NCBI GenBank assembly: GCA_000092065.1
Contig: CP000600.1
Length of the DNA: 64,000 bases
Direction: 5' to 3' (one strand)
From: Ostreococcus lucimarinus
Lineage: Eukaryota
Part shown: piece after piece, positions 1 to 64,000 of the stretch
Layout of the letters: every line of letters starts with the position of its first letter
Position numbering within the stretch: the first letter of the stretch is position 1
The notes under the pieces: model-generated
Told to the model about the DNA's origin: nothing
Databases searched by the model: none
The model's input: the letters and a program-made list of their open reading frames with translations, nothing else
Program-made: the position numbers and the translations under genes

Positions 1-5
1 CGGAG

Positions 6-647
6 TTGTGCGTGTTGGAATCGTTCGTGCGAGAGACGGCGGTGCCGTTCGTGCGAGAGAAGGGCTTGGGATGGGTGCTGCCGAGGAGAGAGACGAGCGA
101 GACGTATCTCGCGGGCGTGGTGTTCATGCTCGGCGCGAATTTCATTTTGCTCGGTTCGACCAAGGTTGTGGCCATCATGGCCATCTATCACGATCTGAGT
201 CTTGGGTTGGCGACGCGCTTGTTTGGCTCGGCGCTCGGCGCGCTCGGGCCGACGAATGAGCGAGAAAAGCGCGAGAAGGAGTTGAACAAGGTGATGGATG
301 AACAGATGAACGAGCTAAAGGGGGTGATGTCGAACTGGACGATCGGTAAAGACGATCGCGCGAGGAAGACGCAGGAAATTAACGACAAGTACGCGACGAA
401 ACTGGAAGCTTTGCGCGGTTCGCAAGAGGAGCGAAGCGATCGCGACGACGCCGTCGGGTTGAGTAAATTCAGACAAGTCGCCGGCGTAGTCGCAGTTCCG
501 CTCAAGGTGTACGGCACCGTCAGTTCGAAAGGCCGCCAAGTCTTAGAGGTCTTCGACACGTTCTGTTCGCGATATTTTGTCGCCTTCACGGTGACGTACA
601 TAATCATCAAAACCGCGCATTACACGGTGTTGAAAGATTTCCCGTGA
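6..647 (+). CDS. 3' part of a gene whose 5' end lies outside the window. Hypothetical protein with a hydrophobic stretch followed by a coiled-coil and charged segment.
   Basis: Open frame runs from the window edge to a stop at 647. Amino-acid composition is diverse, unlike the Arg/Ala-only antisense frames. No family recognised. Confidence 0.35.
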   Translation: MCVLESFVRETAVPFVREKGLGWVLPRRETSETYLAGVVFMLGANFILLGSTKVVAIMAIYHDLSLGLATRLFGSALGALGPTNEREKREKELNKVMDEQMNELKGVMSNWTIGKDDRARKTQEINDKYATKLEALRGSQEERSDRDDAVGLSKFRQVAGVVAVPLKVYGTVSSKGRQVLEVFDTFCSRYFVAFTVTYIIIKTAHYTVLKDFP

Positions 648-708
648 TTCGAGACGGTTAGTAATACATTGTAGTCTACACATCCACGCGCACCGTGCGG
701 TGCCGATT

Positions 709-1303
709 TCACGTTTTCGGACGTCGAACGTAACGCGCCAACCGAGTGGCGTGCGCCCCCGTCGACGCGGCCAGCGCGCTCTCGCACGCGTCCTTCAGCG
801 CCTTGAGCGTTTGATAATCCGTCTCCGCGAGCGTCGTCTTCTTCGTCCCGCCGTCGTCGCCGCGCGCCAATCCCAGTTTCAACAAATACTTCGCCTCGCT
901 CTCCACCAGCGACGCTCGACTCGAGACGTTCGCATCTAATCGCCACTCCAACCCATCGTACGCGTCGCTTCTGTTCGTCGCCGTCCCTCGTCGCGTCGCC
1001 GCGCCTCGTTCGCCCCGCAGCGCCTCCTCCGCGTACCGCCTCGTCAGCGTCTCCGCCTTGGCGTCGTCGAACCCGAATCCCCGCATGCGCTTCCCGAACG
1101 CATCGCTCGTCACGCATCCTCGCGCGCACTCCGCGAACGCCCACGCGAGCGCCCTCGCGTCGCTCGCCGCGCGCTCGACCGCGCGCTCGCCCGACGCCAG
1201 CGCCATGGCGTCCTCGCACGCCGCGTCGACGACGTCGAGCGATCGCGCGGCGAGCGCGCGCAGGTCGCGCTCGATCGCTTTCGTCCACACCACGGGTTCC
1301 ATG
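709..1303 (-). CDS. Hypothetical protein of about 198 aa.
   Basis: ATG at 1303-1301 on the minus strand, reading MEPVVWTKAIERDL..., through to a stop at 709. The long minus ORF 709..2508 beyond 1303 runs antisense to the transporter gene and is treated as an artefact. Balanced composition. No family recognised. Confidence 0.4.
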
Positions 1304-1551
1304 GCGCCGCGCGCGAGGCGACGCGCGACGCGACCGCGCGAACGTCTGCCGTCGATGGACGACGCCCAACACCCTCCGTTTGAGGACCGCAGTGCGCGAC
1401 GGTCGGACCGCGCGCGACGACGCGCGAGGCGGCGACGACGCGCGAACCGAAAGAAAGAACGAACGAACGCGCGCGCGCGACGACGCGCGGGTCGAACGCG
1501 CGCGAACGAAGCGACGACGCGCGCGCGAAAGAAGCGACGAGGGCGAACACC

Positions 1552-2562
1552 ATGAGCGACGTCGGCGGGAAGAGCGCGAAAGAGCTGTCGATGTCGGCGT
1601 ATCTCACGGCGATGACGTATGGGGTGGCGTACATCACCGCCGCGACGACGATCATCATGCTGAATAAGTACATGCTGAGCGTGACGGCGTTTCATTATCC
1701 CATCGTGTTGTCGTCGCTGGGCGTCGTCTGCGGGTGGACGCTGAGCCTGATCGGCGTGCACGTGACGAAGACGGTGGATATCTCCACGCACGGTGATATT
1801 ACGTTTACGACGTGGGTGAAGAACGTGTTGCCGATCGGGTTTTTTCAAGGAACGACGCTGATGCTCGGGAACATGGCGTACTTTCATCTCACGCTGTCGT
1901 TTTTGCAAATGGTCAAGGCGCTGTCGCCGGCGGTGTTGTTCTTCATCTTGTATCTCACTGGGTTGGATAAGTGGCACGCCAAAGTCGCCATGGCGGTGGC
2001 TGTTATTATTGGCGGTACGTTGATCGCGTCGCTCGGCGAGACGAGCTTCACGTGGGTCGGATTCGCTTTGATTTTTGGCGCAGAATTGACAGAGGCGTTT
2101 AAGAACGCGTTGATGCAATTCTTGCTCGCGAATAAAAAGTTCAGCATGTGGGAAGGGATGTACTTCATCTCCCCCGCCTCGCTTATCTTTCTTCTTCTCG
2201 CCGCGACGGCGTTCGAATTCAAGCACATGCGTGAGAACGACGCTTGGGGCATGATGGTGGACAAGCCTTACTTGTTCGTCGCCGCCGGCTTTTTGGGCTT
2301 CGTCGTCAACTTTTGTTCCCTCGGCGTCATCAAGCACATCGGTTCTCTCACCCTCAAAGTCCTCGCTCAGCTCCGATCGATTCTCATCATCGTCTTCGGC
2401 GTCGTCTTCTACCACGACGTCGTCACCCCGATGCAAATGTTCGGTTACGGCGTCGCCCTCGTCGGTTTCACCGCATACAACGTCGCCAAGGTGCAGGCCA
2501 AGGAGCAAGAGATTTTAGAAGAACAGCGCGAGGCGGGACTGAGCAAGCCGCTCTTACCCTGA
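1552..2562 (+). CDS. Sugar-phosphate or nucleotide-sugar transporter of the TPT/DMT superfamily, 336 aa, multi-pass membrane protein.
   Basis: Several predicted transmembrane helices and overall similarity to triose-phosphate/nucleotide-sugar translocators (the GTTLMLGNMAYFHLTLSFLQMVKALSP core). Lower-GC codon usage typical of real membrane genes in this genome. Confidence 0.75.
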   Translation: MSDVGGKSAKELSMSAYLTAMTYGVAYITAATTIIMLNKYMLSVTAFHYPIVLSSLGVVCGWTLSLIGVHVTKTVDISTHGDITFTTWVKNVLPIGFFQGTTLMLGNMAYFHLTLSFLQMVKALSPAVLFFILYLTGLDKWHAKVAMAVAVIIGGTLIASLGETSFTWVGFALIFGAELTEAFKNALMQFLLANKKFSMWEGMYFISPASLIFLLLAATAFEFKHMRENDAWGMMVDKPYLFVAAGFLGFVVNFCSLGVIKHIGSLTLKVLAQLRSILIIVFGVVFYHDVVTPMQMFGYGVALVGFTAYNVAKVQAKEQEILEEQREAGLSKPLLP

Positions 2563-2724
2563 GCGCCGAACGATCGCATCTGATGTGTGTAGCTTTTCGT
2601 AGTCATGTATTCACTGATCTAGCTCTTCTTCCAATCGTTTCATCCGTCCCGCGCCGCCGCCTCGCGCGCGCGGTTTGAATGTCACCACGCATTCAAACCG
2701 CACTCGCGGTCGCGTCGGCTCGCC

Positions 2725-3499
2725 ATGGCGAGCACGAGCTTCGGCAAGAAGGCGTGCGAACTCGTGCGAGAGATCGCGGAGAGCGAGGCCGGGACGCTAC
2801 CGCCGTACAATCAGGATTTAATGCGCACGATCGCCGATCAGTGCGCGGACCACGGCGAGGCTATGCAGACGCTGGCGGTTCAGATTAACGAAGTGAACGA
2901 CGCCGAGGACGACGGCGCCGAGGACGCGGACGCGAGAGAAGATAAGACAGGGTCGTTGCGCACGGGGATGTTCGCGCATCATCAGGTGAGCGCGAGAGAT
3001 GCGGGAATCGAGGCGGCGAATCGAAGACGCGCGAGACGCGAGCGAAACGAATCAAACGAACGAACGAACGAACGAACGACGAACGAGCGACTGACTGCGT
3101 TTGCGTCGCGAATAGGCGATATTGCGGAATAAACGCGCGATGTTGGTGTACCTGAACGAGCGCATGAACAGGATAAAAGATCTTCGATGGCAAATCGGCA
3201 CCGGTTTGCCGGACAACGTGTCCTCCAACCTGAGTCACGGCGAACGCGCCTTCTTCACCAAGTACTCGGAAAATCTGAACGAATACATGCGAGAGGTGGA
3301 TTTGAACTTGACGTTAGATTTAGAACCGCCGAAGCATCACAAGATACAGGTGCGATGCTTGGAAGATCGCGGGGAGTTGTTCACCAGGGACGGCTCGGTG
3401 GATCTCAAGCGCAACACGGTGCACTTGATGTGGAGAGAGGAAGCGCAGCCGCTCATCCGCGAGGGCGTCCTCGAGCAGCTCGACGACGATGGGTGTTAG
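2725..3499 (+). CDS. GINS1: GINS complex subunit 1 (PSF1), two exons: 2725..2985 and 3116..3499, with a 130-nt intron at 2986..3115.
   Basis: Exon 1 (MASTSFGKKACELVREIAESEAGTLPPYNQD...) and exon 2 (RNKRAMLVYLNERMNRIKDLRWQIGTGLPDN...IQVRCLEDRGELF...LIREGVLEQL) align with the PSF1 N-terminal and central regions, including the conserved R-R-x-x-x-A-Y-L-x-x-R-L-x-R-I-x-x-L-R-W segment. Donor CAG|GTGAGC at 2986, branch-like CTGAC, acceptor AATAG|GCG at 3115. Both junctions are phase 0. Confidence 0.8.
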
Positions 3500-3610
3500 C
3501 GGCGTGTAGAATCAATTGAATTATAGGGAAGTAATATGCTATCCGTTCGTCGTTCGCGCTCGACGCGTCGTAATCCATTCCGTTTTCCGTCGGCTCGCTC
3601 CGCGACTCGC

Positions 3611-4117
3611 TCAAATCGCGAGCGGCGAGAGCACTCTCGGCAGCGCCTCGACGTTGGCCAAAAACGCGAAGAGCGAAAACAGCACCCCGAGCGTCGGCAT
3701 CAATCGCGGTCCCGGCCACTCGAGCGGATTTCTCGGCGTCTCGTCGAATCTCTTCGCGTACTGATAGCCCAACGCGAGCGTCGCGACCGCCCCCAGCGCC
3801 AGTCCCGCGGGCGACGCCAGTTCGTTATCGCTCTGGATCAGCGCGAACGCCCCGCACAGCGCACCGCTCGCCGGGCCGACGAACGCGAGATTCGGTCGTC
3901 CCGGCGTGCCCTCCGCGACGTTTTCCCGCGTGTTCAGCGCTTCGCCCATCACGCACAGCGCGAACGCGACGTCTTGCTGCGCCACGGCGTAGGCGACGTT
4001 CGCGTCCACCGCGCGCGCGGCGGTGCGTTCACCGCGCGCGAGCGACGCGCGCCTCGAGACGCGCGCGACGCGCGCTCGCGCGAGCGTCGTCGTCGTCGTC
4101 GACGTCGTCATCGCCAT
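3611..4117 (-). CDS. Small four-helix membrane protein with a Thr-rich presequence, TMEM14/FAX-like. Tentative.
   Basis: Begins MAMTTSTTTTT... followed by Gly/Ala-rich helices (GALCGAFALIQSDNELASPAGLALGAVATLALGYQYAKRF) that resemble the TMEM14 family. Family assignment is inference from motif resemblance only. Confidence 0.4.
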   Translation of the reverse strand: MAMTTSTTTTTLARARVARVSRRASLARGERTAARAVDANVAYAVAQQDVAFALCVMGEALNTRENVAEGTPGRPNLAFVGPASGALCGAFALIQSDNELASPAGLALGAVATLALGYQYAKRFDETPRNPLEWPGPRLMPTLGVLFSLFAFLANVEALPRVLSPLAI

Positions 4118-4118
4118 C

Positions 4119-4882
4119 GCCGCAGAATGAGGCGCACCGCCGCGCGCGCGGCGCGCGCGTCTCGAAGCGCGCGCGAGTACCTGCCGAAGGCGTTTCCGTC
4201 GCTCGACGCCGACGACGTCGCGCGCGAGCTCTTCGACGACGCGCGCGCGGTGGCGACGTTCGGCGCGAGCGACGAGGCGACGGCGCGAAAACAGCTGGGA
4301 CACGCGTGCGCGCAGGCGATCGGAGGCGAAGCGCGCCGGTGCAGGCACGGATACAGTCGCGCGCTGCTGTACGCGCCGGCGTCGACGACGACGACGGACG
4401 CGAGGGCGGCGCTCAAGGCGGAGCACGCGCTGTCGAGACTGAGCTGTCCCGAACTCATCGAAGCCGTCGACGCGTGGGAGCGCGAGGGAGGGATACACGC
4501 CGTCGCGGCGGCGTGCGACGCGGACGAAAGTTTATTCCAAAGCCTGGAGCGGGCGCATCGAGACGCGCCGAGGGTGCGAAACTGGTTGGTGGGCGAGGAG
4601 ACGAGCGCGCGGGTGCGCGAAGGCGAGACGAAAACGGATTTCATCGTCAACAGAACGGGGTTAGTTGGGGTGAGTTTAGAGGCGCTGACGAGCCAGAAGA
4701 CGTGGAAGAAGGTGAAATGTCTTCACGCGCACATAGCGGACACTTTGGTGCGGGGGAGAGGGAAGAATGCGGTCGGCGCGTTTGCGCTCGACGTTCTTCG
4801 CACGAGAAGAGGCGTCGACGTCGACGGAACGCCCGAGTGCTGGCGCAGATGCGCGCCAGGGGTAGCGGAGAGTAGAAAGTAG
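4119..4882 (+). CDS. Conserved hypothetical protein of about 254 aa, possibly organellar.
   Basis: Only in-frame ATG is at 4119. Balanced composition in the C-terminal two-thirds (...KTDFIVNRTGLVGVSLEALTSQKTWKKVKCLHAHIADTLV...). Head-to-head with the preceding gene with essentially no spacer, so the 5' end is uncertain. Confidence 0.4.
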
Positions 4883-4946
4883 AATGCGCTAGGGTAGAGT
4901 ATTAATAGAAAATAGCATAGCTGCGAGGGAACGAGCGGGGCGAGCG

Positions 4947-5990
4947 CTATCGACAAAACGACGAACTCAACGCTTTGGAGACGGAAATTCTCTGCGACCT
5001 GTTCGCCACGAGACCGCACACTAATTTCCAACCCGCCCCGTCGTTTTCATCGAGAATCGCGAAATCGCTTTGCCTGCGCTCGGGCAGGCTCGCTCGCCAG
5101 GCTTCGCAGTCGTACGCCCAAGTTTTCAATTCTCCTCGAACGCCCTTCATGCCATTCTTTTTCCGAAACGCCGGAACGCTCACTTGCAAGATCACCATGC
5201 CCACCGAGAACGCGTCGAATAAATCGGGTTTATTCTTGTTCCACTCCCCAGCCCCTCCACCGCCGCCAAACTTCCCCGTGAGATATCGCTCGGGCGGCCC
5301 GTAGACGGGATCGAAAACCGTCTCCGCCTCGTCGTAGTTTTGCCCCGTCTTCAAATCTGCCGCCCCACCGAGATCGATCAGCCGCAATCCGTTCTTCGTG
5401 AGCAACACGTTGTTAGGTTTCACGTCCCTGTGAATGATCTTTTTGTCGTGAAGCCCCTTGACGCACTTGAGGAGTTCGCGACTCACCTTCTTGCACGCCT
5501 GCGCCTCCGTGGCGCACCCCAGCGCCTCCGCGAACGCCGCGCCGTCTCGTCCGCCTCCGAACACTCCCCCGAGTCCACCACCGCCGAGCGCGCCCTCGAG
5601 CGTGTCGCGTCCCTCGTCTTCGAACACGAGGTACGCGTTCGCGCCCGCGACGCCCAGAAACGTCGCGCCGCCGCGCCACCCCCTCGCGCGCCGCCAGATT
5701 CGCCCCTCCGCCTCGACGAACCGCGCGCCGCCTCGAAACGCGCTGCCCTCTTTCAGCACCACCGCCGTGCGCCCGCGGAGCGTGCCCGCGAAGACGTCGC
5801 CGAACGAGCCCGCGCCGATCTTCTCGCCGCGTCGCACGTCCGCGAGCGCGATGTCCCCGGCAAAGTCGCGCCCGCCGTCGTCGGACTCCGCGAACGCGCG
5901 CGGCGGCGGCGGCGACGCGCGGCGCGTCGAGCGGCGCGGCGCGCGCGCGCGCGGGGTCGTCGGAACGCGCGAGGTCGAGGCGACGCGCAT
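4947..5990 (-). CDS. Serine/threonine protein kinase.
   Basis: Gly-rich loop GAGSFGDVF, catalytic loop HRDVKPNNVLL, DLG (DFG-like) motif and APE-like PPE motif, all in canonical order. Confidence 0.8.
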   Translation of the reverse strand: MRVASTSRVPTTPRARAPRRSTRRASPPPPRAFAESDDGGRDFAGDIALADVRRGEKIGAGSFGDVFAGTLRGRTAVVLKEGSAFRGGARFVEAEGRIWRRARGWRGGATFLGVAGANAYLVFEDEGRDTLEGALGGGGLGGVFGGGRDGAAFAEALGCATEAQACKKVSRELLKCVKGLHDKKIIHRDVKPNNVLLTKNGLRLIDLGGAADLKTGQNYDEAETVFDPVYGPPERYLTGKFGGGGGAGEWNKNKPDLFDAFSVGMVILQVSVPAFRKKNGMKGVRGELKTWAYDCEAWRASLPERRQSDFAILDENDGAGWKLVCGLVANRSQRISVSKALSSSFCR

Positions 5991-6034
5991 GGGTGTGACG
6001 CCGCAGAGCGCGACGGCGAGCGCGCGCGCGCGGC

Positions 6035-7717
6035 ATGGCGAGCGAACGCGCGCGCGACGGCGACGACGGCGACGATGCGATGCGCGCGATGGGGACGCAG
6101 CGCGCGCGCGCGGTGACGCTCGTCGCGCGCGCGCGCGCGGAAGATGCCGCGGACGTCGAGCGCGAATCCGAAGACTTTGACGACGCGCGGCGACGCGCGC
6201 GGCGCGAGGCGAGCGGTGCGGAGGGCGGGAAGAGCGCGCGCGAGGGCGCGATGACGCCCGCGGGGTACAGAGCGACGCTGCGCGACGAGGACGGGGAAGA
6301 TTACGCGTCGATGCGACACGCCCTCGACGCGCTTCGGAACATCGATAAAGTCGACGCGTCGGGAGGTGCGGACGCGCGCGGTGCGTCGAACGCGGCGCGC
6401 GAGGGATGGGCGAGCGCGCGGGCGAGCGCGATCGCGGGCGACGCGGACCGCGGGACGTACGAGGTGGTCGAGACGCTGCGCGCGGGCGGAGCGGCGTCGA
6501 GCGCGAGTTTTAGTAAAGTCGGCGAGAGGAGTCTGGCGATCGGTGATCGCGCTGGATCGATCCTCGTGAGGCGATGCGCGACGGATGATATGGCGTGCGC
6601 GTCGACGAGCGAGGTCGGGGCGCACGATGGGGAGATTGTTGGCATGGATTGGAGTTTGAACGGCGGACGCCTGGTAACTGTAGGCAAGGTGGGGGAAGTG
6701 AAAACGTGGAACGTGACGCACACGTCCAAGACGACGATACAAATGACGAAGCAGAGCGCTTTTAAGGTGCATACTGAGGTGACGTGTGTTCTGTTTCACG
6801 CGGCGAAAGACGATCTCGTTTTTGTGGGCACGAAGTTGCGAGAGGTGCTCGTCGTCGACGTCCAGGTCGGAGTCCTCTTGGACAAGTTCACGATGAACGC
6901 GGTACCGCTTTGCATGGAATCCAACACATCAGGGTGTGTTCTGTTCGTCGGTGACGCTGAGGGCAATATCAGCGTGTTGACGTGCGACGCTCGAATGAAG
7001 AAGACGCTGTCACTCAAGTCTGAAGGCGACGCTGCGGTTGAAAATCCACTTCAGCGCGTCATCAATGAAAGATCGGCGAGTCAATCAGAGAGGATGAGCG
7101 TGGTCGGGCATCAACAGCTGCCTGATGAAGATGGAAGTGACCCGTCGACGGTAGGATCGAAACTCCGCTCGACACTCGCATCGATGCTTTCAAAGGCAAA
7201 AACCGCGGTGCCCGTGCCGCGGGTGGCTCAAGTGAAGACTGGGTATCGCTTGCGAGCGGCAAAAACGATTTCTGCAGAAAAATCGCCGATTCGCGCGATA
7301 CGCTATTGTCCGTTCGTTACAATCACGGGTAGAGCTGCGTTGTTGAGCTTCCATGAGTGCGGTATCGTGCGTATGTATCACGCAAACGATTTGCGGTACT
7401 CGTCTTTTAACTCTTTCACCCACGGACAAATACACGATTGGACCACTCCGGCCCGCGGTAGTGGCGCCGTTTCTTTCGCACACGGACACTCCATCGATCT
7501 GCCCCTCTTATCCGCCTCTAGAGCCAATCGAACGGCACTATACGTCATGCCCACTATTCCCGAAGCACCGATCCAGGCCTTGCAGTTCACCGACGATGTA
7601 GAAGAGAATAGCGAACAAGCTGTGGATATTGCAACCGTATCGGAATGGTCGCACGATTCCACCGAGCTTGTTATCGGTTATGCGTCGGGTAAATTGGTCG
7701 TCTGGCGCAAGATGTGA
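6035..7717 (+). CDS. WD40-repeat protein of 560 aa.
   Basis: Repeated WD-like units (HDGEIVGMDWSLNGGRLVTVGKVGEVKTWNV; ...VIGYASGKLVVWR). The N-terminal 150 aa is low-complexity and GC-rich, so the start is uncertain. Confidence 0.6.
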   Translation: MASERARDGDDGDDAMRAMGTQRARAVTLVARARAEDAADVERESEDFDDARRRARREASGAEGGKSAREGAMTPAGYRATLRDEDGEDYASMRHALDALRNIDKVDASGGADARGASNAAREGWASARASAIAGDADRGTYEVVETLRAGGAASSASFSKVGERSLAIGDRAGSILVRRCATDDMACASTSEVGAHDGEIVGMDWSLNGGRLVTVGKVGEVKTWNVTHTSKTTIQMTKQSAFKVHTEVTCVLFHAAKDDLVFVGTKLREVLVVDVQVGVLLDKFTMNAVPLCMESNTSGCVLFVGDAEGNISVLTCDARMKKTLSLKSEGDAAVENPLQRVINERSASQSERMSVVGHQQLPDEDGSDPSTVGSKLRSTLASMLSKAKTAVPVPRVAQVKTGYRLRAAKTISAEKSPIRAIRYCPFVTITGRAALLSFHECGIVRMYHANDLRYSSFNSFTHGQIHDWTTPARGSGAVSFAHGHSIDLPLLSASRANRTALYVMPTIPEAPIQALQFTDDVEENSEQAVDIATVSEWSHDSTELVIGYASGKLVVWRKM

Positions 7718-7787
7718 TGTTTTCTGTATTCAAATTATCCTGTTGTTGCAATTTTAAATTTGAGCTCGCTGCGCGATGTTTTCTTTT

Positions 7788-7864
7788 CCTCTTCCAATCC
7801 TCTTCCAATCCTCTTCCAATCCTCTTCCAATCCTCTTCCAATCCTCTTCCAATCCTCTTCCAAA
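7788..7864. repeat. Tandem 11-mer (CCTCTTCCAAT), about 7 copies.
   Basis: Read directly from the sequence. Lies in the 3' intergenic region between two convergent genes. Confidence 0.95.
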
Positions 7865-7963
7865 TCCCATATCTCTCCTTCAACCATCTCCCTACTTCCT
7901 AAACAATTCCTAAAAGTCCTTACCCTGACCTTTTCCAATCTGGCTGCGTCCTCATGCAACCGC

Positions 7964-8113
7964 TTCCTCTTCCTCTTCCTCTTCCTCTTCCTCTTCCTCT
8001 TCCTCTTCCTCTTCCTCTTCCTCTTCCTCTTCCTCTTCCTCTTCCTCTTCCTCTTCCTCTTCCTCTTCCTCTTCCTCTTCCTCTTCCTCTTCCTCTTCCT
8101 CTTCCTCTTCCTC
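7964..8113. repeat. Perfect hexanucleotide microsatellite (TTCCTC), about 25 copies over 150 bp.
   Basis: Read directly from the sequence. Abuts the stop codon of the transportin gene at 8117. Confidence 0.95.
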
Positions 8114-8116
8114 CAC

Positions 8117-10849
8117 TTAAACGCCGTACTGCTCAGCTAATTTTCTCATCACACCAGGTTCGAGATCCCGTACAACCATCGCCCACTGGTCGGTCCCAAC
8201 GTGATCCTTGAAGCCGCGCACAAGTTGACCCATGGTCGCGACGAGTTCATTGTTGCGGCACTGTCTCCACGACGCAACGGCCTCGACAAATGCGCTCAAA
8301 CCACTCGTCGCGCCCGACGGATTCATCTGAATCAACTTGCAAAGCCCCATGAAGCCGTGTTCTTTTTCAACGCCATCGCGAAGTCGTCTCAGAGCAGAGC
8401 ACCAAGACGTGATGAAATGCGCGAGACCACCTTGTAATTCTTCAGGACACGTCATCGAAAGTCGACCAAGACTTATGGCGGCATTTTCGCCAAGGGCTCT
8501 GTTCACCATTCGCATGTCGAGAATTTGAACCAAACATTGCGCCAGTGGCGCTACAAATGGACGCAATACGTCGCTTGACGTTCGAATGGCGATCTCGCCG
8601 GCGGCCCAGCTTGCGTTATTGCATACAGACATGTTCATGGATATGACCATCGCTGGCTGCAACTGCGCAACAATGAGCTCCATCAACTGTTGCAAAGACG
8701 GAGTCAAGTGCGCAGTACTCGAACGTGTGAGATCGCCCACGAGTGCGAATGCGCTACGTCTGACTCCTGGGGACTCATCCATGCACGAAGCGATGAGAAT
8801 ATCTCGAATAGGCGACTGCGCGACGAGCGGCTCGATGGCTTGTCCCATGCCTTCGCATAAACCAGAAAGCAAGTCCAAGGTACAAATGACGATGTCGATT
8901 GCGTACTCTTCGGCTGGCATCTCGCCGCGTTGCACTGCAGTGCGCTGCTGAAGCTGGTATGTCAAAGCGGAAATGCATTTTGCGAAAATCCCAGACGAGA
9001 ACTCGGCCGATGCCTGCCCGAGGCCGACGATTATCGCCGTGAGGCACTCGAGCAAATGATACAGCTCAGGGTCCACCTTGTTCGCATTCTCCCACTTTTG
9101 AAGCATTCCTGGTAAGATCGCACCGGCGTACCGCGCATCCTCAATCGACGGACCGATATTCTCCGCGAGCATGGTCAGTGCGTCGTACAAGTTGCGCATA
9201 TTCTTCCGCTGGTATGTAGCCAGCGCCTGGGTGAGCGTCTGCACGATAGTTTCGGTCCAAGGCGCCAGCGTGTCTTGACCTTCGGCGAGAAGGGTCGCGA
9301 TCGCGCCGCAAGCTGCGGCTTGAACGTGTTTGTTGTGATCCAAGCACCTCTTGCAAAGCGCTGTCGTCAGCGTGTTGAGCTGCTCCATACCTTGCTGCTG
9401 GGGCATCGCGTTTGGATCGTTCGACGGCCTCGCGCACTGCAACGTCCATCGAGAGAATCGACTGAGCGTCCAGCAAGTCGTTGAGCGCACCAACGGACGG
9501 GCGTCATCCAGCATCGGTAAGAGGAAATTGATTAGCATCGGGAGGTATTGCAGCAAGCCGCCTGAACAGCCCTCAGCGACGGCGCCAAGGGCCAAAATAG
9601 CGCTCTCACGGATCTCCCACCTCGACTCGCGTAGTCTCTGCTCGACGACGGGTAGCAGAAGAGGCAGAAGCTCGTCGCCAAAGACGTTCGACAGGATGTC
9701 CAAACCATTTGCAGAACTCTTTCGGAGGTTCCACACGAAGTCATCGCTGTCGTCTTGGCCGTCATCCTCTCCTTCTCCTTGTGAGCCTTTATCCTTGGTA
9801 TCACGAAACGTGGGTTTGATGTCTTGATCTCTGTCTTCCCTTCCCACGTTCACTTCGTCGTCCTCGGCCGAAATCACTTCCTCGTCGTCCTCCGTGTACG
9901 CCATGTTTGTCAACAACACTGGGATGAGTCTCGGCGTAAACTCGCGCAAAATTTGCACATAATCATCACCCAGTTCGGCCTCACAGAACGCTCCCCAGAA
10001 CTCGCACGACTCCATGGCGACGTCTTTATCCTCGTCGTCCTGCCTTTCGAGCATGTACACGATGATTTCCCGCAAATTCGGCGCCAACTTTTCTGGACAA
10101 ATGTGAATCAACATGACCAAGCCCGAGCACACCAGCCTTCGAACGTCGTTGTCCGGATCGTTCGCGAGCGAAAACAATCCTTGCAAGTAACTATCCAACA
10201 GCGCGTAGTGGTTTTCCGGCCAGCACGGCGCGATCATGTTCACCACGCCGACCGCTTGCTGGCGCACCTTGGCCGCCGGCGAGGAGAACAACGCGAACAG
10301 TCGCGGAATCACCATCCCCGCGGGCGAATCCGGCAACCCGGGCACTTTGACGTCCAATCTCCCGTTCACCTCCTCGCACGCCTTGTACAGCGCGCCCAGG
10401 GCACCGTCTCGAGAATTCTCGTCCCCCGCCTCGACCGCTCTCACGAGCGTCGGCCACAGGTCGCCCCAATTTTCAACCCCCCCGCACCGCACGATCACCG
10501 CCACGCACGTCCCGCACGTCCCCCTGATCAATCTCGACGGGTGTCCCAGCGCTCTCAGCAGCGTTTCTCGCACGTACGTCCTGTACTCTTCGCTCATCGT
10601 CGTCGTCCACGACGTCTTCAGATTATTCTTCAACAGCAGTCCCGCGCTCTGTCGCACGTCCTCCCTCCGTCCCGCGTCCTCGTCGCTCGTCAGCACGTGC
10701 GCGAGGTAGTTATTAAAGTCCGGAAACCCCGCGCATTGCTCCAGCCTGCCCAGCATCTCTCGCTGATTCGCGCGCGGGTCCAAGTATTCGGCGATCATCT
10801 GAATGATTCGCGCCGCCCCGTCCCCGTTCGGGGTCCACGCCGTCGCCAT
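8117..10849 (-). CDS. TNPO1: Transportin-1 / karyopherin beta-2, 910 aa.
   Basis: N-terminus MATAWTPNGDGAARIIQMIAEYLDPRANQREMLGRLEQCAGFPDFNNYLAHVL matches the transportin-1 N-terminal signature (...QYPDFNNYLIFVL). HEAT-repeat architecture, an acidic loop, and an ~900-aa length fit. Confidence 0.9.
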   Translation of the reverse strand: MATAWTPNGDGAARIIQMIAEYLDPRANQREMLGRLEQCAGFPDFNNYLAHVLTSDEDAGRREDVRQSAGLLLKNNLKTSWTTTMSEEYRTYVRETLLRALGHPSRLIRGTCGTCVAVIVRCGGVENWGDLWPTLVRAVEAGDENSRDGALGALYKACEEVNGRLDVKVPGLPDSPAGMVIPRLFALFSSPAAKVRQQAVGVVNMIAPCWPENHYALLDSYLQGLFSLANDPDNDVRRLVCSGLVMLIHICPEKLAPNLREIIVYMLERQDDEDKDVAMESCEFWGAFCEAELGDDYVQILREFTPRLIPVLLTNMAYTEDDEEVISAEDDEVNVGREDRDQDIKPTFRDTKDKGSQGEGEDDGQDDSDDFVWNLRKSSANGLDILSNVFGDELLPLLLPVVEQRLRESRWEIRESAILALGAVAEGCSGGLLQYLPMLINFLLPMLDDARPLVRSTTCWTLSRFSRWTLQCARPSNDPNAMPQQQGMEQLNTLTTALCKRCLDHNKHVQAAACGAIATLLAEGQDTLAPWTETIVQTLTQALATYQRKNMRNLYDALTMLAENIGPSIEDARYAGAILPGMLQKWENANKVDPELYHLLECLTAIIVGLGQASAEFSSGIFAKCISALTYQLQQRTAVQRGEMPAEEYAIDIVICTLDLLSGLCEGMGQAIEPLVAQSPIRDILIASCMDESPGVRRSAFALVGDLTRSSTAHLTPSLQQLMELIVAQLQPAMVISMNMSVCNNASWAAGEIAIRTSSDVLRPFVAPLAQCLVQILDMRMVNRALGENAAISLGRLSMTCPEELQGGLAHFITSWCSALRRLRDGVEKEHGFMGLCKLIQMNPSGATSGLSAFVEAVASWRQCRNNELVATMGQLVRGFKDHVGTDQWAMVVRDLEPGVMRKLAEQYGV

Positions 10850-11037
10850 CGCGCGCGGGAGCGCGCGTCGCGCGTCGCGTCGCGTCGCTCGACGCGCTCG
10901 CGTCGCGGTCGCGCTCGCGTCGCGCTGTGCGGGACGACGGATCGATCGCCGCGCGCGTCGGCGTCGGATAACCTCACGGCGCGACGCGCGACGCGCGCTC
11001 CGCGAGCGCGCGTCGAGCGACGACGACGACGCGCGCG

Positions 11038-12138
11038 ATGACGACGATGATGACGCGCGCGACGGCGACGACGCGCGCGACGGCGGGCGGACGCGCGAGC
11101 GGGAGCGCGGACGCGCGGACGACGCGACGCGTCGCGATGCCGAGCCGGGACGCGGCGACGACGGCGCGCGCGCGACGCGACGCGCGAGCGCGAGCGATGA
11201 AGCGGGTGTTCATCGATGGCGAGGCCGGAACCACGGGGCTTCAGGTGCGCGAACGGTTGGAGGCGCGAGGGGACGTCGAGCTGATTCAACTGGATGAGGG
11301 CTCGAGAAAGAATCTCGAGGCGAGACGCGCGGCGTTGAACGAGTGCGACGCGGCGATTCTGTGCCTTCCCGATCAGGCGGCGGAGGAGGCGGTGAAATTG
11401 GTGGAGAATGAGACGACGGTGGTGATCGATGCGTCGACGGCTTTTCGCGTCGCCGATGGTTGGACGTACGGATTCCCGGAGCTGGCGCCAGGGCATCGAG
11501 AGTTGGTCAAGGCGTCGAAGAGAATCTCAAATCCGGGGTGCTATCCCACCGGGTTCATCGCACTCACTAGACCATTGGTTGACGCGGGCATCCTGTCTCC
11601 AGGCGCGGCGTTGACGGTGAACGCGGTGAGCGGGTACACGGGCGGCGGTAAGGCGCTCATCAAGGTGTACGAGGAGGAAGAACACGAGCCGTGGGGCGCT
11701 TACGGATTTAATCTCGAACACAAGCACTTGCCAGAGATGGCGAAATGGAGCATGATCGGTCGTGAACCAATTTTCATGCCATCTGTCGGTTCCTTCGCGC
11801 AAGGTATGGTGGTGAGCGTACCGTTGCATTACGATCAACTTGCCGCCGACGCTCGCAGCGCCAAGCGTCTGCATGAGTGCTTACGCGCGCGGTACGCGCA
11901 GAGTACGTACGTTTCGGTGCGAGATTTGAACAAGATGGACGACCTCGAGCGTGGAGCTTTCATGAGACCAGACTCTTTGGCGAACACGAACAAGCTCGAG
12001 TTAAGTGTTTACGCCAACGACTCAAAGCGAACCGCCGTTCTCGTGGCAAGGTTAGATAATTTGGGCAAAGGTGCTTCGGGTGCGGCGGTGCAAAACATGA
12101 ACTTGGCGCTTGGACTGGATGAAACAATGGGATTGTAG
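11038..12138 (+). CDS. argC: N-acetyl-gamma-glutamyl-phosphate reductase of the short bacterial uncommon form (ArgC type 2), with a 53-aa Arg/Ala/Thr-rich N-terminal extension.
   Basis: MKRVFIDGEAGTTGLQVRERL..., the catalytic NPGCYPTG motif, VNAVSGYTGGGK, and the C-terminal LDNLGKGASGAAVQNMNLALG are collinear with the ~310-aa ArgC uncommon-form family. The domain alone would start at the ATG at 11197. The upstream extension looks like a transit peptide. Confidence 0.8.
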   Translation: MTTMMTRATATTRATAGGRASGSADARTTRRVAMPSRDAATTARARRDARARAMKRVFIDGEAGTTGLQVRERLEARGDVELIQLDEGSRKNLEARRAALNECDAAILCLPDQAAEEAVKLVENETTVVIDASTAFRVADGWTYGFPELAPGHRELVKASKRISNPGCYPTGFIALTRPLVDAGILSPGAALTVNAVSGYTGGGKALIKVYEEEEHEPWGAYGFNLEHKHLPEMAKWSMIGREPIFMPSVGSFAQGMVVSVPLHYDQLAADARSAKRLHECLRARYAQSTYVSVRDLNKMDDLERGAFMRPDSLANTNKLELSVYANDSKRTAVLVARLDNLGKGASGAAVQNMNLALGLDETMGL

Positions 12139-12263
12139 GCATTACGAGACAGTATGTTAACATATTATGCTAAGATATACCACGATGAACCATGAAAATA
12201 TTATAGTACCACTAGAATCGTAGTGGCAGAGAATCAGAGCGACGCGCGGTCGCACAAGCTATC

Positions 12264-12587
12264 TCACTTATCAAATAGTGATGGGCGAATCGCGCCGCCA
12301 AGATTCGACGGGAACAACTTCCTCACAAAGCAACCCACTTTCGAACGGTGCTTGTAAATTTTCGTCCGGATTCTGTTGAATGCCTCCGGTGAGCGGACAG
12401 AATCGAATGTTCCAGTGCGTAAGAACATTCCTTCTAGCGCGCGCGCGTACTTTTCTAGAGTGTCAAGATCTTCCAGCAAATCCGTCATAGCGTAATCCAT
12501 CCTGAGAAACGCCGAGCGCGCACGGTGCGAATAATAATTCACATCGCACATCTCCATATCATCGATGCTGTATTCAAACTGCGCCAA
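12264..12587 (-). CDS. Terminal exon of a small hypothetical gene.
   Basis: Ends at a stop at 12264. The M shown in the ORF track is a TTG. An in-frame stop lies immediately upstream, so an acceptor (candidate CGCAG| at about 12583) is required. Probably the last exon of a gene whose other exons are 12627..12902 and 12893..13213. Splice sites not resolved. Confidence 0.3.
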   Translation of the reverse strand: MAQFEYSIDDMEMCDVNYYSHRARSAFLRMDYAMTDLLEDLDTLEKYARALEGMFLRTGTFDSVRSPEAFNRIRTKIYKHRSKVGCFVRKLFPSNLGGAIRPSLFDK

Positions 12588-12892
12588 CGTATGCTATCGT
12601 GTCACGCACGCATATTGTTACTTTAGTCAGTCATCAATCTCTCCGTGCGTCGTCGAAATCACGACTCGCGTGTAGTCGTATCGCTCGCATCGCTCGTCCC
12701 GTCGCACCTGCATGAGCTGCGCAATGTATTCGTGGCAACCCACCACCGCTTGCGCGTGACGATGCGGCCATCGCGTTACGCCCGCTTTTCTACACCTACA
12801 CTCACCGCGAACCAGACGCGCATCGTCAGTCACGCGGTCCGTGCGAGCGACAAAGACTCTCAAAAAAGTCAAAAAAAAATCGCGCGCTGGGC

Positions 12893-13213
12893 TCAAAAAC
12901 ACAATAAAGCGACGAAAGACACGTGCGCTTTGACGTACTGCAGCCTGAATGATCCAGAGGGCATCCCAAACGCCTTCGCGACTTTGTCCGCGGGCATCAT
13001 CAGGAACGCGTACAGCTCGTGCAAGTCGAACGGCTCGTCCAACTCCTCGTCGATCGCCAACGCCTCGCGTTCGGCAAACTGTTTCGCGACGAGCGCCGCT
13101 CGCCTCGCCCGTTGATCATCATCGATTATCCCCAATCGATGATCTAAGATCGCGCGCGCCGCGCGCGCCTCCGTCGCCGCGAGCGCGTCGCGTTCGTTCG
13201 CAATCGTTCTCAT
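12893..13213 (-). CDS. Probable first exon of the same small hypothetical gene (...FDLHELYAFLMMPADKVAKAFGM...).
   Basis: ATG at 13213. Balanced composition. The frame closes at 12893 while an adjacent frame (12627..12902) continues, so an intron or frame change is needed. No family recognised. Confidence 0.3.
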   Translation of the reverse strand: MRTIANERDALAATEARAARAILDHRLGIIDDDQRARRAALVAKQFAEREALAIDEELDEPFDLHELYAFLMMPADKVAKAFGMPSGSFRLQYVKAHVSFVALLCF

Positions 13214-13507
13214 CGCGCGTGCGCGCGCGTCGCAGCCACGCGCGCCGCGCCGGGCGAGCGCACCACGGCCTCGCGCCTCGGAATAAAAAAACCCTCCGGT
13301 GGCATCGCGCGCGCCTTCCCGCGTCGCGCGCTTTCACTCGGCACGTTCATCGCACCGTCGATACCCTTTCGATTCGCGCTTGTACGGCGTCTTCGCCGCG
13401 CGCGGTGGCGATAAACGTTCGTGCGCTTTTTCGCCACTTTTTCGGTCTTTTCGGTCTGTTCGACGGCGACCGGTCGACAGTCGGAGATTTAACTTGTCGT
13501 ATGCGTA

Positions 13508-13550
13508 AACAGTCAGAATAAGGACGTATGCGTAAACAGTTCGAGACCCG
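13508..13550. promoter_or_regulatory. Two tandem copies of CGTATGCGTAAACAGT (13508-13525 and 13533-13550) in a divergent intergenic region.
   Basis: Read directly from the sequence. The same 16-mer recurs at 39377..39394, and the AAACAGTCAG core recurs at about 27030 (reverse strand) and at 45251 and 45356. Confidence 0.35.
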
Positions 13551-13592
13551 TGCGCGCGCGCGCCGGGCGCGCCGGCGTCCCGGACCGCACTC

Positions 13593-13626
<34 letters not shown>

Positions 13627-13631
13627 GCGCC

Positions 13632-14918
13632 ATGCGCCGCGCGCTGGACGACGACGATGATCTCGGAGGCGCGCGTCGACGACGCGACGGCGCGCGAGCG
13701 CGCGCGGGGGCGCGAACGAGCGCGGCGAAGGCGGATGGGGACGGTTGCGCCGCGCGCGGTGCGTCGGCGGCGGCGCGCGAGGAGAACGGCGGCGCGGCGG
13801 CGCCGGGCGAGGGCGAGGGCGCGGGAGGGGCGATGCGCGTCGCGCGCGAGTGGGTCGGGGGTGATGGCGCGAAGGCGCGCGCGAGGGGCGTGGGGAGCGG
13901 GGGCGCGGCGAGGCGGGCGGCGCGCGGGCTAAATATAGCGACGACGACCGCGGTCGGGATGTACGTGTATTGGATACTCATGGGGACGGTGGCTTGGATC
14001 TCGCACTTGGGCGAACGCGCGCCGTGGTTGAGGTTCGCGCTACCGGCGGAAGGATATCCGGGAAACGCGCCGTCGAGCGCGGGGGCGCTCGGATTCGTCG
14101 CGAGAAACGTGCCGCTGAGTCTCATCTTTGTCGTGCCGCATTCAGTGTTTTTGCCGAGTCGATTGCGGAAGATTTTCGGAAAACATGGGCGTTTGATGTA
14201 TAATTTCGTGTCTGCGGCGACGTTGCACTTCTTCTTGTTGAATTTTACGCCGTTGAAGACGCCGGTGGTGATGACGATTCCATTCAACACGAATTTTCAC
14301 AACGCGCTCTCGATTGGATGTCTCGCTTACGCGTCGTATGCGTTCCTCAGCTCACCCGCAACGTTAGGTTTATTAGGTGTGAGCTCGGCGCTCGAGCTTC
14401 GCGACAGTAAATACTCCAATCCAGCGGCTGGCATGGACGCCATCACGTGGATGGGCGTGACGACGTGGCGGCTCGGCGGCGCCTCCGCCTTTGTATTGTT
14501 CACCGGTCTATCCATCATCCCGCGCGAGCTCACGTTGGGTGACTGCATCACGAGATGTGTTGCTGCGGTGTATTTACGTCAGCGCTCGCGATCGTTCCGC
14601 GAGTGGGTGGAAAAGATCGAGGGCGTCCACCTCTTGACGTGGATTTTACGAGGCACGCTCTTGTCCTTCGCGTGTCACGGCGCCTTGCAAGGCGGTGGAA
14701 ACGTTCGCACAGTGGGATGGATTTTATTCGGCGCCGCGAGTTTAGCGGGAATTCTGCGTCTCGCCGAGTCAGAGAGTCCGAACGCTAAGAAGAAACCCAT
14801 TTCTCGCGCCGCGTCCTTTGACGTCGCCGAAGCCGCGCCCGCGGCGCTCGACGACGTCGCCCGAGTCAATCGCCCGGAGCGCTGGCACGCGTGGAACCCG
14901 CACGCTCGCATGACGTGA
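13632..14918 (+). CDS. Multi-pass membrane protein with a low-complexity N-terminus. Family not assigned.
   Basis: At least 6 hydrophobic helices (YVYWILMGTVAWISHL..., LSLIFVVPHSVFLP..., ATLHFFLLNFTPL...). The start within the GC-rich Arg/Ala/Gly N-terminal 100 aa is uncertain. Confidence 0.5.
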   Translation: MRRALDDDDDLGGARRRRDGARARAGARTSAAKADGDGCAARGASAAAREENGGAAAPGEGEGAGGAMRVAREWVGGDGAKARARGVGSGGAARRAARGLNIATTTAVGMYVYWILMGTVAWISHLGERAPWLRFALPAEGYPGNAPSSAGALGFVARNVPLSLIFVVPHSVFLPSRLRKIFGKHGRLMYNFVSAATLHFFLLNFTPLKTPVVMTIPFNTNFHNALSIGCLAYASYAFLSSPATLGLLGVSSALELRDSKYSNPAAGMDAITWMGVTTWRLGGASAFVLFTGLSIIPRELTLGDCITRCVAAVYLRQRSRSFREWVEKIEGVHLLTWILRGTLLSFACHGALQGGGNVRTVGWILFGAASLAGILRLAESESPNAKKKPISRAASFDVAEAAPAALDDVARVNRPERWHAWNPHARMT

Positions 14919-15084
14919 CGCGACAAAGCGTTCGTTCTGTTGTCAACTTTAGTTTACCGCTCACTCGCGTTCGCGCGAATCGTTTCGCCTTCGACGCCGC
15001 GCTTCGCGCTCGCGTCCCGCTCGCCCGAGCGCAGCCGCCACTCGCCGACGCGTCGTTCGCGCTTTCGCTTTCGCGCGACGGGTC

Positions 15085-17046
15085 ATGGCCGCGCCCGCGC
15101 CGTGGGAGCCCGCGGCGGCTAAAGCCGAGGGTCCACCGTTCGAAGATCTCGTCCCCGCCCTGCGCGCGTCCTCGCTCGCCGTCCTCGAGCGCGCCGGTTT
15201 CGCGCGCTCGACGCCGGTCCAGGCCGCCACCGTCCCGCTGCTCTGCTCGCACAAGGACGTCTCCGTCGAGGCGTGCACGGGGTCGGGGAAGACGCTGGCG
15301 TTCGTGCTGCCGATGATTGAGATTCTGGCGCGAGCGAAGCGCGAGCTGAAGCGATACCAGGTCGGGGCGGTGATCGTGAGCCCGACGCGAGAGCTGGCAA
15401 AGCAAATTCACGAAGTCGCGGCGCCGTTCGTGCGGACGCTGGGGAAAGAACGGAGCGAGACGAATGAGGGTGAAGGAGATTTAGCGATGTTGCTCGTGGG
15501 AGGAACGGATGTGGCGAAGGATGTGGCGACGTTCGCGGCGACGTCGCCGCTGGTGCTCATCGCGACGCCGGGGCGCTTGTGGGACGTGATGCAGCGAAGC
15601 AAAGAGCTGGACGGGAAGAAGTGTGAATTGCTCATATTGGACGAAGCCGATCGATTGCTCGGGATGGGATTCATGGCGACTTTGAATAATATTATATCGC
15701 GACTACCCAAGCAGCGAAGGACTGGGTTGTTCAGTGCGACACAGACGGAAGAGGTGGCGGAACTCGCGAGAGCGGGCTTGCGGAACCCGGTGCGAGTGAC
15801 GGTGCGAGACGCGTTGAACTCGGCTGCAAAGGCGGCGGGTGAGAAGGCTGGGAAGCTTCCGACGCAGCTGCAGCTGCTTTATCGTATATGTTCCGTAGAT
15901 TCCAAGCTGTGGCATTTCGTGAACTTCATCAAGGAGCATCGCGAGTGTAAAGTCATCGTCTACTTTTTGACATGCGCGTGCGTGGACTTTTACGAATCGG
16001 CGCTCAAAGAACTTTTGCCAGAGTCCACCGCCATCGCGCTGCACGGAAAAATGAAACAAAGCGCCCGGGAAAGCGCTTTGGGTAAATTCACCGAACAAAA
16101 GTCGGGTATTCTGATGTGTACTGACATCGCGGCTCGCGGTTTAGACATTCCAGGCGTCGATTGGATTGTGCAATTTGATCCACCGCAAGACCCGGCGGCG
16201 TTTGTGCATCGTGTCGGAAGAACTGCGCGCATGGGTCGAGATGGAAGTGCATTAGTGTTTTTATCGCCGAATTCGGAGGCCAGCTATGTGGACTTTTTGC
16301 GAATTCGCGGTGTAGAGATCAAGCCGGCTCCGGGAACGCGCGAAGGTTACGCCGAGGAGGCAGCCGCGGCAAAGGATGGCGGCGACGACAACGGCGAAAT
16401 TGAACTAGCATCAGAGATCGTCGACGCTTTGGAGAAAGATGCGAGCGATGAGAGAAAAGGTGCGGCGCACGTGCATGCGGTGTTGCGAAAAGCGAGCGAA
16501 AAAAAACGGGAAATTATGGAGAAGGGCGTGCGAGCGTACGTCTCATTCATTCGCGGGTACAAGGAGCATCACTGTCGATTCATTTTCCGATTTAAAGAGC
16601 TCGAATACGGCGCGCTCGCCATGTCCATGGGTCTGCTTCGTCTTCCGAAGATGAAGGAAATTCGCAAGGCACCGAAAAAGTTTATGGAATGCTTCGTCGA
16701 ATCATCCGTCCACGCCGATTCGGTGGCTTTCGAGGACAAGGCTCGCGAAAAGCAACGTCAAAGAACCCTCAAGGAGCAAGAAGAAGCGGCCGAGGCGCAG
16801 CGTTTATTGGATGCGGATAAACCCAAACCTAAGAAGGAAAAGGTCAAGGAGGAAAAGCGCCAGACAGCCTTCAAACGTCGCAAGGAAGAGTCCAGAGCCG
16901 ACATCGAAGAGATGGAGGACGATTACCGCGCCCTCAAAAAGTTGAAAAAGGGCAAGATGACGGAGGAAGAGTTCGATCTCGAGATCGGTTTTGACGAAGT
17001 CGAGAAGTCAAACAACAAGAAACCTAGCAAGCGCGCGGGGCGATAG
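15085..17046 (+). CDS. DEAD-box ATP-dependent RNA helicase, DDX55/Spb4-like ribosome-biogenesis type.
   Basis: Q-motif region, Walker A (GSGKTLAF), PTRELA, DEAD-box (DEADRLL), SAT, HGKMKQ, ARGLD and HRVGRTAR motifs in canonical order. Lys/Glu-rich C-terminal tail typical of Spb4/DDX55. Confidence 0.85.
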   Translation: MAAPAPWEPAAAKAEGPPFEDLVPALRASSLAVLERAGFARSTPVQAATVPLLCSHKDVSVEACTGSGKTLAFVLPMIEILARAKRELKRYQVGAVIVSPTRELAKQIHEVAAPFVRTLGKERSETNEGEGDLAMLLVGGTDVAKDVATFAATSPLVLIATPGRLWDVMQRSKELDGKKCELLILDEADRLLGMGFMATLNNIISRLPKQRRTGLFSATQTEEVAELARAGLRNPVRVTVRDALNSAAKAAGEKAGKLPTQLQLLYRICSVDSKLWHFVNFIKEHRECKVIVYFLTCACVDFYESALKELLPESTAIALHGKMKQSARESALGKFTEQKSGILMCTDIAARGLDIPGVDWIVQFDPPQDPAAFVHRVGRTARMGRDGSALVFLSPNSEASYVDFLRIRGVEIKPAPGTREGYAEEAAAAKDGGDDNGEIELASEIVDALEKDASDERKGAAHVHAVLRKASEKKREIMEKGVRAYVSFIRGYKEHHCRFIFRFKELEYGALAMSMGLLRLPKMKEIRKAPKKFMECFVESSVHADSVAFEDKAREKQRQRTLKEQEEAAEAQRLLDADKPKPKKEKVKEEKRQTAFKRRKEESRADIEEMEDDYRALKKLKKGKMTEEEFDLEIGFDEVEKSNNKKPSKRAGR

Positions 17047-17102
17047 AGCCTCAGTGGAGAGATTCATCTTTAGTAGAACAAGTTTAGATAGTACAACACG
17101 CG

Positions 17103-17670
17103 TCAATCTCTCGAAAGCTGTTTGCGAATCACGCCGCCCCACTTTGCCAACAACGCGTCCACGTCGCCATTCATTCGCGTTCCCACGCCACCCCACACCA
17201 ATAAATCCGGTATATCGCGCAATCCGTTCTCGCCCACCACGCGCACGGTTTCAAACCCCAATCGACCGTAATACCTCACCAATTTCTCCGCGTACCCGTT
17301 CCCGTCGTCGATCGCGAGCAACTCGCACTTTTTACACCCCGCCTCCGCCCCCTCGAGCAGAGACATCGTCCCGAGCAAAATCGCGATCCCAAACGTGCTT
17401 CGCATCTTCCCGCGCTCGCGCTCGCTCACTTTAGAGTTATACACGCGCATGCTATCCATGTGCAATATCCCAAACGGCGGCGGCGCCACGAACCCGTCGT
17501 GCGTCGCCACGACGTCCGCCTCTCCCTCCCCCCCCCGCCCCGTCCTCATCCGTCGCGCCTCCATCTTGAACACCGGTCCGTAAAACTTCGTCTCCAGCGT
17601 CAATCCTCGCGCGTTCGCCGCGCGTTCGATCTCTTCCCGCGTCACGCGCGTCCCGTCGCCGCGTCCTCGT

Positions 17671-17703
<33 letters not shown>

Positions 17704-17891
17704 TCGCGCCTTCCCGTCGCGCGCGCGACGCGCGCCGCGCGCCGTCGCCTCGCCCGCGTCGCCCGCGTCGTCCGCGTCGCGCATCGCGTCGACTCGGCGC
17801 GCGTCGACGGCCGTCGCGCGCGCATCGCGCGTCGCCGAGCGTCGCGCAGTCGCGCGTAACAACCTCGGCGTCGTCGTCGTCGTCGTCGCAC
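17103..17891 (-). CDS. GNAT-family N-acetyltransferase with a poly-acidic (DEDEDE) and Arg-rich N-terminus.
   Basis: GNAT motif-A-like segment (ERERGKMRSTFGIAILLG) and a motif-B-like segment (NGYAEKLVRYYGRLGFETV). Start uncertain; an alternative ATG lies 66 nt downstream. Confidence 0.5.
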
Positions 17892-17907
17892 AGCGCGACG
17901 CGACGCG

Positions 17908-18030
17908 ATGCGCGCGAGCGGCGCGTCGTCGTCGCTCGAGCGCGGCGTCGTCGTCGATGGACGACGCGCGCGACCGCGCGACGCGCGCGCGACGGCGACG
18001 GCGAGGACGCGGATCGCGACGACGCGAATC

Positions 18031-18065
<35 letters not shown>

Positions 18066-19548
18066 ACGGACGAGGACGAGGACGCGCGCGACGGCGACGC
18101 GCGTCGATGAGAAAGACGTCGATGAGGACGACGAGGAGGACGACGCGTACTACACGTGGCGCGTGGGGGGGGCGAACGATTTGAAGATCACGCACCTGCG
18201 GGACGTGCATCGCGGCGACGCGCCGCCGCGAGCGAGGCCGAGCCCGTTCTGCACGAAGAGCTCGTGCCCGCTGAACGTCGGACCGAGAACGTCGCTGACG
18301 TTTAATAGTAACTTTGTGAGCAATAGTGATCGGATATTGCTGAACTCGGTGGCGTACGGGAGCGCGGCGGATCCGACGCAGACGTGCTCGTTGTCGAGCG
18401 ACGTGTACGACCCGAGCGGGTGCGATTACGTGCCGGAGTGGGTCGTCCGGGCGGGACCGAGGGCGGAGGTTTATTTCGATCCAGAGGAAGTGCACGCGGC
18501 GGTGGTGACGTGCGGAGGATTGTGCCCGGGAATCAATGACGTCATTCGATCGCTCGTGAACACCCTGGAGGTTGGCTACGGGGTGAAGAAGATTAGCGGC
18601 GTGCGATACGGATTTAAAGGGTTCTTCTCCGGCGACGAATTCATGCCGTTGAACAGGAAGGTGGTGAGAAACATTCACAACATCGGTGGGTCTGCGCTTG
18701 GATCCGGCAGAGGCGGTGGAGACGTGGAGAAAATCGTGGAATCTATCGTAAATAACGGAATCAACATGGTTTTCGTCATCGGCGGCAACGGCACGCACGC
18801 CGGGGCAAACGCGATAAGTAATGAATGCGCCAAGCGAGGGGTCAAGGTCTCCGTAGTGGGCGTCCCGAAGACGATAGATAACGATATCCTTCTTCTGGAT
18901 AAGACTTTTGGGTTCGACACCGCGGTCGAAGAGGCACAGAAAGCGATTCAAGCCGCGGCCATTGAGGCGCAGAGCGCCTATCGCGGCGTCGGCGTGGTGA
19001 AGCTCATGGGACGTCAGAGCGGATTTATAGCCATGTTCGCGACGCTGGCGAACGGACAAGTCGATTGCTGTTTGATTCCCGAGATTAGCTGGGCGGCACA
19101 CGGCCCGAATGGCGTGGTCGAGTACGTTCGAAACATGTTGGACGCTCAAGGTCACGCCGTCGTCGTCCTCGCCGAGGGCGCCGGCCAAGAGTTCGTCTCC
19201 GCCGGCGGCACCGACGCCGGCGGTAACCCCAAGCTCGGTGACATCGGTCAATGGTTTTGCAAGCAACTCAAAGCCGAGATCAAGTGCGACGTCAAGTACA
19301 TCGATCCCACGTACATGGTTCGCGGTTGCGTCGCCAACGCCCACGATTCCATCATGTGCACCGTCCTCGGCCAAAACGCCGTCCACGGCGCCTTCGCCGG
19401 TTTCACCGGCATCTCCGTCGGCTCCGTCAGCGCGCACACCGCGTTTTTACCGATCCCTCGCATGATCGAGCGCGAGCGTTTGGTCGATCCCGACGGTCGC
19501 ATGTGGCACCGCACCCTGGCCAGCACCGGGCAGCCAGACTTCTTCTGA
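17908..19548 (+). CDS. PFK: ATP-dependent 6-phosphofructokinase, plant/algal PFK type.
   Basis: GPRAEVYFDPEEVHAAVVTCGGLCPGINDVIR, IGGNGTHAGANAIS, PKTIDNDI and MGRQSGFIAM motifs. Long N-terminal extension with Thr/Arg repeats. Confidence 0.85.
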
Positions 19549-19657
19549 CTTTGTCTGTTTGTAACGCCACGCACCCGCGACGCGGATTCAAACCCTGTGT
19601 TTTTTGTCCCGCGTCGACGCGACGCGACGCGCGACAGCGACGCGCGCGCGATCGAAC

Positions 19658-21578
19658 ATGGCCGACGCCGCCGATGAACCGACGCTGAAGGAGTTCCCGG
19701 AGTTCCCGGGCGAGCCGATGAGCAAGAGGTGCGGCGCGACGCGCGCGAAAGACGCGACGACGACGGCGGATGGCGCGATGGCTGGCGCGATGGATGGATG
19801 GCGCGACGGCGCGACGGTGACGCGCGACGCGAACGAGGACGACGACGACGGACGCGAGACTGACGACGCACTCGCGCGCGCGATGACGACGACGGCGCAG
19901 TGAGTATAAGAAACGGCTGAAACAGAGACAAAACGAAGAGAAGAAGGCGGCCAAGGACGCGGCCAAGGCGGAGGCGGAGGCGGCAAAGCCGAAGAAGGAG
20001 AAGAGCGAAGAGGACGACGAAGCGGATTTGGACCCGACGCAGTACACGCAAAATCGAATTAATAAGGTGCTTAGCGCGAAAGCGAAGGGAGAGTCGCCGT
20101 ATCCGCACAAGTATCACGTCGATACGCGCGTGGGGGAGTTTATCGAAAAGTATTCCGGGTTGGCGGATGGGACGACGGCCGAGGGCGAGAGCGCGTCCGT
20201 GGCGGGACGCATCATGTCTAAACGGGCGAGCGGGAAGAAATTGTACTTTTACGATCTTATTGCGGATGGTAAGAAGATTCAAGTGACCGCGGATGAGGGT
20301 GCGGCATCGGGATATGATTTCCAAAAGATTCACAGCGCGACGAGACGCGGGGACATTGTCGGCGTCAAGGGTACGCCCGGGAAGACGAAACGTGGGGAGC
20401 TCTCGCTGTTCCCGTCTAATTTTGAGATCTTGACCCCGTGCTTGAAGATGCTTCCCGGTTTTTCGGGGTTGAAGGATGTCGAAACGCGCTTCCGCATGCG
20501 CTTTTTGGATTTGATGATGAACAACGAAGTTCGCGACACGTTTTACATCCGATCCAACATCATTCGATACATCCGCAAGTACTTGGATGATCGCGATTTC
20601 CTTGAGGTTGAGACGCCGATGATGAATATGATCGCCGGTGGTGCCACCGCGCGACCGTTCATCACCCACCACAACGACTTGAACATGACGCTCTACATGC
20701 GCATCGCGCCCGAGCTTTACCTCAAACAGCTCGTCGTCGGAGGTATCGAGCGCGTGTACGAAATCGGTCGTCAGTTCCGTAACGAAGGGATCGATATGAC
20801 GCATAACCCTGAGTTTACCACTTGTGAGTTCTATCAAGCGTACGCCGATTACGATGACTTGATGCAAATGACTGAAGAGATGATCTCCGGCATGGTGTAC
20901 GCCATCAAGGGCTCGTACAAGATTCAATACCACGCCAAGGGCCCGGATGAGGATCCGATTGAGATTGATTTCACGCCGCCGTTCCGCCGCATCTCCATGG
21001 TTAGCGGTCTCGAAGAAGCGCTCAACATCAAGTTCCCATCCACTGACTTCTCTACGCAAGAAAACGAAGATTTCTTGAAGGAATTAATCAAGAAGTTGGG
21101 CGTCGAAATGTCTCCACCGTACACCACGGCGCGTATGCTCGATGAGCTCGTCGGCGAATACTTGGAGTCTCAACTCGTCAACCCGGGTTTCATTTGCGAC
21201 CATCCGCAAATTATGTCCCCTTTGGCCAAGTATCATCGCAATATTCCCGGTATGACCGAGCGTTTCGAGCTCTTCGTGAACACGAAGGAGCTTTGCAACG
21301 CGTACACCGAGTTGAACGATCCTATCGATCAACGCGAGCGCTTTGACGAGCAAGCCAAGGCGAAATCTAGCGGCGATGACGAAGCGATGCTTATCGATGA
21401 AGTGTTCGTGCAATCTTTGGAGTACGGTTTGCCGCCCACCGGGGGCTGGGGCTTGGGCGTCGATCGCCTCACGATGCTTCTCGCGGACAAGAACAACATC
21501 AAGGAGGTCTTGCTCTTCCCGGCGATGAAACCGGAAGAAAACATCCCGGCCGACGGGATGAAGAATCTGTCCGTGTAA
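19658..21578 (+). CDS. KARS: Lysyl-tRNA synthetase, class II eukaryotic type. Two exons, 19658..19728 and 19901..21578, with a 172-nt phase-2 intron at 19729..19900.
   Basis: Spliced N-terminus [24 protein letters not shown]|[15 protein letters not shown]... reproduces the Lys-rich eukaryotic LysRS appendage (cf. EPKLSKNELKRRLKAEKK). The body has PYPHKY, the class II motifs, [18 protein letters not shown], and [14 protein letters not shown]. Donor AG|GTGCGG, acceptor GCGCAG|T. Confidence 0.9.
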
Positions 21579-21708
21579 CCCCTACGCGATGGACGCGCAC
21601 GATTAAGAGATATCTACAGACGACGAATGAAATAATTAATTCCTAGAAAAGTGAGTCTCAAATCACAACAAATTATAAAAGCCACGGCGCGCGTTCGCTC
21701 GGCGCCGT

Positions 21709-21984
21709 TTACTCCTTCTTCACCGGCGAATCCATGGTTTCGACCGCCGAGAGGTCACCGAGGTCGCCGAAGCGATTGGCGAAGCGGCTCACTTGACCCG
21801 CATCCGTCATGATCGCCGACGATCGTCCTTGAAAGAACGGGTGGTTGCCGCTCCAAATATCCACGACGTACTCCGCTTGCGTGCCTCCCACCGTCATGAC
21901 TTCCTCCCCGTTGCAGAAAACCTTCGCTTCCTCGAACCACTCCGGCTGTTCCTTCGCGCCTTCCTTCTTCGCGTGCATCTTCAC
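21709..21984 (-). CDS. rpl31: Organellar ribosomal protein bL31. Terminal exon or whole domain; an upstream targeting exon is probably missing from this model.
   Basis: EWFEEAKVFCNGEEVMTVGG...VVDIWSGNHPFFQG...VSRFANRFG matches the bL31 fold, including the HPFYTG-type motif. Only about 10 residues precede the mature domain, and a good acceptor (TTTCGTTTCGATGATGCGCAG|) sits at 22000-22002. An upstream exon carrying the presequence is therefore likely but was not located. Confidence 0.65.
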   Translation of the reverse strand: MKMHAKKEGAKEQPEWFEEAKVFCNGEEVMTVGGTQAEYVVDIWSGNHPFFQGRSSAIMTDAGQVSRFANRFGDLGDLSAVETMDSPVKKE

Positions 21985-22511
21985 CGACGCCCGTCGGGCC
22001 TGCGCATCATCGAAACGAAACGCTCAAAGTCAGTCTCCCTCGCGGCGCGAATAGGTTTTATTTTATCTACGCCAGCCATCCACCGCGCGCGTCCCGCGGT
22101 CGTCTCCCGCGCCCCGCGCCCGATCTCGCGTTCGTTTCCGCGCGCGCGCGAGATTTAAAATTATCCCGCGCCCCGTCCTCGCGCCGCCGTCCTCGCCCGA
22201 TCCCGCGCGCGCGCGTCCCTCGTCCGTCGTCGTCGCGCGCGCGTCGCTAGGGTCGTCCCCGTCGTGACGTCGCGCCGCGTTCGCGGTCGCTCGCGTCGTC
22301 GTCGCGCACCTCTCGTCGCTGCGCGCGCGCGCCGGCGGTGGCGGTAAATCTCGTCGTCGTCGTCGTCGTCGTCGCGTGCATCGCGTCGATCGCGTCGCGC
22401 GTCGCGGTGTCCCAATCGCGTCGCCGCGCGCGACGCCCGGCGTCGCCGAGCGAGACCTTCCCGTGAACGCGCCACACGGATCTTTTGAGACCACGAGACG
22501 GCGACGTCCCG

Positions 22512-22549
<38 letters not shown>

Positions 22550-22586
22550 CGCGCAGACGACGACGCGCGCGCGGACGACGGGCGCG

Positions 22587-23519
22587 ATGTCCGCGCACGC
22601 GGTGACGGCGACGACCGCGAGCGATGGGACGTGCGCGACGACGGACGAGCCGAGCGAGTGCGCGTCGAGGAAGCGCGGACGCGGTGGCGCGACGGCGACG
22701 ACGACGAGCGAACGCGACTGCGGGACGAGGGACGGACCGGAGTCGAGCGCGGGACAGGGGACGACGCTGTATAAGCGACGACAGCGACAGGCGCGGAGAA
22801 GCGTGAATGGACGAGAGTTCGCGCGGCGATTGATTGATTTTCGAGGATTTGACTTGAGCGAGACGCAGGCGAACGACATCGCGCGGTTTATTGAATTGTT
22901 GCCGGAGGAGATGGAAGAACGCGTGCGTGAGACGCTGGAGAATTGTAGTGATATTGATGATGCGATCGGGAAGCTGGCGAGCGTGAAGATGGTGGAGCAG
23001 ACGGCGCAGTGCTCGGTGGGCGATTTCGTGAGCGAGGCGGCGATCTCCGAGGCGGCGAATAGCGCGGGAGGCGAGGGGAACGCGGGAGATGTTGGTGAAC
23101 GCGAAATGGGGACGGCCACGTCGAGCGCGCCCGTGTTGACGATGGAGTGGGTAAACGCGATCGTGAACGAGATGGGAGCCTCGGTGGACGTGTCGGATGC
23201 GCAGAATCGCGCTTCGCGAGTCTTGCAAACATTTGAGGGCGCCGTGAGACAGAGATGCGCGGAGTTTAACGATTATAGCAAAGTGATGAAGATGAAGCGA
23301 GAGAACGCTTTGTTGAAGCGTGCGGTGGCGATTCAGAACTCACGCATGCAAGACTTGGCGCCGCTTCAGGCCCGCGTGCGCGAACTCGAAGCCGCGTGCG
23401 CGCAGTACGACGACAGGCTCAAGACGGCGGAGAGACAAAATTACTCGCTCAGCGTCAACTTAAGGCTCGCTATGGCGGAACAGTCGCCGTTTGGTTCGAA
23501 AAACCACGATGTATTTTGA
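22587..23519 (+). CDS. Coiled-coil protein with an N-terminal CUE/UBA-like helical segment. Hypothetical.
   Basis: First ATG is at 22587; the ORF-track start at 22485 is non-ATG and lies in a (GGCGAC)n repeat. C-terminal heptad-rich region (...KMKRENALLKRAVAIQNSRMQDLAPLQARVRELEAACAQYDDRLKTAERQ...). Function is inferred only loosely. Confidence 0.45.
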   Translation: MSAHAVTATTASDGTCATTDEPSECASRKRGRGGATATTTSERDCGTRDGPESSAGQGTTLYKRRQRQARRSVNGREFARRLIDFRGFDLSETQANDIARFIELLPEEMEERVRETLENCSDIDDAIGKLASVKMVEQTAQCSVGDFVSEAAISEAANSAGGEGNAGDVGEREMGTATSSAPVLTMEWVNAIVNEMGASVDVSDAQNRASRVLQTFEGAVRQRCAEFNDYSKVMKMKRENALLKRAVAIQNSRMQDLAPLQARVRELEAACAQYDDRLKTAERQNYSLSVNLRLAMAEQSPFGSKNHDVF

Positions 23520-23606
23520 TAGAGAGTGCGGACGTTGACGCTGCAAAAGCGCGATAGCTTTCCAACTCTACGATGTAATAAATGTACACAAAAATCGCTA
23601 CTATTG

Positions 23607-25334
23607 TTATACTTGCGACGTCGTCGCGTCGTCGTCGTCCTGGCGCCATCCCGGTGGACCTCTAAGGTATCGAAACGTGATATTGATTCGTTCTTTTCCG
23701 TTCGTCGGGACGCGATTCTTCGGCACCGCGTGATAATGAGTGTGCTGCAAGGAACCGTCCATCACCATCAGCGAGCCGTGCTCGAGAAAGATTGATGTCT
23801 TCTTCTTCGCTCGAGATTTCACCTGAACGTCAAACTTTCTCGTGTGACCGACGCTCACGGCCGCGATACACGCGTTTTTACCGAGTTCGGGTTCGTCATC
23901 GGCGTGAAACGCCATGGAATCGTCCCCATCGCGATAACGATTTAAAAGTATATGGTTGAACGTCGCGCCGCATTTCGCCTCAACCGCGGTCTGCAGGCGG
24001 CGCAACACCTCAGGCACGGGTACCGGATCGAGCGTCTGGCCACTATATTTGTACGGTAGATCGCCCGCCCACGACACGAGTCTCGGTTGGACGACTTCTT
24101 TCGTGACGCCTTTGTCGGGTTGCCAAACGACGATGGAGCGCTGCGCCCATGTCACGGGCGGCGACGACACGAGGCTAGACAACAGTTCGTTCGCCGCGTC
24201 TTCGTCGAGGAATTGACGACAAATGCCTAATCTCCCATCGGACTCCTCTGGGTCGACGACTTTGTACACTAACTCGGTCGGATTGTCGTCGAATCCTTCG
24301 AAACTGCTAACGATTTGCCGCTCGAGTTCCGCCTCGACGTTGCGTCGCTGTTCTTCCACGTTCACGCCGAAAAATTCGAGCAAAATCGCTTCCATCTCGT
24401 CGTAGTGCGCAACATCTTCCCGTAATCGTGAAACAGCGACGGCGTCGCCCGCGTCCGCGAGCCGCTCGAGTCGCGTCAAGTTTAGGCTCGACTGCCTGCG
24501 CACCTCGCGAACCCATTCCAGACGTTTTTTGACGTACAACTTGAGCAACGGCGACTCTTTCGGAGATTGTGCGCCCAAACACGGGCCTATGATTTCATCT
24601 CTCATCGTGAACGGTCGTTTCGTCGCAGCCGTCTCGTTCTCCGCGCACAGAATCAGATGCATCGTTCCGTTTTCCACGACGAGCCGCTCGTCGACGACGC
24701 GATAGTCGTTCGCGCGCAACCATCGACGCACTTGCGCGCCATCTTTCGCCGGCGGATTCAACACTACGCGCTTTAAACTTCCGCGTCGGTTTCCCGACCC
24801 CCCACACCCGCCCTCCTCGAGCACGCGCGCCATGGTATTCGCCCCCACGCCCGCGACGACCAAGACGTCGACGCGCTCGTCGTCCCGCAGCGCCGACAAC
24901 CCGTCGCCCAGTCTCAAATCCACCGTATCCACCGCCGCGCCATCACCGCCGACCATCTCCACTTCTTTTTTCGCCCTCGCCACGTTCTTTTTCGCGCGTT
25001 CAATCTCCGCCTCGCTTCGATCGATCGCGACGACTCGCGTCGCGTTCGCCTCGGACGCGCAGCCGAGCGCCAGCAGCGCGTGTCCGCAGCAGCAATCCAC
25101 CACGACGCCCTCCCCGTCGCCGTCTTCGATCGCGCTCATCGCTCGCAGCGCTTGCAACCGAGACGACCACGCCCACGACGCCGCGCGCGGGACGTCGTCG
25201 CGGTCGAGCGCGGGCGCGTCCGGGGCGTCGCGCGCTCTGAACCGCGCGCGCGCGTCCCCGCGGCGGCGACGTCCCGCCGCGCGACGAGGCGTCGACGTCG
25301 ACGTCGCGCTCGACGCGCGCGCGCTCGACCGCAT
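23607..25334 (-). CDS. Fusion protein: N-terminal TrmK-like tRNA (adenine-N1)-methyltransferase domain plus a C-terminal AlkB-family Fe(II)/2-oxoglutarate dioxygenase domain.
   Basis: N-terminal half is collinear with bacterial TrmK (LQALRAMSAIEDG..VVVDCCCGHALLALGC; VDLRLGDGLSALRDDERVDVLVVAGVGANTMARVLEEG; RVVLNPP). C-terminal half carries AlkB motifs: FNHILLNRYRDGDDSMAFHADDEPELG, the H-x-D iron ligands, HGSLMVMDGSLQHTHYHAVP, and RINITFR. Start taken at the ATG at 25334, in frame with the TrmK N-terminal LSKRLQ-equivalent. The long low-complexity extension of the ORF track beyond 25334 was rejected as antisense to MAD2. Confidence 0.75.
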   Translation of the reverse strand: MRSSARASSATSTSTPRRAAGRRRRGDARARFRARDAPDAPALDRDDVPRAASWAWSSRLQALRAMSAIEDGDGEGVVVDCCCGHALLALGCASEANATRVVAIDRSEAEIERAKKNVARAKKEVEMVGGDGAAVDTVDLRLGDGLSALRDDERVDVLVVAGVGANTMARVLEEGGCGGSGNRRGSLKRVVLNPPAKDGAQVRRWLRANDYRVVDERLVVENGTMHLILCAENETAATKRPFTMRDEIIGPCLGAQSPKESPLLKLYVKKRLEWVREVRRQSSLNLTRLERLADAGDAVAVSRLREDVAHYDEMEAILLEFFGVNVEEQRRNVEAELERQIVSSFEGFDDNPTELVYKVVDPEESDGRLGICRQFLDEDAANELLSSLVSSPPVTWAQRSIVVWQPDKGVTKEVVQPRLVSWAGDLPYKYSGQTLDPVPVPEVLRRLQTAVEAKCGATFNHILLNRYRDGDDSMAFHADDEPELGKNACIAAVSVGHTRKFDVQVKSRAKKKTSIFLEHGSLMVMDGSLQHTHYHAVPKNRVPTNGKERINITFRYLRGPPGWRQDDDDATTSQV

Positions 25335-25524
25335 GGTCGACGCCGCGACGCGCCGGCGCCCGCGAGCGCGCGACGTCGGCGTGTGCGCGGCGTCGCGAGG
25401 GCGACGGACGCTCGCGCTCGACCTCGACGTCCAGGCGCCGACGTCGAGCGCGGGATCGGTTTGAATCGAAACCGCAGTGAAACGCGCGCTCGAGCGCGCC
25501 GACGCCGCGACGCTCGAACGCGAC

Positions 25525-25893
25525 ATGGCGCAAGAGCAACGGCGCGGCGCGACGTCGAGCGCGATCACGCTCCGAGGGTCGACCGAGCTCGTGACGGAGT
25601 TTTTCGGGTACGCGGTGAACACCATCTTGTACCAGCGCGGGGTGTACCCGGCGGAGGAGTTTGAACGAAAGAAAAAGTACGGACTCGGGGTGATGGTGAC
25701 GAACGAACCGAAATTAAAGGAATACTTGGTCGCCGCGCTCGAACGCGTGAACGCGTGGTTGATGGAGAAGGATTTGAAAAAGTTGGTGCTGGTGCTCGCG
25801 GACGCGAAGACTGGGGAGACGCTGGAGCGCTGGACGTTCGACGTGGAGACGGATGCGGAGATCGTGGATGAGAACGGTGGTGATGCGAACGGA

Positions 25894-25943
<50 letters not shown>

Positions 25944-26208
25944 GGAGAAGCCGGAGAAGGAAATTATGCAAGAGATACAAGCCATCATTCGGCAAATCAC
26001 GGCTTCGGTGACGTTTTTGCCTCTGCTCGATCGCGAGTGCGCGTTCGAACTCTTGGCGTACACGGACGCGGCGAGCGCGACGCCGGAGGAGTGCGAAGAG
26101 AGCGATCCGAAGTATGTTCGAGACGGCGTCGAGATGCGGTTGCGTTCGTTTAGCACGAAGATCCATACCGTCGACGCGGGGGTGTCGTACAAGACGGAGG
26201 ACGACTGA
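25525..26208 (+). CDS. MAD2: Mitotic spindle assembly checkpoint protein MAD2 (HORMA domain), with a 16-residue poly-Thr insertion.
   Basis: ITLRGSTELVTEFFGYAVNTILYQRGVYPAEEFERKKKYGL...LERWTFDVE...IRQITASVTFLPLL...EVRLRSFSTKIHTVDAGVSYK is collinear with MAD2 over its whole length. An (ACG)16 array at 25894..25941 encodes the poly-Thr. Confidence 0.9.
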
Positions 26209-27144
26209 ACCGCGAGCGAGAGCGACATTTGTAATATCAACCAACGAAGCCGACGCAACGCGCAGCGCGTACGGTGAATGCGGTACGCGCTCGACGCCCA
26301 ATTCAACTCGCATCGTCCGACGAACGCTAAGTCTTTACGTACAAGCCGAAATTAAACGCGCCGACGTCGGCCGGCGCGCGCGACGCGACGCGCGACGTTG
26401 ACCGAGCTCACCCCGAATCGGCGTCCGATGTCGACGAAAAGTTAGGACAAGCTAGAACGTGTAACTCTCGTGTCGTCACAAAAGTTTCGGCGACGTTCGC
26501 GCCGTCGAGCGGTGCGAAGTCGCGCCGAACCATCGCGAGCAAACCATCACACACCATCTCAAATGATGCAAAATCCATCATTCGGGCGCTTAAATCGCGT
26601 CCGAATTCGACGAAAAGTTGGGAAAAGCTGGAGAACGAAAAGTTCTCGCCGTCGGCGCGAAAAGCATAAAGAAACCAAGCGATACCGGGGGTTCCTGACG
26701 TCTTCCGACATCGGTACTTATCCGGCCCACGCGGTCTTAACTGAGAAGTTCCGATGGGTTTCTGTGATTTTCCGCGGGTGTGGTCGCTTGATGACACCAT
26801 GTGCCGCACGACCCTTTAGCCGCGCACCACGCGGGGTCACGGCGCGAACGTTACGGGTACTTTTGACGCCGTGTCGGTACTTTAAGAGTCGAAAACCTAT
26901 ACATTCACAAAATGCACCCCTCAATTATCGCGTCATCGCATCGCCGCTCGCGATTAGGCGCTTAAAAACCTCGATGTACGTGAATTCATCGCCCTTTTTT
27001 CGTTTCGTTCCCTGACTTTACCCTGTTTACCCCGTCTGACTGTTTACCCATAGATACCATAGAATTCAAGCGGTCGCAAACAACAACACGGATCCCCACC
27101 CCCCCTCGACACGCGCGCATGCCCCCCTGTGCCGCGGTCGTTGA

Positions 27145-28350
27145 GTGGATAATCGCGATCGGTCGACGATCGACGCCGCGCGACGCCGCACATTCGCGCG
27201 CCGAATCCACACCGCACACGCTCTCACGCACACGATGCACGCCGCTCGAGCGCTCCCGACGCAGTTCGCGAACGCGAAGACTTTCGTCGCGAACGCGAAC
27301 GCGACGACACCGACACGTCACGGACGACGGGCGACGATGACGACGACGCGCGCGACGATGGTGCCGATCGAAGAGCTGAAGACGACGACGACGAAGGCGA
27401 TTCGAGGGATCGGGTACAACGAAAAGGACGCCAAGGTGATTTTGGACGTGCTCATGTACGCGCAGTTGCGAGGGAACAACCAAGGGATCATCAAGGTGAC
27501 GACGAACGGGCTCGCGATGGCGCCGGACGCGGAACCGATGGTGGTGACGCACGAAACGAAGCTTTCGGCGGCGATCGACGGTAAGAAAACGCAAGGTATG
27601 CTTGTTTTGGCCGAAGCGACGCGCGTGGCGCACGAAAAGGCGAAGGAACACGGGTTCGGGATCGTGGGGACGTGCAACACGAGCACGTCCACGGGGGCGC
27701 TCGGGTATTATTGCAAATCCGTCGCCGACCAAGGCATGATCTCCATCTGCTTCGCGCAATCCCCGGAATTCGTCGCCCCGGCCGGGAGCTCGAAGGCTAT
27801 TTTCGGCACCAACCCGATCGGCGTGGGCATTCCCTCGTCCGAAGGCGCCATGGTGCTCGACATGGCCACGAGCGCGTACAGCTGGTTCGGCGTGCTCGAG
27901 GCGAAGACCGCGGGACGCGAACTCCCGGATGGTGCGGCTCAAGACAAGAACGGCGTGTTGACCAAGGACCCGAATGAAGTTCTCGACGGTGGTGCCATCC
28001 GAACTTTCGATGGTGGTTACAAGAGCAGCAACTTGGCGCTCGTCATCGAGCTCCTCGCCGGTCCGCTCGTCGGCGCCGCCATCGAAGGCAAGCTCGCGGC
28101 GAAGAACTGGGGTAACTTGATCATGGTGATCGACCCGAAGATGCTCGGCCAAGCTGATTTCGAGAAGAACGCCGCGTTCGTGATGAACCGCGTGCGCAAC
28201 GCGCCCAAGCAACCGGGCGTCGATGCCATCAACCTTCCGGGCGAGCGCGGCGACGCCATCGCCAAGGCGAACGAAGCAAAGGGCGAAATTGACGTCGAGA
28301 CCAACCTCTGGAACAATTTGAAGAAGGCTGCCGAGGCGTTCTCGGGCTAA
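27145..28350 (+). CDS. Oxidoreductase of the malate/L-lactate dehydrogenase (Ldh_2) family, i.e. the sulfolactate / ureidoglycolate / Pip2C-reductase type.
   Basis: Similarity to the Ldh_2 (COG2055) fold across the domain (GIGYNEKDAKVILDVLMYAQLRGNNQG..., GFGIVGTCNTSTSTGALGYY, NPIGVGIP, GYKSSNLALVIELLAGPL). The N-terminal 70 aa is presequence-like and the start is uncertain; an alternative ATG at about 27343 reads MTTTRATMVP. Confidence 0.7.
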   Translation: MDNRDRSTIDAARRRTFARRIHTAHALTHTMHAARALPTQFANAKTFVANANATTPTRHGRRATMTTTRATMVPIEELKTTTTKAIRGIGYNEKDAKVILDVLMYAQLRGNNQGIIKVTTNGLAMAPDAEPMVVTHETKLSAAIDGKKTQGMLVLAEATRVAHEKAKEHGFGIVGTCNTSTSTGALGYYCKSVADQGMISICFAQSPEFVAPAGSSKAIFGTNPIGVGIPSSEGAMVLDMATSAYSWFGVLEAKTAGRELPDGAAQDKNGVLTKDPNEVLDGGAIRTFDGGYKSSNLALVIELLAGPLVGAAIEGKLAAKNWGNLIMVIDPKMLGQADFEKNAAFVMNRVRNAPKQPGVDAINLPGERGDAIAKANEAKGEIDVETNLWNNLKKAAEAFSG

Positions 28351-28491
28351 GCACGCGCGCATTGTTGGAATATTATCCTCTTCATCACGATTTCAAACGA
28401 TGATTTCATTTAATTAAACTGTTTCTAAATTCCTCAACTCATGAACGCTTGCAAGCATTTTTTGCGTACGACGCCGCGCCGCGCTATGGAT

Positions 28492-31400
28492 TTAAGCAGT
28501 GGCTTCAACTCCAGCCTTAACATCGTTCGTCGCCTCCGGCGTGTTCGCCTCAGACGGCGGAACTAACTGCCAGAACTTGGGCAAATAGTTGGCCCAGTCA
28601 GCGAGGATAGCCTTCGCCTTCGGCGAGTTCGTCTTCTCGGCGTGCGCGGAGATGAGACCCTTGAGTTGGGCCTCACCCGCCGGCGTGATCACGCGCTGCA
28701 TGGCGACAATCTCGCCGTTCACCTTGGATTCGAACGTACCGTCTTCGTCGAGGAAGTAACCGATGCCACCAGTCATACCCGCGCCAACGTTGCGGCCAAC
28801 CTTGCCGATCGCGACGACGCAACCACCCGTCATGTATTCGCAGCAGTGGTCGCCAGTGCCTTCAACGACCGCTTCACCGAGCGAGTTACGGACGGCGAAG
28901 CGTTCACCAGCGCGACCGCTGATAAACACTTGACCACCAGTGGCGCCGTACAAGCACGCGTTACCCGCGATGCTCGCCGACTCCGGCGCGAACGGAGAGT
29001 TCGGAGGAGGCATGATGGCAATCTCACCGCCACTCATGCTCTTCGCCACGTAATCGTTCGCTTCACCCACAAGTCGCACTTTCAGGCCACCGACAACGAA
29101 AGCACCGAAAGATTGACCGCTGGAACCCTCGATGTCTAAGGTGAGAGAACCAGCGAAGCCATTGTCGCCGTACTTCTTGGCGATTTGACCGGCGACGCGC
29201 GCCGTCGCGCAACGGTCGACGTTGACAATCTCCACCTTCTTCGTGTACGTGCCTTCGGTTTCGATGCACTTTTGGACTTCCGGATCGCTAAGGATCTTGT
29301 CATCGAGAACGATACCGTCGTTGTGCACCGGTTGCGCGATGCGGTCCGAGGAAGCGCCAGCCTCGCCAGAGGACGTGGTGAGGAAGGACAAGTCGAGAGA
29401 CGAAGTCTTCGCCGGCGCCTTGTCAATTTGGCTGAGCAAGTCGTTGCGACCGATGATCTCATCGAGAGATCTGTAACCCATTTGGGCGAGGATCTCGCGC
29501 ACTTCTTGCGCGGCGTACATGAAGAAGTTGACAAGATCGCTTGGCGCACCGGGGAAGCGCGCGCGAAGCTCTTCGCGCTGGGACGCAACACCAACGGGGC
29601 AGTTGTTGGTGTGGCAAATACGAGCCATGACGCAGCCAGTGGCAATCATCGCAACGGTACCGAAACCGTATTCATCGGCACCCATGAGAGCGGTTTGGAT
29701 GACGTCAAGACCGGAGCGGCAGCCACCATCGGCGCGCAAGACGACGCGCTCGCGAAGGCCATTCTCAACGAGAGTTCTGTGCGATTCGACGAGACCCATC
29801 TCCAACGGACCACCGCAGTGCTTGATGGACGACAAAGGAGACGCGCCGGTACCACCATCGCCACCCGAAATTTGGATGATGTCGGCGTTCGCCTTGGCGA
29901 CGCCGGACGCCACCGTGCCGATGCCCGCTTGGGACACGAGCTTCACGGACACCTTCGAGTTCTTGTTGACCATGTGCAAGTCATAGATGAGCTGCGCGAG
30001 ATCCTCAATGGAGTAGATGTCGTGATGCGGCGGCGGGGAGATGAGCGGGACACCAGCCTTGGATCGGCGGAGCCAGGCAATGTACGGGGAAACCTTCTTA
30101 CCCGGAAGCTGACCACCTTCTCCCGGCTTGGCACCTTGCGCCACCTTGATTTCGGTCTGGTTGGCAGACATCAAGAACGACGTCGTGACACCAAAGCGAC
30201 CGGAAGCGACTTGCTTGATAGCGGAAGACGCGACGTCGCCATTCTCCATGCCTCGAAGGTACGGGAACGTTTCAGACTTGCCATCCGCGGTGGCGTCAGT
30301 GATGGTTTCGAATCGCTTCGGGTCTTCGCCACCTTCACCAGAGTTGGATTTACCACCGATGCGGTTCATCGCGATGGCGATAGATTCGTGGCACTCTTGG
30401 GAGATAGCACCGAGAGACATACCACCCGTGCAGAAGCGCGTGCAAATGTCAGCGACGGATTCGACCTCATCGACGGAGATCGGTTGGCGGTCAGACTTGA
30501 TTTCGAGTTGATCGCGCAAGCACGTGTACGGACGATCGTTGCGGTGCGCTTGGTAGGCGCTCCAGAACTCATCATTCTTTTCACCACCACCGAGGCCAAC
30601 AGCCTTGTGAAGAAGCTTAGACATCTCTTGGTTGTTGCCGTGGTATTCCAATCCCGGCTTGACTTGGAACATACCGCGCGCCTCAACCTTGGCCATCTCT
30701 TCAGCCTCACCCGGGAAAGCGGACTGGACAAACATGTGCGTCTCCGCGGCAACTTCATCCATGGTGAGACCACCGATGCGGGAAACGGTGCCCTTGAAGG
30801 CGGTGTTGATGACTTCAGGCCCAAGACCGTAGCACTCGAAAATTTGCGCGCCTTGGTACGAGGTGATCAAAGAGATACCCATCTTAGACAAGATCTTCTT
30901 GAGACCCTTGTTGAGGGCATTCTTGAAGTTGACTTGCACACCTTCCACAGAGACATCACCCATCTTACCGCGCTGGATGGCGGTCTCGACCTTCGGGGAC
31001 TTTCTCCATGACCGGCAGGTTTCCAAAGCCAACCACGGGCACACAGCGTGTGCGCCGAAACCAACCAAGGTGGCAATGTGGTGCGTGCTGAACGCCGAAG
31101 CAGACTCCACGACGATAGACGCGCGGGTTCGAAGACCTTGCGCGATCAAGTAGTGGTGCACGGTACCAACAGCGAGAAGCGAGGGAATCGCGGGCGAGTC
31201 CGGACCTTGATCCGGACGATCCGTGATGACGATGCACTCGCTGCCGGCGCGAATCGCCGCGGCGGCCTCTTCGCAAAGCTTGTCAAGGCCAGCCTTGAGG
31301 GCACCAGCGGCACCACCAGCGGCGTAACGCGCGGCAATAGTTTGCGTCTTCAGCTTCGGGTGGTTCTTAATGTGCTCCAACTCAGAGTCGAAGAGGACCG

Positions 31401-33258
31401 GGGAGTCGAGCATGACCGGCGGCGTTTCCTTGCCTTGCGTGTCGAGCAAGTTGCCCTTCGCACCAAGAGTCATGGCCAAGGACATGACGAGACCCTCGCG
31501 AAGAGGGTCGATGGCGGGGTTGGTAACTTGCGCGAAGCGTTGCTTGAAGTAGTCATAAAGCAAGCGCGGTCGGCCAGACAAGACGGGCATCGGGGTGTCG
31601 TCGCCCATCGACCAAGTGGGTTCGATGGCATCGGACGCCATCGATTCAATGATCATCGTGATGTCTTCGGCGGCGTAACCGGCGCGAGCTTGGCACTCGA
31701 TGAGTTGGATCGGGTCCAGTTGCGTCGCGCCAATGGGTTCGATGCCCTTGACGCGATCGATGGCCTTCATCCATTCGCCGTACGGGAGGCGCGCGGAGAC
31801 TTCCTTCGCGATTTCCGTATTTTCCTTGAACTCGCCCGTCTCCAAATCAGCGTAAATCATCATACCCGGGCCGAGACGGCCCTTGGAGACGACATTGGAC
31901 GCGTTGGACATGACATCACCGAGGACACCAACTTCCGAGGCGACGTAGATGTAATCATCGGACGTGCGCCAGAAGCGCGCCGGGCGCAACCCGTTGCGGT
32001 CGAGGCGGGCGCCGAGCTGCTTGCCATCGGAGAAGACGAGCAACGCTGGACCATCCCACGCTTCTTGCATCCCAGCGTAATAATCGTAGAAATCATGAAC
32101 TTCCGGGAACGTCGCATCGAGTTCGGGGTGGTTGCGGTGCGCTTCTGGCACAAGCAACATCATAGTCTCCGCCGGCGCGCGGCCGGTTCTCACCAGGAGC
32201 TCCGCGACTCTGTCGAGGTTGGCGGAATCGGAGGCAGCCGGATTACAGATCGGGCGGAATTCCGGTTCACGACCGCCCCAGATCGGGTTCTCCATATCAG
32301 CTTCCTTAGACGCCATCCAGTTCAAGTTACCTTGAAGGGTGTTGATCTCACCGTTGTGTCCCAAGAAACGCATCGGTTGCGAGAGTGGCCACTTCGGCGT
32401 CGTGTTCGTGGAGAAACGGCGGTGGTAAATCGAGAACTGCGACTCGTAGTCGGGGTCTTCCAAATCCTTGTAGAACTTGCCCAACACCGCGGATCGAAGC
32501 ATACCCTTGTACACAATCGTGCGGGAGCTCAAGGTGCAAATGTAGAAGCTCTCAGCTAACACGGCGTCGGAGCTCGCCGACTTTTCGCACGTCTTGCGCG
32601 CGATGAACAACTTGCGCTCGAGCTCTTCGCGTTCCAAGCCCGCCCCGTCGACGAGAATCTGTTCGTGCACCGGGCACGTCATCTTCGCGAGCGGACCGAC
32701 GACGGAGTTGTCCACCGGAACCGCACGCCAACCGAGCACCTTGAGGCCTTCGGCGACGCAGCTCGCCTCAAGAATCTTCTTCGCCTCAGCCGCCTTGGCA
32801 CCGTCGGTGGGCAACATAACCATACCGACCGCCGAGGAGCCTTCAGAGAATCCACTGATACCATTCGCCGCGCACCACTTGTCCAAAAGCTTCCACGGAA
32901 TGTGCGTCATGACACCGACACCATCACCAGAGTCGTTGTCCGCCGAGCACGCCCCGCGGTGCTCCATGCACCCGACAGCCATCAAGGAATCTTTCACAGT
33001 CTTGTGCGTGCGCTCACCCTTCAACGAAGCGATGAAACCGACCCCGCACGCATCATGCTCTTCCAAAAGCTGCGTGTTATCCACCGCACCGCCTTCATAC
33101 ACGGGCCAATCGCCGTACACCGACCCTCGCTCCGCCAGGCACACCGTCTTCGCGCGGTCGCGTCCCGGCACGCGCACCGTCGAGCACTTGGGCAACGCCG
33201 CGGGCTTACGCAACGTCACCGGGGACGGAGTAAACTTCTGCGCGATGTAAATGATCAC
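28492..33258 (-). CDS. GLU1: Ferredoxin-dependent glutamate synthase (Fd-GOGAT), single 1588-aa polypeptide.
   Basis: Amidotransferase N-terminus with catalytic Cys (..[10 protein letters not shown]), central domain, FMN/Fe-S domain (..GGTGASP.., Cys cluster) and C-terminal GXGXG beta-helix domain. The length is typical of the Fd type rather than the NADH type. About 70-aa presequence. Confidence 0.9.
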
Positions 33259-33962
33259 ACTCTACCGTCAGTCTTCTTCGTTCGACGTTCGATCGACGCC
33301 TTCGCGCCTCGCCTTCGGCCCGTCTTTTAAACGCGCATTCGCCGTTCGTGATTCGTCGCGGGGTGACTCTTGGAAAACAAGCCCTAACCCCCTTCGCGCG
33401 TCGTCGCGCGCGTCTTACGCACCGCTTGGTTCCCCAACGCGCGCATCGTGCCCGCGCTCGCGCTCGCGACGTTTTTGTTACGCATCGCCTGCGCGTGTGC
33501 ACCATTTTTCGCCCCCACGCGCGCGCGATGGCGACGCGCGCGCGCATCCGTCACCGCGACGGGGCTTACGCGCGCGCCCATCGCTTGCATCGCCTTCGCT
33601 CGCTCGCGCGCCCTTCCGGCGCGCGCACGATCGCGACGACGATCAAAGAATTAACCAACCGTTCGTTCGTCCGCTTCGCGCACGACCGATCGTCAAGTCG
33701 CGACGTCACCGGTCGCGTTCTGACGTCGCGCGCGCGCAATCGCGTCGCCTTCGCGAAACGGTTCCGGTCGCCGTCGTCGTTTTTTTCATCACAAAGGCGA
33801 ATTCGTGTCTTCTCTACGCGAGTTTTGCGATCGACCGCGGTGACGTCGCGCGAGTGGATCGAATGTCGGGTGTCTCGGCACCTCGCCTGTGTGACAGTGT
33901 GACACCTGCGACACGGCCAGCATTGCGCGTCGCGCGCGCGGTGGGACGCGGAAGCCGAAAGA

Positions 33963-36506
33963 ATGGAGTCGAAAAATAAAGCTTCGCGTGAACGGACGCG
34001 AACGCGGCGAGCGCGGCGAGCGTCGATTGGGTGTCGCGCTTTCGCGGCGTTGGCGAGTTGGTGCTGCGCGTCGCGGGCGCGAGGCGCGCACGGACGCTCG
34101 TGCGGGACGTGGGACGTCGCGCGGGTGGCGAACGTGGTGAATGGAATTGAAATTATGATCAGTGGGGGCTCGAGGGTGGAGGAAGCGCCGCGGACGGTGT
34201 GGGTGAATGGACGAGAGCGCTGCGCGAGCGAGTCGTTCTCGACGACGGCGACGACGGCGACATGCGTCATCGTCGAAGCGAACGAAAGAGCGCTGCGTGC
34301 GGCGAGAGATTTTGTGCGAGAGTTTACGTCAGTAGGTCGTGTGCAAGTGTGGGTGGCGAGTTTGCCGCCACGACTGATCGTGGACGCAACGACGAATACG
34401 CGGCACGCGTTGCGTACGATGGACGACGTCCTGAACGCGACGCGGACGGAGACGGAGACGAAAGAAGCGGATTTCAGGGTTGCTACCACCCGTGTTTACG
34501 CGTCATTCACCGTCGATGATCGCCAGTACGAAGAGAGCGCGGAGTATAAAGCCTTTGTCATCGCAACGAGTCACGCGCTCGATTCAACATCAAGGATGAG
34601 AACGCCAATCGATCCGCCTCGCGCGGGTGGCGCCGAAATATTTCGTCTCGACCTTGCAAACGCAACAAAGACGATCGAATTCATTGATCATCACCGAACG
34701 CGGTCGTTTTATCGCGTGACGTGTTGCGTTTCGGTTGGGCGATCGACTTTTGTACTATCCTTCGACGACGGCTCAGAGTGCACCGTGCGGTCGCCGAGTC
34801 GCGATCCAGTAAGACACTTGCGAGGAACAACCAATGATCCTTGCGTCGCCAAAGATCTCAGCCTACCTTATCCGGACGATATCACGTTAGAGTTTACGCC
34901 AAGCGAGCGAGCGACGTTCGACGAGTACCGAGGATTTTATCGTGGAAGTTACGAGAAAATGATGCGAGCCAAATCGAAATTTGCGCTCGCGGTGAGATTT
35001 GATGAAGGCCCGCGCTTGAGAGCTACGGCGCGTTTTCGAGGTGTATCCTCATTTCGAGATTGTGAACGGCGAAAGAGTCTCACCGTAGAGCTCGACGGGC
35101 GAGGCGTGCGCTTGATGCCTGGTTCCTTCGGGACAAAATTCCTGCTGATCAGCCTGTGCATCGATGATCGATACGTAAAGACACACCTCGTGTTGTCGAT
35201 GGCGAAGGCGCTCGGGACGTTTCCGCACGCTTTTCGATACGTCAGGTTAAAAATACGCACACGTGGTCAGAAAAGAGTGGAACATTCTGGCTTATACCTG
35301 CTCATGGATGACCCAAAGTCTTCGCTCGAGCGCGCGCACAATCAGCTCTCCGTCGTCGTGCGCCGACGGTTCGATCCAGCGAGGAAGAATTTTACCAGTT
35401 CCAAGGGTGTGCCCGAAGTGAAATCTTATCCAAATACAGATATTGAAGCAATCGCAGGTCGCGTACGATACGAACGCGTCGTTCTCGCAAGCGAGAGCTG
35501 CGAAGATAAAGCTTGTTTCGACGTTTTGAACAATTTGATCGACCTAGAAGGCTACCTTAGTTGGATGGCGCTGATGACGTGGGTCGAGTCGGGCGATTAC
35601 GTCGATGAACTCTGGTTATACGCATCAAATGAGAATGATGGGAAGCACCGTTTCAAAGTTCACGCGTGGGACCCTGACGATTCTTTTGAGTCTTGTCATC
35701 ACGGCGGCGAAGATGCAATCGTTGGGCTAGGCAATCTCCTGTACTGCGCGGAGGGCGCCATCGATCGCGTACTCGTACGATCTGAAAGCATGCGTGCTCA
35801 TTACATCAAGATTCTCAACGAAGTTCTTCGAGATAGACTAAACGAGCGAGCACTTCGGGAGATCGTTGATGCGCAAGAAGGACAAATTCGTCGGCTCCTC
35901 AACGACGATGACACCGCTCTCGGCCTGCTTGAGCTTCGGGAAATCGAGCCATCGATCGATAGCGCGACGGAGGCTGTGAGTGAAATCATCGGTTCATTGC
36001 GTTATTACAGAGACGTGATAAATTTTCGCAGACGTTCCTTGTTGCGCGACGCAGAAGCTTACGCATCATTCGACCCGAGCGCCACGGCGTGGACGTCGCA
36101 ACCAACGGCGGACGATTGCGACGATGGTGCGCCTACATTAGTGACGCAAGTACGAAGTTATGATAGGATTGATCAAGATATTTTGCTCAAAGTCAGTGGT
36201 AATGGTGGATCATACGCGCTGAACGTGTCTTTTGATCCCATCGTTGTCTACAATGGCTCGACGTACGTCGCCACGCGAGACGAGTTCGTGCTGGAGAGAT
36301 GGTCTTCTGAACAACACGAAAATGTCACACGCATGGCGATGTCATCGCCATGCGTGAGAACTTTCATCGGGGGTGGATACATCGTTCTGAGTTCCATTTG
36401 CGATGACTCAATCCCTCACATGTTTTCACTGCATCATCGATTCTGGCATGGTTTTGCCAACGCGTCTTCGCCGATGATAGTTAGTCGCCTACTCGGATGT
36501 GTGTGA
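33963..36506 (+). CDS. CotH-like protein (atypical-kinase fold) with a signal-peptide-like N-terminus. Tentative.
   Basis: Hydrophobic N-terminal segment (RAFAALASWCCASRARGA). The central region (VELDGRGVRLMPGSFGTKFLLISLCIDDRYVKTHLVLSMAKALG...YVRLKIRTRGQKRVEHSGLYLLMDDPKSSL; WDPDDSFESCHHGGEDAIVGLGNL) resembles CotH-domain proteins. Family assignment is from motif-level resemblance only. Confidence 0.45.
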   Translation: MESKNKASRERTRTRRARRASIGCRAFAALASWCCASRARGAHGRSCGTWDVARVANVVNGIEIMISGGSRVEEAPRTVWVNGRERCASESFSTTATTATCVIVEANERALRAARDFVREFTSVGRVQVWVASLPPRLIVDATTNTRHALRTMDDVLNATRTETETKEADFRVATTRVYASFTVDDRQYEESAEYKAFVIATSHALDSTSRMRTPIDPPRAGGAEIFRLDLANATKTIEFIDHHRTRSFYRVTCCVSVGRSTFVLSFDDGSECTVRSPSRDPVRHLRGTTNDPCVAKDLSLPYPDDITLEFTPSERATFDEYRGFYRGSYEKMMRAKSKFALAVRFDEGPRLRATARFRGVSSFRDCERRKSLTVELDGRGVRLMPGSFGTKFLLISLCIDDRYVKTHLVLSMAKALGTFPHAFRYVRLKIRTRGQKRVEHSGLYLLMDDPKSSLERAHNQLSVVVRRRFDPARKNFTSSKGVPEVKSYPNTDIEAIAGRVRYERVVLASESCEDKACFDVLNNLIDLEGYLSWMALMTWVESGDYVDELWLYASNENDGKHRFKVHAWDPDDSFESCHHGGEDAIVGLGNLLYCAEGAIDRVLVRSESMRAHYIKILNEVLRDRLNERALREIVDAQEGQIRRLLNDDDTALGLLELREIEPSIDSATEAVSEIIGSLRYYRDVINFRRRSLLRDAEAYASFDPSATAWTSQPTADDCDDGAPTLVTQVRSYDRIDQDILLKVSGNGGSYALNVSFDPIVVYNGSTYVATRDEFVLERWSSEQHENVTRMAMSSPCVRTFIGGGYIVLSSICDDSIPHMFSLHHRFWHGFANASSPMIVSRLLGCV

Positions 36507-36529
36507 TGCATCTAAGTTGTATAGCAATC

Positions 36530-37459
36530 CTACTGCGGCGCTTCTGGGACCGGCGCCGCGGATTTCCACTCTGGTTTGAGCCCCCACAAACCCATATTCG
36601 GCCCACGTCTCGTCAAAAGCGCGATTTCGCCCAAGTTTGTCTTTAGCCAATCCACCGGTTGCTTCGTCTCGAGGATCAGCTGCTTCAGACTCCAATACGG
36701 TTGTCGCTCGAACAACCCGAAGAGGACATTTTCCAGGGCCTTCTTTTCCATGCGTTCCTTCTTTTCCTTCTTATTTGATGCGGCGTCGGTGAACCGAATC
36801 AAGTTTCTCGCCTTGGGCAGCGGCGCGAAACGCATCTCAGACGAGCTCTGCGTTACTCTCGTCTTAGTCTGTGCCTGAATCATGCGATCTTTACTAACTC
36901 TATGGTAATCGACATCGTCGATCGATGTCGGACGCATGTCTAACTTCAAGTCCACTTTGGCCTCGAGGGTGATGTCCGCCTGCCCGCTCGTCGTCCCCTC
37001 GCGAACGTCGGAAAACACGCGCATCGGCATATCACTCGGCTGATTGGCTAAAATGTACTGCTTCGGCACGCCGTTCGCCTCTTTTCCGGTGAGTTCCATG
37101 ATCGCGTGCGTCATGTGCTTGGTTTTGTCCTCCTGGAACGGGTCGACGAAGACGCGAACTGTGCCGATGGCGGGCTCGTCCTCCTCCTTGGTGTCCGTAT
37201 CCATGTCATCATCATCCGCCATCGCCTGCTTACTCGCCGCCGCGGCTTCGTGGAACACTCGCGAAACAAATTTCGGCACCTTGACTAACCACGCGTTGCG
37301 ATCGCCCCGCGTGGTGTCGAGCGCGGTGGGCCACAAATACGCCTTGAGCGCGTCGACGACGGCTTCTGGAATGTCCGCCTCCTTAATCCCGAGAATCTTG
37401 CACGCCTGGTGTCGCCAGTGCGCGCGATACATCGACGGTGGACCATCCTTTCTCCACAC
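36530..37459 (-). CDS. GTF2F2: Transcription initiation factor IIF subunit beta (TFIIF-beta/RAP30), with an unusual ~45-aa N-terminal extension.
   Basis: ...NAWLVKVPKFVSRVF... matches the N-terminal VWLVKVPKYL motif. The C-terminal winged helix (KALENVLFGLFERQPYWSLKQLILETKQPVDWLKTNLGEIALL...WGLKPEWK) matches the RAP30 C-terminus (LFSAFEKHQYYNLKDLVDITKQPVVYLKEIL...WELKPEY). Confidence 0.75.
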   Translation of the reverse strand: MWRKDGPPSMYRAHWRHQACKILGIKEADIPEAVVDALKAYLWPTALDTTRGDRNAWLVKVPKFVSRVFHEAAAASKQAMADDDDMDTDTKEEDEPAIGTVRVFVDPFQEDKTKHMTHAIMELTGKEANGVPKQYILANQPSDMPMRVFSDVREGTTSGQADITLEAKVDLKLDMRPTSIDDVDYHRVSKDRMIQAQTKTRVTQSSSEMRFAPLPKARNLIRFTDAASNKKEKKERMEKKALENVLFGLFERQPYWSLKQLILETKQPVDWLKTNLGEIALLTRRGPNMGLWGLKPEWKSAAPVPEAPQ

Positions 37460-37792
37460 TGGATCGTCATACTTCTCCGCACCCGCCCTGTGATGGATGA
37501 AACGCGCGCGTCGCTCGGTCAGTCGGCCCGTTCGCCCGGCGAGATCGACTCAAAACTTCCCCATCATCGCCCTCAACCTCCCTCCCGCCGCGCGTCGCGA
37601 CCGCGCACTGCGCGCACACGTACCCTAATCGCTCGTGATTCAACAATCCGAGCACCTGTTTCACCTTCCCCGCCGCCGTTCGCTTCTTCGTCAACCAATC
37701 CTTGATCGCCTGTTGCAACTCCTCCGAGTTCGCCGGCAACTCCTCGTCCTGCGTTCGCCATCGCGGCATCGCGCGCGCGTCGTCAGTCACCA

Positions 37793-37824
<32 letters not shown>

Positions 37825-38288
37825 CCTCGCGTCCCGCGCGTCGTCCGTCTCGTCCCCGCGCGCGTTCGCCTCCGCCCATCCATCCGTCGTCGTCGTTTCC
37901 TCGTCGTTTCCTCCCCCCCCCGCGCCGTCGCCGACGTCCTCGCGCGCGCGCGTCGCACCTCTTCGCTCATCCTCGCGCCTCCGCGCCGTCGCGCGCCCGT
38001 CGTCGTGTGCGGCGGCGTCCCGCGCGCGCGCGACGTCGCCGCGCCGAAATCCTCGCCTCGGCGCCCGCCGCCGACGTCGTCGCTGTGTACCCATACACCC
38101 GTACCCTTGAGTCGTGAACCGTCGACAAAAAGCACGGTCGCGCATCCATCGATCGCGTCGATCGCTCGCGCGCGCGCGACCCGCGCGGCGTCGATCGCTC
38201 GCGCGCGCCCGACCTCGCGACGCGGGTCGACGACGATCGCGCGTCGCGATCCGACGAACCGGGCACCCTCGACCGCACCGCGCGACCG

Positions 38289-39344
38289 ATGGATCGACAC
38301 GCGTTCTTCGCCGCGCAGGCGTGGTTGACGGCGACGACGACGCGCGCGCGCGACGGCGCGCGTGCGAGCGACGACGGCGACGGCGACGACGGCGCGACGC
38401 GCGAGCGCGAGGAGATATACGCCGGGACGTGCTCGTTTTCGTGCGCGGACGAGGAGCAGTACGAGACGCGGGCGATCGCGACGATGGACGGCGACGACGC
38501 GGCGGACGACGGGGAGGACGACGCGGCGGACGACGGGGAGGAGGACGCGGCGGAGAATGGAAGAGGGCGACGGCGCGCGCGGCCGCGCGGCGCGCTGGCG
38601 AGAGATGCGCAGCACTTGACGTTCGGGACGACGGCGACGCTGCGCGACCCGGCGAGCGTTCGAGTGTCGTTCGCGGCGGTGAAAACGACGTTCGGAGCGA
38701 GCTCGGGAACGGGGTCGGGATCGACGAGCGTGGGGGATGCGACGACGGCGAACGCGCGCGCGCGAATTGAGCTCGAGTGTGAGCTCGACGGTCAGACGTA
38801 CAGGATGTCGACGCGAACGTGCCGCGCCGTCGTGAAATCGTTCAAGGAGACGGCGCGATCGGGGCACACCGAGGCTTTTCCGCGGTATTTGAGCGTCATT
38901 TTCCCTCACGTCACCATGAACGTATACTCTGCCGCGGAATCCGACGCTTCGTGGGACGGTTTGCGCGCGCTCGCGCGCGCTTTGACGGACCCCGCGCTCG
39001 CGACGACGAAGACGACGACGACGACGAGCGAAAACTACGACGACGGACACGACACCGACCCCGACGGAAACGATCCGAGTCCAGTGGGCGTGGGGAAGCC
39101 GAATCCTCTTCCACGTTCGATCGGGAACGAGATCGATCTCGAGACTGTCGCGCTCGCGGACGCCGACGCCTTTGCCGCGCAGCGTTTCGCCGCCGACGCT
39201 CTCTGCGACGCCGCTCGGCTCCTCGTCGCCGACGGCGATCCGTGGCGAACGCTTTCGCACGACTTGCTCGCTCACGGCGTGCGCGACGTTTTCGCGGACG
39301 ATCCATCCGCGTACGCCGGGCGCGCTTTTCCAGGCGACAAGTAA
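38289..39344 (+). CDS. Hypothetical protein of 351 aa with an acidic N-terminal third and a Thr-rich linker.
   Basis: Balanced composition in the core (IELECELDGQTYRMSTRTCRAVVKSFKETARSGHTEAFPRYLSVIFPHVTMNVYSAAESDASWDG). The overlapping minus-strand 629-aa ORF is Arg-rich and was rejected. No family recognised. Confidence 0.4.
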   Translation: MDRHAFFAAQAWLTATTTRARDGARASDDGDGDDGATREREEIYAGTCSFSCADEEQYETRAIATMDGDDAADDGEDDAADDGEEDAAENGRGRRRARPRGALARDAQHLTFGTTATLRDPASVRVSFAAVKTTFGASSGTGSGSTSVGDATTANARARIELECELDGQTYRMSTRTCRAVVKSFKETARSGHTEAFPRYLSVIFPHVTMNVYSAAESDASWDGLRALARALTDPALATTKTTTTTSENYDDGHDTDPDGNDPSPVGVGKPNPLPRSIGNEIDLETVALADADAFAAQRFAADALCDAARLLVADGDPWRTLSHDLLAHGVRDVFADDPSAYAGRAFPGDK

Positions 39345-39703
39345 AAGCGTGGACATCCAACCGGGCGATGCGAATCGTCGTATGCGTAAACAGTATGCTC
39401 ATGCGAATCGACAGGGGAGGGCGCCAGCGTGGTTGTCGCGAGGCGCGCCCGCGCCCGTACACCGAGTCGTGCGCTTTCGTCCTGTCGGCGATCGCGCGCG
39501 CGCGGCGCCGAGCGCTCGATCGCGAACGTTCATCCGTAAACGTCTCGATCGCACGCGCGCGCGTCGCGGACGGACGCGTCGTCGCGCGAGCCAGGCGACG
39601 CGCAAAGATCGACGCTCACGCGTTTTCACCCTTCGCGCGTCGTTCACGCGTTTTCCGCGCTTGACGACGCCGCGCGCATCGCACGCGCGCGCATCGACGC
39701 GAA

Positions 39704-40801
39704 ATGAGCGGTGATGGTTTTTTTACGTTCACCGACGCCGATCCGAGCCAGTGGCTGCCCAAAGGGATCGTGGACGAGCGCGAGGAACACGATGCGGGGG
39801 CGTACGCGTCGTTCGCGCTCCCGCAAGGCTCGGCGAGCAGGAGCGCGAGCGACGACAATTCTAGAGGCTCGTTCGATTCGTTTGGGGTGAAATCAAAAGT
39901 GCTCGGGAGCGTGTTGTACGATGATGAAGGATTGATTCCGCTGGGGCTCGGTGGACACGCGTACGTGGACAAGTCGACGTCGCCGAAGAGCACGGCGTCG
40001 CCGACGGCGGCGTTCGTGGCGGATGCGGAGTTCGGCGCGGCGGCGGCGAGTGGATCGAGATTACGTGGGCCTTCTGGTCCTCGACGCGCTGGTCAAGGAG
40101 TCGAGGAAGAAGAACAGCAAGTGGCATCCATAGAGGTCATGGCGAACGGTGGTTTGCGACTGCGCGTGACGCTGCTCGCGGCGGGATTCGTCATCGGCGC
40201 CAGCGGAGCGTCGATTCGAGAAATTATGCGTCACACCGGTTCGACGATTCAGTCTTGGACGCAGCAACCCGAAATGGGGGTATATCATCGTCCATGCCGC
40301 GTTTTCTGCATCCAAGGCTTGCCCGAATCCGTCATGGCGGCCTCGAATATCATCCACGAAGCCGTCGAGCGATACAAGGAGTTGTGCGAAGGGAAGCGCC
40401 GCGGAGAGTTTGTGCAGCGATTGCAGTACATTCGCGGCGTTGAATTCTCGTACCAACCGCCTCCGAAAAATGCTGTACCAAATGCTGCCTCCGTGAATGG
40501 CGCCACTCGTCAAGGTACGAATCCACTCCTGATGCCGAGGCAACCGACGAATGCGGCGAATGAAACCATGCGCCTCCTCGCCGCCGCGCAGGCGCAGCGA
40601 GCCGCTATGCAACATTACCAAAACCTTGCGACACAATCCTACGCCGCGGGGTTAGCCGCCGGTGCTAAGATGGGTCATGTTCCGGCGATATCGGCGATGT
40701 CGGCGATGCCAGACTCTGAGAATCCTTTTGCCGCCGCTCAAATGCCGAACCCAAGTGATTTTTTCACCGCGTTCAGCGCGCAAACTCGCCCGAATGTTTG
40801 A
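39704..40801 (+). CDS. KH-domain RNA-binding protein.
   Basis: Type-I KH domain (LRLRVTLLAAGFVIGASGASIREIMRHTGSTIQSWTQ...RVFCIQGLPESVMAASNIIHEAVERY) followed by a Gln/Ala/Pro-rich low-complexity tail. Confidence 0.7.
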   Translation: MSGDGFFTFTDADPSQWLPKGIVDEREEHDAGAYASFALPQGSASRSASDDNSRGSFDSFGVKSKVLGSVLYDDEGLIPLGLGGHAYVDKSTSPKSTASPTAAFVADAEFGAAAASGSRLRGPSGPRRAGQGVEEEEQQVASIEVMANGGLRLRVTLLAAGFVIGASGASIREIMRHTGSTIQSWTQQPEMGVYHRPCRVFCIQGLPESVMAASNIIHEAVERYKELCEGKRRGEFVQRLQYIRGVEFSYQPPPKNAVPNAASVNGATRQGTNPLLMPRQPTNAANETMRLLAAAQAQRAAMQHYQNLATQSYAAGLAAGAKMGHVPAISAMSAMPDSENPFAAAQMPNPSDFFTAFSAQTRPNV

Positions 40802-40932
40802 TTGTACTGTCCAAGCGACGAATCTCAAGATTGTTGAACGAAGAGTTGATATTGAAGATATATAGCCAACCTTGGCGAATTCGCATGTAACCATTAGCGC
40901 CTTGAAAACTGATATTTTGTTTCTACAACAGT

Positions 40933-41622
40933 CTACGGCCTCGAAAAACGCAGAGGCTTGTCTCGCAAGTAATAAAGCTTTGCTCTGCGCACTTTCCTAC
41001 GCTCGACGACTTCCATCGCCTTAATATTCGGCGTGAACAGCGGAAACGACCGCTCGACGACGAGATTTCCTATCGCGCTTCGCAAGGTAAAGCTAGATCC
41101 CATCCCTCTGTGCCGCTTGGCGATGCAAATCCCCGTAAACGTCTGCGTGCGCCTGTTATTCTCCGGCACTTCGAGCGTCAACTTCACCACATCTCCCGGT
41201 CGAAACGGTACGATCGCGCGTTCTTTCGCCAACTCCTTCATGTGTTCCCTCTCAAGCGTCTCCATGATGTGTCCACATCGCTTAAAATAGCTCTTCCTTT
41301 TCCGCAGCGCCCGCGTCGGCGTCCACGGCGCCGCGCCGCCGCCCGCTTTCCCCCATCCCTCTTGCGTCGCCCCGGCCTCGAAGCTCGTCATCGGCGCCTC
41401 CATCCCGCGCGCCTCCGGTTTCAGTTTCTTCGTCGCGTTCGATCGATCGTGTTTGATCGCGCTCGCCGTCGACGTCGCGATCGCGCGTCGTCCCGTCGTC
41501 GCGCATCCGCGCGCATCGATCGTCGTCCCCGTCGTCGCGCGTCCCGCCTCGCGCGCGCCGCGCTCGCCCGCGCGCGCGCACCGCTCGAGCGCGCGTCCGA
41601 GCGCGCGCCACGCGAACGTCAT
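40933..41622 (-). CDS. rpl19: Organellar ribosomal protein bL19 with an ~110-aa presequence.
   Basis: FRPGDVVKLTLEVPENNRRTQTFTGICIAKRHRGMGSSFTLRS..GNLVVERSFPLFTPNIKAMEVVERRKVRRAKLYYLR is collinear with bacterial L19. An alternative start at the ATG at 41403 is possible. Confidence 0.8.
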   Translation of the reverse strand: MTFAWRALGRALERCARAGERGAREAGRATTGTTIDARGCATTGRRAIATSTASAIKHDRSNATKKLKPEARGMEAPMTSFEAGATQEGWGKAGGGAAPWTPTRALRKRKSYFKRCGHIMETLEREHMKELAKERAIVPFRPGDVVKLTLEVPENNRRTQTFTGICIAKRHRGMGSSFTLRSAIGNLVVERSFPLFTPNIKAMEVVERRKVRRAKLYYLRDKPLRFSRP

Positions 41623-41736
41623 TTCGCGCCTCGCCGCCGTCCCTCGGCCGCGCCGCGTCCGATCGCGTCGTCGCGCTGTGCCGCCGCCCGAGGGTTACGC
41701 GCGCGACCGCACCGCGCGGCGCGCGTCGCGCTCGGC

Positions 41737-42930
41737 ATGCTGCGCGCGCGGCGCGCGTGCGAGGCGCTGATGCGCGCGACCGCGCGCGCGACGGCGTCGA
41801 CGCCCGAGGCGCGGGCCGGGGCGACGCCGACGCGCGCGGGACGCCGACGCGCGCGAAGGACGGTGACGCGGCGAACGACGACGACGCGCGCGACGGGACG
41901 CGAGGACGCCGATGGGGCGACGAGGAAACGACGCGTGGTGTTTCTCGGGACGCCGGAGTGCGCGAAGGAGGTGCTGGCGCGGGTGCTGGACGCGGCGGAG
42001 GGGAGGGAGAGCGCGTTCGAGGTCGCGGCGGTGGTGTCGCAGCCGGGACGACCGCGAGGGCGAGGAAGGAAGAGCGATGAAGCGGCGCCGAGCCCGGTGG
42101 CGGAGTTGGCGCTGCGGCGAGGGATGGCGGAAGACAGGGTGCTTTGTCCGGAGAAGGCGAACGAGGAGTGGTTTCTGGACGCGCTGCGCGCGCTCGACGT
42201 CGACTTGGCGGTGACGGCGGCGTACGGGAACTTTTTACCGCAGAAATTCTTGGATATTCCGAAATTAGGGACGTTGAACATCCATCCGAGTTTGTTGCCG
42301 CAGTGGCGAGGGGCGGCGCCCGTGCAACGCGCGTTGGAGAGTGGACAGAGCGAGACCGGCGTGTCGGTGGCGTACACCGTGCTCAAAATGGACGCCGGTC
42401 CCGTCCTCAGACAAGTCACTCGACCGCTTAAAGGGGATGAAAAGGCGCCTGATCTCTTGACTGAGCTCTTCGAGACGGGCGTGGGGGCGTTGTTGGAGGA
42501 ATTACCGTCGGTATTTGCCGGCGACGCGGCGGCTCGAGCGGTGCCTCAGAGCGAGGAAACGCTCAGCCACGCCGCGAAAGTGAGCCCAGAGGAGGGTGAA
42601 TTAGACTTCACGAAACAGTCCGCACTGGAGTGTCACAATAAAGTGCGTGCATTTGCGGGTTGGCCCGGAACGAAAGCGACTTTGAAGATTAAGGCAAACG
42701 GGGACGAAGAATCGAAAGAGGTGGTGCTCAAAATCATCACCACTCGTGTCTCTGCCGAGGGAGATGAAAAGGCGGCGAACGGTCAAGTCGAGGTAACGAA
42801 AAAATTACTTCGCGTACCATGTGCAGGGGGCGGTTGGTTAGAGGTGCTCGAGGTTCAGCCCCCCGGAAAGAAAGCGATGCCGGCGAACGCTTTCATCAAC
42901 GGGATCAAAGGCTCAACCGTCTTCATTTAA
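41737..42930 (+). CDS. fmt: Methionyl-tRNA formyltransferase (Fmt), organellar, with an Arg/Ala/Thr presequence.
   Basis: RVVFLGTPECAKEVL..., the catalytic HPSLLPQWRGAAPVQRAL segment with the N/H/D triad context, and a C-terminal beta-barrel domain. The ORF-track extension upstream of 41737 is antisense to bL19 and was rejected. Confidence 0.85.
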   Translation: MLRARRACEALMRATARATASTPEARAGATPTRAGRRRARRTVTRRTTTTRATGREDADGATRKRRVVFLGTPECAKEVLARVLDAAEGRESAFEVAAVVSQPGRPRGRGRKSDEAAPSPVAELALRRGMAEDRVLCPEKANEEWFLDALRALDVDLAVTAAYGNFLPQKFLDIPKLGTLNIHPSLLPQWRGAAPVQRALESGQSETGVSVAYTVLKMDAGPVLRQVTRPLKGDEKAPDLLTELFETGVGALLEELPSVFAGDAAARAVPQSEETLSHAAKVSPEEGELDFTKQSALECHNKVRAFAGWPGTKATLKIKANGDEESKEVVLKIITTRVSAEGDEKAANGQVEVTKKLLRVPCAGGGWLEVLEVQPPGKKAMPANAFINGIKGSTVFI

Positions 42931-42972
42931 TCTCTAGCTCATTATCATAGCACAGCAGCTAAAGCTAAAACG

Positions 42973-43896
42973 CTAAAAGTCGTCATCGTCGTAATCACCA
43001 TCCGAATCATCCGCCCTTCGCATCGACTCGCCCGGACGTAACGCCCGTATGTGCTTGTGCGGGTACGTCCGACCGCACGTCTCGCATGGTTTATTCACTC
43101 CAAATAACTCCTCATCGCTAGCATCATCGTTCTCTTCGTCCGATGATGCATCGCTATCGACGTTTGTGACGGTTTTTTCAGCGAACGGATGTCCAGGAAG
43201 CGCGTCGTGCTTCGCCAACCATCGCGTCACGCGTTCTTCTTCAAAGTTTTCCGCGCCACCGAAGTCGTCGAGCGCGCACGTCGTAAACGTCAATCGCCCG
43301 CGCCTAAATATCAGCATCGCCGGAAGCGCGCTGATACGATGTTGTCGCATCAACGCCGAGTCGTGACTTGGCCTTATGCGCACGAACTTCGTTTTAGCGA
43401 ACACGGGCGCCAAGTCATCGCACACCTCGTCGATGCGAGCGCACTGCTCCGCGCCCTCCAACACCAGGTGCGCCACCACCCTCGAGCTCGCCCGCACGGT
43501 CTCCCCCAGCGCACTCTCTTTTATTTCCACGTATCTCGCTCTTCGTGCCTCCGCCGCGGCGATCGCCGCCGCGCCTTTAAGCTCTCGTAAGCGCGCCTCT
43601 TGAATCTCTCGCAGCGCCTCGTCGTCGTCGTCGTCACCGTCTGATCTCGCCCAATCTTCGTCGTCCGCGTCTTCTTCGCCGCATTCCCCGACCACGCCTT
43701 CCGCGATTCGCATCCTCGCCGTCGAGCGATCGACTTCGCGCAGCTCGCCGAGCATGCGCGCCGCTTCTTTTTGTTTCTTCACGTCCTCCTCGCAGCATCC
43801 ACCTGGCCGAGGAATGTGCGCGCCCGCCTCCCCCATGGCGTCCAGTTCATCGTCCACCCACGTGCGACACGCGCCGGCTTGACAGTCCACGCCCAT
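42973..43896 (-). CDS. Phosducin-like thioredoxin-fold protein (PhLP/TXNDC9-like) with a C-terminal Cys/His zinc-ribbon-like tail.
   Basis: Acidic N-terminal region plus a thioredoxin-like core (YVEIKESALGETVRASSRVVAHLVLEGAEQCARIDEVCDDLAPVFAKTKFVRIRPSH...ALPAMLIFRRGRL), then CETCGRTYPHKH. Confidence 0.6.
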   Translation of the reverse strand: MGVDCQAGACRTWVDDELDAMGEAGAHIPRPGGCCEEDVKKQKEAARMLGELREVDRSTARMRIAEGVVGECGEEDADDEDWARSDGDDDDDEALREIQEARLRELKGAAAIAAAEARRARYVEIKESALGETVRASSRVVAHLVLEGAEQCARIDEVCDDLAPVFAKTKFVRIRPSHDSALMRQHRISALPAMLIFRRGRLTFTTCALDDFGGAENFEEERVTRWLAKHDALPGHPFAEKTVTNVDSDASSDEENDDASDEELFGVNKPCETCGRTYPHKHIRALRPGESMRRADDSDGDYDDDDF

Positions 43897-44008
43897 GAGG
43901 TCGCCGAGCGCGTCGTCCGAGCGCGCGCGCGCGTGTGACGACGGGCCGATGATGCCGCGTAAACCCTAGGTCGGGCCGCCCGCGCGGCTCGGCAGAGCGC
44001 GAAGCGCG

Positions 44009-45196
44009 ATGCTCGTCCGACGCCCGCGCCGAACGGCGCGCGCGAGTGCGATCGAAAATGTGTTTCGAGCGCGATGCGCGCGGTTCGCGGACGCGGCGCG
44101 CGGTGGCGAGGCGAGCACGAGCGGAAAGATGCCAGAGAAAGATGGTGTCGTCGACGTCGAGGGAGCGAAAGCGAGAGCTCGCGCGCGCGCTGAGATGCTC
44201 AAAGATGAGGAGTTGGCGTCGAAAGTGCGAGCGATGATGGTTTTTGATCGAGACGTCGTGCGCGCGCACAGAGATCGAGCGGCGTACTTGCAGAATGAGG
44301 CGCTGAAACGCAGGCCCGAGCGCGCGCCGGATGGGTTGTTGGACGAGCTCGCGAGGCGTTTGTTGGATCGGTTGTTCGATATCAAACGCGGATTTAAGCG
44401 CGTGGTCGTGCTTGGTGGTGCGAGCGAAGCGATCACGCGCAGATTATTAGCGGAAAGGGACGATGTGGAGAAGATTGTCGTCGTGGATTTGTCTCAAGAT
44501 ATGCTCAATTTCGTCGAGCGGCGCATCGGAGCCGAGCCAAGACGGCGAGACGGAGCGCCTGTGGAGGTATTGTACGTGCAAGGAGACGAAGAGAATTTGC
44601 CCATTCAAGAAAATTCGGTAGATGCCGTGATTAGTTGCTTAGGATTGCACTGGGTGAACGATTTACCCGGCGCCATGTCGCGCGCGGCGGCGGCGCTCGT
44701 TCCGGATGGTCTCTTCTTGTCGTGTATTTTTGGTGGTAACACTTTACAGGAGCTTCGTGTGGCGTGCGCGCTCGCCGAGACCGAGCATGAGGGTGGTGTT
44801 AGCCCTCGAGTCTCGCCTTTAGCGCACGTGCGCGATTGTGGGAGCTTGCTCGGTCGAGCCAACCTCACGCTTCCCGCCGTCGACGTCGACATCGTCACCG
44901 TCGGCTACGCCTCTCCCGACGAGCTCGTCGAGCATTTGCGCGCCATGGCCGAGACCAACTCTGGGTTAATGCGTCGTCATCTTCTCCCTCGCGCCACCGC
45001 GCGCGCGGCGAGCGCGATGTATTCCCAAAAGTTCCCCGCCCCCGACGCCCCCGACCCCGGCGCCGTCGAAGCCACGTTTGAGATCCTGTACATGACCGGC
45101 TGGCGTCCTCATTCGAGTCAGCAGACGGCCAAGCAGCGCGGCACCGCCACGGTGTCTCTGAGCGACTTGCAAAAGCACCTCGACGGCGACGCGTGA
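44009..45196 (+). CDS. NDUFAF5: NDUFAF5-like class I SAM-dependent methyltransferase, a mitochondrial complex I assembly factor type.
   Basis: Methyltransferase motif I (VVVLGGASEAITRRL), motif post-I (VVVDLSQDM), LHWVNDLPG, and the C-terminal ATFEILYMTGWRPHSSQ...RGTATVSL signature shared with NDUFAF5 orthologues. Confidence 0.75.
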   Translation: MLVRRPRRTARASAIENVFRARCARFADAARGGEASTSGKMPEKDGVVDVEGAKARARARAEMLKDEELASKVRAMMVFDRDVVRAHRDRAAYLQNEALKRRPERAPDGLLDELARRLLDRLFDIKRGFKRVVVLGGASEAITRRLLAERDDVEKIVVVDLSQDMLNFVERRIGAEPRRRDGAPVEVLYVQGDEENLPIQENSVDAVISCLGLHWVNDLPGAMSRAAAALVPDGLFLSCIFGGNTLQELRVACALAETEHEGGVSPRVSPLAHVRDCGSLLGRANLTLPAVDVDIVTVGYASPDELVEHLRAMAETNSGLMRRHLLPRATARAASAMYSQKFPAPDAPDPGAVEATFEILYMTGWRPHSSQQTAKQRGTATVSLSDLQKHLDGDA

Positions 45197-45225
45197 CGCT
45201 CGACGCAAGCCGCGCCGCCGCGACG

Positions 45226-45375
45226 GAGCGCGCCTTGTAACGCGTACGAGCAAACAGTCAGCCCAACCCGATGTGAAGTTTTATGATTCACGAAAAAGTC
45301 GGACAAAAGATTCGTTCCCGCGCATTTTCGGAGCGCGCCTTGTAACGCGTACGAGCAAACAGTCAGCCCAACCCG
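45226..45375. repeat. Pair of identical 45-bp direct repeats (GAGCGCGCCTTGTAACGCGTACGAGCAAACAGTCAGCCCAACCCG) at 45226..45270 and 45331..45375.
   Basis: Read directly from the sequence. Lies between the NDUFAF5-like stop (45196) and the bHLH gene start (45669). Contains the AAACAGTCAG motif seen in other promoters. Confidence 0.9.
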
Positions 45376-45668
45376 CCGCGACGCCATCTCGATCGAAATC
45401 CGACGCGGTCCGACCGACCGCGGCGGTCGGATCGGCGGCGCGGGTGCCGCGCGCGCGGCCGGCTCGTCCGCACACGACGACGGTCGTCGCGATCCGCGAG
45501 CGCACGAACGCGTCGAACGACGGACGACCGCGCACGTCAACGTCTCTCTCGCGCGCGCGGTGCACCGCGCGCGCGCGCCGACGAACGCGCGTCGACGGAC
45601 GTCGATCGCGAGACGTTGGAAACCCTCGCGATCAGAGGACGACGAGCGCGATCGGCGACGCGCGCGCG

Positions 45669-46442
45669 ATGGACGGCGCGACGCCGACGGCGGATTGGTT
45701 GAGCGACTTTTTTGACTCCTTTGACGCGGATGACGTCGGGGCGTTCGACGGCGCGAACGCGTTCGCGGACGTGCCGACGGAGGTGATCGGGGGTGAGGGC
45801 CCTAGGGTTCGAGCGGCGGGGACGAAACGAAAGGCGACGGAGGAGGCTGACGGGAGTCAGGATGAACGCGTCGCGGTGACGGCGACCTCGGTGGCGGCGA
45901 CCTCGGTGGCGGCGACCACGGCGGCGGCGACCACGGCGACGGGACGCTCGAATGTGTTGAGCGAAGGGGCGAAGAAGACGAAGAGCACGCGGGAGAAGCG
46001 TCGACGCGACGTTTTGAACAGTCGCTTTGAGGAGCTCAGCGCGGTGCTCGAACCGGGTGAGTCGCAGGGTGAGTCGCAGTCGAAGGCGACGGTGGTGTTC
46101 GCGGCGACGGAGTTGATCAAGCGACTGCGTGTCGAACACGCGAGGTTAGCGAACATGATCATGCGATTCCAAGAGGATAACCTGCTAAAGACGGAGCTCA
46201 CCCAAAAGCTCGCTGCGGAACGCGATCAACTCATGCAAGAAAAGACGCATTTATTGCGAGAGAAGCTTCGCATCGAGGCACAGTTACAAGGTTTCTTGAC
46301 GAGCATGCCGTTTGCGTCTCCCGCGGATGGCATGGTGTCCACGAAATCGGCGAGCGGCGTCGCGGCGTGGACCGTGCCCATGCCCTTCATGCCGGCGAGC
46401 GAAGAAGGAGAAGACGTCACCTTGCGCGCCCCTGTGGCGTAA
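45669..46442 (+). CDS. bHLH-leucine-zipper transcription factor.
   Basis: Basic region and helix 1 (KSTREKRRRDVLNSRFEELSAVL), a loop, helix 2 and a heptad Leu zipper (LIKRLRVEHARLANMIMRFQEDNLLKTELTQKLAAERDQLMQEKTHLLREKLRIE). Start is at the first ATG downstream of the repeat-bearing leader. Confidence 0.6.
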   Translation: MDGATPTADWLSDFFDSFDADDVGAFDGANAFADVPTEVIGGEGPRVRAAGTKRKATEEADGSQDERVAVTATSVAATSVAATTAAATTATGRSNVLSEGAKKTKSTREKRRRDVLNSRFEELSAVLEPGESQGESQSKATVVFAATELIKRLRVEHARLANMIMRFQEDNLLKTELTQKLAAERDQLMQEKTHLLREKLRIEAQLQGFLTSMPFASPADGMVSTKSASGVAAWTVPMPFMPASEEGEDVTLRAPVA

Positions 46443-46544
46443 CCAATTGTCTTATGACAAATCGACATGATTTACAATTGTACCTAAAATATCCTAGTCC
46501 TAGTAATTTGTGATCATTTGTAATTTGTGATCGCAGAAAACGAA

Positions 46545-49500
46545 TCACGTGAGCCCGAGTACGGTGCGGTAATCTCGTCCAGGTTTACACACGATGAAAT
46601 CCGCCATATCGTCATACTCATCTTGCGCGCCGCCTTCTTGCGCCACGACGGCGTCCAAGTAAGGATTTCGTATGCGTTTACGAGGCTTTGATGCAGAATT
46701 TTCCCGAGACGAAACGTTCGACGGGCAGCATTTCAACACCTCTCCGTCGACGTTTTGCACGCTCTCACCGAGACGCGACAAATTTTCGCTGTAGAGTTCG
46801 ATGTCATCCATCGCGAGCGCGTTACCAATAGCCACTAAACCGCGATCAAGCGGCGTGCCACTGTTCTTCACGAGCTGAAGCGCCCTTAAGTTGGTGAAAA
46901 CTCCGGCGCAAACAACCATAAACTGTCGTCGTTTGAGTTCAAACGACCTGAGCACCTTGACGTCGTACAGATGTGACATCTTATCCGTGTTGTGATGCAA
47001 GCGAATGCCAGCGAGGACTAACGATGCATTTCGACGTTGACTTTCCAAATGTTTTTGATTTCCATCCGTGCGCGAAAGCTTCGAAGCCGCGGAAATGCAA
47101 CGTTCGAATGAATGCGTAGCCAACGACACGAAGTTTGCCTCGACGTCGTCCAACGACTTCTGCTTTGAGTGCACATGGCGCCACAATATATCACCCGACT
47201 TGACTAGAATCGTCGTCAGAGCGATGAACGCATCTTGTTTCTCAATTTTACCGTGCTGATCGTTGTCAGATGATAAATCTGTGACGATTTCATTCAAGAC
47301 ACTGAGCAAATCGTTGAGCTCATCGGGTATGGATGTCAAGGAATAGCTCAAGGCCATTTTCAACATCTCTGACGCGGTCTTGACGCAATCTGGCAGAGGG
47401 AATCGTCGACGATGATACTGTAAGATCGTGCAAGCGATGTGACACGTAGGCTCGATGGGCAACTCACGCAATTGAATAATATCGTCCTCAAGCATGACGA
47501 CAGAAGCCGACGCCAAGTCTGCATTTTCCACCAATGGCAGCATAGTGTCCAGCAAGTTCAAAACTTCATTGATGATCCGATCCCACGTATCGATCACGGT
47601 GCGTGAATTATACGTCTCTTGGAGCTGATGGTGCAAAGATGTCACGAGCGCGGCAACAACACCTGAGACTGGGGCCTCTACGCCTGCGCGTCCGGCGGCT
47701 TCGTAATCACTTCTCGCAAGATGAGGTTTACCGTAAGACGCGACTTCCTTTGCGGCGTTTTCTAATTCATCATCCGTGAAAGAAGCGCGCATCAAGTCTT
47801 GTAAAACGCCAAGATCTGGTCCGTACGACGCATTACGGCTGACAGCGAGTTCGCACAGCGCTCTGAGCGTTTGAAGAGCATCCAAAGTGGTCTTTGTCGA
47901 CCACAAATCTGAGTTCGGCGCCAATTCCTTCTTATCGAAAGCAAACCAGTTGTCTCGCAATGTTTCGACGCATTGACGCGCGCATGTATTCATAAGTGTC
48001 GCGTACTGATTAGAAGCACGCATATCACCGGAAGAAACGCGCGCCACGCGCAACGTGTGGGCACAAATTTGCGTGATGTGACGCTGCAATTCCGGAGACC
48101 ATTCCGCATCGTCAGACGAGAGCCTGACGCAACTATCAATGCACAAAGCAGATGACACGTTCCCAGCCCGCGTGTTCTCAGAACCGCAACTGAGCTGAAG
48201 ATGCATGAAAAGTAATCGCGTGATCCAACTCTCCAGCGTCTCGCTCGTACCCTCGTCGATCTTAGGGTGTTCTAATTGTTCCAACATCTCCTTGAACCAC
48301 GTCGAGTACGACAGCATGGAATCGAGGACGACTTCAACGACTGGTACAAGTTTAGCCAATACGTGCGACTCCACTTTGTCGTTTGCATCATCGAAAGCAT
48401 CGGCGTCGACGAAGTTGATTTGTTCACCATCTGTGTCTCTGGCTGACTCGGCTTGAAGGATGAGACACTCGCTCAGAGCCGATAGCAATCGAAGCGAGTT
48501 CCGCAAAATTTCTCTATTCTTGACAGATTTGCCGCTCACGTCGAGCGCCAAAATCAATCCGAGCGAGCTCGTGAGGGATTGAATCGTCGCAAAACTCAGC
48601 GTAGGGGTCTCTCTTCGCTGCGATAACGCTCTCAAGATTTCATTGATCGATAAGATGGCGTCAACCTTTGCTTCTGCCTCAGCCTTTTGCAGCATCGCTT
48701 CGTCCGCAATGGACTCGCTCGTAATCAACGTCGTCGCGACGACGAAAGCGTGTTGTCGGACACTCGAGCGGTCATCCACCATCGCGCGTTCTAAAGCCGC
48801 GATACCTGCGTCAAGATGATTGCCGGCTCGCATCATGTCACCGAGCATTTGCAAGCCTAAAATAGTTTTCGAGCAGTCGTCCTCGACGCTTTCGAACAAA
48901 GCCATCACCGGCGCGACGCCAGAGATTTTGGAGAGCGCCGCTACCGCCCTGCGCGCGATATCTCCCCCCTCTTTGACGCTCAACTGGGGTAAATATTCAA
49001 CCGCTCGCTGAATTTCACTCGACATTCTGTCGACGTGCGGCGCCGCGTCCATCTGGACAATCTCCTCGAGCGCGCGAAGCGCCGCGCGCGTTTGAACGCC
49101 CGTCGACAGCCGAGACAACAACGCGCCGAGAATTTCCACGCAAATCTCCGAATCTCTGCGCGCGATCGCTCGCAATACGTGTGCGTCGCTTTCTTTCACC
49201 TCCTCGAGCACGTATTTCGCCATGCTCTCCAACGATCTCGCATCACACGCTCTCAGCGCTCGCTCGACGTCGCTCGCGCTCGCGCTCGCCTCTCGCGCGC
49301 GTCCCCACGCCCTCGCCTCGATCAACACCGCCAACGTCGCATCCTTCGCGTCCCCTAACCGACGCACGCTCGCGTCGTACTCTTCGCACACGCGCGTCGT
49401 GAACCTCTCGTCCATCGCCGCCGCCCTTCGCGTCGCTTCGAGCGCCCGTTCGAGCGCCCGCCCGCTCGTCGACGCCGTCGCGCACAGCGTCCCCAACCAC

Positions 49501-49913
49501 GTCTCCGTCTCCGTCTCCCTCTCCTCCGCCGTTTCCTCGTCCTCGTCCGCCCGTCCGTCCGTTGCATCGTCGCACGTCCGCATCATCGCTTCGCAACACG
49601 CCCGCGCGACGATTTCGAGCGCCTCGTCGTCGTCGTCGTCCCTCGTCGCCGTCGCCATCGCGCGCGCGCCCTCGAGCGCGCGTCGTCGACATCGCGCGTC
49701 GTCGTCTCGCGTCATCCCTCGTCCGTTCGCCACGCATCGCATCGCTCGCGCGAGGTTCTCGCGCGTCCACGCCGCGTCGACGATCGCGCGCGGCGTCGAC
49801 ATCGCGCGTCGTCGGTCGGCGTCGTCGAGTGTCGCGCGCGGCGTCGTCGTTTGAATCCGACGCGCCGTCTGAATCCGACGGACGCGCACACGGACGCGCG
49901 CGGAACTCGACAA
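46545..49913 (-). CDS. Large (1122 aa) alpha-helical repeat protein (HEAT/ARM-like). Function unknown.
   Basis: Continuous ORF with balanced, AT-richer codon usage across more than 3 kb. Predicted all-helical. No confident family assignment from memory. Confidence 0.5.
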   Translation of the reverse strand: MSSSARVRVRVRRIQTARRIQTTTPRATLDDADRRRAMSTPRAIVDAAWTRENLARAMRCVANGRGMTRDDDARCRRRALEGARAMATATRDDDDDEALEIVARACCEAMMRTCDDATDGRADEDEETAEERETETETWLGTLCATASTSGRALERALEATRRAAAMDERFTTRVCEEYDASVRRLGDAKDATLAVLIEARAWGRAREASASASDVERALRACDARSLESMAKYVLEEVKESDAHVLRAIARRDSEICVEILGALLSRLSTGVQTRAALRALEEIVQMDAAPHVDRMSSEIQRAVEYLPQLSVKEGGDIARRAVAALSKISGVAPVMALFESVEDDCSKTILGLQMLGDMMRAGNHLDAGIAALERAMVDDRSSVRQHAFVVATTLITSESIADEAMLQKAEAEAKVDAILSINEILRALSQRRETPTLSFATIQSLTSSLGLILALDVSGKSVKNREILRNSLRLLSALSECLILQAESARDTDGEQINFVDADAFDDANDKVESHVLAKLVPVVEVVLDSMLSYSTWFKEMLEQLEHPKIDEGTSETLESWITRLLFMHLQLSCGSENTRAGNVSSALCIDSCVRLSSDDAEWSPELQRHITQICAHTLRVARVSSGDMRASNQYATLMNTCARQCVETLRDNWFAFDKKELAPNSDLWSTKTTLDALQTLRALCELAVSRNASYGPDLGVLQDLMRASFTDDELENAAKEVASYGKPHLARSDYEAAGRAGVEAPVSGVVAALVTSLHHQLQETYNSRTVIDTWDRIINEVLNLLDTMLPLVENADLASASVVMLEDDIIQLRELPIEPTCHIACTILQYHRRRFPLPDCVKTASEMLKMALSYSLTSIPDELNDLLSVLNEIVTDLSSDNDQHGKIEKQDAFIALTTILVKSGDILWRHVHSKQKSLDDVEANFVSLATHSFERCISAASKLSRTDGNQKHLESQRRNASLVLAGIRLHHNTDKMSHLYDVKVLRSFELKRRQFMVVCAGVFTNLRALQLVKNSGTPLDRGLVAIGNALAMDDIELYSENLSRLGESVQNVDGEVLKCCPSNVSSRENSASKPRKRIRNPYLDAVVAQEGGAQDEYDDMADFIVCKPGRDYRTVLGLT

Positions 49914-50050
49914 AGCGCGGCGCGGACGAACGCGTCGACGTCGGCGCTCGCGTCGGCGGCGCGCCTACACTCGACGGCGCCCACGCGCGAGTCGGCATGG
50001 CGCGCGCGCGCGCGCTCGCGCGATTGATGACGACGACGACGCGAGGCGTC

Positions 50051-50096
<46 letters not shown>

Positions 50097-50281
50097 CGCG
50101 GCGACGCGCGATGCCGATGCCGATGACGATGACGATGGGACGCGAGACGGTGACGCGCGCGCGCGCGAGCGCGAGTCGACGCGCGGTGCGCGAGTTTACG
50201 TCGCTCGGACGGCGCGGATGGGACGCGACGAGCGCGAACGCGACGACGAACGCGGCGACGAACGCGGCGACGAACGCGGCG

Positions 50282-51463
50282 ATGGCGAGCGCGGCGACGC
50301 GAGCGATGGTGAGAAGGATGCGGTCGACGATGGCGACGACGGCGCAGGCGACGCCGTCGATGACGTTGGTCGTCGGAGGCGAACGGGCGACGCGACGGGT
50401 GGCGTGGTGGCTCGGCGGAGGGTGCGCGTGGGTGTTCTCCATGGTCGTCCTGGGAGGGATGACGAGGCTGACGAGGAGCGGATTGTCGATGACGGATTGG
50501 AAGTTTGAGTACGAGCATCCACCGCTCACGGACGAGGATTGGGCGAAAGAGTTTGAAAAGTACAAGCAAAGCCCAGAGTACAAGAAGTCGAACTTGGGGA
50601 TGACGGTGGAGGAGTACAAATTTATTTATTGGATGGAGTACGGGCACCGCATGTGGGGGCGCGTTTTGGGGTTGTACTTCGTCGCCCCGCTCGCGTACTT
50701 TGCGTCGAAAGGGTACGTCACCTCGGCGTTGGCGAAGCGATTGGGAGTCTTCTTCGTTCTCGGCGCGGCGCAAGGCATGATTGGCTGGTGGATGGTGAAG
50801 AGCGGTCTCGAGGAGCAAGAGTTTTCGTACGACGTGCCGCGAGTGAGTCCGTATCGACTCGCCACACACTTGACGGGAGCGTTTACCATTTACACCGGTA
50901 TGCTTTGGACGACTTTGAACGTCATCTATCCCGTTTCGCCGAGTCAAAGCGCTGGAGCGAGCAAGGCGCTCATCGACGCGACGAAGCGTTTGCATCGCGT
51001 GGTGCACCCGCTCGCCGGTCTAATCGGCGTGACGGCCATCTCTGGAGCTTACGTCGCGGGCATGGATGCAGGTCGTGCTTACAACACATTTCCTTTGATG
51101 GGCGGACGCTGGATTCCAGAAGAGTACCTCGACCAGTGGGAGCAGAAAGGCTGGAGAAATTTCTTTGAAAACACCGCCGCGGTGCAGTTTGATCATCGCG
51201 TCCTCGCCTTGACCACCTTGGCGAGCGTATCAGCCGTTTGGCTCGGTCATCGAAATTCTACCGCATTGCATCCGAGAACTAGAATGCTTCTCCACGCCCT
51301 CCTCGCCACGACCGCGGGGCAGGTGACTCTCGGAGTCACCACGCTCCTTCATCATGTGCCCGTCGAGCTCGGCTCGGCGCACCAAGCGGGAGCGTTAACT
51401 CTGTTCACCGTTGTCTTAGCCTTAATGCACTCCTTAAGAGGGCCTAAACGCTTGCGAATTTAG
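50282..51463 (+). CDS. COX15: Heme A synthase COX15.
   Basis: WWLGGGCAWVFSMVVLGGMTRLTRSGLSMTDWKFEYEHPPLTDEDW...YKFIYWMEYGHRMWGR... and conserved His-containing helices (HLTGAF, HRVLALTT, LLHHVPV). The GC-rich leader upstream of 50282 carrying a (GAC)n array was not called. Confidence 0.85.
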   Translation: MASAATRAMVRRMRSTMATTAQATPSMTLVVGGERATRRVAWWLGGGCAWVFSMVVLGGMTRLTRSGLSMTDWKFEYEHPPLTDEDWAKEFEKYKQSPEYKKSNLGMTVEEYKFIYWMEYGHRMWGRVLGLYFVAPLAYFASKGYVTSALAKRLGVFFVLGAAQGMIGWWMVKSGLEEQEFSYDVPRVSPYRLATHLTGAFTIYTGMLWTTLNVIYPVSPSQSAGASKALIDATKRLHRVVHPLAGLIGVTAISGAYVAGMDAGRAYNTFPLMGGRWIPEEYLDQWEQKGWRNFFENTAAVQFDHRVLALTTLASVSAVWLGHRNSTALHPRTRMLLHALLATTAGQVTLGVTTLLHHVPVELGSAHQAGALTLFTVVLALMHSLRGPKRLRI

Positions 51464-51504
51464 ACTGCTTGCTTGCTTTAATTGATTCATCGCTATTGAT
51501 TCTA

Positions 51505-52578
51505 TTACTGTTGATTTCCTAGCTCGCCTCGCGCTGCTCGCCACGAGAAGCTTCCCGTTTGCCTTCCAGGCAGCGATTCCCCGATGTCTACGGCTGGTTT
51601 ATCGAGCTCGAGCGACTCCATCGCATCTTGGGCCTCGAGCTCTTTCACCTCATTCGCCGGTATTTGCATCCTGAGCTCGCGCGTCAGGGCGTCGCAGCGA
51701 CTCTTGAGCCACGGCTCGTACACCTCGCCGCGACGACGGTAGAGCGGCTTCATATCCTTCGTGTAACGTTTAGTCACATCCACCACGCCTTCGACTGAAA
51801 AGGCGATGACGTACGACAATTGTTTGCCCCAACCCTGTTCGTACAGCAACGGCTTATCGCACACGTTCTCGCAAGGATCGCAGTGTAACCACCGCTTTTG
51901 GCGTTCCGAATACACCTCGGTCCACACGTGGTCGGTCCAGTCGAGGACCCAACGCGCGCGATACCCCATCGCTCGGCAGCACAGCGTGAACGCGTTCGCC
52001 CACTCCCCGCATCTACCGCGACGCGTGTCGAGCAGTTTGATTGCGGAATTATACCGCGGAAATCGCGTCTCGGCGCGACACGTCGAGCACTCGTACACCT
52101 CCGCGCGACTCGCTTCGCCCTCGCGCTCTTCCGCGCGCAGCGCTTCGCCTTGATCGGTGCGTTTCAACCTCGTCTCCGCGTTCCCGCACTTTTCGCACTT
52201 CGGTTTATCCACCCACTCGAAAAAATCTTCCTTGAACCAGCGCAAGAGCGCGAGCAGCGTGGCGTCCTCCAGACTCACGCCGTCCCCCTCGTCCGCGCCC
52301 GTCGTCGCCGTCGTCGCCGTCGTCCCGTCCGTCGCCTCCCTCTCCCTCTCCCTCGCCGTCGTCGCGCTCAATCGCATCACCGTTCTCTCTCCCTCGCGCC
52401 GCAGCGTCTCCGTCGGCATCGCGCTCGTCGCGCACGTCGTCGCGAGCTCGTCCTCGTGCGACGCCACCTGCGCCGCGCCCGCGCGCAGTCGCGCGTCGAA
52501 TCGCGCGCGCGCGGGCGTCGTCGTCGCGGCGTCGACGCGCGCGAACGCGTCTCGCAGCGCGCGCGCGTCGATCGTCAT
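51505..52578 (-). CDS. PNG1: Peptide:N-glycanase (PNGase/PNG1), transglutaminase-like core.
   Basis: Zinc-binding CEKCG...CSTC, catalytic-triad context RGRCGEWANAFTLCCRAMGYRARWVLDWTDHVWTEVY...WLHCDPCE. Start at the ATG at 52578. Confidence 0.8.
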   Translation of the reverse strand: MTIDARALRDAFARVDAATTTPARARFDARLRAGAAQVASHEDELATTCATSAMPTETLRREGERTVMRLSATTAREREREATDGTTATTATTGADEGDGVSLEDATLLALLRWFKEDFFEWVDKPKCEKCGNAETRLKRTDQGEALRAEEREGEASRAEVYECSTCRAETRFPRYNSAIKLLDTRRGRCGEWANAFTLCCRAMGYRARWVLDWTDHVWTEVYSERQKRWLHCDPCENVCDKPLLYEQGWGKQLSYVIAFSVEGVVDVTKRYTKDMKPLYRRRGEVYEPWLKSRCDALTRELRMQIPANEVKELEAQDAMESLELDKPAVDIGESLPGRQTGSFSWRAARGELGNQQ

Positions 52579-52743
52579 GCGCCGCACCGTGACGACATCG
52601 GCGACGCCGGAGACGCCGCATCGCGTCGCGTCGTCCTGGAGACGCTGGGTCGAAATCGCATCGTCCTGGAGACGCCGCGACGCCCGCGCGGCGCCAGATC
52701 GAGCGGCGACGCGCGTCGCGCCGCGCGTCCGGGACGCGTCGCG

Positions 52744-53694
52744 ATGACGAGCGAGGGCGCGACGACGACGACGACGGCGGCGGCGGCGGCGACGCGCGAA
52801 CCGCGGGTCGGCGAGAAACGCGCGCGACGCGACGACGACGACGACGAGGCGAACGGGCGACGCGACGGTGGGAAGACGACGACGGACGACGAGCGCGGCG
52901 GTGACGACGCGCGCGAGGACGGGAAAACGAACGAGGGGAAGACGAACGACGTCGCGAGCGAGGACGCGGCGAAAGCGACGACGAGCGGGTTCGGGAGCGC
53001 GCTCGCGAACGCGGGCTTCGGCGGCTTCGGCGGTTTGAAGAGCGCGGCGGCGAGCGGAGGGGGATTCGGAGGGTTCGCCGCGGCGAGCGCGAGCGCTGGA
53101 ACGGGTGGATTCGCGTCGAAAGCGGCGACGCCAGTGTTCGGTGGCGCGGTGGCCGCGCCCGTGGCGCTGTTCGGGGCGGGGAAGAAGAAGGAAACGACGA
53201 CGGAGGAGGACGAAGAGGGCGACGACGACCCAGAGCGCGAAGTCGCGAACGATTCTATCAAGCCAGTGGTGGAGTTGGAAGTCATCGAGACGAAAACTGG
53301 TGAGGAAGGTGAAACGTGTGCGTTTCGCACCGAAGGCGCGCTGTTTGAGTACGTCAACGACGCCGAGAATGGGTCGCGTTGGGTCGAGCGCGGCCGAGGA
53401 GACGTGAGGCTCAACGAGGGTGAAAACGGCTCTCGACTCGTCATGCGAGCTAAGGGAAACTTTCGTCTGATGCTCAACGCGGCGCTTTTCAAAGGTCAAA
53501 AGTTTCAGTTGATGGAAGGGGGCAAGGGGGTGTCGTTTACGTGCGTAAACGCGGCGTCTGGTGCCGACGCAAAGATGAGCACGTTTGCTCTGAAGATGCG
53601 CGCGGCGGCATCAAACGCGCAATCTCAGGCGGAGAACTTTCACGTAGCCGCGAAGAAAGCGATCGAAAAGCTATCCGAAGAAACACACAACTAA
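52744..53694 (+). CDS. FG-repeat protein with a C-terminal Ran-binding domain (NUP50/RanBP-like).
   Basis: N-terminal FG/GFG repeats (SGFGSALANAGFGGFGG...GGFGGFAAAS), then a RanBD1-like domain (ETCAFRTEGALFEYVNDAENGSRWVERGRGDVRLNEGENGSRLVMRAKGNFRLMLNAALFKGQKF). Confidence 0.7.
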   Translation: MTSEGATTTTTAAAAATREPRVGEKRARRDDDDDEANGRRDGGKTTTDDERGGDDAREDGKTNEGKTNDVASEDAAKATTSGFGSALANAGFGGFGGLKSAAASGGGFGGFAAASASAGTGGFASKAATPVFGGAVAAPVALFGAGKKKETTTEEDEEGDDDPEREVANDSIKPVVELEVIETKTGEEGETCAFRTEGALFEYVNDAENGSRWVERGRGDVRLNEGENGSRLVMRAKGNFRLMLNAALFKGQKFQLMEGGKGVSFTCVNAASGADAKMSTFALKMRAAASNAQSQAENFHVAAKKAIEKLSEETHN

Positions 53695-53728
53695 CTACAA
53701 CTAGTCTACTAGCGAGTGCAATATACTT

Positions 53729-55903
53729 CTACGTTTGTACGAGAGCGTCCAGAGCTGTGAGGAGCGAGCGAATCTGCACTTTCGGCGCTTGTTCCAATCC
53801 TTTTCTGAATCTCCAGATCAACTTGAGCGCATCGTTGGCGGTATAATTGATCACAATTGGCAGATTTAAAGTTCTGTTACCGCCTTTTAACGATACGACG
53901 AGCGAACCAGGAGATAAAGCCCGAATCGCTGCGCGCGAATTCGGCGCAAACAAGTCCACTGGGACTTCGCGGCCGAGCGCTTCAAGAACCTTTTTCAGCT
54001 CCGATCGAGACAATTCAATTTTCCGCTTCGTGTTCATTAACGGCTCAATGATATGCATGCCATCTTGAGTCAGCATATAAAAGTCATCACGCTCTGATTG
54101 CTCCCAAATCTTGACACCCGACCAAACGCAGCTCATTCGCTTTGCGCCAGGTGAATCTATGCAGTGCTTCTTGACTCCTTCAGCGATATACACGATAGAC
54201 TTCTGTTGATTTGAGCGCGCGTAGAGGCAAGGGGCGATTTTTTCCGAGAATTTATCACCAAGACCAAACTCTTTTGCCAACTTTTTCACCAATGTGCTCG
54301 AAACTTTTGAGTAGACGTGCTTTGGTTCCGTGCGCTCATAAGCGCGGTCGACTTTTTCTGCGGTCGACTCCTTCGCCTGTGGTCCGGGAATCGGCGCCAC
54401 CTTTTTCAATAAGACTGCAAAAAATCCGCCCATGTCTTGTAAGTGAGGTACGAGCCTCATGCAGTGCTGCAATGGGATCGCCGTCGACTTGATGCGTTTT
54501 CCGAGATGGCCCATTCGCGCCAGCGACTGCGCCGGCGGCCACATCGATTTCGCAAACTTTCGCTTCAATCCAATGGGCACGGTCGAAGCTTGACTATCCT
54601 CGTACTTTGGATATTCTACTACGTTCCCTTCGACCATGGTCATCACGTTCCAAGTCGATATTCCCGGTCTGCGCAGTAACTCGGGAATTCGATCAGAAGC
54701 GTCGACAATTTCTAGCGCTCCACCGCACCGTTTGATGAGCTCTGCGACGACAGCCTCGTTTTCCACTGGGTTGAATGAGCACGTACTGTAAACCATATAT
54801 CCACCAACATTAAGGAGTGCCGCGCCACGCTGCGCAATGCGTAGCTGTAGCTTGTGAAGGCCCATGGCGAATTCGGGGCGCCATTCGGACCAAATCTGTG
54901 GGTTTTTCCTAAGCGTTCCGTCACCACTGCACGGAACATCACAAATGATACGATCGTAAGAGCCTTCTGGATATCTTCCTCCGCGTTCAGTCAATGCCTT
55001 ATCGGTGGTAGGTACGTTGATATTTGGATACCATTGAGCTTGGTGCGTCGTCACCATCAAATTCGCAGTGGCGTTGCGAAGCGCTGCACAGCGTCGTACT
55101 AGGAAATAACATCGCATCGGATTAATATCGTTCGCGATGACGCATCCAGACGCCGATCCTTCCTCTCCATTGACGTTGAGTGCCTCAAGTGCCTGCGTAG
55201 TTTTCGATCCAGGACTTGCGCAAAGGTCGAGCACGCGATGGTGCGGCTCGACTTGTAAAATTGCCGCGGGAACCATGGAATCCACCGCCTGTCGAGTGAG
55301 AACGCCGGTATTGTTGCACTTCACCAACCAACGCTGCAAATCTCTCAACATTGGATTTCGAGAGAACTTCAGGCTCATCTTGTCCACGCCGAGCTGCCAT
55401 CCGTCACACCACGGCAGGCGTGTTGGCGGCGGTATCAACCGTCCCCGGTCGTCCCTCGTTTCTCTCGCGTTTTGCAGAAAGTGTTTCGCCACGTTCAGCG
55501 CTTCGCGCACTTCTTCTCGTCTCGACGCCATAACGTTCATCCTAAATGTCACCGGTAAAGGCAATCGAAGGTACCTCAAAAAGTCTCTCCACTCGCCCTC
55601 GTCCACTATGCCCTGTCGTCTGTAGTACGTCTCAAACGACGTCTCCTCGTGCACCGAAAGCGTGCGCGAGAACCAAGGCGCGGACGTCCGCGGAAGCATG
55701 ATCGTTTCTGTCGTCGTCGTCGCCTCGTTCGCGCTGTTTCGTCGCCCAGCGTCATCAGCGTCATCGTCGTTCCTCGTCGCTTTCGCCGCCGCCTCGAGCG
55801 CCCTCGCGCGTTTCCTCGCGCGCACCATGCGCTTCGATCGCGATCGCTTCCCCGACACCGACGCACCGCCGATCGTGTCGTCATTCCACGCGTCGTGCTG
55901 CAT
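53729..55903 (-). CDS. NSUN2: NOL1/NOP2/Sun-family RNA (cytosine-5)-methyltransferase, NSUN2/Trm4-like.
   Basis: FETYYRRQGIVDEGEWRDFLRYLRLPLPVTFRMN, SAM-binding VLDLCASPGSKT, IANDIN, catalytic DRIICDVPCSGDGTLRKNPQIW and STCSFNPVENEAVV motifs. Start placed at the internal ATG at 55903. The ORF-track start at 56131 would overlap the divergent SWIP gene start at 56069. Confidence 0.75.
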   Translation of the reverse strand: MQHDAWNDDTIGGASVSGKRSRSKRMVRARKRARALEAAAKATRNDDDADDAGRRNSANEATTTTETIMLPRTSAPWFSRTLSVHEETSFETYYRRQGIVDEGEWRDFLRYLRLPLPVTFRMNVMASRREEVREALNVAKHFLQNARETRDDRGRLIPPPTRLPWCDGWQLGVDKMSLKFSRNPMLRDLQRWLVKCNNTGVLTRQAVDSMVPAAILQVEPHHRVLDLCASPGSKTTQALEALNVNGEEGSASGCVIANDINPMRCYFLVRRCAALRNATANLMVTTHQAQWYPNINVPTTDKALTERGGRYPEGSYDRIICDVPCSGDGTLRKNPQIWSEWRPEFAMGLHKLQLRIAQRGAALLNVGGYMVYSTCSFNPVENEAVVAELIKRCGGALEIVDASDRIPELLRRPGISTWNVMTMVEGNVVEYPKYEDSQASTVPIGLKRKFAKSMWPPAQSLARMGHLGKRIKSTAIPLQHCMRLVPHLQDMGGFFAVLLKKVAPIPGPQAKESTAEKVDRAYERTEPKHVYSKVSSTLVKKLAKEFGLGDKFSEKIAPCLYARSNQQKSIVYIAEGVKKHCIDSPGAKRMSCVWSGVKIWEQSERDDFYMLTQDGMHIIEPLMNTKRKIELSRSELKKVLEALGREVPVDLFAPNSRAAIRALSPGSLVVSLKGGNRTLNLPIVINYTANDALKLIWRFRKGLEQAPKVQIRSLLTALDALVQT

Positions 55904-56068
55904 CGCGTCGTCGCGCCTCGACGCGTCGACGTCCGCGCGCGCGCGTCTGCAGCGCTCGTCCGCACACGTCGACCGCGGGCGCGGCGAAGCGACGCGAGAG
56001 GCGGCGCGAGCGAGCGCTCGAGCGAGGGCGACGTCGTCAGTCGTCGAATTCTGACGCTCGACCGCGCG

Positions 56069-59000
56069 ATGACGACCGCGAGCCTCGCGTCGCCGCGCGA
56101 CGTCGCGGAGGAGGAGGACCGACGGGACCAACGACCATCGGCGACGAAACGAAGCGATGACGCGGCGTCTACGAGCGAGAACGACGTGCCTGAAGAATAC
56201 GCTGAGAACGCGAGTGCGGTGATACGCGAAACGCTCGATGGCTTCCTCGAGTACGTCGAGACGTGGGCGCAGAAGACGAGGGAGACCGCAGACAACTTGG
56301 GGGAGGAGGGTGTTTCAAATCGCGGGCCGCGCGCGAGCGGGAACGGGGCGAAGGATGCGATCGTCCTGAACGGCGATCCGCGCGAAAATATACGGATTGA
56401 AGATCTCGTCACGTGCGAAAATGCGCTGTTGAGCAAGACGACGATGATTTTAGCGCATTTAGGCGGCGAAGTCGAGCGGTTGAGCGCCGTGGCAGACGAA
56501 ACAATTTATCCGATGCTTACGACTTTCGGCGAGAGAGCGAATGATGCGGACGTGATGTCCGATGCAGAGTTACGAGATGCATTCGTTGGGAAATTAGAGC
56601 CGCTTCAAGACGCACTGTTATTCATGGATCAAGTCAGAGCGGTCGTGTGTAACTTGTTCACGCAACTCACGGTGGTGTATTCGACGTTCGCGGCATACAC
56701 GCCGTATCAAACTGTGCGTTTGGCGTGGTCATTCGATATGCTCGGTCGTGCACTAGCAATTGGAGTCGGAATTGATGAGGTGGTTAGGAACAATAGGGCG
56801 TTGCGGTCGGCGCTGATGAATTTCAAACGCGTGGTGCTGCTCCTTCGAGCCAATCCCGAGCAGTTCGGCATGAACGAAGTCGACGTCGTGAGCTTGGATT
56901 CGGCGGTTGCGATCATCGAAAATCAATTGCTCTCATCTTCATTCTTTGCCTCAGTGCTCACACAGCTCACAGAAACCGAACAACCTGATCGATTTATCAA
57001 GGAGCTCGCCGGCACAACTCTCGAGCTTCTCGAAAGCACGACGGCTCGATTGAATACCGACTCGGAGCGGTTGAACGATAAACGCACACTGCTGTCGTGT
57101 CTTTGCTTGACTATGCTTCATTCAGGATTAGTTCCCGATATAGCCGATAGAAAACTCTGCATGAAGGCGTGGGAAGTCTACAAGGTGTGCGTGCTGGTGT
57201 CGGTGACGACGACGGTTTCAGTGTGTCCAGGGGCAATACTAGAAGCGCATCTATCTCCAGCCGCACGAGAGTGCTTTCCTGATAATGGTTTAGAATCAGT
57301 GATCTCGTTTCGTCGAGAGACGCTCGAGACTCTGGATGAGACTTTCCCTGCGAAGCTCCTCGATTTGTTGTCGGCTTCAGTCGCCTGGCTCACCAAGTTT
57401 ACGGCGACACCAAACGTCTCGCATAGCTTATCGAGCACAATGAACGCTCGCACGAGTTTGTTTCAGGAGGGTATGAGACTGGTAAATCGACTGCGCCACT
57501 ATACTCAGGAGATCATACACCTCCACGTGTCTCTGGAGGCCCCGGTCACGAAGCGGCGGGTGCGACTCATCGCTCGCGCCGTGGAAATGTTGCAAGCCAT
57601 GTGCGAAGCTTTCACTCAAAATCTCAATTTGAGTTTGGAAGTGCAGCACGTGCTGAAATTTCTAGCAGATAGAATACATCGCATGATGGTACGTTTGAAA
57701 CGCTTCTGAGATCGATCGGCTCACATCTGACCTTTTCACGCAGGTTCCTACTCGGGAATTATTAGAAAACAAAATTTCGACGACGACGACGTCGAGTGGA
57801 TGGGAACGCTTAAAGGCTCAAATTTCGTCGGGAAAAGCCGAAAACAATAAACAGGACACCCTCGCGACGGTCAATATCGCAGGTAAGCTTTTCATTCTCC
57901 GTCTAGATGACGTACAAATTAAATTAATTATTTCATTTATTTAGTGCATGTTTTGTCTGGGCCGGCGACTCGAAAAAGGATGCATGTTCTTCGAATCTGC
58001 CTCGATGCGATCCGTGGAGCGAGTCTTCTCAGTGATGAAGATGTCGTGCTCGCATCTGAGTTCGTGGAACTCGTAGAAGTGCTCTCCACGTACCGCAAAA
58101 GCGTTCAAGATCAATGTGATACTTCCTTTTTATTTTTCACGAGGGAATTATTTCCGGTGTGTTTGGCTGATATTTACGTCAAGCCGAACGAATCTGGACG
58201 TCTTACTTTGCTTGTGAGTGCGTTTCGCAATTGTGAAACGTTATTAATGCGTGCTGGAGCGAGCGATAGCGAAGTGGCGACGTTTGACAATTATATTCGA
58301 ACGTCACTGGAGCGAGAAATAATTCAACCGCTTTGTCGAGATATTGAGACAGATTTGAGGTTGCATCTTCATTCTGCGCGCATAGCAGGCGTCATGAACA
58401 CGAATCCGTTCAAGGATGGCGTTCGAGACTTGTCGTTGTTCACGAATCTGCCGCCAATCTACACGTTGAAGCACCAGGTGCGAATATTATTTATTTAATT
58501 AATTGTGGCGAATTTGAAACTGACCGGATTTCGTCCTCGTCGTTGACAGATCGACATTCGTAATCGCGTCGAAGGTTATTTAAATCAGACCTTCCACAAT
58601 CACACGGCGATTGCTCTTCATAACTGGAAGGTGAGTGATAAAATAATTAATTTGTCCTACTTCGCAACCGAGCGAGCTGCCTTTTACGAAAACGACGACT
58701 AACGATCTATTCGCGCGCAGTCTTACGTGGAAATGAGAAATCTTGCGATAGAAAAGTACGGCTTACGCTGCGCCGAGATTGAGCTTCCGAGCCAGACGCT
58801 CGAACAAGGCTTGGATGTGTTGGAGCTGATGCGCAATATCCACGTCTTCGTGTCGAGGTACAACTACAACTTGAACACACAGTGCTTTGTCGAGAAGGCG
58901 AGCGCGGCGCTCGATCGCAAGCATCTGAACACCATAAGTATTCGGCATGTCGCCAACTCTATCAGAACGCACGGAACGGGCATCACGCACACGACCATCA

Positions 59001-59965
59001 ACTTTGCCTATCAGTACCTGGCGCAAAGATTTCAGATTTTCAACCAGTTTCTCTTTGACGACCACATCAGAAGTCAACTCATGAAAGAAGCTCGAATGGT
59101 GCACGCCGAGACAAAGGCTAAGAGTGATACTATCAAGTTAAGCTCAAAGCAAGCAGGATATCGCGCATCGACTGTGGACGAAAAGTTTGAGTACCCAGTC
59201 GAACGCGCCCTTCGAGTGATGCGCGACATTCGAAAGCTCGGTTTATCGAAGGACGGCTCTTCGTTCATCGACGAGTTCCGTGTGTTAGTGACTGAAATCG
59301 GTAATGCGCTCGGTTTTGTTCGCATGGTTCGTCTCGGTGCGATGCACTACAGCACCAACGCCGCCAAGTTTGTACCGAGTGCGCGCGGGTCGAAGTTCGC
59401 CCTCGATGAGAGCCTCGACGCCGACGGTTTGTCCGAGTGGACAAAGACGGCACTGAAAAATCTGCAGAGTGAATTAAAAGCCTTAAGCACAGGCGGTACC
59501 GATGGTACTGACTATTTTCAAGTCCTCGTATCGGTTTTTTCGACCGAGCTTCGAAAGGGTCACGAACACCTAAAAGACTTTTACTTGGTGCTTCCAGCGC
59601 TCACGATGAGCGCCGCTGAAACCATCCTGGCTTCAAAAGACAAGCTCGTGCGACGTGGTAAAGATTCACAGACCGCCACTTTCACCGATGATGGTTTAGC
59701 ACTTGGGATCGTGTACCTGCTGAGCGTCCTCGATCAACACGAAGCCTTCGATGCGCTGCATTGGTTTGAGTCCGCCTCGCACCACTTCGAAGCGGAGGAG
59801 AAGCGCGCAAACGAGGAAACCGGTGGCACTTTCGGCATTTTAGGTCGTAGCATCGACGAAAAGACCAAGCTTCAGGTCAAGTTGGATAAGATTGACGCGT
59901 TAAGGCGCGAGTTTGTACACTTGAAGCATTCACTCGTCGGCGCGCGAAGCTTTGTGAATTTGTAA
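56069..59965 (+). CDS. WASHC4: WASH complex subunit SWIP/WASHC4 orthologue, about 1205 aa, in five exons: 56069..57688, 57744..57882, 57945..58477, 58550..58630 and 58721..59965.
   Basis: The last three exons are collinear with the highly conserved SWIP C-terminal region (...DIETDLRLHLHSARIAGVMNTNPFKDG...|IDIRNRVEGYLNQTFHNHTAIALHNWK|SYVEMRNLAIEKYGL...LPSQTLEQGLDVLELMRNIHVFVSRYNYNLNTQ...HLNTISIRHVANSIRTHGTGITHTTINF...DDGLALGIVYLLSVLDQHEAFDALHWF). Introns are GT-AG with good signals: GTACGT..CTGAC..CACGCAG; GTAAGC..TTTATTTAG; GTGCGA..TTGACAG; GTGAGT..CTAAC..GCGCGCAG. They are short (55-90 nt) and AT-rich, and the reading frame is preserved across all junctions. Confidence 0.7.
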
Positions 59966-60124
59966 TTGTAGACGCCTCGCCGCACTCAGCCACAGACGCT
60001 GTGAAAACCTCAGCTTTTCATCGTCATCTTCCAAACGTCATCGTCCGCCACATCACAGTCGCGCGCGCGTCGTCGTCGTAAAGTAAGTGATACTCTGCTC
60101 CAATACAACATCGCACGCCTCGTC

Positions 60125-61555
60125 ATGTCGTGCCAAGCGATGTTAAACACGCCCGCGCTCGCGCCGGCGGTGACATCCGTCGCCCACCGTCGCCCTAGCC
60201 GCCGAGGTGCTCGCGCGTTGACGCGCGCCAACGCCGGTGGTGCCATGGAGCAGCTCACGTTGAAGCCGATGAAGAAAATTGAAGGCACGGTTCGATTGCC
60301 GGGGTCTAAGTCGCTGTCAAACCGCATTCTGCTCCTCGCGGCGCTCGCAGAAGGAACGACCAAGGTGGAAAACTTGTTGGATAGCGACGACATTCGTTAC
60401 ATGGTTGACGCGCTTAAAGTTCTGGGGCTGTCCTTCACGGAAGACAGAGAGAACAACATTTTGGAAATCACCGGTTGTGGGGGTAAGCTCCCGGTCGAGG
60501 GCGCGGAGTTGTTCCTCGGTAACGCCGGGACGGCGATGCGACCGCTCACCGCCGCCGTGGCTGCGGCGGGTAAAGGCACGTTCATCCTCGATGGTGTCGA
60601 GCGTATGCGTGAAAGACCAATTCAAGATCTTGTTGATGGTTTGGTTCAGCTTGGTGTCAAGGCGGAGTGCACGATGGGTACGGGTTGCCCGCCGGTGAAG
60701 GTTGAGGCGAACGGCTTGCCTGGCGGTCGCGTCGAGCTCAGCGGTTCCGTGAGCTCGCAATACCTCACCGCGCTCCTCATGGCGGCCCCACTTTGCGAAG
60801 GGTCGATTGAAATCGTAATTGTCGATGAGCTCATCTCCAAACCGTACGTTGAGATGACTATCACACTCATGGAACGCTTCGGTGTCAAGGTAGAAAAGGC
60901 GGACGACCTCCAGAGCTTTAAGATTCAAGGCGGACAAAAGTACATCTCCCCGGGCAGTGCATTTGTTGAAGGCGATGCTTCGTCCGCTTCCTACTTCCTC
61001 GCCGGTGCCACCATCACCGGTGGTACCGTCACTGTCATCGGTTGCGGTTCGGAGAGCATCCAAGGCGACACAAACTTTGCGTACACGATGGAGCAAATGG
61101 GCGCGACGCTCGAGTGGGGTCCGAACTCGGTCACCTGCACCGGTCCCAAGGGCCCGCTCAAGGCGATTGATGTGAACATGAACGCCATGCCCGACGCTGC
61201 GATGACTCTTGCCGTCGCTGCACTCTTCGCTGACGGCATCACTACCATTCGTGATGTCGCGAGCTGGCGCGTGAAGGAAACCGAGCGCATGATTGCGATT
61301 TGCACCGAGCTGCGCAAGCTCGGTTGCGACGTCTTCGAAGGCGCGGATTACTGCGTCATCACCCCTCCTCACAAGCTCGACCCCCCGGCCAAGATGAAGG
61401 CCAACGTTGACATCGATACCTACGACGATCACCGCATGGCCATGGCTTTCGCCTTGGCCGCGTGCGGCGACGTCGACGTCGTCATCAACGACCCGAAGTG
61501 CACGAAGAAGACTTTCCCGACGTACTTTGACGTCCTCAAGTCCGTCGCCAAGTGA
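60125..61555 (+). CDS. aroA: 3-phosphoshikimate 1-carboxyvinyltransferase (EPSP synthase) with a plastid-targeting-like N-terminus.
   Basis: [22 protein letters not shown]...[16 protein letters not shown]..., the two-domain architecture, the conserved RPI/KxxR and [12 protein letters not shown] motifs. Confidence 0.9.
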
Positions 61556-61663
61556 GCGTCGCGCGCATCTTCGACGTATTAGCTATTATAGAATTGGTGC
61601 AAGCTATCGTATATGAATCATTGGATAAATTTGTCTACCGTCCCCTCTCGCGAGTCGCGAAAC

Positions 61664-61951
61664 CTACTGCGGCGGCCCGCCCATTTGTTGCATCGATTGC
61701 GCGTTTAATTCCGCGAACCGCACCGACGTTCGCGCCGAGTGCTTCAGGAACTTTTCGCAGCACTTCGACACGCATCGCTCTTCGTCCTTCTCCAGCGTTT
61801 TCCTCCGAAACGACTGCACGCACGTCGAGAAGCACCGCTCCACCAAGTTGTTATACATCTTCAGGCTGTCTCGCGTCTGCATCGCTTCGATCATGCCCAT
61901 CATCTTCGCCTTGTCTTCCTCCGGGAACCCATCGAGCATGGCTGGGTCCAT
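61664..61951 (-). CDS. TIM9: Small Tim protein of the mitochondrial intermembrane space (Tim9-like), with twin CX3C motifs.
   Basis: CFSTC...(x15)...CVSKC twin CX3C motif, ~95 aa, collinear with TIMM9. Confidence 0.8.
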   Translation of the reverse strand: MDPAMLDGFPEEDKAKMMGMIEAMQTRDSLKMYNNLVERCFSTCVQSFRRKTLEKDEERCVSKCCEKFLKHSARTSVRFAELNAQSMQQMGGPPQ

Positions 61952-62412
61952 GGCGACCTCGGTTTCGCTCGAGTCCGTCGCCGCGTCGCTCGGCGGCGTC
62001 TGCGGTGCCGCCGTCGCGGGCCGCCTTTCGACCCCGACCTAGGGTTCGGGCGCGCCCTCGATCGCGCGCGAAATCCGAGGCGCGGGCGTCCGAATGTGCC
62101 GGGGCGGGCGGGGCGGGTGTCCGAATGTCCGAATTGCGCGCACGTCCGCACTGTTTGCGCACACGATACAGACGTCCGCGCGCGCGTGTGATCTTTCGCG
62201 CCGACGTCACGCGCGTCGAGAGGGCGCGCGCTCGGACGCGTCGCGCGCGAGCGGGGACGGGGCACAGCGCGACGCGACGGCGAGGAACGACGCGAAAGAT
62301 TGAGTCGCATCACCGCGCGCGCCGGGCGAGGACGACGCGCGCGAACGACGGCGAGAAGACGCGCGGAAGACGAGGGCGAAAGAGCGAGGGCGAAGGGCTC
62401 GGTGGGGGGAGT

Positions 62413-63528
62413 ATGAAGACGCGGGGACGGACGACGCGGGCGCGGTCGGAGGACGCGGGGGAAGAAAACGAGGGCGCGCGAGATGGAGACGCGGGGAAGG
62501 CGCCCGAGGGAGCGACGGAGGAAGCGGCGGTGCCGAATGATGATTTTCTGTGCCTGTTCGACGAGAGCGCGCGAGAAGAGCCGGCGACGCTGAACGGGGC
62601 GTGGGAGGACGTGTTCGCGCAGCATCATCACGCGAACGCACCGCAAGGCGGTGTGGAAGGAGGGTTTCATCAAGGCAGTGAAGACGCGGGTGAACACTTT
62701 CCACAATCTGGATACGTGGACACGGTGCAGTACAAGCTTCCGACGACGCGCCCAGGGGTGGCGTCGACGTCGAGAGGGCGCGTGACAAAATCGCGCAGCG
62801 GCACTAGAACGTCAGGTTCGAGGAAGCCAAAGCCGATATCTCAATCTTTACCACCACGCCCGCAAGCGATGATGGCTCCGCTACCTCAGCCGATGTCACC
62901 GATGATGTACCGTTCGCCGGGGGGCAAGCCGAGGTCTTCGAGGTACAACGGCGTGTGCCGCCACGCCAAGTCTGGGCGTTACGAGGCGCACGTCTGGTTG
63001 AGAGAGTCACGACGGCAAGTTTACCTAGGTGGACACCTGGAGGAAGAGTTTGCCGCCGAGGCTTTTGATATCATTGTGTTGAAGCTCGCACGCATCGGCG
63101 ATCGCTCTCGAACAGGAACGCGTCCGCTTAAAATGAACTTTCCCGAGTCTCGTTACGCAAACTTGATCGGTTTCATTGATTCTCTTACGCTCGATGAACT
63201 GATCATGGAGGTTCGCCGACATTCCGAAGGTTTTGCGAGGGGTAATTCGGGATACAGAGGGGTCACGCAACACTCGCCTAAGAAGTTTGAGGCGAGAGTC
63301 GGAGTGCCCCCGCAAAGCAAACACGTGTACTTGGGGCTCTACGATTCTGCCGAGAAAGCTGCGGTGGCGTACGACACCGCTCTCGTTCAAGCGAGGGGAC
63401 GGAGAGCTTCGACGAACTTTCCAATTTACAACTACGACGAGCACATTCGCCAATACGAAGAAGCAGTGGCGAGGAATCCGGCGCTCGAGCAACACGAGCA
63501 CGGGCAGTACGAAGATTTACAACGATGA
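62413..63528 (+). CDS. AP2/ERF transcription factor with two AP2 domains (AP2-subfamily architecture).
   Basis: Two AP2 domains (SSRYNGVCRHAKSGRYEAHVWL...QVYLGGHLEEEFAAEAFD; SGYRGVTQHSPKKFEARVGVPPQSKHVYLGLYDSAEKAAVAYDTALVQARGRRASTNF). Start uncertain. The ORF-track start at 61552 overlaps TIM9 on the other strand, so I used the ATG at 62413. Confidence 0.6.
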   Translation: MKTRGRTTRARSEDAGEENEGARDGDAGKAPEGATEEAAVPNDDFLCLFDESAREEPATLNGAWEDVFAQHHHANAPQGGVEGGFHQGSEDAGEHFPQSGYVDTVQYKLPTTRPGVASTSRGRVTKSRSGTRTSGSRKPKPISQSLPPRPQAMMAPLPQPMSPMMYRSPGGKPRSSRYNGVCRHAKSGRYEAHVWLRESRRQVYLGGHLEEEFAAEAFDIIVLKLARIGDRSRTGTRPLKMNFPESRYANLIGFIDSLTLDELIMEVRRHSEGFARGNSGYRGVTQHSPKKFEARVGVPPQSKHVYLGLYDSAEKAAVAYDTALVQARGRRASTNFPIYNYDEHIRQYEEAVARNPALEQHEHGQYEDLQR

Positions 63529-63619
63529 AACGACCACGAACGACGACCACGATGATGTGACTTTTGAACCAAATGAAATGTAAAACATGTACAAAACGCA
63601 CGCAAATAAATAAGCTATC

Positions 63620-64000
63620 CTACTTCATCGTAAACTCGTCGCCCTCTTCAAGCGCGGGCCAGAGCTCGAGCGGCCCGGCGTCGAAAGCTTTTCCGACATC
63701 GTCGCCCTCACCCCAACGCACTTTTTGCACCAAAACTCGAACGCCCTTGCGCTGAGCCCGCGATAAATGTTTTGCGAACGATGGGCACGCCGCACCGTTA
63801 GGACGCATACCCATTGCGTCTGCTCTACTACAAATAAAAAGCACCGCCGGGTGGACGTCGGGACTCTTGGACGCGAGTTCGCTGAGCTCGCGCAAGTGCT
63901 CGATCGCCCTGGCGCTCACCACTTTTTCACCATCCGGGCCTTTCTGACCTCGTTTTCCCCATGGAAATATTCCCGCGCGCGCGTATGGCTCACCTTTCTT
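63620..64000 (-). CDS. sfsA: SfsA-like protein (sugar fermentation stimulation protein A family). The 3' part of the gene is here; the 5' end lies beyond the window.
   Basis: HLRELSELASKSPDVHPAVLFICSRADAMGMRPNGAACPSFAKHLSRAQRKGVRVLVQKVRW...GPLEL is collinear with the SfsA C-terminal domain (RGRKHLRELIEAVKQGYRAVVLFVVQR...DPKFAEALREAVKAGVEVLAY...). The minus-strand frame stays open to the window edge. Confidence 0.5.
   Translation of the reverse strand, partial: KKGEPYARAGIFPWGKRGQKGPDGEKVVSARAIEHLRELSELASKSPDVHPAVLFICSRADAMGMRPNGAACPSFAKHLSRAQRKGVRVLVQKVRWGEGDDVGKAFDAGPLELWPALEEGDEFTMK

What the first reader, a model, noticed from the sequence alone, without database searches (positions are those of the whole stretch)
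11038..12138. Bacterial short-form ArgC with a transit-peptide-like extension
The catalytic domain is the ~310-aa uncommon ArgC type (MK.VFIDGE.GTTGLQ...NPGCYPTG...LDNLGKGASGAAVQNM) characteristic of some alphaproteobacteria. It is not the ~350-400-aa common form used by plants and most algae. It is preceded by 53 residues rich in Arg/Ala/Thr/Ser. This is consistent with horizontal acquisition of arginine-pathway capacity followed by organelle targeting.
Basis: partly seen in the sequence, partly recalled or inferred. Interest (0 to 1): 0.6.

Follow-up and report, generated by a model that had tools for sequence, protein, structure and literature searches.

The report
Plastid-targeted type-2 ArgC in Ostreococcus
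This is an ordinary nuclear arginine-pathway gene of the green picoalga Ostreococcus that uses the less common "type 2" bacterial form of the enzyme behind a real targeting peptide. The same gene is shared with diatoms, a dinoflagellate and Paulinella, so it is an old, widespread replacement and not a recent acquisition.

Summary
Window 11038..12138 (+) is an intron-less 366-aa ORF. Residues 56-360 match NCBIfam TIGR01851 (argC_other) at 394.7 bits (cutoff 229.85). The common-type model TIGR01850 stays below its cutoff. The window is Ostreococcus lucimarinus or a near relative, with eukaryotic neighbours and host-like codon usage.

The 53-residue extension is very probably translated. Every orthologue read lacks a Met at the start of the catalytic domain, so all must start upstream. 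The RefSeq model (313 aa) therefore looks N-truncated. Orthologues carry targeting signals typical of their lineage. Diatoms have a signal peptide plus an [A/G/S]-F motif, and Mamiellophyceae have Arg/Ala/Ser/Thr-rich, non-hydrophobic presequences. Plastid import is inferred, not shown.

The interpretation needs correcting in three ways.
- All eukaryotic type-2 ArgCs form one clade (97% bootstrap). It includes Ostreococcus, Bathycoccus, diatoms, a dinoflagellate and Paulinella. Its most frequent sister is a marine alphaproteobacterium, a Kiloniella MAG (67%).
- Other green algae keep type 1, and no named Mamiellophyceae type 1 was found.
- So this is an ancient, shared displacement of one pathway step, not a genome-specific gain of arginine-pathway capacity.

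Known enzyme, known family. Modest interest.

The parts
10850..11037 (.). 188-nt CGCG-rich intergenic region between the divergently transcribed importin-beta gene (8117..10849, -) and ArgC. It presumably holds a bidirectional promoter and both 5' UTRs, and it contains the in-frame TAA at 10969-10971.
   Evidence: The same divergent arrangement is seen in a second Ostreococcus-like genome (L121).
11038..11196 (+). N-terminal presequence of 53 aa (MTTMMTRATATTRATAGGRASGSADARTTRRVAMPSRDAATTARARRDARARA). It is inferred to be a plastid transit peptide ending in an ..ARA|MK.. site. The start could be M1, M4 or M5.
   Evidence: Composition: R 23%, A 28%, S+T 26%, D+E 6%, net charge +9, no hydrophobic stretch. 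In-frame GC3 is 0.91 and the codon-usage score is 0.635, against 0.34 and 0.39 in the other two frames. Orthologues have no Met at the mature start, and the ATG is GTG in L121. AlphaFold pLDDT is below 50 for residues 1-51.
11197..12138 (+). [quoted passage not shown]
   Evidence: TIGR01851 at 394.7 bits, above the 229.85 cutoff. Pfam Semialdhyde_dh and Semialdhyde_dhC_1. The model is confident from residue 54 onward, and the best PDB fold matches are ArgC structures.
11212..11238 (+). Rossmann dinucleotide-binding motif IDGEAGTTG (residues 59-67).
   Evidence: Invariant in 25 eukaryotic orthologues and conserved in bacterial type-2 proteins.
11530..11553 (+). Active-site motif NPGCYPTG (residues 165-172) with the catalytic Cys168.
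   Evidence: Read directly. Invariant. Aligns to the PGCYPT motif of solved type-1 ArgC.
11719..11727 (+). HKH motif (His228-Lys229-His230), the position of the conserved active-site histidine of ArgC.
   Evidence: Invariant. Aligns with the H.H.PE motif of M. tuberculosis ArgC.
12052..12099 (+). C-terminal signature LDNLGKGASGAAVQNM (residues 339-354).
   Evidence: Read. DNLGKGASG is invariant.

Best explanation
This is a resident, single-exon nuclear gene of Ostreococcus (O. lucimarinus or a near relative). [quoted passage not shown]

The mature 313-aa enzyme has a Rossmann NADPH-binding domain (IDGEAGTTG) and a catalytic domain with Cys168 and the HKH histidines. By analogy with characterised ArgC enzymes, the Cys thiolate attacks the acyl phosphate and releases phosphate. 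The resulting thioester is then reduced by NADPH to N-acetylglutamate-5-semialdehyde.

Translation starts at or near ATG 11038. The roughly 53-residue presequence is Arg/Ala/Thr/Ser-rich, acid-poor, non-hydrophobic and disordered. It most likely directs the precursor into the plastid stroma, where it is removed close to ..ARA|MKRVF. That leaves a protein starting where the bacterial proteins start.

In evolutionary terms, a type-2 argC from a marine alphaproteobacterium-like donor entered an algal lineage once. It replaced the type-1 enzyme in Mamiellophyceae. The same gene is shared, by alga-to-alga transfer of unresolved direction, with diatoms, dinoflagellates and Paulinella, each with its own kind of targeting signal.

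Shown here: family membership, conserved catalytic residues, eukaryotic context, a single eukaryotic clade, and the need for an upstream start in orthologues. Inferred: enzyme activity, plastid (rather than mitochondrial) destination, the cleavage site, loss of type 1, and the donor.
For: Family and residues:
- TIGR01851 at 394.7 bits against a 229.85 cutoff; TIGR01850 below its cutoff.
- The reciprocal control with Arabidopsis, and the same result for the T. pseudonana, Bathycoccus, Effrenium and Paulinella orthologues.
- Catalytic and cofactor motifs are invariant.
- The fold model is confident for residues 54-366 and its best matches are ArgC structures.

Nuclear resident gene:
- Neighbours are importin-beta, a protein kinase, a WD40 protein, an SPB4-type helicase, PFK and Fd-GOGAT.
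- GC1-3 is 0.61/0.44/0.69, like importin at 0.59/0.43/0.69.
- The index lists the protein in 470 metagenome blocks, and the five loci shown have identical neighbours.
- Gene order is conserved in another Ostreococcus-like genome. The downstream gene is conserved next to ArgC in Bathycoccus.

The extension is coding:
- Orthologues read ALKRVF, AVKRVF, AVKKIF, AIKRVF, TKKKVF, GKKKVF, KKKRIF and AKKKIF, with no Met at the mature start.
- ATG 11197 is GTG in L121, and DNA conservation begins exactly at the mature start.
- The extension has the best codon usage and highest GC3 in this frame.

Targeting:
- Mamiellophyceae presequences have net charge +5 to +10, few acidic residues and a maximum hydropathy of 0.97 or less.
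- 9 of 9 diatom orthologues have a signal peptide plus an [A/G/S]-F motif. Effrenium has a signal peptide, a transit peptide and a hydrophobic segment.
- P. tricornutum AGPR is scored 'plastid, high confidence' (TTA-FV) and is the only AGPR in that genome-scale model.

Evolution:
- The type-1/type-2 split has 100% bootstrap and eukaryotic type-2 monophyly has 97%. A Kiloniella MAG is sister in 202 of 300 replicates.
- The best bacterial identities are 58% (Kiloniella MAG) and 56% (an alphaproteobacterial MAG).
- Type 1 is present in Chloropicon, Pycnococcus, Pyramimonas, core chlorophytes and streptophytes. No named Mamiellophyceae appeared.
Against: - No transcript, ribosome-profiling or proteomic evidence for the start codon was available. 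The RefSeq model XP_001422554.1 starts at M54.
- The presequence lies in low-complexity DNA where long ORFs run on both strands. One antisense frame also gives an S/T-rich peptide.
- No targeting predictor could be run, and green-algal plastid and mitochondrial presequences are hard to tell apart.
- Absence of type 1 in Mamiellophyceae rests on top-120 hit lists that end at about 57-60% identity, not on a whole-genome search.
- The trees are neighbour-joining with a simple distance correction. The sister group has only 67% support, and relationships inside the eukaryotic clade are unresolved.
Confidence: 0.8

Rival explanations
1. The public gene model is right. Translation starts at M54 (ATG 11197), the enzyme is a 313-aa cytosolic protein, and 11038-11196 is GC-rich 5' UTR that happens to be open.
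For: RefSeq XP_001422554.1 is 313 aa. An ATG sits exactly at the start of the bacterial-like domain. The upstream DNA is low complexity with long ORFs on both strands.
Against: No orthologue has a Met there, including other Ostreococcus-like genomes, Bathycoccus, diatoms, Effrenium and Paulinella. The next Met downstream would remove the NADPH-binding motif, so all of them need an upstream start. The frame has the best codon usage and GC3. Presequence character, though not sequence, is conserved. With scanning initiation, three upstream in-frame ATGs (11038, 11047, 11050) would be used first, provided they lie in the mRNA.
Confidence: 0.08
2. The presequence is a mitochondrial targeting peptide, and this step of ornithine synthesis runs in the mitochondrion, as in fungi.
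For: It is Arg/Ala-rich with net charge +9 and few acidic residues. The acetylated ornithine pathway is mitochondrial in fungi (general knowledge). AlphaFold draws a short helix at residues 40-48, at low confidence.
Against: It has no Leu, Ile or Phe, only one Val, and 26% Ser+Thr, so an amphipathic hydrophobic face is unlikely. Orthologues in diatoms carry the plastid-specific signal peptide plus Phe motif, and P. tricornutum AGPR is scored plastid, high confidence. The pathway is plastidial in plants.
Confidence: 0.1
3. The gene is a bacterial contaminant or a very recent, strain-specific horizontal transfer.
For: The domain has a bacterial-type length and matches a model built for bacterial annotation.
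Against: It lies between eukaryotic genes on a contig seen in many independent assemblies. Its codon usage is like its neighbours. Gene order is conserved across Ostreococcus-like genomes and partly in Bathycoccus. It is at most 58% identical to any bacterial protein found, but 60-88% identical to other algae.
Confidence: 0.01
4. The type-2 gene was inherited vertically from the alphaproteobacterial ancestor of mitochondria and lost in most eukaryotes. It was not horizontally acquired.
For: The nearest bacteria are Alphaproteobacteria.
Against: Every eukaryotic member identified is from a photosynthetic lineage and carries plastid- or chromatophore-type signals. Sister green-algal classes have type 1. 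In the exhaustive cluster search, full-length eukaryotic sequences reduce to two 50%-identity representatives, and the other presequence-bearing rows are mostly fragments. Vertical descent would need very many independent losses.
Confidence: 0.07

Closest known systems
Bacterial type-2 ArgC (NCBIfam TIGR01851 'argC_other'), for example in a Kiloniella MAG, Reyranella, Brevundimonas, Bradyrhizobium and Mesorhizobium
   Same: Same HMM family, scoring well above the cutoff. About 310-aa catalytic core, same IDGxxGTTG, PGCYPT, HKH and DNLGKGASG motifs, 50-58% identity. Rhizobiales argC, including that of Mesorhizobium loti, has been tested by replacement in a Sinorhizobium meliloti argC mutant. 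Type-2 membership was shown here for a different Mesorhizobium genome, not for the genes used in that study.
   Different: The bacterial proteins start at the catalytic domain. The window protein adds a 53-aa presequence, is nuclear-encoded with eukaryotic neighbours, and belongs to a separate eukaryote-only clade (97% bootstrap).
[quoted passage not shown]
   Same: T. pseudonana P0074 is an orthologue in the same eukaryotic type-2 clade, 57-60% identical (60-62% over the local alignment), with TIGR01851 at 429 bits. The P. tricornutum AGPR is treated in the literature as the plastid ornithine-pathway enzyme and is nitrate-responsive.
   Different: Diatom proteins carry a bipartite signal, a signal peptide plus an [A/G/S]-F motif, for four-membrane plastids. 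The Ostreococcus protein has a simple non-hydrophobic presequence. I did not have the P. tricornutum sequence itself, so its type is inferred from the other diatoms.
Canonical plant and green-algal ArgC type 1 (Arabidopsis At2g19940, PDB 1xyg; TIGR01850)
   Same: Same reaction, same two-domain fold (Foldseek E about 1e-19), same catalytic Cys/His motifs and a plastid presequence.
   Different: It belongs to a different HMM family (447 versus 105 bits) and is only about 23% identical in the structural alignment. The core is about 345 aa. The two types separate with 100% bootstrap. It is present in Pyramimonas, Pycnococcus, Chloropicon, core chlorophytes and streptophytes but was not found for Mamiellophyceae.

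Membership tests
ArgC type 2 (TIGR01851 argC_other) | Whole-protein score above the curated cutoff of the equivalog model, and higher than for the type-1 model | tested here: met
   394.7 bits against a 229.85 cutoff, covering profile positions 3-310 of 310. TIGR01850 scores 156.8, below its 233.6 cutoff. The reciprocal control with Arabidopsis behaves as expected.
ArgC type 2 (TIGR01851 argC_other) | Catalytic Cys in the PGCYPT motif and a conserved active-site His | tested here: met
   NPGCYPTG (Cys168) and HKH (His228/230) are invariant across eukaryotic and bacterial members and align to type-1 active-site motifs.
ArgC type 2 (TIGR01851 argC_other) | N-terminal Rossmann NAD(P)-binding domain and semialdehyde-dehydrogenase dimerisation/catalytic domain | tested here: met
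   Pfam PF01118 and PF22698. The IDGEAGTTG motif is invariant. The AlphaFold model is confident for residues 54-366 and its best PDB matches are ArgC and LysY, followed by ASADH.
ArgC type 2 (TIGR01851 argC_other) | Groups with type-2 and not type-1 sequences in a phylogeny | tested here: met
   The type-1/type-2 bipartition has 100% bootstrap (NJ, 86 sequences, 306 columns, 300 replicates).
ArgC type 2 (TIGR01851 argC_other) | [quoted passage not shown] | not testable with these tools
   Needs an enzyme assay or complementation of an argC mutant.
Plastid transit peptide (primary green plastid) | N-terminal extension relative to bacterial homologues, and actually translated | tested here: met
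   There are 53 residues before the point where bacterial proteins start. Orthologues lack a Met at the mature start. Codon usage favours this frame. No direct transcript or protein evidence was available.
Plastid transit peptide (primary green plastid) | Rich in Ser/Thr/Ala, net positive, poor in acidic residues, unstructured, and poorly conserved in sequence | tested here: met
   S+T 26%, A 28%, R 23%, D+E 6%, net charge +9. pLDDT is below 50 for residues 1-51. Orthologous presequences cannot be aligned but have similar composition.
Plastid transit peptide (primary green plastid) | Positive call by a trained predictor (TargetP/PredAlgo), or experimental plastid localisation | not testable with these tools
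   No predictor was available. The support is indirect: plastid-type bipartite signals on diatom and dinoflagellate orthologues.
   There is one eukaryotic clade (97%). A Kiloniella MAG is sister in 67% of replicates and other alphaproteobacteria in the rest. Nostoc was never sister. The distribution is patchy, since other green algae have type 1. The donor, the direction and the timing are not resolved by the NJ trees.

The most novel reading that the evidence does not exclude
A single type-2 argC from a Kiloniella-like marine alphaproteobacterium displaced the ancestral type-1 enzyme in one algal lineage. It then moved between unrelated photosynthetic eukaryotes: between Mamiellophyceae and diatoms or dinoflagellates, and from a Bathycoccaceae-like alga into Paulinella. 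Each time it picked up that host's own import signal: a simple transit peptide, a signal peptide plus Phe motif, a three-part dinoflagellate leader, or a long chromatophore-type leader. That would make it a compact, easily scored marker for alga-to-alga gene flow, including the disputed 'green genes' of diatoms.
Probability: 0.45. Interest if true: 0.45.

Novelty: already known. Interest (0 to 1): 0.27.

Why it matters
There are three practical points.
- The RefSeq and UniRef model of this O. lucimarinus gene (313 aa) probably lacks its targeting peptide. Localisation-based metabolic reconstructions would then wrongly place this step in the cytosol.
- The finding documents that Ostreococcus and Bathycoccus, diatoms, a dinoflagellate and Paulinella share one non-canonical ArgC, while other green algae keep type 1. 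This is another case of the mosaic, non-cyanobacterial make-up of plastid amino-acid pathways, and a possible marker for gene flow between algae.
- No type-2 ArgC structure appears to be solved.

None of this changes how arginine synthesis is understood. The enzyme, the family and the general evolutionary pattern are established.

Tried and rejected
- **Fd-GOGAT as a transit-peptide comparator.** I tried the Fd-GOGAT gene in the window (28492..33258, -) as an internal comparator. The ORF has no ATG before the mature Cys, so its first exon is probably elsewhere, and I dropped it.
- **Literature.** Searches for argC with Paulinella and HGT, argC with diatom and prasinophyte, TIGR01851, and the enzyme name with Micromonas gave nothing on the two-type distribution in algae. 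One search call failed on phrase length. A paper on the ornithine-urea cycle does not mention ArgC.
- **Type 1 in Mamiellophyceae.** A direct search with Arabidopsis would list only land plants, so I did not run it. Instead I scanned metagenomes with the Arabidopsis protein. That gave bacterial hits (no presequence; L088-L096) and one GC-rich green-algal contig, L087. L087 turned out to be Chloropicon-like, not Mamiellophyceae.
- **First NJ tree.** It included partial sequences and gave only 75% support for the eukaryotic clade. I rebuilt it with full-length sequences and type-1 outgroups. In one search the labelled 'E2+Kiloniella' test reads 0% because the prefix also captured a second Kiloniellales MAG. 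The correct figure is the sister-set count, 202 of 300.
- **Small minus-strand ORFs.** Pfam finds nothing for the small ORFs between ArgC and the next gene, or for the downstream 428-aa membrane-like protein.
- **Cyanobacterial origin.** I considered a plastid-ancestor origin because Nostoc genomes carry type-2 copies (46-48% identity). They never branch with the eukaryotes, so I rejected it.
Full report
**What is at the coordinates.** Window 11038..12138 (+) is an uninterrupted ORF of 366 codons that starts with ATG and ends with TAG. Pfam finds the semialdehyde-dehydrogenase NAD-binding and dimerisation domains. NCBIfam assigns residues 56-360 to TIGR01851 'argC_other' at 394.7 bits (cutoff 229.85), end to end on the 310-position profile. 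The common-type model TIGR01850 reaches only 156.8 bits against a cutoff of 233.6. As a control I recalled Arabidopsis At2g19940 ArgC from memory and confirmed it as 100% identical to PDB 1xyg residues 17-352. It scores the other way round, 447 bits on TIGR01850 and 105 on TIGR01851.

**Organism and context.** The protein is identical to cluster members from many marine metagenomes. It falls in the same 90% cluster as Ostreococcus lucimarinus CCE9901 XP_001422554.1/ABP00871.1. The neighbours are clearly eukaryotic:
- a divergently oriented 910-aa importin-beta (8117..10849, -);
- a protein kinase, a WD40 protein and an SPB4-type DEAD helicase;
- a TPT transporter, phosphofructokinase and Fd-GOGAT.

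Codon-position GC of the catalytic domain (0.61/0.44/0.69) and its codon-usage score match the neighbours, for example importin at 0.59/0.43/0.69. The index lists this exact protein in 470 blocks of the assembly collection, and all five loci shown have the same flanking genes. A second Ostreococcus-like genome (86% identity) has the same order, WD40 - importin(-) - ArgC(+) ... DEAD helicase. In Bathycoccus prasinos the homologue of the window's downstream gene (13632..14918) sits directly after ArgC. It is so close that the public model fuses the two (40% identity, E 8e-26). Contamination and recent transfer are excluded.

**Is the 53-residue extension translated?** An open frame means little here. 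The region 10850-11200 is CGCG-rich and long ORFs cross it on both strands. The public O. lucimarinus model starts at the internal Met (313 aa). Four results point the other way.
1. In every orthologue read, the residue aligned with M54 is not Met. The sequences read ALKRVF, AVKRVF, AVKKIF, AIKRVF, TKKKVF, GKKKVF, KKKRIF (Bathycoccus) and AKKKIF (T. pseudonana). At the DNA level ATG 11197 is GTG in locus L121. The next Met downstream would delete the NADPH-binding motif, so all orthologues must start upstream.
2. DNA conservation between the window and L121 is poor across the presequence and becomes high exactly at the mature start. The upstream ATGs lie within about 12 nt of each other in the alignment.
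3. The annotated frame has the highest GC3 (0.91) and the best host codon-usage score (0.635, against 0.34 and 0.39 in the other two frames).
4. The peptide in this frame is 26% Ser+Thr and 6% acidic. The other two sense frames give 54% Arg or 34% Asp+Glu.

ATG 11038 is the first ATG after the in-frame TAA at 10969-10971. M4 and M5 are equally possible starts. No transcript or peptide evidence was available, so I rate 'translated' as very likely but not proven.

**Where does the presequence send the protein?** The presequence has net charge +9 and no Leu, Ile or Phe. Its maximum 12-residue hydropathy is 0.13, and AlphaFold gives pLDDT below 50 for residues 1-51. The related Mamiellophyceae presequences differ in sequence but share this character. 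They have net charge +5 to +10, few acidic residues and no hydrophobic segment. They end in a similar ..[VT]x[RA]A|[MVLIT]K.. context, which resembles the stromal-processing-peptidase consensus (general knowledge, not tested).

The orthologues in algae with complex plastids are informative. Nine of nine diatom proteins begin with a hydrophobic signal peptide (hydropathy 1.5-2.5) followed by an [A/G/S]-Phe motif such as GEA|F, ASA|F, VAA|F or VEA|F. The Effrenium (dinoflagellate) protein has a signal peptide, a transit-like region and a second hydrophobic segment. The P. tricornutum AGPR (Phatr3_J36913) is listed in Smith et al. 2019 as 'TTA-FV, plastid - high confidence'. It is the only AGPR reaction in their genome-scale model (PMC6779911). 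In plants the pathway is plastidial (PMC4520006). I therefore infer plastid import for the Ostreococcus enzyme. A mitochondrial destination cannot be excluded without a predictor or an experiment.

**Evolutionary placement.** The 120 best database hits are all algal. They include Ostreococcus-like and Bathycoccus sequences, many diatoms and Paulinella chromatophora. One further cluster is Effrenium voratum. Representative members all pass TIGR01851 at 410-430 bits.

An exhaustive search of 1.84 billion 50%-identity representatives shows two full-length eukaryotic representatives. The score then drops from 458 to 336 bits, into 310-320-aa bacterial proteins without extensions. The best of these is an alphaproteobacterial MAG protein at 56% identity. 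A scan of GTDB species genomes gave the following:
- a Kiloniella MAG at 58%;
- Mongoliimonas, Reyranella, Brevundimonas, Caulobacter, Bradyrhizobium and others at 51-55%;
- Burkholderiaceae and Comamonadaceae at about 50-53%;
- Nostoc at 46-48%.

I built a neighbour-joining tree with 86 full-length sequences, 306 columns and 300 bootstraps. It gave:
- 100% support for the type-1/type-2 split;
- 97% for monophyly of all eukaryotic type-2 proteins;
- the Kiloniella MAG as their sister in 202 of 300 replicates;
- 93% for Paulinella grouping with the Ostreococcus-like sequences.

Nostoc was never sister. Relationships among Mamiellophyceae, diatoms and the dinoflagellate are unresolved.

**Does type 2 replace type 1?** The window cannot answer this directly. 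A metagenome scan with Arabidopsis ArgC recovered a GC-rich green-algal type-1 gene with a transit-like extension, L087. Homology searches with L087 and with a Pyramimonas type-1 protein returned named type-1 enzymes from Chloropicon, Pycnococcus, Pyramimonas, many core chlorophytes, streptophytes and Rhodospirillales bacteria at 57-66% identity. They returned no named Ostreococcus, Bathycoccus or Micromonas protein. The first two genera do carry names in the same database. This is indirect evidence, limited by the top-120 cut-off, that type 2 displaced type 1 in Mamiellophyceae. The 'canonical' plant enzyme is itself non-cyanobacterial according to Reyes-Prieto and Moustafa 2012 (PMC3518814). 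That agrees with its 60-64% identity to Magnetospirillum and Nitrospirillum proteins.

**Structure.** The AlphaFold model (mean pLDDT 81, pTM 0.77) is confident from residue 54 onward. Its best PDB matches are type-1 ArgC and LysY structures at 19-25% identity (Foldseek E about 1e-20 to 1e-16), followed by aspartate-semialdehyde dehydrogenases. Neither the sequence search nor the fold search found a solved type-2 structure.

**Verdict.** The 'transit-peptide-like extension' is supported and implies that the public gene model is truncated. The story of a notable horizontal acquisition in this genome is only partly right. The bacterial (alphaproteobacteria-like) ancestry is plausible. However, the event is old and shared by several major algal groups, and it most likely replaced an existing enzyme. 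It fits the already documented mosaic origin of plastid amino-acid pathways. This is a known enzyme of a known family in an annotated genome. Its interest is modest and mainly phylogenomic.

Noticed in passing
P0011 (Paulinella chromatophora transcript GEZN01007010.1; not in the window): Paulinella has a type-2 ArgC that is 75% identical to the window protein and groups with Ostreococcus-like sequences (93-96% bootstrap). It carries an N-terminal extension of about 175 aa with a hydrophobic helix (IGLAAAVGGWAL), which is reminiscent of the chromatophore targeting peptide. This suggests a transfer from a green alga to Paulinella of a chromatophore-imported enzyme.
   Followed up: partly
window 11197..12138 versus RefSeq XP_001422554.1: The public O. 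lucimarinus model is 313 aa and starts at the internal Met. It probably lacks the 53-aa presequence.
   Followed up: yes
P0038 (Bathycoccus prasinos 'unnamed protein product', 564 aa); window 13632..14918 (+): The Bathycoccus model fuses ArgC with the homologue of the window's downstream 428-aa membrane-like protein of unknown function (40% identity, E 8e-26). This is probably a merged gene model, but it shows conserved gene order. The downstream protein has no Pfam match.
   Followed up: partly
window 23607..26306 (-): An 899-aa ORF combines a TrmK-like tRNA methyltransferase domain (residues 403-606) with a C-terminal AlkB-like 2OG-Fe(II) oxygenase domain (694-879). This is an unusual pairing of a methyltransferase with a demethylase-type domain.
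   Followed up: no
window 28492..33258 (-): This is ferredoxin-type glutamate synthase (1588-aa ORF). The ORF has no ATG upstream of the mature N-terminal Cys (..[10 protein letters not shown]), so the start and transit peptide probably lie in a separate 5' exon.
   Followed up: no
type-1 ArgC hits; loci L088-L096: Plant and green-algal canonical ArgC is 60-64% identical to Rhodospirillales proteins (Magnetospirillum, Nitrospirillum, Terasakiella). Marine bacterial contigs score 58-59% to Arabidopsis. So both algal ArgC types look alphaproteobacteria-like, consistent with the non-cyanobacterial origin reported in PMC3518814.
   Followed up: partly
window 10850..11200: This is an extremely CG-rich (CGCG/GACG) low-complexity stretch spanning the divergent importin/ArgC promoter and the presequence. 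Long ORFs of 86-405 codons cross it on both strands.
   Followed up: partly
window 17908..19548 (+): The phosphofructokinase ORF has about 196 residues before the PFK domain begins. This may be a targeting or regulatory extension, or an over-extended ORF.
   Followed up: no
loci L020, L070, L072 (Nostoc); L005 ('Synechococcus' MAG): Some cyanobacterial genomes carry a type-2 ArgC (46-50% identity to the window protein). They do not branch with the algal clade.
   Followed up: partly

What the first reader, a model, noticed from the sequence alone, without database searches (positions are those of the whole stretch)
13500..13555. Recurrent upstream motif CGTATGCGTAAACAGT / AAACAGTCAG in several promoter regions
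The exact 16-mer CGTATGCGTAAACAGT occurs twice in tandem at 13508-13550 and again at 39377-39394, where it is flanked by a direct repeat ATGCGAATCG. The core GTAAACAGTCAGA recurs on the opposite strand at about 27030-27050, next to a second CTGTTTACC copy and ~100 bp upstream of the Ldh_2-family gene. GCAAACAGTCAGCC sits inside each copy of the 45-bp direct repeat at 45226-45375, upstream of the bHLH gene. All occurrences are intergenic and within a few hundred bp of a gene start. That pattern suggests a shared cis-regulatory element or core-promoter motif rather than chance.
Basis: seen in the sequence. Interest (0 to 1): 0.6.

Follow-up and report, generated by a model that had tools for sequence, protein, structure and literature searches.

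The report
Conserved promoter motif of Mamiellales algae
A roughly 20-base DNA word (W-CGTATGCGTAAACAGT-nnGA) recurs in the short gene-upstream spacers of this Ostreococcus genome and, letter for letter, in several Ostreococcus lineages and a flagellated, GC-rich relative that is probably Micromonas, so it is most likely a real and apparently undescribed docking site for a gene-regulating protein.

Summary
The exact 16-mer CGTATGCGTAAACAGT lies at 13498-13513, 13525-13540 and 39379-39394 (+). Diverged copies lie at 62150-62165 (-), 27039-27054 (-), 45243-45258 and 45348-45363 (+). That is 8 matches at up to 3 mismatches against 0.33 expected, and all seven motif copies are intergenic.

The window is Ostreococcus lucimarinus-like. 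A metagenome scan found the identical 16-mer at about 19-25 further, non-homologous loci. These come from GC-rich marine picoalgae: O. mediterraneus, other Ostreococcus, and a flagellated, probably Micromonas-like lineage. There the conserved word extends to W-16mer-nnGA.

In 11 genes the motif sits 95-217 bp upstream of the ATG. The genes are unrelated: MinE, ELIP-like, LST8-like, NOL10, RIB43A, a DEAD helicase, Tim10 and others. It occurs in both tandem and divergent spacers, so it is not a poly(A) signal.

It is kept about 325 bp upstream of the KH-domain gene in three of five Ostreococcus lineages. It is inverted at one orthologous divergent promoter. It often multiplies by small local duplications.

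Best reading: a binding site for an unidentified sequence-specific factor in promoters, conserved across Mamiellophyceae. I found no description of it in the searchable literature. The trans factor, its position relative to transcription start sites and its regulatory output remain inferred.

The parts
13498..13513 (+). Exact motif copy 1 (CGTATGCGTAAACAGT, followed by CAGA). It lies 134 bp upstream of the ATG (13632) of a conserved membrane-protein gene. It is in a divergent spacer shared with a probable RWP-RK gene on the - strand.
13525..13540 (+). Exact motif copy 2, 27 bp after copy 1 and 107 bp upstream of ATG 13632. Both copies are kept in close relatives: L005 (copy 1 has a 1-bp deletion), L027, and L060/L067 (copy 1 as GCGCAAACAGT).
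39379..39394 (+). Exact motif copy 3. It lies 35 bp after the stop codon of the upstream + gene (38289-39344) and 325 bp upstream of the ATG of the KH-domain gene (39704). Motif variants occur at the same distance in O. tauri (L140:5391) and L141:4652. It is absent in L139 and L142.
39368..39410 (+). 10-bp direct repeats ATGCGAATCG (39368-39377 and 39401-39410) bracketing copy 3. The orthologous spot in L139 has a single CGAATCGACAG and no motif, so this site arose or was lost by a small duplication/indel. The repeats contain CGATTC (reverse complement), a reported Ostreococcus MYB-type promoter word.
   Evidence: PMC10662239
62150..62165 (-). 2-mismatch copy CGTGTGCGCAAACAGT (followed by GCGGACG). 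It is in the divergent spacer between Tim10 (ATG 61951, - strand, 199 bp away, same orientation) and the AP2-domain gene (ATG 62413, + strand, 248 bp away). Three GTCCGAAT words lie next to it at 62088-62134.
27039..27054 (-). 3-mismatch copy TCTATGGGTAAACAGT (followed by CAGACG). It lies in the spacer between Ldh_2 (first ATG 27235, + strand) and a 5S rRNA gene (26674-26791, - strand).
27023..27032 (-). Partial second copy (GGGTAAACAG), 17 bp from the copy above: a local duplication of the core.
45243..45258 (+). 3-mismatch copy CGTACGAGCAAACAGT (followed by CAGCC), inside 47-nt repeat 1 (45224-45270). It lies 47 bp after the stop of the NDUFAF5-like methyltransferase gene and 426 bp upstream of the first in-frame ATG (45669) of the bHLH gene.
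45348..45363 (+). Identical copy inside 47-nt repeat 2 (45329-45375), 321 bp upstream of the bHLH ATG. This pair is specific to the window's lineage; L139-L142 have no motif at the orthologous position.

Best explanation
The element is a promoter-proximal cis-regulatory DNA word of about 20 bp. Its consensus is W-YRTRYGNGYAAACAGT-nnGA(C), and the optimal form is W-CGTATGCGTAAACAGT.

Shown:
- It is a discrete, non-random word confined to intergenic spacers.
- Its exact form recurs at many unrelated gene-upstream regions in several Ostreococcus lineages and in a flagellated, GC-rich Mamiellophyceae lineage.
- It usually lies 95-217 bp upstream of the start codon.
- Sites turn over between species and multiply by small local duplications.

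Inferred:
- It is bound by a sequence-specific DNA-binding protein, or a dimer or multi-domain protein given its length, that is conserved in the group.
- Binding in the short nucleosome-free spacer modulates or helps set up transcription of the adjacent gene or genes.
- Tandem copies raise occupancy.

The binding protein and the direction of its effect on transcription (activation or repression) are unknown.
For: 1. Non-random in the window: 4 matches at up to 2 mismatches against 0.03 expected, and 8 at up to 3 mismatches against 0.33 expected. All seven motif copies are intergenic.

2. Recurrence elsewhere: a metagenome scan for the exact 16-mer returned about 35 GC-rich (0.55-0.68) picoalga-like contigs forming about 19-25 distinct loci whose flanks are unrelated. 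In 25 distinct contexts position -1 is always A/T, against 19 of 45 C/G in unrelated contigs. Position +18 is G in 16 of 25 against 7 of 45.

3. Taxa: the adjacent actin in L052 is identical to O. mediterraneus. The clusters for L117 and L061 contain O. lucimarinus and O. tauri proteins. L037 carries the flagellar gene RIB43A at GC 0.66, with closest named relative Mamiellaceae sp. RCC2288.

4. Position: the motif-to-ATG distance is 95-217 bp for 11 unrelated genes (window 13632 gene, Tim10, MinE, DEAD helicase, ELIP-like, LST8-like, NOL10, RIB43A and two unknowns). The flanks switch from AT 0.35-0.40 upstream to 0.27-0.31 downstream.

5. Orthologous retention: motif variants lie about 325 bp upstream of the KH gene in the window, O. 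tauri and L141. A variant lies 105 bp upstream of the ortholog of gene 13632 in L008, but inverted.

6. Clustering with itself and with other words: tandem copies, and GTCCGAAT and CGATTC words nearby.
Against: No binding protein is identified and no transcript 5' ends, expression data or chromatin data were available, so every functional step is inferred.

Orthologous conservation is only partial. The motif is absent upstream of the KH gene in L139 and L142, absent upstream of bHLH in all four other lineages, and absent in 21 kb around RIB43A in L143/L144.

In 324 kb of sequence not selected for the motif there are no copies at up to 2 mismatches and 7 at 3 mismatches, against about 1.3 expected. 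The element is therefore sparse, and this window is unusually rich in it.

Exact copies are more frequent relative to 1-2-mismatch copies than a simple binding-energy model predicts. This could reflect copying rather than selection.

The downstream genes share no obvious function.
Confidence: 0.62

Rival explanations
1. Core-promoter or initiator-type element. The word itself positions RNA polymerase II, with transcription starting in or just after it (for example at the A of CAGT). This would resemble the extended initiator plus flanking region of oomycetes, or the Drosophila TCAGTY initiator and Ohler motifs.
For: - The distance to the ATG (95-217 bp) is tight and compatible with a short 5' UTR.
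- Base composition switches from AT-richer to GC-richer exactly at the motif, and the 30 bp upstream are AT-rich in many loci.
- In all tandem gene pairs that could be scored, the motif has the same orientation as the genes.
- ACAGTY resembles TCAGTY (my own knowledge).
Against: - The motif is inverted at the orthologous divergent promoter in L008.
- Upstream of the KH and bHLH genes it lies 320-430 bp from the ATG and only 35-56 bp past the previous gene's stop codon.
- Tandem copies 27-105 bp apart are odd for a start-site element.
- In two Micromonas-like loci a CCAAT-like box follows the motif, which is unusual downstream of a start site.
- Only a minority of genes carry it.
Confidence: 0.17
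2. General regulatory or insulator-type factor site, working like yeast Reb1, Abf1 or Rap1. A long, high-information site in the spacer would keep it nucleosome-free and block read-through from the neighbouring gene, rather than conferring a specific expression programme.
For: - The site is long (about 20 bp) and lies upstream of functionally unrelated genes.
- In tandem pairs it sits 35-56 bp after the previous stop codon, in the window and in O. tauri.
- The genome is extremely compact.
- The G-N-GTAA core loosely recalls the Reb1 site GGGTAA (my own knowledge).
Against: - The motif is far too sparse, roughly one per 10-50 kb, to serve most spacers.
- There are no chromatin or termination data.
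- Turnover between close species is high.
Confidence: 0.08
3. An element that acts in the mRNA: a 5'-UTR sequence or a short upstream ORF (ATG CGT AAA CAG = MRKQ) that controls translation or stability.
For: - The motif is on the sense strand for most identified downstream genes, 95-217 nt before the ATG.
- The optimal form contains an ATG.
Against: - The ATG is not kept in variants (CGTACGAG..., CGTGTGCG...).
- The reading frame after MRKQ is not conserved and ends at different places.
- Third-codon and pre-ATG positions are as invariant as the rest of the word.
- The word is too short and lacks a loop, so it cannot form a hairpin (read directly from the sequence).
- Inverted copies occur at L008 and L141:5307.
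Confidence: 0.05
4. A selfishly or mechanically copied micro-sequence (slippage, segmental copying or a tiny mobile unit) with no regulatory role. Copies would be identical because they are young.
For: - Local duplications of 17, 27, 70 and 105 bp carry the motif.
- A 10-bp direct repeat brackets the 39379 copy, and the corresponding site in L139 lacks the motif.
- A 118-bp segment with both 13.5-kb copies is found in unrelated low-GC contigs.
- Several contigs end close to the motif.
Against: - The same 16-mer, with the same W at -1 and G/A at +18/+19, occurs in different genera-level lineages at non-homologous loci. Their flanks share nothing beyond about 22 bp. Such divergent genomes cannot share young copies.
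- No terminal inverted repeats or longer shared element are present.
- The motif is strictly intergenic and at a consistent distance from start codons.
Confidence: 0.05
5. A replication-origin consensus, as in budding yeasts, placed in intergenic spacers of a compact genome.
For: - The motif is intergenic and T/A-rich on one strand (ACTGTTTAC).
- Its spacing, roughly one per 10-50 kb, is in the range of origin spacing.
Against: - There is no evidence bearing on replication.
- The match to the yeast ACS is poor (my own comparison).
- The fixed distance to start codons is not expected for origins.
Confidence: 0.02

Closest known systems
Promoter words already reported for Ostreococcus: CCA1/evening-element GATATTT, MYB GGATAG and CGATTC, E2F GTTCCCC, bHLH CCACGTGG (PMC10662239)
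   Same: Short intergenic spacers of about 200-250 bp carry over-represented words upstream of start codons. One of these words (CGATTC) flanks the 39379 copy on both sides.
   Different: None of the reported words overlaps this motif. The strings AACAG, CTGTT, GTAAAC and GTTTAC do not occur in that paper. This motif is two to three times longer and far rarer.
Upstream sequence element (USE) of snRNA-type (type 3) promoters: CCCRTAA in O. lucimarinus, ACCCAYAW in Micromonas pusilla (PMC8287931)
   Same: Both are lineage-conserved words upstream of genes in the same organisms, and they share CGTAA. A true CCCGTAA lies about 60 nt upstream of the 5S rRNA gene in this window.
   Different: The sequence differs: GCGTAAACAGT, not CCCRTAA. 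No small-RNA gene follows the motif. Rfam finds only the 5S gene in the window, and that gene lies 235-260 nt from the nearest motif copy and has its own USE. The downstream genes encode proteins.
Forkhead (FOX/Fkh) binding site RYAAAYA (GTAAACA)
   Same: Positions 8-14 of the motif (G-Y-A-A-A-C-A) match the forkhead primary consensus exactly, including the T/C alternation (the consensus is from my own knowledge).
   Different: Forkhead proteins are not reported in green-algal transcription-factor surveys; the survey PMC4827209 does not mention them. Nine further positions outside the forkhead core are equally conserved. This is a resemblance only.
Long promoter words of other compact or well-studied genomes: oomycete initiator plus flanking region (16-19 nt); Drosophila Ohler motifs 1 and DRE; yeast general regulatory factor sites (Reb1, Abf1, Rap1)
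   Same: All are long, high-information, strand-aware words at a fairly fixed distance upstream of many functionally unrelated genes in short promoters.
   Different: There is no sequence similarity beyond short cores. The frequency here is much lower. Neither the position relative to start sites nor any effect on chromatin has been shown.
Green-algal polyadenylation signal TGTAA
   Same: Some variants contain TGTAA (TATATGTGTAAACAGT). Two window sites lie 35-56 bp after a stop codon on the same strand.
   Different: The main form has CGTAA. At least six sites lie in divergent (head-to-head) spacers with no 3' end on that strand. The real TGTAA of the methyltransferase gene lies 8 nt upstream of the motif copy, within the same 47-nt repeat.

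Membership tests
Transcription-factor binding site / promoter cis-element (generic) | Non-random, over-represented word restricted to non-coding upstream DNA | tested here: met
   8 matches against 0.33 expected at up to 3 mismatches. All seven motif copies are intergenic. The motif lies 95-217 bp upstream of the ATG in 11 genes.
Transcription-factor binding site / promoter cis-element (generic) | Conservation of the word, not of its flanks, across species whose intergenic DNA is otherwise not alignable | tested here: met
   The exact 16-mer occurs at about 19-25 distinct loci of several Ostreococcus lineages and a flagellated GC-rich relative. Extra conserved positions are -1, +18 and +19. 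Retention at orthologous positions is partial.
Transcription-factor binding site / promoter cis-element (generic) | Bound by a protein, with an effect on transcription | not testable with these tools
   This needs DAP-seq, ChIP or EMSA and reporter mutagenesis.
Core promoter / initiator element | Fixed position relative to the transcription start site, with strict orientation | tested here: inconclusive
   No transcript 5' ends were available. The distance to the ATG is tight. However, the motif is inverted in L008 and lies 320-430 bp from the ATG at two genes.
snRNA-type USE / type 3 promoter | Matches the lineage USE (CCCRTAA) and precedes an snRNA or other small-RNA gene by about 60-70 nt | tested here: not met
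   The sequence differs. Rfam finds only a 5S gene, which has its own CCCGTAA at about -60.
Poly(A) / 3'-end signal (TGTAA type) | Lies downstream of a stop codon on the same strand | tested here: not met
   The motif is present in head-to-head spacers: Tim10/AP2, Ldh_2/5S, L038, L076, L124 and L136.
Transposable element / MITE | Shared sequence beyond the word, terminal inverted repeats, and target-site duplications at most copies | tested here: not met
   Flanks are unrelated beyond about 22 bp. Only one copy has a flanking direct repeat. One 118-bp segmental copy exists.
Forkhead-factor site | RYAAAYA core | tested here: met
   GYAAACA is present in all strong copies.
Forkhead-factor site | A forkhead-domain protein encoded by the organism | not tested
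The surveys read do not mention forkhead factors in green algae.
Myb / MSA (M-phase) element YAACNG / AACGG | Pyrimidine before AAC, and G or T at the N position | tested here: not met
   The motif has A-AAC-A-G. The consensus is from my own knowledge.
Structured RNA family | Match to an Rfam model, or a conserved hairpin | tested here: not met
   There is no Rfam hit at any motif site. The word cannot form a stem-loop (read directly from the sequence).

The most novel reading that the evidence does not exclude
The word is the recognition site of a single, deeply conserved, highly specific architectural factor of Mamiellophyceae: an insulator, roadblock or start-site-selecting protein, or an origin-binding factor. 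That factor would organise a defined subset of the ultra-short spacers of these minimal eukaryotic genomes. Sites would be created and spread by small templated duplications. If so, this would be the first sequence-defined chromatin or transcription-unit boundary element known in green algae.
Probability: 0.12. Interest if true: 0.75.

Novelty: new member of a known kind. Interest (0 to 1): 0.45.

Why it matters
Ostreococcus and Micromonas are model and ecologically dominant picoeukaryotes with some of the most compact nuclear genomes known. Very few of their promoter elements have been defined, and those are mainly the evening element, E2F and MYB-type words.

A 20-bp word conserved letter for letter across Ostreococcus lineages and, probably, across genera is an unusually well-defined handle. 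It could be used to fish out its binding protein, to define a regulon, and to design or improve synthetic promoters.

It could also be used to ask how transcription units are kept apart when spacers are only about 200 bp long. The observed birth of sites by small duplications gives a concrete example of binding-site turnover in these genomes.

Tried and rejected
- Structured RNA or small-RNA promoter. Rfam on the whole window found only a 5S rRNA gene and ARAGORN found no tRNA. The 5S gene has its own USE-like CCCGTAA.
- Poly(A) signal. Rejected because the motif occurs in head-to-head spacers.
- Upstream ORF (MRKQ). Rejected because the ATG and the frame are not conserved.
- Transposon. Flanks are unrelated.
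- Viral link. The ten single hits in viral contigs have unrelated contexts and look like chance.
- Non-algal metagenome hits. Many belong to an abundant human-gut bacterial repeat and to a low-GC coding gene, and were set aside as coincidences.
- Literature. Searches for the word and its sub-strings returned only primers and unrelated sequences. Piganeau et al. 2009, the Ostreococcus phylogenetic footprinting paper, is not held, so prior description there cannot be excluded.
- Naming the GC 0.66 lineage. A RIB43A homolog search gave only 'Mamiellaceae sp. RCC2288' at 50 % identity as the closest named relative. 'Micromonas-like' therefore remains an inference.
- RIB43A ortholog in a second GC 0.675 lineage (L143/L144). 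No motif was found there.
- ATGTCCGAAT as a window-wide second motif. It is not enriched overall, only next to the main motif.

Full report
**Organism and setting.** The window is a gene-dense, roughly 60 % GC green-algal sequence. Its proteins fall into 90 %-identity clusters with Ostreococcus lucimarinus CCE9901 proteins. Identical genes are abundant in Tara Oceans and other marine metagenome contigs. Gene calls on syntenic contigs cover about 80-87 % of the DNA, so intergenic spacers are short.

**Check of the observation.** The exact 16-mer CGTATGCGTAAACAGT occurs at 13498-13513, 13525-13540 and 39379-39394 on the + strand.
- At up to 2 mismatches a fourth copy appears at 62150-62165 on the - strand (0.03 expected).
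- At up to 3 mismatches there are eight matches against 0.33 expected, with at most 2 in any of 100 shuffles. These add 27039-27054 (-), 45243-45258 and 45348-45363.
- One coding match (12004, -) does not fit the refined consensus.
- AAACAGTCAG occurs four times against 0.08 expected.
- The flanking direct repeat ATGCGAATCG, the duplicated CTGTTTACCC and the 47-nt repeat upstream of the bHLH gene are all real.
- Seven of the ten AAACAGT heptamers in the window share the upstream context YRTRYGNGY.

**Gene context in the window.**

| Copy or copies | Position in its spacer |
|---|---|
| 13498 and 13525 | 134 and 107 bp upstream of the ATG of a conserved membrane-protein gene; divergent spacer shared with RWP-RK gene fragments on the other strand |
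| 39379 | 35 bp after the stop of one + gene; 325 bp before the ATG of a KH-domain gene |
| 45243 and 45348 | After the NDUFAF5-like methyltransferase gene; 426 and 321 bp before the first in-frame ATG of the bHLH gene |
| 62150 | Between Tim10 (199 bp away, same orientation) and an AP2-domain gene (248 bp away) |
| 27039 | Between Ldh_2 and a 5S rRNA gene found by Rfam at 26674-26791 |

The 5S rRNA gene has its own CCCGTAA about 60 nt upstream. This matches the snRNA-type USE reported for O. lucimarinus (PMC8287931).

**Evidence from other genomes.** Many hits are unrelated: an abundant human-gut bacterial repeat, and coding genes of low-GC organisms. About 35 contigs of GC 0.55-0.68 look like Mamiellales. 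They collapse into about 19-25 distinct loci whose flanks share nothing with the window or with each other.
- Adjacent proteins place L052 in O. mediterraneus (identical actin) and L117 and L061 in Ostreococcus.
- L037 carries the flagellar gene RIB43A at GC 0.66. Its closest named relative is Mamiellaceae sp. RCC2288. It therefore belongs to a flagellated, probably Micromonas-like lineage, which is an inference.
- In these 25 contexts position -1 is always A or T, against 19 of 45 C/G in the unrelated contigs. Position +18 is G in 16 of 25 and +19 is A in 16 of 25.

The functional word is therefore about 20 bp: W-CGTATGCGTAAACAGT-nnGA(C).

**Position and orientation.** For eleven unrelated genes whose start could be placed, the motif begins 95-217 bp upstream of the ATG on the sense strand. 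They are the 13632 gene, Tim10, MinE, a DEAD helicase, an ELIP-like protein, an LST8-like WD40 protein, NOL10, RIB43A (after its first exon was found) and two proteins of unknown function, one of which was scored in two lineages.
- Base composition changes at the motif, from AT 0.35-0.40 upstream to 0.27-0.31 downstream.
- The motif occurs in tandem pairs, always co-oriented in the few independent cases. It also occurs in at least six head-to-head spacers, which rules out a 3'-end signal.
- At the promoter orthologous to 13.5 kb in a GC 0.56 Ostreococcus lineage (L008), a variant (TATATGTGTAAACAGTGCAGACG) lies 105 bp from the ATG but is inverted.

**Conservation and turnover.** Upstream of the KH gene, motif variants lie about 325 bp from the ATG in the window, in O. 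tauri (CGTGCGAGCAAACAGTAAGAC) and in L141 (TGTATGTGTATACAGTTAGAGAC). They are absent in L139 and L142.
- The bHLH copies are specific to the window's lineage.
- In L139 the spot corresponding to 39368-39410 holds a single CGAATCGACAG and no motif.
- Local duplications of 17, 27, 70 and 105 bp carry the motif.
- A 118-bp segment with both 13.5-kb copies is found, 99 % identical, in low-GC contigs with glycosyltransferase-like genes.
- In 324 kb of Mamiellales sequence not selected for the motif there are no copies at up to 2 mismatches. There are 7 at 3 mismatches, against about 1.3 expected.

The element is sparse and the window is unusually rich in it.

**Interpretation.** The best-supported reading is a promoter-proximal binding site for a conserved, sequence-specific factor.
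- The core-promoter reading is the main rival and cannot be settled without transcript 5' ends.
- A general insulator or roadblock factor, an mRNA element or uORF, a copied but functionless micro-sequence, and a replication origin are less likely, for the reasons given under each rival.
- Two Micromonas-like loci share a longer block: an AT-rich stretch, the motif, then AGAYGGTGCYAATCACC.
- GTCCGAAT words cluster next to the motif at three independent loci.
- CGATTC, a reported Ostreococcus MYB-type word, flanks the 39379 copy.

These points suggest that the motif works within small composite modules.

**Comparison with what is known.** The motif is not among the published Ostreococcus promoter words in PMC10662239. 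It differs from the snRNA-type USE. Its core GYAAACA equals the forkhead consensus, but no forkhead factor is known in green algae, so that is a resemblance only. Full-text searches for the word found nothing relevant. The 2009 Ostreococcus footprinting paper could not be read.

**Verdict.** This is a real and, as far as I could check, undescribed member of an ordinary class: a promoter cis-element. It is notable for its length and for its letter-perfect conservation across Ostreococcus lineages and a probably Micromonas-like relative.

Noticed in passing
window 26674-26791 (-), with 26850-26856 (-): A 5S rRNA gene (Rfam, 71 bits) lies between the TrmK/AlkB-fusion gene and Ldh_2. About 60 nt upstream it has CCCGTAA, which matches the snRNA-type USE consensus (CCCRTAA) published for O. 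lucimarinus. This hints that the 5S gene uses an upstream element.
   Followed up: partly
window 39617-39627 and 39645-39655; L139, L140, L141 and L142 upstream of the KH-domain gene: CACGCGTTTTC occurs twice upstream of the KH-domain gene (0.22 expected). The same box, or a one-base variant, is kept in all five Ostreococcus lineages. It looks like an MCB/E2F-type cell-cycle box and is a cleaner case of orthologous conservation than the main motif.
   Followed up: partly
L060:2503-2620 and L067:4567-4684, matching window 13441-13558: Two metagenome contigs of GC 0.44 with glycosyltransferase-like and methyltransferase-like ORFs contain a 118-bp, 99 % identical copy of the window's spacer, including both motif copies. 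The similarity ends abruptly on both sides. This may be a segmental copy into the low-GC outlier chromosome or into a virus.
   Followed up: partly
window 62088-62134; L093 about 5675; L079 about 1319: GTCCGAAT words, often doubled as TGTCCGAATGTCCGAAT, lie within 80 bp of the main motif at three independent loci. That is 5 of 16 occurrences in 389 kb, against about 0.2 expected. This may be a partner motif.
   Followed up: partly
L029-L031, L045, L057-L059 and many other loci from human-gut metagenomes: The same 16-mer is embedded in an abundant, unrelated bacterial repeat, GTTACTGGGCACGTATGCGTAAACAGTAAC (a hairpin-like GTTACTG...CAGTAAC), and in a GC 0.35 coding gene. These are coincidental matches that inflate raw hit counts.
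   Followed up: no
window 12264-13213 (-): Three short - strand ORFs between the semialdehyde-dehydrogenase-family gene (annotated in other sources as N-acetyl-gamma-glutamyl-phosphate reductase) and the motif pair appear to be exons of an RWP-RK transcription-factor gene. There is a weak Pfam hit here and a clear RWP-RK call at the syntenic place in L008. All three transcription-factor genes in the window (RWP-RK, bHLH, AP2) adjoin a motif-bearing spacer.
   Followed up: partly
L137:462-481: A perfect 18-bp palindrome, ACTGTATGCGCATACAGT, resembles two inverted right halves of the motif. This hints that the factor may bind as a dimer to GYAWACAGT-type half-sites.
   Followed up: no
window 13439-13456 and 13590-13625: A tandem TTTTCGGTC x2 lies just upstream of the motif pair. 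A (GGC)n run lies just upstream of the start codon of gene 13632, in its presumed 5' leader.
   Followed up: no

What the first reader, a model, noticed from the sequence alone, without database searches (positions are those of the whole stretch)
23607..25334. Single ORF fusing a bacterial-type TrmK tRNA m1A methyltransferase to an AlkB-family dioxygenase
The N-terminal ~260 aa are collinear with TrmK, a SAM-dependent enzyme that makes m1A22 in bacterial tRNA and is not a typical eukaryotic protein. The C-terminal ~200 aa carry every hallmark of an AlkB/ALKBH2-3-type Fe(II)/2OG dioxygenase (HxD...H iron ligands, RxxxR 2OG binding), an enzyme class that oxidatively removes m1A/m3C. A methyl-writer and a candidate methyl-eraser for the same modification in one polypeptide is an unusual architecture. 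It could be a self-correcting or regulated tRNA m1A system, or the AlkB domain may repair off-target methylation caused by the TrmK domain. The gene is head-to-head with MAD2, 190 bp away.
Basis: partly seen in the sequence, partly recalled or inferred. Interest (0 to 1): 0.8.

Follow-up and report, generated by a model that had tools for sequence, protein, structure and literature searches.

The report
TrmK methyltransferase fused to AlkB demethylase
A tiny marine green alga (Ostreococcus) encodes one conserved protein that joins a bacterial-type enzyme that puts a methyl group on tRNA adenine to an enzyme of the class that strips such methyl groups off, an arrangement found nowhere else and not described in the papers searched, though its function is untested.

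Summary
Window 23607-25334 (-) is an uninterrupted 575-codon ORF. Residues 79-282 match Pfam TrmK (E 6e-25) and residues 370-555 match 2OG-FeII_Oxy_2/AlkB (E 7e-32). An AlphaFold model is confident (pLDDT 90.6, pTM 0.79). Its halves superpose on every solved TrmK structure and on human ALKBH3/ALKBH2. The SAM-binding residues, iron ligands, 2OG arginines and base-contacting residues are invariant in ten orthologues, and both halves are under purifying selection.

The fusion is confined to one syntenic Ostreococcus-type lineage, including O. tauri RefSeq XP_003083012.2, which is named only "AlkB-like". Micromonas carries the TrmK-like gene unfused at another locus. Among 1.84 billion protein representatives, no other protein matches both halves.

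Reviews state that TrmK has no eukaryotic equivalent, so these algal homologues are themselves unreported. No paper describing the fusion was found. ALKBH8 is the only comparable AlkB-methyltransferase fusion, and its chemistry differs.

Function is inferred only. My preferred reading is a probably organelle-targeted tRNA enzyme whose TrmK module docks tRNA and writes m1A, while the tethered AlkB module removes misplaced m1A/m3C. A true writer-eraser switch and an incidental fusion in a compact genome both remain open.

Verdict: new variant of a known kind; interest 0.6.

The parts
23607..25334 (-). Complete CDS of the TrmK-AlkB fusion protein (575 aa plus stop at 23607-23609)
   Evidence: Uninterrupted ORF. 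Collinear full-length orthologues at 56-99% identity. O. tauri RefSeq XP_003083012.2 spans both domains in one CDS.
25248..25334 (-). aa 1-29: Arg/Ser/Ala-rich, disordered N-terminal extension; putative organelle-targeting presequence (inferred)
   Evidence: AF2 pLDDT below 50 for residues 1-29. Orthologues keep open but unalignable extensions of 30-60 aa. dN/dS is about 0.6-1.0. The composition is partly a by-product of high GC, so targeting is inference only.
25164..25247 (-). aa 30-57: conserved N-terminal element (R-F-[RK]-V-x-G-x-x-D-x-P ... W-S-x-R) that precedes the start of bacterial TrmK
   Evidence: F32, D39, P41, W56 and S57 are nearly invariant in the fusions and shared with the stand-alone Micromonas homologues. 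Structured in AF2, pLDDT 83-95. Function unknown.
24570..25163 (-). aa 58-255: TrmK-type class I SAM-dependent methyltransferase core
   Evidence: Pfam TrmK E 6e-25. Profile alignment to B. subtilis TrmK 6q56. Foldseek TM 0.73-0.80 to all TrmK structures. R59, D80, D105 and D144 are conserved.
25080..25097 (-). SAM motif I, D80-C-C-C-G84-H85 (bacterial TrmK has D-I-G-S-D-H)
   Evidence: Read directly from the sequence. Aligned to BsTrmK D25-H30. D80, C82, G84 and H85 are nearly invariant. BsTrmK D29 corresponds to G84.
24300..24569 (-). aa 256-345: three long helices (262-292, 295-321, 326-344). This is the TrmK C-terminal coiled-coil (tRNA-binding) domain, extended by one helix, plus a short conserved G347-F348 linker.
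   Evidence: AF2 secondary structure. Aligns with the BsTrmK C-terminal domain. dN/dS is about 0.15. G347 and F348 are invariant.
23655..24299 (-). aa 346-560: AlkB-family Fe(II)/2-oxoglutarate dioxygenase domain, ALKBH2/3 and bacterial group-1B type
   Evidence: Pfam PF13532 E 7e-32. ALKBH3 E 8e-30. Foldseek to ALKBH3: TM 0.83-0.89, rmsd 1.8-2.5 A. About 50% identity to stand-alone bacterial AlkBs of about 210 aa that share the GPPGWR tail. dN/dS is about 0.1.
23898..23906 (-). H477-A478-D479, the first two iron ligands; D480 follows (equivalent to E. coli AlkB D135 and ALKBH3 D194)
   Evidence: Codons cac-gcc-gat read. Invariant in 10 orthologues. Aligned to the ALKBH3 motif HSDDE.
23730..23732 (-). 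H535, the third iron ligand
   Evidence: Aligned to the His of the ALKBH3 motif 'QHRVPK'. Invariant.
23670..23690 (-). R549-I-N-I-T-F-R555, the 2-oxoglutarate-binding RxNxTxR motif
   Evidence: Aligned to the ALKBH3 motif 'RVNLTFR'. Invariant.
25335..25524 (.). 190-bp divergent intergenic region shared with MAD2
   Evidence: Coordinates. The head-to-head HORMA-fusion arrangement is conserved in all fusion loci examined.
25525..26208 (+). MAD2 (HORMA-domain) gene; a neighbour, not part of the system
   Evidence: Pfam HORMA E 5.5e-32.

Best explanation
This is a nuclear gene of an Ostreococcus lucimarinus-like alga. It encodes a single, rigidly built, bifunctional nucleic-acid methylation enzyme that is probably imported into an organelle.

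The N-terminal module is a TrmK-type SAM-dependent methyltransferase with its tRNA-binding coiled coil. It is expected to dock L-shaped, bacterial-type tRNA and methylate N1 of an adenine; position 22 is the only activity known for this family. A linker of about 10 residues joins it to an ALKBH3/ALKBH2-like (bacterial group-1B-like) Fe(II)/2-oxoglutarate dioxygenase. That class hydroxylates N-methyl groups on the Watson-Crick face (m1A, m3C), which then leave as formaldehyde.

My preferred mechanism is tRNA-tethered proofreading or repair. The TrmK module supplies tRNA binding and writes the intended mark. The AlkB module removes misplaced or chemically induced m1A/m3C on the same tRNAs. It would not undo the intended mark in a futile cycle.

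Shown here: both folds, all cofactor and catalytic residues, conservation, purifying selection, and lineage restriction. Inferred: the substrate (tRNA, position 22), organelle targeting, and the functional coupling of the two modules.
For: Domain identity:
- Both domains score far above curated thresholds and match solved structures by sequence and by fold.

Catalytic residues:
- The residues matching BsTrmK's SAM-contacting R9 and D78, whose alanine mutants are inactive or nearly so (PMC6511850), are kept as R59 and D144. D25 and E50 are kept as D80 and D105.
- The AlkB residues H477, D479, H535, R549, R555, D480, Y430 and N465 are invariant in 10 orthologues.

Integration of the two halves:
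- AF2 gives pLDDT 90.6 and pTM 0.79 for the whole chain. The inter-domain linker is short and conserved, which suggests a fixed arrangement.
- No fission was seen in at least 8 lineages that have diverged to 56% identity, all in the same synteny.
- dN/dS is 0.32 for the methyltransferase core, 0.15 for the coiled coil and 0.10 for AlkB.

Chemical plausibility:
- AlkB-type demethylases remove m1A22 from B. subtilis tRNA almost completely in vitro (PMC6297222).
- ALKBH3 is a tRNA m1A/m3C demethylase (PMC6411830).
- AlkB and ALKBH3 repair of tRNA restores its function (cited in PMC2790896).

Targeting and origin:
- The N-terminal 29 aa are disordered, basic, hydroxylated and weakly constrained.
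- Both halves have bacterial nearest relatives. This fits an organelle-directed protein acting on bacterial-type tRNAs.
Against: - There are no activity, localisation or transcript data.
- The conserved Asp of bacterial TrmK (BsTrmK D29) is Gly, and M96 is Val, in all algal homologues. Target specificity may therefore differ from m1A22.
- The methyltransferase core evolves about three times faster than the AlkB domain.
- The R/S/A-rich N-terminus is also what a 60% GC sequence yields in many frames, so the targeting inference is weak.
- Ostreococcus genomes are known for gene fusions linked to compaction (PMC2850359), so coupling need not be functional.
- The nearest AlkB relatives belong to a group characterised as DNA repair enzymes (PMC2790896).
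Confidence: 0.4

Rival explanations
1. A true writer-eraser switch. Both domains act on the same adenine (m1A22 or equivalent) of the same tRNAs. The steady-state methylation level is set by the balance between SAM and Fe(II)/2-oxoglutarate/O2, making the protein a metabolic, iron or oxygen sensor for organellar translation.
For: The product class of TrmK (m1A) is exactly the preferred substrate class of ALKBH3 and AlkB (PMC6411830). AlkB-type enzymes erase m1A22 in tRNA in vitro (PMC6297222). D480, the residue that contacts the exocyclic amine of m1A/m3C in AlkB and ALKBH3, is invariant. Both active sites are intact and under selection.
Against: Constitutive co-expression at 1:1 in one chain would burn SAM and 2OG in a futile cycle unless it is gated, and no regulatory domain is detectable. 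A rigid two-domain body (pTM 0.79) cannot present one nucleotide to both sites at once. Micromonas does without the fused eraser.
Confidence: 0.2
2. An incidental (Rosetta-stone) fusion. Two independently acting bacterial-type enzymes, a tRNA methyltransferase and a general alkylation-repair dioxygenase for organellar DNA or RNA, were joined during genome compaction because they work in the same compartment. There is no mechanistic coupling.
For: [quoted passage not shown] The AlkB half is about 50% identical to ordinary stand-alone bacterial AlkBs. Group 1B and ALKBH2/3 proteins are repair enzymes (PMC2790896). Micromonas keeps the TrmK-like gene alone at another locus.
Against: The fusion has been retained without fission through divergence to 56% identity. 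The linker and third helix are conserved, with G347 and F348 invariant and dN/dS about 0.15. The model predicts a confident fixed arrangement. The fusion clade has a 6-residue insertion in the AlkB beta-hairpin relative to its bacterial relatives (VVWQPDKGVTKEVVQPRL against VVFGREVMQPRL), which suggests adaptation after fusion.
Confidence: 0.25
3. Repurposed chemistry, in one of two forms. (a) The pair acts sequentially, as in ALKBH8 (methylate, then hydroxylate), to build a new oxidised modification. (b) The TrmK module has lost or changed its methylation target and serves mainly as a tRNA-binding adaptor that delivers the AlkB domain.
For: ALKBH8 is a precedent for an AlkB domain that hydroxylates the product of its fused tRNA methyltransferase (PMC3177185). 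The TrmK motif I is altered in the algal clade (D29 to G, DIGSDH to DCCCGH). The methyltransferase core is the fastest-evolving folded part.
Against: Hydroxylation of an N1-methyl group gives an unstable hemiaminal, which amounts to demethylation rather than a stable product (established AlkB chemistry). The AlkB domain is ALKBH2/3-like, not ALKBH8-like. The SAM-binding residues R59, D80, D105 and D144 remain invariant, which argues against a catalytically dead adaptor.
Confidence: 0.12
4. An artefact: a mis-assembly, or a wrong gene model that joins two genes.
For: No direct transcript evidence was available here. One 94%-identical metagenome contig (L024) has a frameshift in the N-terminal third.
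Against: The same continuous ORF occurs in dozens of independent assemblies and in the O. tauri reference genome. No stop or frameshift lies at the junction in any lineage. The junction is structured and conserved.
Confidence: 0.03

Closest known systems
Bacterial TrmK (B. subtilis YqfN, S. aureus TrmK; COG2384 / PF04816), the tRNA m1A22 methyltransferase
   Same: Class I methyltransferase core plus a C-terminal coiled coil. Pfam hit well above threshold. Foldseek TM 0.73-0.80 to all solved TrmKs. The residues matching SAM-contacting R9 and D78, and D25 and E50, are conserved (PMC6511850).
   Different: Only about 25-33% identity. Eukaryotic and nuclear-encoded. An extra conserved 28-aa N-terminal element and a presequence. 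D29 is Gly and M96 is Val. A third helix has been added. Fused to AlkB. Reviews state TrmK has no eukaryotic equivalent (PMC10882958).
Human ALKBH3 (and ALKBH2); bacterial group 1B AlkB
   Same: Best PDB matches by sequence (E 8e-30) and by fold (TM up to 0.89, 35-36% identity). HxD...H, RxNxTxR, and the equivalents of D194, Y143 and N179 are conserved. About 50% identity to stand-alone bacterial AlkBs that share the C-terminal GPPGWR motif.
   Different: It is a C-terminal domain of a larger protein. It has a lineage-specific 6-residue insertion in the beta-hairpin of the nucleotide-recognition lid. Its substrate is unknown. It is not an E. coli AlkB (group 1A) orthologue: NCBIfam equivalog score 38 against a cut-off of 267.
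ALKBH8 (RRM-AlkB-Trm9-like methyltransferase)
   Same: The only well-studied natural fusion of an AlkB-family dioxygenase with a SAM-dependent tRNA methyltransferase. Both of its domains act on the same tRNA nucleotide (PMC3177185).
   Different: Different methyltransferase family (Trm9, not TrmK). Opposite domain order. ALKBH8 has an RRM. Its AlkB domain hydroxylates a side-chain carbon of mcm5U to give a stable product. Here the AlkB domain is of the demethylase (ALKBH2/3) type, and the methyltransferase product would be a direct AlkB substrate.
AlkB domains inside plant-virus replicase polyproteins (Flexiviridae)
   Same: An AlkB repair domain embedded in a multidomain protein that also carries a methyltransferase domain. 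These domains repair m1A/m3C in RNA (PMC2553587, PMC544882). This is a precedent for an RNA-directed, tethered AlkB.
   Different: The viral methyltransferase is a cap guanylyl/methyltransferase unrelated to TrmK. The context is an RNA genome, not tRNA.
Stand-alone TrmK-like proteins of Micromonas (e.g. M. pusilla XP_003063619.1)
   Same: Sister clade of the fusion's TrmK half (NJ bootstrap 100/100). They share the N-terminal element, the D-x-[GC]-C-G-H motif and an N-terminal extension.
   Different: No AlkB domain. A different conserved locus (Peptidase_C1-Ank-...-SET-DEAD). A longer, divergent C-terminus, which in M. pusilla includes a DUF7067 motif.

Membership tests
TrmK (PF04816 / COG2384) | Profile-HMM match above the curated threshold | tested here: met
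   PF04816 at 88.4 bits against a cut-off of 27, aa 79-282. A profile of the algal homologues hits 3kr9, 6q56 and 7o4m at E 3e-20 to 2e-12. NCBIfam returned no TrmK-specific model.
TrmK (PF04816 / COG2384) | [quoted passage not shown] | tested here: met
   AF2 model with pLDDT above 90 and helices 262-344. Foldseek TM 0.73-0.80 over about 260 columns to all six TrmK structures.
TrmK (PF04816 / COG2384) | SAM-contacting residues R9, D78 and M96 of BsTrmK (alanine mutants inactive or nearly so; PMC6511850) | tested here: inconclusive
   R59 and D144 are conserved. M96 is replaced by V163 (Ile in one homologue).
TrmK (PF04816 / COG2384) | Conserved Asp in motif DxGxDHAYL (BsTrmK D29) | tested here: not met
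   G84 in all fusion and stand-alone algal homologues. D29A only reduces BsTrmK activity (PMC6511850), so this does not predict inactivity.
TrmK (PF04816 / COG2384) | Forms m1A at position 22 of tRNAs that have a purine at position 13 | not testable with these tools
   This needs an enzyme assay or tRNA sequencing. No organellar tRNA sequences were available, and the window holds no tRNA genes.
AlkB family, ALKBH2/3 / bacterial group 1B type (PF13532) | Profile-HMM match above threshold and a double-stranded beta-helix fold | tested here: met
   PF13532 at 111.6 bits against a cut-off of 31.2. Foldseek to ALKBH3: TM 0.83-0.89, rmsd 1.8-2.5 A.
AlkB family, ALKBH2/3 / bacterial group 1B type (PF13532) | Fe(II) triad HxD...H and 2OG-binding RxNxTxR | tested here: met
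   H477, D479, H535, R549 and R555 are invariant in 10 orthologues.
AlkB family, ALKBH2/3 / bacterial group 1B type (PF13532) | Base-recognition residues for m1A/m3C (ALKBH3 D194 = AlkB D135; ALKBH3 Y143) | tested here: met
   D480 and Y430 align to these residues and are invariant.
AlkB family, ALKBH2/3 / bacterial group 1B type (PF13532) | Oxidative demethylation of m1A/m3C in DNA or RNA | not testable with these tools
   This requires biochemistry.
E. coli AlkB orthologue (NCBIfam NF011930 / TIGR00568) | Equivalog score above the cut-off | tested here: not met
   38.4 bits against 267, and 31.2 against 231. E. coli AlkB structures match only at E about 7e-3.
ALKBH8-type AlkB-methyltransferase fusion | RRM + ALKBH8-type AlkB + C-terminal Trm9-like methyltransferase | tested here: not met
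   No RRM or Trm9-type hit. The methyltransferase is N-terminal and of TrmK type. The AlkB half is closest to ALKBH3/2. This is an analogy only.

The most novel reading that the evidence does not exclude
One polypeptide both writes and erases m1A on the same organellar tRNAs. The erasing half is gated by Fe(II), 2-oxoglutarate and O2. tRNA methylation, and hence organellar translation, would then report the iron, carbon and oxygen status of an iron-limited marine alga. This would be the first natural single-chain writer-eraser switch for an RNA mark.
Probability: 0.15. Interest if true: 0.9.

Novelty: new variant of a known kind. Interest (0 to 1): 0.6.

Why it matters
Whether m1A in tRNA is a regulated, reversible mark or mostly static remains debated. 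The known writers and erasers are separate proteins.

A natural covalent union of a TrmK-type m1A writer with an ALKBH3-type m1A/m3C eraser would give a direct handle on how cells keep Watson-Crick-face methylation accurate. It has been kept under selection in a genetically tractable picoalga, and a sister genus (Micromonas) lacks the fusion and so offers a built-in comparison.

The finding also corrects the literature statement that TrmK has no eukaryotic equivalent. In addition, the O. tauri reference protein is named only after its AlkB half, and its annotated start lies downstream of the residue matching an Arg (BsTrmK R9) whose mutation inactivates the bacterial enzyme.

If the fusion proves incidental, it remains a minor example of gene fusion during genome compaction.

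Tried and rejected
- The Foldseek afdb50 library, which would have named organisms sharing the architecture, was not installed.
- Species names for most fusion clusters could not be obtained. Only O. tauri (P0005 cluster) and an O. lucimarinus-like origin for the window were established. Whether Bathycoccus or Mantoniella carry the fusion is therefore unknown. No locus had Bathycoccus-like GC (by my recollection about 48%).
- The exact MAD2 protein (ATG at 25525) is not in the protein collection.
- The metagenome scan built its patterns from the TrmK half only. It therefore could not reveal a stand-alone Micromonas orthologue of the AlkB half, or what lies next to MAD2 in Micromonas.
- The supplement of the Micromonas tRNA-epitranscriptome paper (PMC10735309) is not held, and its main text mentions neither m1A nor TrmK.
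- Literature searches for TrmK+AlkB, AlkB+fusion+Ostreococcus, TrmK+chloroplast and ALKBH+Ostreococcus found no description of this protein.
- Logan contigs of about 3.4 kb carrying the exact protein also include parts of both neighbouring genes. They cannot be taken as transcript evidence.
- The idea that viral AlkB counteracts the adjacent viral methyltransferase was checked in PMC544882 and is not what that paper argues. I therefore use the viral case only as a precedent for tethered RNA repair.
- Model coordinates are not exposed, so the distance between the active sites could not be measured.
Full report
**1. The observation**

Window 23607-25334 on the minus strand is an uninterrupted reading frame of 575 codons plus a stop. 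Two Pfam domains score far above their curated thresholds:
- TrmK (PF04816): residues 79-282, E 6.1e-25, 88 bits against a cut-off of 27.
- 2OG-FeII_Oxy_2 (PF13532, the AlkB-type family): residues 370-555, E 7.1e-32, 112 bits against a cut-off of 31.

Against PDB sequences, the C-terminal half is closest to human ALKBH3 (E 8e-30). ALKBH2 follows (E 3e-20), and E. coli AlkB matches only weakly (E 7e-3). The N-terminal half hits the TrmK structures 3kr9, 3gnl, 7o4m and 6q56. Using a profile of the algal homologues, those E-values improve to 3e-20 through 2e-12.

The divergent neighbour is MAD2 (HORMA domain, E 5.5e-32). An in-frame ATG at 25526 would extend the protein to 639 aa and overlap the MAD2 start. 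The start at 25334 is therefore preferred but not proven.

**2. Anatomy**

An AlphaFold2 model was built from a 105-sequence alignment (fusions, stand-alone TrmK-like proteins and stand-alone AlkBs). It has mean pLDDT 90.6 and pTM 0.79. Its parts are:
- Residues 1-29: disordered.
- Residues 30-57: structured, with no counterpart at the start of bacterial TrmK.
- Residues 58-233: Rossmann-type methyltransferase core.
- Three long helices (262-292, 295-321, 326-344): the TrmK coiled coil plus one extra helix.
- A linker of about 10 residues containing the invariant G347-F348.
- Residues 356-555: a double-stranded beta-helix.

Foldseek against the PDB returns human ALKBH3 (TM up to 0.89, rmsd 1.8 A, 35-36% identity) and ALKBH2 for the C-terminal half. 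It returns every solved TrmK (TM 0.73-0.80 over about 260 columns) for the N-terminal half.

**3. Catalytic residues**

The profile alignment to B. subtilis TrmK can be read against the mutagenesis in PMC6511850:

| BsTrmK residue | Window residue | Note |
|---|---|---|
| R9 | R59 | R9A is inactive |
| D25 | D80 | conserved |
| E50 | D105 | conserved acidic |
| D78 | D144 | D78A is nearly inactive |
| M96 | V163 | M96A is nearly inactive; substitution here |
| D29 | G84 | D29A only reduces activity |

D29 is the one Asp conserved across COG2384. It is Gly in every algal homologue, whose motif is D-x-C-C-G-H-A-L-L.

In the AlkB half, the following are invariant in ten orthologues:
- H477, D479 and H535, the iron ligands.
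- R549 and R555, in the 2OG-binding motif RxNxTxR.
- D480, equivalent to AlkB D135 and ALKBH3 D194.
- Y430, equivalent to ALKBH3 Y143.
- N465.

Compared with its closest bacterial relatives (VVFGREVMQPRL), the fusion clade carries a 6-residue insertion in the beta-hairpin of the recognition lid (VVWQPDKGVTKEVVQPRL).

**4. Distribution**

The window is Ostreococcus lucimarinus-like. Its phosphofructokinase falls in a 90%-identity cluster with O. lucimarinus XP_001422557.

Word-indexed searches, a metagenome scan and an exhaustive phmmer search all gave the same picture.
- Ten clusters of full-length, collinear orthologues were found at 56-99% identity.
- In the phmmer search of 1.84 billion 50%-identity representatives, only one representative matches both halves. 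All other hits match one half only. A bacterial fusion at ordinary divergence would have ranked near the top, and none did.
- One cluster contains O. tauri RefSeq XP_003083012.2 (UniRef A0A096PAT5). It is named only "Alpha-ketoglutarate-dependent dioxygenase AlkB-like". It spans both domains, but its start lies downstream of the R59 equivalent.
- JGI's automatic names for metagenome fragments read "tRNA A22 N-methylase/alkylated DNA repair dioxygenase AlkB".
- All fusion loci share the synteny GltS - MAD2 <-> fusion - unknown - L31 - LysRS - PFK, at 55-62% GC.

**5. Relatives of each half**

TrmK-like proteins without an AlkB domain occur in Micromonas. Examples are M. pusilla XP_003063619.1 and further clusters on contigs of 64% and 68-70% GC. 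They always lie in a different conserved block: Peptidase_C1 - Ank - ... - TrmK-like - SET - DEAD helicase.
- They share the N-terminal element and the altered motif I.
- In a neighbour-joining tree of the TrmK halves, the fusion clade and the stand-alone clade are each monophyletic (100/100 bootstraps). Together they are separated from bacterial TrmKs.
- This fits one acquisition of a bacterial TrmK in the Mamiellales ancestor, followed by relocation and fusion on the Ostreococcus branch. An old duplication with reciprocal loss is not excluded.
- Bacterial TrmKs are the next hits, at only 25-33% identity.

The AlkB half is about 50% identical to stand-alone bacterial AlkBs of about 210 aa (Myxococcota and delta/alphaproteobacterial MAGs). 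These share its C-terminal GPPGWR motif. This corresponds to the ALKBH2/3-like "group 1B" of van den Born et al. (PMC2790896).

**6. Selection**

Nei-Gojobori dN/dS was computed between the window and a 95%-identical orthologue:

| Region | dN/dS |
|---|---|
| Presequence (aa 1-35) | 0.60 |
| Methyltransferase core | 0.32 |
| Coiled coil and linker | 0.15 |
| AlkB domain | 0.10 |

More distant pairs give the same ranking. Both halves and the connector are therefore maintained by selection. The AlkB half is the most constrained and the methyltransferase core the least.

**7. How it most likely works**

Shown here:
- Two intact catalytic modules in one conserved, apparently rigid chain.
- A tRNA-binding coiled coil between them.
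- A weakly constrained, disordered, basic N-terminus.
- Bacterial affinities of both halves.

From the literature:
- TrmK methylates N1 of A22 in L-shaped tRNAs with a purine at position 13. It needs its coiled coil to do so (PMC6511850, PMC10882958).
- ALKBH3 demethylates m1A and m3C in tRNA (PMC6411830).
- AlkB-type demethylases remove m1A22 from B. subtilis tRNA almost completely in vitro (PMC6297222).

Inference, with a probability of about 0.4: the protein is imported into the plastid or mitochondrion. It binds bacterial-type tRNAs through the TrmK module and writes m1A. The tethered AlkB domain clears misplaced or chemically induced m1A/m3C on the same tRNAs.

The rivals, with my estimates:
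- A genuine writer-eraser switch on one site, gated by Fe/2OG/O2 (0.2).
- An incidental fusion of two independent activities, in a genome noted for gene fusions (PMC2850359) (0.25).
- Repurposed chemistry, either ALKBH8-like sequential modification or a non-catalytic TrmK adaptor (0.12).
- An artefact (0.03).

None of these can be separated without experiments.

**8. Comparison with known systems and novelty**

The closest precedent for an AlkB-methyltransferase fusion is ALKBH8 (PMC3177185). ALKBH8 has a different methyltransferase family, the opposite domain order and an RRM. Its oxygenase makes a stable hydroxylated product. This protein fails the ALKBH8 membership test and is only an analogue.

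Viral replicase AlkB domains are a precedent for tethered RNA repair (PMC2553587).

Each half is a member, or divergent member, of a known family. The combination is new and restricted to one lineage. Reviews state that TrmK has no eukaryotic equivalent (PMC10882958, PMC6511850). No paper describing the fusion was found in six literature searches (the Bioessays paper found was read). Public databases hold the protein only under automatic names.

I classify it as a new variant of a known kind, with interest 0.6. It is a clean, conserved and experimentally tractable oddity whose significance depends on untested function.

Noticed in passing
L009:6001-7371 (P0016/P0207, Micromonas pusilla XP_003063619.1): The stand-alone TrmK-like protein of M. 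pusilla carries a Pfam DUF7067 motif (described for alpha-glucan water dikinase; E 2.6e-16) at aa 345-396 in its C-terminal extension. P0365, the one other stand-alone homologue scanned in the same call, has no DUF7067 hit, and precomputed Pfam lists for the other stand-alone homologues do not show it.
   Followed up: partly
L024:7781-9462: A metagenome contig whose orthologue is 94% identical has a frameshift in the N-terminal third. The longest ORF covers only 1290 of the 1682 matched bases. This could be an assembly error or a pseudogenised allele.
   Followed up: no
O. tauri XP_003083012.2 (P0296), compared with window residues 1-70: The RefSeq model starts at 'MAPLGGRERG...'. This is downstream of the conserved W-S-S-R element that contains the equivalent of BsTrmK R9, whose R9A mutant is inactive. 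The annotated start is probably too far 3', and the product name ignores the TrmK half.
   Followed up: partly
window 25164-25247 (aa 30-57) and homologues: A conserved N-terminal element (R-F-[RK]-V-x-G-x-x-D-x-P ... W-S-x-R) is shared by fused and unfused algal TrmK-like proteins. It has no counterpart at the start of bacterial TrmK, is structured in the AF2 model, and its role is unknown.
   Followed up: partly
window 22485-23519 (+): The convergent downstream neighbour is an ORF of about 310-344 aa with no Pfam hit. A gene of similar size and orientation, also without a Pfam hit, occupies the same position in most fusion loci examined (two shorter genes in L015/L016). It begins with a long Arg/Thr/Ala-rich low-complexity region.
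   Followed up: no
window ~25930-25985 (+), inside MAD2: The MAD2/HORMA protein contains a run of about 15 consecutive threonines (NGTTTTTTTTTTTTTTTREK) inserted in the domain. The opposite strand reads as poly-Val in the mechanical ORF.
   Followed up: no
window 17908-19548 (+): The phosphofructokinase ORF is 546 aa here and in several metagenome copies. The O. lucimarinus RefSeq protein in the same 90% cluster is 416 aa, which suggests a truncated reference gene model.
   Followed up: no

Follow-up and report, generated by a model that had tools for sequence, protein, structure and literature searches.

A CotH-family kinase-like protein of predicted secretory type at a conserved locus of Ostreococcus lucimarinus

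The 64-kb stretch of DNA analyzed here (the window) encodes a large CotH-family protein, and we are confident in annotating it as a CotH-family kinase of the secretory type. On balance, its sequence favors a catalytically competent, atypical kinase-like enzyme that would be made in the ER and would act in the secretory lumen or outside the cell of this Mamiellophyceae picoalga. In the mechanism that we propose, the N-terminal signal sequence would bring the protein into the ER, where up to eight disulfides and N-glycans would form. The CotH core would then bind ATP and a divalent metal through D570 of a WDPDD motif, D545 of a GDYVDE motif would serve as the catalytic base, and the γ-phosphate would be transferred to Ser/Thr residues of secreted or surface proteins. 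A vWA-like N-terminal domain and an algal-specific C-terminal β domain would provide docking modules for substrates or partners. CotH proteins are known from work on Bacillus spores and on Mucorales, in which they are virulence factors. With a position-conserved algal CotH that carries the catalytic residues, the genetically manipulable O. tauri could reveal an extracellular role of CotH in a simple cell.

A single intron-free gene at a conserved locus

The open reading frame spans positions 33963..36506 of the plus strand, exactly as given in the initial annotation, and is a real gene. It is intron-free and complete, starting with ATG and encoding 847 residues up to a TGA stop codon that ends at 36506; an in-frame stop is located 20 codons upstream of the ATG, with no earlier ATG. 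The open reading frame list, the Pfam match described below and an end-to-end alignment with orthologues of 818–974 residues (47–54% identity) all agree with these boundaries. No further CotH copy was found within the 64-kb window, and only a single copy was present per algal locus among the loci examined.

The O. tauri orthologue (XP_003083017.2/CEG02107.1/UniProt A0A096PBS5) is annotated as "Spore coat protein CotH", so the family label is already public and the window protein adds to a known family. Its architecture matches that of the window protein. Its N-terminus is signal-like, with a stronger hydrophobic stretch than that of the window protein, and its annotation is automatic only. The O. 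tauri protein is a member of a cluster (P0009), and the representative of this cluster shares 49% identity with the window protein along the full length. Our literature search retrieved no study of the O. tauri orthologue or of CotH in any green alga, Ostreococcus included. A second homologue search, with the orthologue alignment, added a single sequence, a 400-residue fragment that does not differ from the window protein; no further lineage was recovered. Three longer proteins (P0014–P0016, 1175–1257 residues) were considered as paralogues. This was rejected for P0015, which is encoded head-to-head with Fd-GOGAT and is therefore a distant orthologue; P0014 and P0016 cluster with P0015 in the tree.

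Upstream of the CotH gene and divergent from it lies the Fd-GOGAT open reading frame (28492..33258, minus strand), with four glutamate-synthase Pfam domains. The gap between this frame and the CotH ATG is 704 bp (33259..33962), which agrees with the ∼700 bp proposed earlier as a shared upstream region. However, the GOGAT frame has no ATG ahead of the mature N-terminal Cys, and its true start is probably in a small upstream exon inside the gap, for which an ATG at 33446..33444 (minus strand) is a candidate. A 5′ exon of GOGAT thus probably occupies part of the gap, which would probably leave the two genes a shared promoter of less than 704 bp. On the other side, the convergent TFIIF-beta frame (36530..37459, reverse strand; PF02270 and PF17683) has its stop beginning at 36530. 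The spacer between the two stops (36507..36529) is 23 bp, precisely the distance reported before. The head-to-head arrangement of GOGAT and CotH is kept in five Mamiellophyceae-type loci, and orthology and synteny therefore extend across this group.

These data also bear on whether the gene is algal at all, as had been assumed. One cluster member, MDA9627201.1, is labeled 'CotH kinase family protein [bacterium]', and the closest non-algal relatives are bacterial, as would be seen with bacterial contamination or a chimeric assembly. However, the gene is placed between Fd-GOGAT and the eukaryote-only TFIIF-beta, its local base composition resembles the remainder of the window, and this gene order is found again in four further Mamiellophyceae-type genomes that were assembled independently. 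In addition, there is an orthologue in the O. tauri reference genome, and the bacterial relatives are only 25–38% identical. The probability of contamination is practically nil, synteny having refuted it for practical purposes.

CotH core and predicted active site

The CotH-like core proposed in the initial annotation is confirmed by a match to PF08757 over residues 357–693 (35031..36041, plus strand). The match covers profile positions 2–322 of 322 with an E-value of 1.1e-57 and a score of 196.4 bits (cut-off 23.8). The structural core is somewhat larger, at residues ∼303–700. An NCBIfam search with the window protein gave no match. In the PDB, neither phmmer with the window protein nor a search with an 11-orthologue profile gave a match, and 5jd9 (Bacillus cereus CotH) was reached, with an E-value of 2.6e-7, only by a profile of 40 sequences to which bacterial relatives had been added. 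In the structure model, which is of moderate confidence overall, the predicted fold is superposable on the solved CotH and resembles an atypical protein kinase, with 15–18% identity in the structural alignment. The model thus agrees with the kinase-like fold that had been anticipated, and the alignments place the protein in the CotH family.

Both catalytic aspartates are kept. The metal-binding role of the second of them is reported to have been assigned by Nguyen et al. 2016 for D251 of B. subtilis CotH. In the profile alignment to 5jd9, D545 of the GDYVDE motif (residues 544–549, 35592..35609, plus strand) is aligned with B. cereus CotH D224, which corresponds to the catalytic D228 of B. subtilis by a constant four-residue offset. 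D570 of the WDPDD motif (residues 569–573, 35667..35681, plus strand) is aligned with B. cereus D247, which corresponds by the same offset to B. subtilis D251. According to PMC7821199, the D228Q variant of B. subtilis CotH is inactive, and the D251A mutation inactivates the enzyme. The catalytic and metal-binding Asp residues expected of a CotH kinase have putative equivalents in the alga.

Eleven residues (G360, R370, D401, G443, Y445, R467, R468, D545, D548, E549 and E597) are invariant in all 65 algal and bacterial relatives (65/65). D570 is kept by all 18 algal sequences; in the bacterial set, its invariance was built into the search pattern. The catalytic loop reads D-Y-V-D-E in the alga versus D-G-F-V-H-N in B. 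cereus CotH. The equivalent of the B. cereus catalytic-loop residue N229 is not an Asn in the window protein, and a two-residue insertion with D548/E549 is found there; the geometry of metal binding would thus be unlike that of the solved B. cereus enzyme. Activity as an enzyme is predicted, as is the type of substrate.

N-terminus and predicted secretory routing

The N-terminus was judged by hydropathy and by comparison with orthologues. Residues 1–44 (33963..34094, plus strand), for which pLDDT in the structure model is <30, are a weak candidate for a signal peptide or signal anchor. The first 25 residues include nine Arg and have a net charge of +8; they are followed by a 12-residue uncharged stretch (residues 26–37, AFAALASWCCAS), in which the best 10-residue Kyte–Doolittle (KD) mean is 1.71. 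Three more Arg residues precede C47. The hydrophobic, signal-peptide-like N-terminus that had been described is therefore weak in the window protein itself. In contrast, all 17 other algal orthologues (17/17) have a clear hydrophobic stretch at the same N-terminal position, with best 10-residue KD means of 2.2–3.4; P0013 is included in this count after its truncated gene call was extended. Several orthologues have textbook signal peptides, for example MRSRGILALIAIVGAATVVSASSA. The stronger stretch of the orthologues supports a signal-peptide reading of the window protein, whose N-terminus alone would make a poor signal peptide; prediction software might take it for a targeting sequence of mitochondria or plastids, or for no signal.

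Features of the mature protein are consistent with a secretory location. Sixteen Cys residues downstream of the signal region are conserved among the algal orthologues. No algal sequence lacks any of the four in the core (C367, C399, C578 and C595). The bacterial relatives independently keep C367, C399 and C595 without exception, C578 being fixed there by the search pattern. A sequon for N-glycosylation (N754-x-S/T) is present in 11/11 orthologues. A search of the window protein revealed no internal transmembrane segment, hydrophobic C-terminal tail or KDEL-type ending, and no 19-residue segment had a KD mean >1.6. Together, the conserved Cys residues and the sequon point to the secretory pathway, and from these sequence features entry of the window protein into it is most likely. 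Fast evolution is a tendency of secreted proteins. Between the window and the corresponding locus L001, CotH is 52.7% identical versus 72% for TFIIF-beta and 94.5% for GOGAT, and we take the much faster divergence of CotH relative to its neighbors as an instance of this trend.

An intracellular CotH kinase, with the Arg-rich N-terminus as an organellar transit peptide or with no signal, would act on cytosolic, plastid or mitochondrial substrates. Residues 11–50 contain no acidic residue and have abundant Arg, Ala and Ser, which together with the weakly hydrophobic 12-residue stretch would suit such a protein. The head-to-head arrangement with the gene of a plastid enzyme, Fd-GOGAT, in five loci could hint at co-regulation, and Bacillus CotH works inside the mother cell (PMC7821199). 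However, the corresponding position of the orthologues holds a classical signal peptide, and the sixteen conserved Cys residues, the sequon and the extracytoplasmic lipoprotein relatives fit a reducing compartment poorly, so we regard an intracellular kinase as very unlikely and infer a secretory location.

Flanking domains and candidate substrates

The core is flanked by additional modules on both sides. In the model, a small all-β module (residues 45–105, 34095..34277, plus strand) starts near the first conserved Cys, C47, and is followed by an α/β domain at residues 106–280 (34278..34802, plus strand). We tentatively describe the fold of this domain as vWA-like. No Pfam VWA match was found in the window protein at E ≤ 1, and the DxSxS MIDAS motif is absent from the whole protein. 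A β-sandwich domain (residues 715–847, 36105..36503, plus strand) forms the C-terminus in the model, with strands between residues 725 and 842 that mostly have pLDDT values of 75–90. It contains Cys 797, 813 and 846, the sequon at N754 and a motif conserved among the orthologues, SLHHRFWH (residues 822–829). Among the best 150 representatives, profile positions past ∼715 are matched by algal-type proteins only.

A phosphotransferase of the secretory pathway may instead use a non-protein acceptor (a glycan, a lipid or a small molecule), in the manner of Fam20B, which phosphorylates xylose. We consider this doubtful, although quite conceivable. A vWA-like fold usually mediates protein–protein contacts, and the sequence hints at no sugar- or lipid-binding site. 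Furthermore, the sole CotH with known activity is a Ser/Thr protein kinase (PMC7821199). A protein substrate thus remains part of the mechanism that we prefer.

Comparison with other CotH proteins and secretory kinases

The algal protein has over twice the length of Bacillus CotH (B. cereus structures 5JD9/5JDA) and differs from it by the signal-like N-terminus, the vWA-like domain and the C-terminal β domain. At the position of C399, the sole core Cys position that can be compared, B. cereus CotH has a Phe. The biological setting also differs. Bacillus CotH belongs to spores and the mother-cell cytoplasm. These picoalgae are not known to have a spore stage, the alga offers no mother-cell setting, and no cotB/cotG-like neighbors were found in the window. 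Likeness to the animal secretory kinases Fam20C, Fam20B and Four-jointed exists only at the general kinase-like structural level. The window protein has no Fam20 Pfam match and is therefore not a member of that family.

The CotH proteins of Mucorales (CotH2/3 of R. delemar; 17 proteins in M. lusitanicus) resemble the algal protein in being eukaryotic, in containing a CotH domain and in having signal peptides. They differ in their flanking domains and in forming families of 15–17 members versus one copy per algal locus. They are predicted to be extracellular and are host-binding invasins, for which a need for kinase activity has not been demonstrated; a GRP78-binding motif (M/Q/A-E/M/A-QTNDGAY-...) has been described, together with a GPI anchor in some members (PMC9973265). 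By analogy with these GRP78-binding invasins, the algal protein could be a non-catalytic surface or matrix protein whose CotH fold and vWA-like domain are used as binding modules. The extracellular ligand role in Mucorales, a vWA-like domain of a type common in adhesins and the fast divergence of CotH would all fit such a role. However, QTNDGAY and TNDG are absent from the window protein, as are a GPI-type tail (the C-terminus, ...SRLLGCV, is not hydrophobic), a transmembrane anchor and a MIDAS motif. Moreover, D545, D548, E549, R467, R468 and the other core residues are invariant in all 65 sequences, from algae and several bacterial phyla, which is the pattern expected from selection on catalysis. 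We therefore consider a non-catalytic protein unlikely and retain the catalytically competent enzyme as the preferred reading.

Bacterial relatives and possible origin

Among the non-fungal sequences compared, lipoproteins are the closest relatives outside the algae, with the identity values given above, and most of them come from Myxococcota. Examples are NUN14378.1 from a Myxococcales MAG and two loci of Enhygromyxa salina (L006 and L013). Their alignment with the algal protein covers the kinase core and the preceding segment, and in some Myxococcota it extends from residue ∼55–85 onward. The aligned Myxococcota-type relatives have N-terminal lipobox-like signals (L-x-G/A-C) and thus appear to be extracytoplasmic. 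They share with the algal protein C367, C399, C595 and the D-x-V/I-D-E loop, but carry a bacterial lipoprotein signal in place of a eukaryotic signal sequence and do not have the algal C-terminal β domain. The algal CotH is therefore kin to bacterial lipoproteins and belongs to a cysteine-bearing subfamily that is centered on those of Myxococcota. The compartment that bacterial lipoproteins face is generally held to lack ATP, and this places the use of ATP by the subfamily in question.

The bacterial loci were found with a degenerate DNA pattern for WDxDDx4CHxxGxxA. No conserved operon partner recurred in more than five of the 53 bacterial loci. A widespread cluster of open reading frames (14 loci) was rejected as a partner: the listed example overlaps CotH on the opposite strand and was taken for a shadow frame. 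No relatives were found on viral contigs, so a prasinovirus origin is without support.

A more speculative scenario, to which we assign a low probability, is that the gene for a disulfide-bonded, extracytoplasmic vWA-CotH lipoprotein passed from a marine Myxococcota-like bacterium to an alga ancestral to Ostreococcus, Bathycoccus and Micromonas. There the gene would have acquired a eukaryotic signal sequence and the C-terminal domain, and today its product would phosphorylate glycans or proteins, the latter secreted or at the surface, as an independently arisen analogue of Fam20C. To our knowledge, no Fam20-type enzyme is known in green algae. If the scenario is true, it would offer a first entry point to the study of extracellular phosphorylation in these algae, and the link to Myxococcota lipoproteins makes a testable case of gene transfer from a bacterium to an alga. 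A crude neighbor-joining tree places the algal proteins in a single clade of their own.

CotH family membership and active site

The uninterrupted ORF at 33963–36506 (plus strand) encodes a protein of 847 aa with an ATG start; between an in-frame stop 20 codons upstream and this start there is no other ATG. The single Pfam match of the protein is CotH (PF08757; E 1.1e-57, 196 bits versus a cut-off of 23.8), which spans aa 357–693 and profile positions 2–322 of 322. The initial annotation had placed the protein in the CotH family and anticipated a kinase-like fold. Both assignments are borne out, the first by this match across nearly the entire profile, and the second by an AlphaFold2 model built from 15 homologues (mean pLDDT 69.6, pTM 0.60, kinase core mostly 70–90). 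In a Foldseek search of the PDB with this model, the sole significant matches were the structures of the Bacillus cereus CotH kinase, 5jd9/5jda (E 1e-10, probability 1.00, target-normalised TM-score 0.72). By every feature testable here, the window protein is a CotH family member.

Direct sequence searches of the PDB reached no CotH structure, and a profile of 40 diverse relatives aligns to 5jd9 with an E of 2.6e-7. In this alignment D545 (GDYVDE) and D570 (WDPDD) fall on B. cereus D224 and D247, each offset by four residues from D228 and D251 of Bacillus subtilis CotH, in which the D228Q and D251A substitutions are inactivating (PMC7821199). Conservation was assessed in 65 sequences, comprising 18 algal sequences (the window protein and 17 orthologues) and 47 bacterial relatives. 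Residues D545, D548, E549, G360, R370, D401, G443, Y445, R467, R468 and E597 are invariant (65/65). The WDxDD..CH block is also invariant, which counts as evidence for the algal sequences only, because the bacterial set was chosen by a search pattern that imposed it. The catalytic loop reads D-G-F-V-H-N in B. cereus CotH, whereas the algal/bacterial subfamily has D-Y-V-D-E with a two-residue shift, and the Asn of the B. cereus loop is apparently replaced by acidic residues.

On the best reading, the protein would be a CotH-type kinase, catalytically competent and routed into the secretory pathway, that phosphorylates secreted or surface molecules. Its family, fold, catalytic residues, orthology and kinship with bacterial proteins are established by the data, and its location, activity and substrate are predictions. 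Its mode of action may resemble that of the Fam20-type secretory kinases of animals, but the protein falls outside that family. A secretory phosphotransferase with a glycan, lipid or small-molecule acceptor is an unlikely but credible alternative. It is improbable that the protein is a binding protein without catalytic function, comparable to the Mucorales invasins, as its active-site residues are invariant and it differs from the invasins in motif and anchor, with the GRP78 motif and the GPI tail both absent.

In the proposed secretory kinase, the domains that flank the core may serve as docking modules. Outside the core, the model has an all-beta N-terminal module (aa 45–105) and a confidently modelled C-terminal β-sandwich (aa 715–847; 36105–36503, plus strand), to which only algal-type proteins align among the best 150 representative matches. 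The C-terminal domain carries a His-rich motif, SLHHRFWH (aa 822–829; 36426–36449), which is invariant in the 11 close orthologues, whereas distant orthologues retain only S-x-x-H-x-x-W-(H/L)-P-F.

N-terminus and predicted secretory routing

The hydrophobic, signal-peptide-like N-terminus described in the initial annotation is clear in the orthologues but marginal in the window protein alone. The latter starts with MESKNKASRERTRTRRARRASIGCR (net charge +8), followed by AFAALASWCCAS, a stretch of 12 uncharged residues with a best-10 Kyte–Doolittle (KD) mean of 1.71, and then by RARGAHGRSC; by itself, this would be a marginal signal peptide, easily confused with an organellar presequence. At the aligned position, a clearly hydrophobic stretch (KD 2.2–3.4) is present in each of the other 17 algal orthologues. 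Some of their N-termini resemble textbook signal peptides (MRSRGILALIAIVGAATVVSASSA/DPD, MRALLLWCLAATTSALA and MRLGVWPVLLLSAVA); in others, a long basic head precedes 19–22 hydrophobic residues, an arrangement that would fit a type II signal anchor equally well. The single apparent exception without the hydrophobic stretch, the algal protein P0013, proved to be a truncated gene call, to which an upstream in-frame ATG adds MTTMTRVATTILHVILFALSACS.

The 11 close orthologues share 16 conserved Cys residues beyond the signal region. Among the algal sequences, the kinase-core residues C367, C399, C578 and C595 never vary; three of them, C367, C399 and C595, are independently invariant in the bacterial relatives as well, C578 being fixed there by the search pattern, and B. 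cereus CotH has Phe at the position of C399. The N754-x-S/T sequon, located in the C-terminal domain, is the sole one conserved in all 11 orthologues (11/11). A scan of the window protein found no internal transmembrane segment, hydrophobic C-terminal tail or KDEL-like ending. These features agree with a secretory route, and we consider secretory routing probable. An intracellular or organellar kinase is quite improbable given the signal peptides of the orthologues, the conserved cysteines and the sequon.

Algal orthologues and conserved gene order

The marine-metagenome orthologues show 47–54% identity and comprise 818–974 aa. One of their clusters includes XP_003083017.2 / A0A096PBS5, the reference protein of Ostreococcus tauri, whose database name is already "Spore coat protein CotH". 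MDA9627201.1, a partial copy of the window protein, is deposited under the label "CotH kinase family protein [bacterium]" and is apparently an algal contig mis-binned into a bacterial MAG. Since both already carry the CotH name, the family assignment is not new. Prokaryotic gene callers shorten the database copies of the window protein (P0002 cluster) to 793 aa, apparently starting at V55 (GTG codon).

In the window, the gene is flanked on the left by the Fd-GOGAT ORF (28492–33258, minus strand), with four glutamate-synthase domains (GATase_2, Glu_syn_central, Glu_synthase and GXGXG), and on the right by the TFIIF-beta ORF (36530–37459, minus strand), with TFIIF_beta_N and TFIIF_beta domains. 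The coordinates and divergent/convergent geometry in the initial annotation are correct: 704 bp separate the end of the GOGAT ORF from the CotH ATG, and exactly 23 bp lie between the CotH TGA, which ends at 36506, and the reverse-strand TAG of TFIIF-beta, which begins at 36530. The order Fd-GOGAT/CotH/TFIIF-beta is repeated in the loci L001, L003 and L063, and the head-to-head GOGAT/CotH pair also occurs in L062. The pair is thus present in five Mamiellophyceae-type loci including the window, with GC contents of 47%–69%, and TFIIF-beta is convergent downstream in four. From GC content alone, L063 (47%) may be Bathycoccus-like and L062 (69%) Micromonas-like. This synteny indicates that the CotH gene is an old resident of Mamiellophyceae genomes and excludes contamination by a non-algal gene, which we regard as exceedingly improbable. 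Identity between the window and L001 is 52.7% for CotH, 72% for TFIIF-beta and 94.5% for Fd-GOGAT; CotH evolves fast, and neighbouring genes diverge at very unequal rates.

Bacterial relatives and possible gene transfer

When 1.84 billion representative proteins were searched exhaustively with an HMM profile of the orthologues, only 644 reached E ≤ 1e-3; the profile therefore picks up a sub-group of CotH proteins and not the family as a whole. The algal proteins are followed in the ranking by proteins of 650–750 aa, one of them from a Myxococcales MAG. A degenerate DNA pattern for WDxDDx4CHxxGxxA, run over 185,579 bacterial and archaeal species genomes, identified 57 loci, 54 of which gave tblastn alignments (all E below 1e-14). 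They belong mostly to Myxococcota (the marine Enhygromyxa salina, Nannocystaceae, Polyangiales, Kofleriaceae and Bradymonadia), with a minority from Marinacidobacterales, Ilumatobacter and others. The bacterial relatives are 25–38% identical to the window protein, and some alignments extend back to aa ∼55–85.

A midpoint-rooted neighbour-joining tree groups all 18 algal sequences into a single clade next to sequences from Myxococcota. The tree is crude: it lacks support values and includes neither fungal nor Bacillus sequences, and its bacterial sample was skewed by the search pattern. This placement suggests gene transfer between bacteria and an ancestor of Mamiellophyceae. A search of viral contigs yielded no relative.

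Seven of the eight aligned bacterial relatives begin with lipobox-like signals (...VGCGD, ...AACGE, ...GCSDD). The bacterial members of the subfamily face the periplasm or the exterior, where ATP is generally held to be absent, so the phosphate donor of the subfamily may not be ATP. The neighbourhoods of the bacterial homologues (L005–L061) contain no recurring neighbour gene and therefore offer no operon clue to the substrate.

A literature search turned up no study of CotH in any green alga, Ostreococcus included. The domain architecture, the Myxococcota-centred, cysteine-bearing subfamily and the deep synteny with Fd-GOGAT appear to be undescribed so far.

Observations on the neighbouring genes

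The Fd-GOGAT ORF lacks an ATG between its upstream stop and the Cys at the mature N-terminus (CGVGFIA; examined at 33180–33560, minus strand). The L001 ORF likewise lacks one, whereas an ATG lies in frame in L003 (MTFSRSLAQAQTPGF...). A candidate mini-exon on the minus strand (ATG at 33446–33444, MRALGNQA; donor GTGCGT; acceptor gcgcag/AAGTTT near 33238) would supply the GOGAT start and reduce the distance between the two divergent genes from 704 bp to roughly 516 bp. Downstream of TFIIF-beta (37467–39356), GC content is ∼68% and long Arg/Ala-rich ORFs on the two strands overlap (minus strand, 629 aa; plus strand, 351 aa); no more than one of them can be a real gene.
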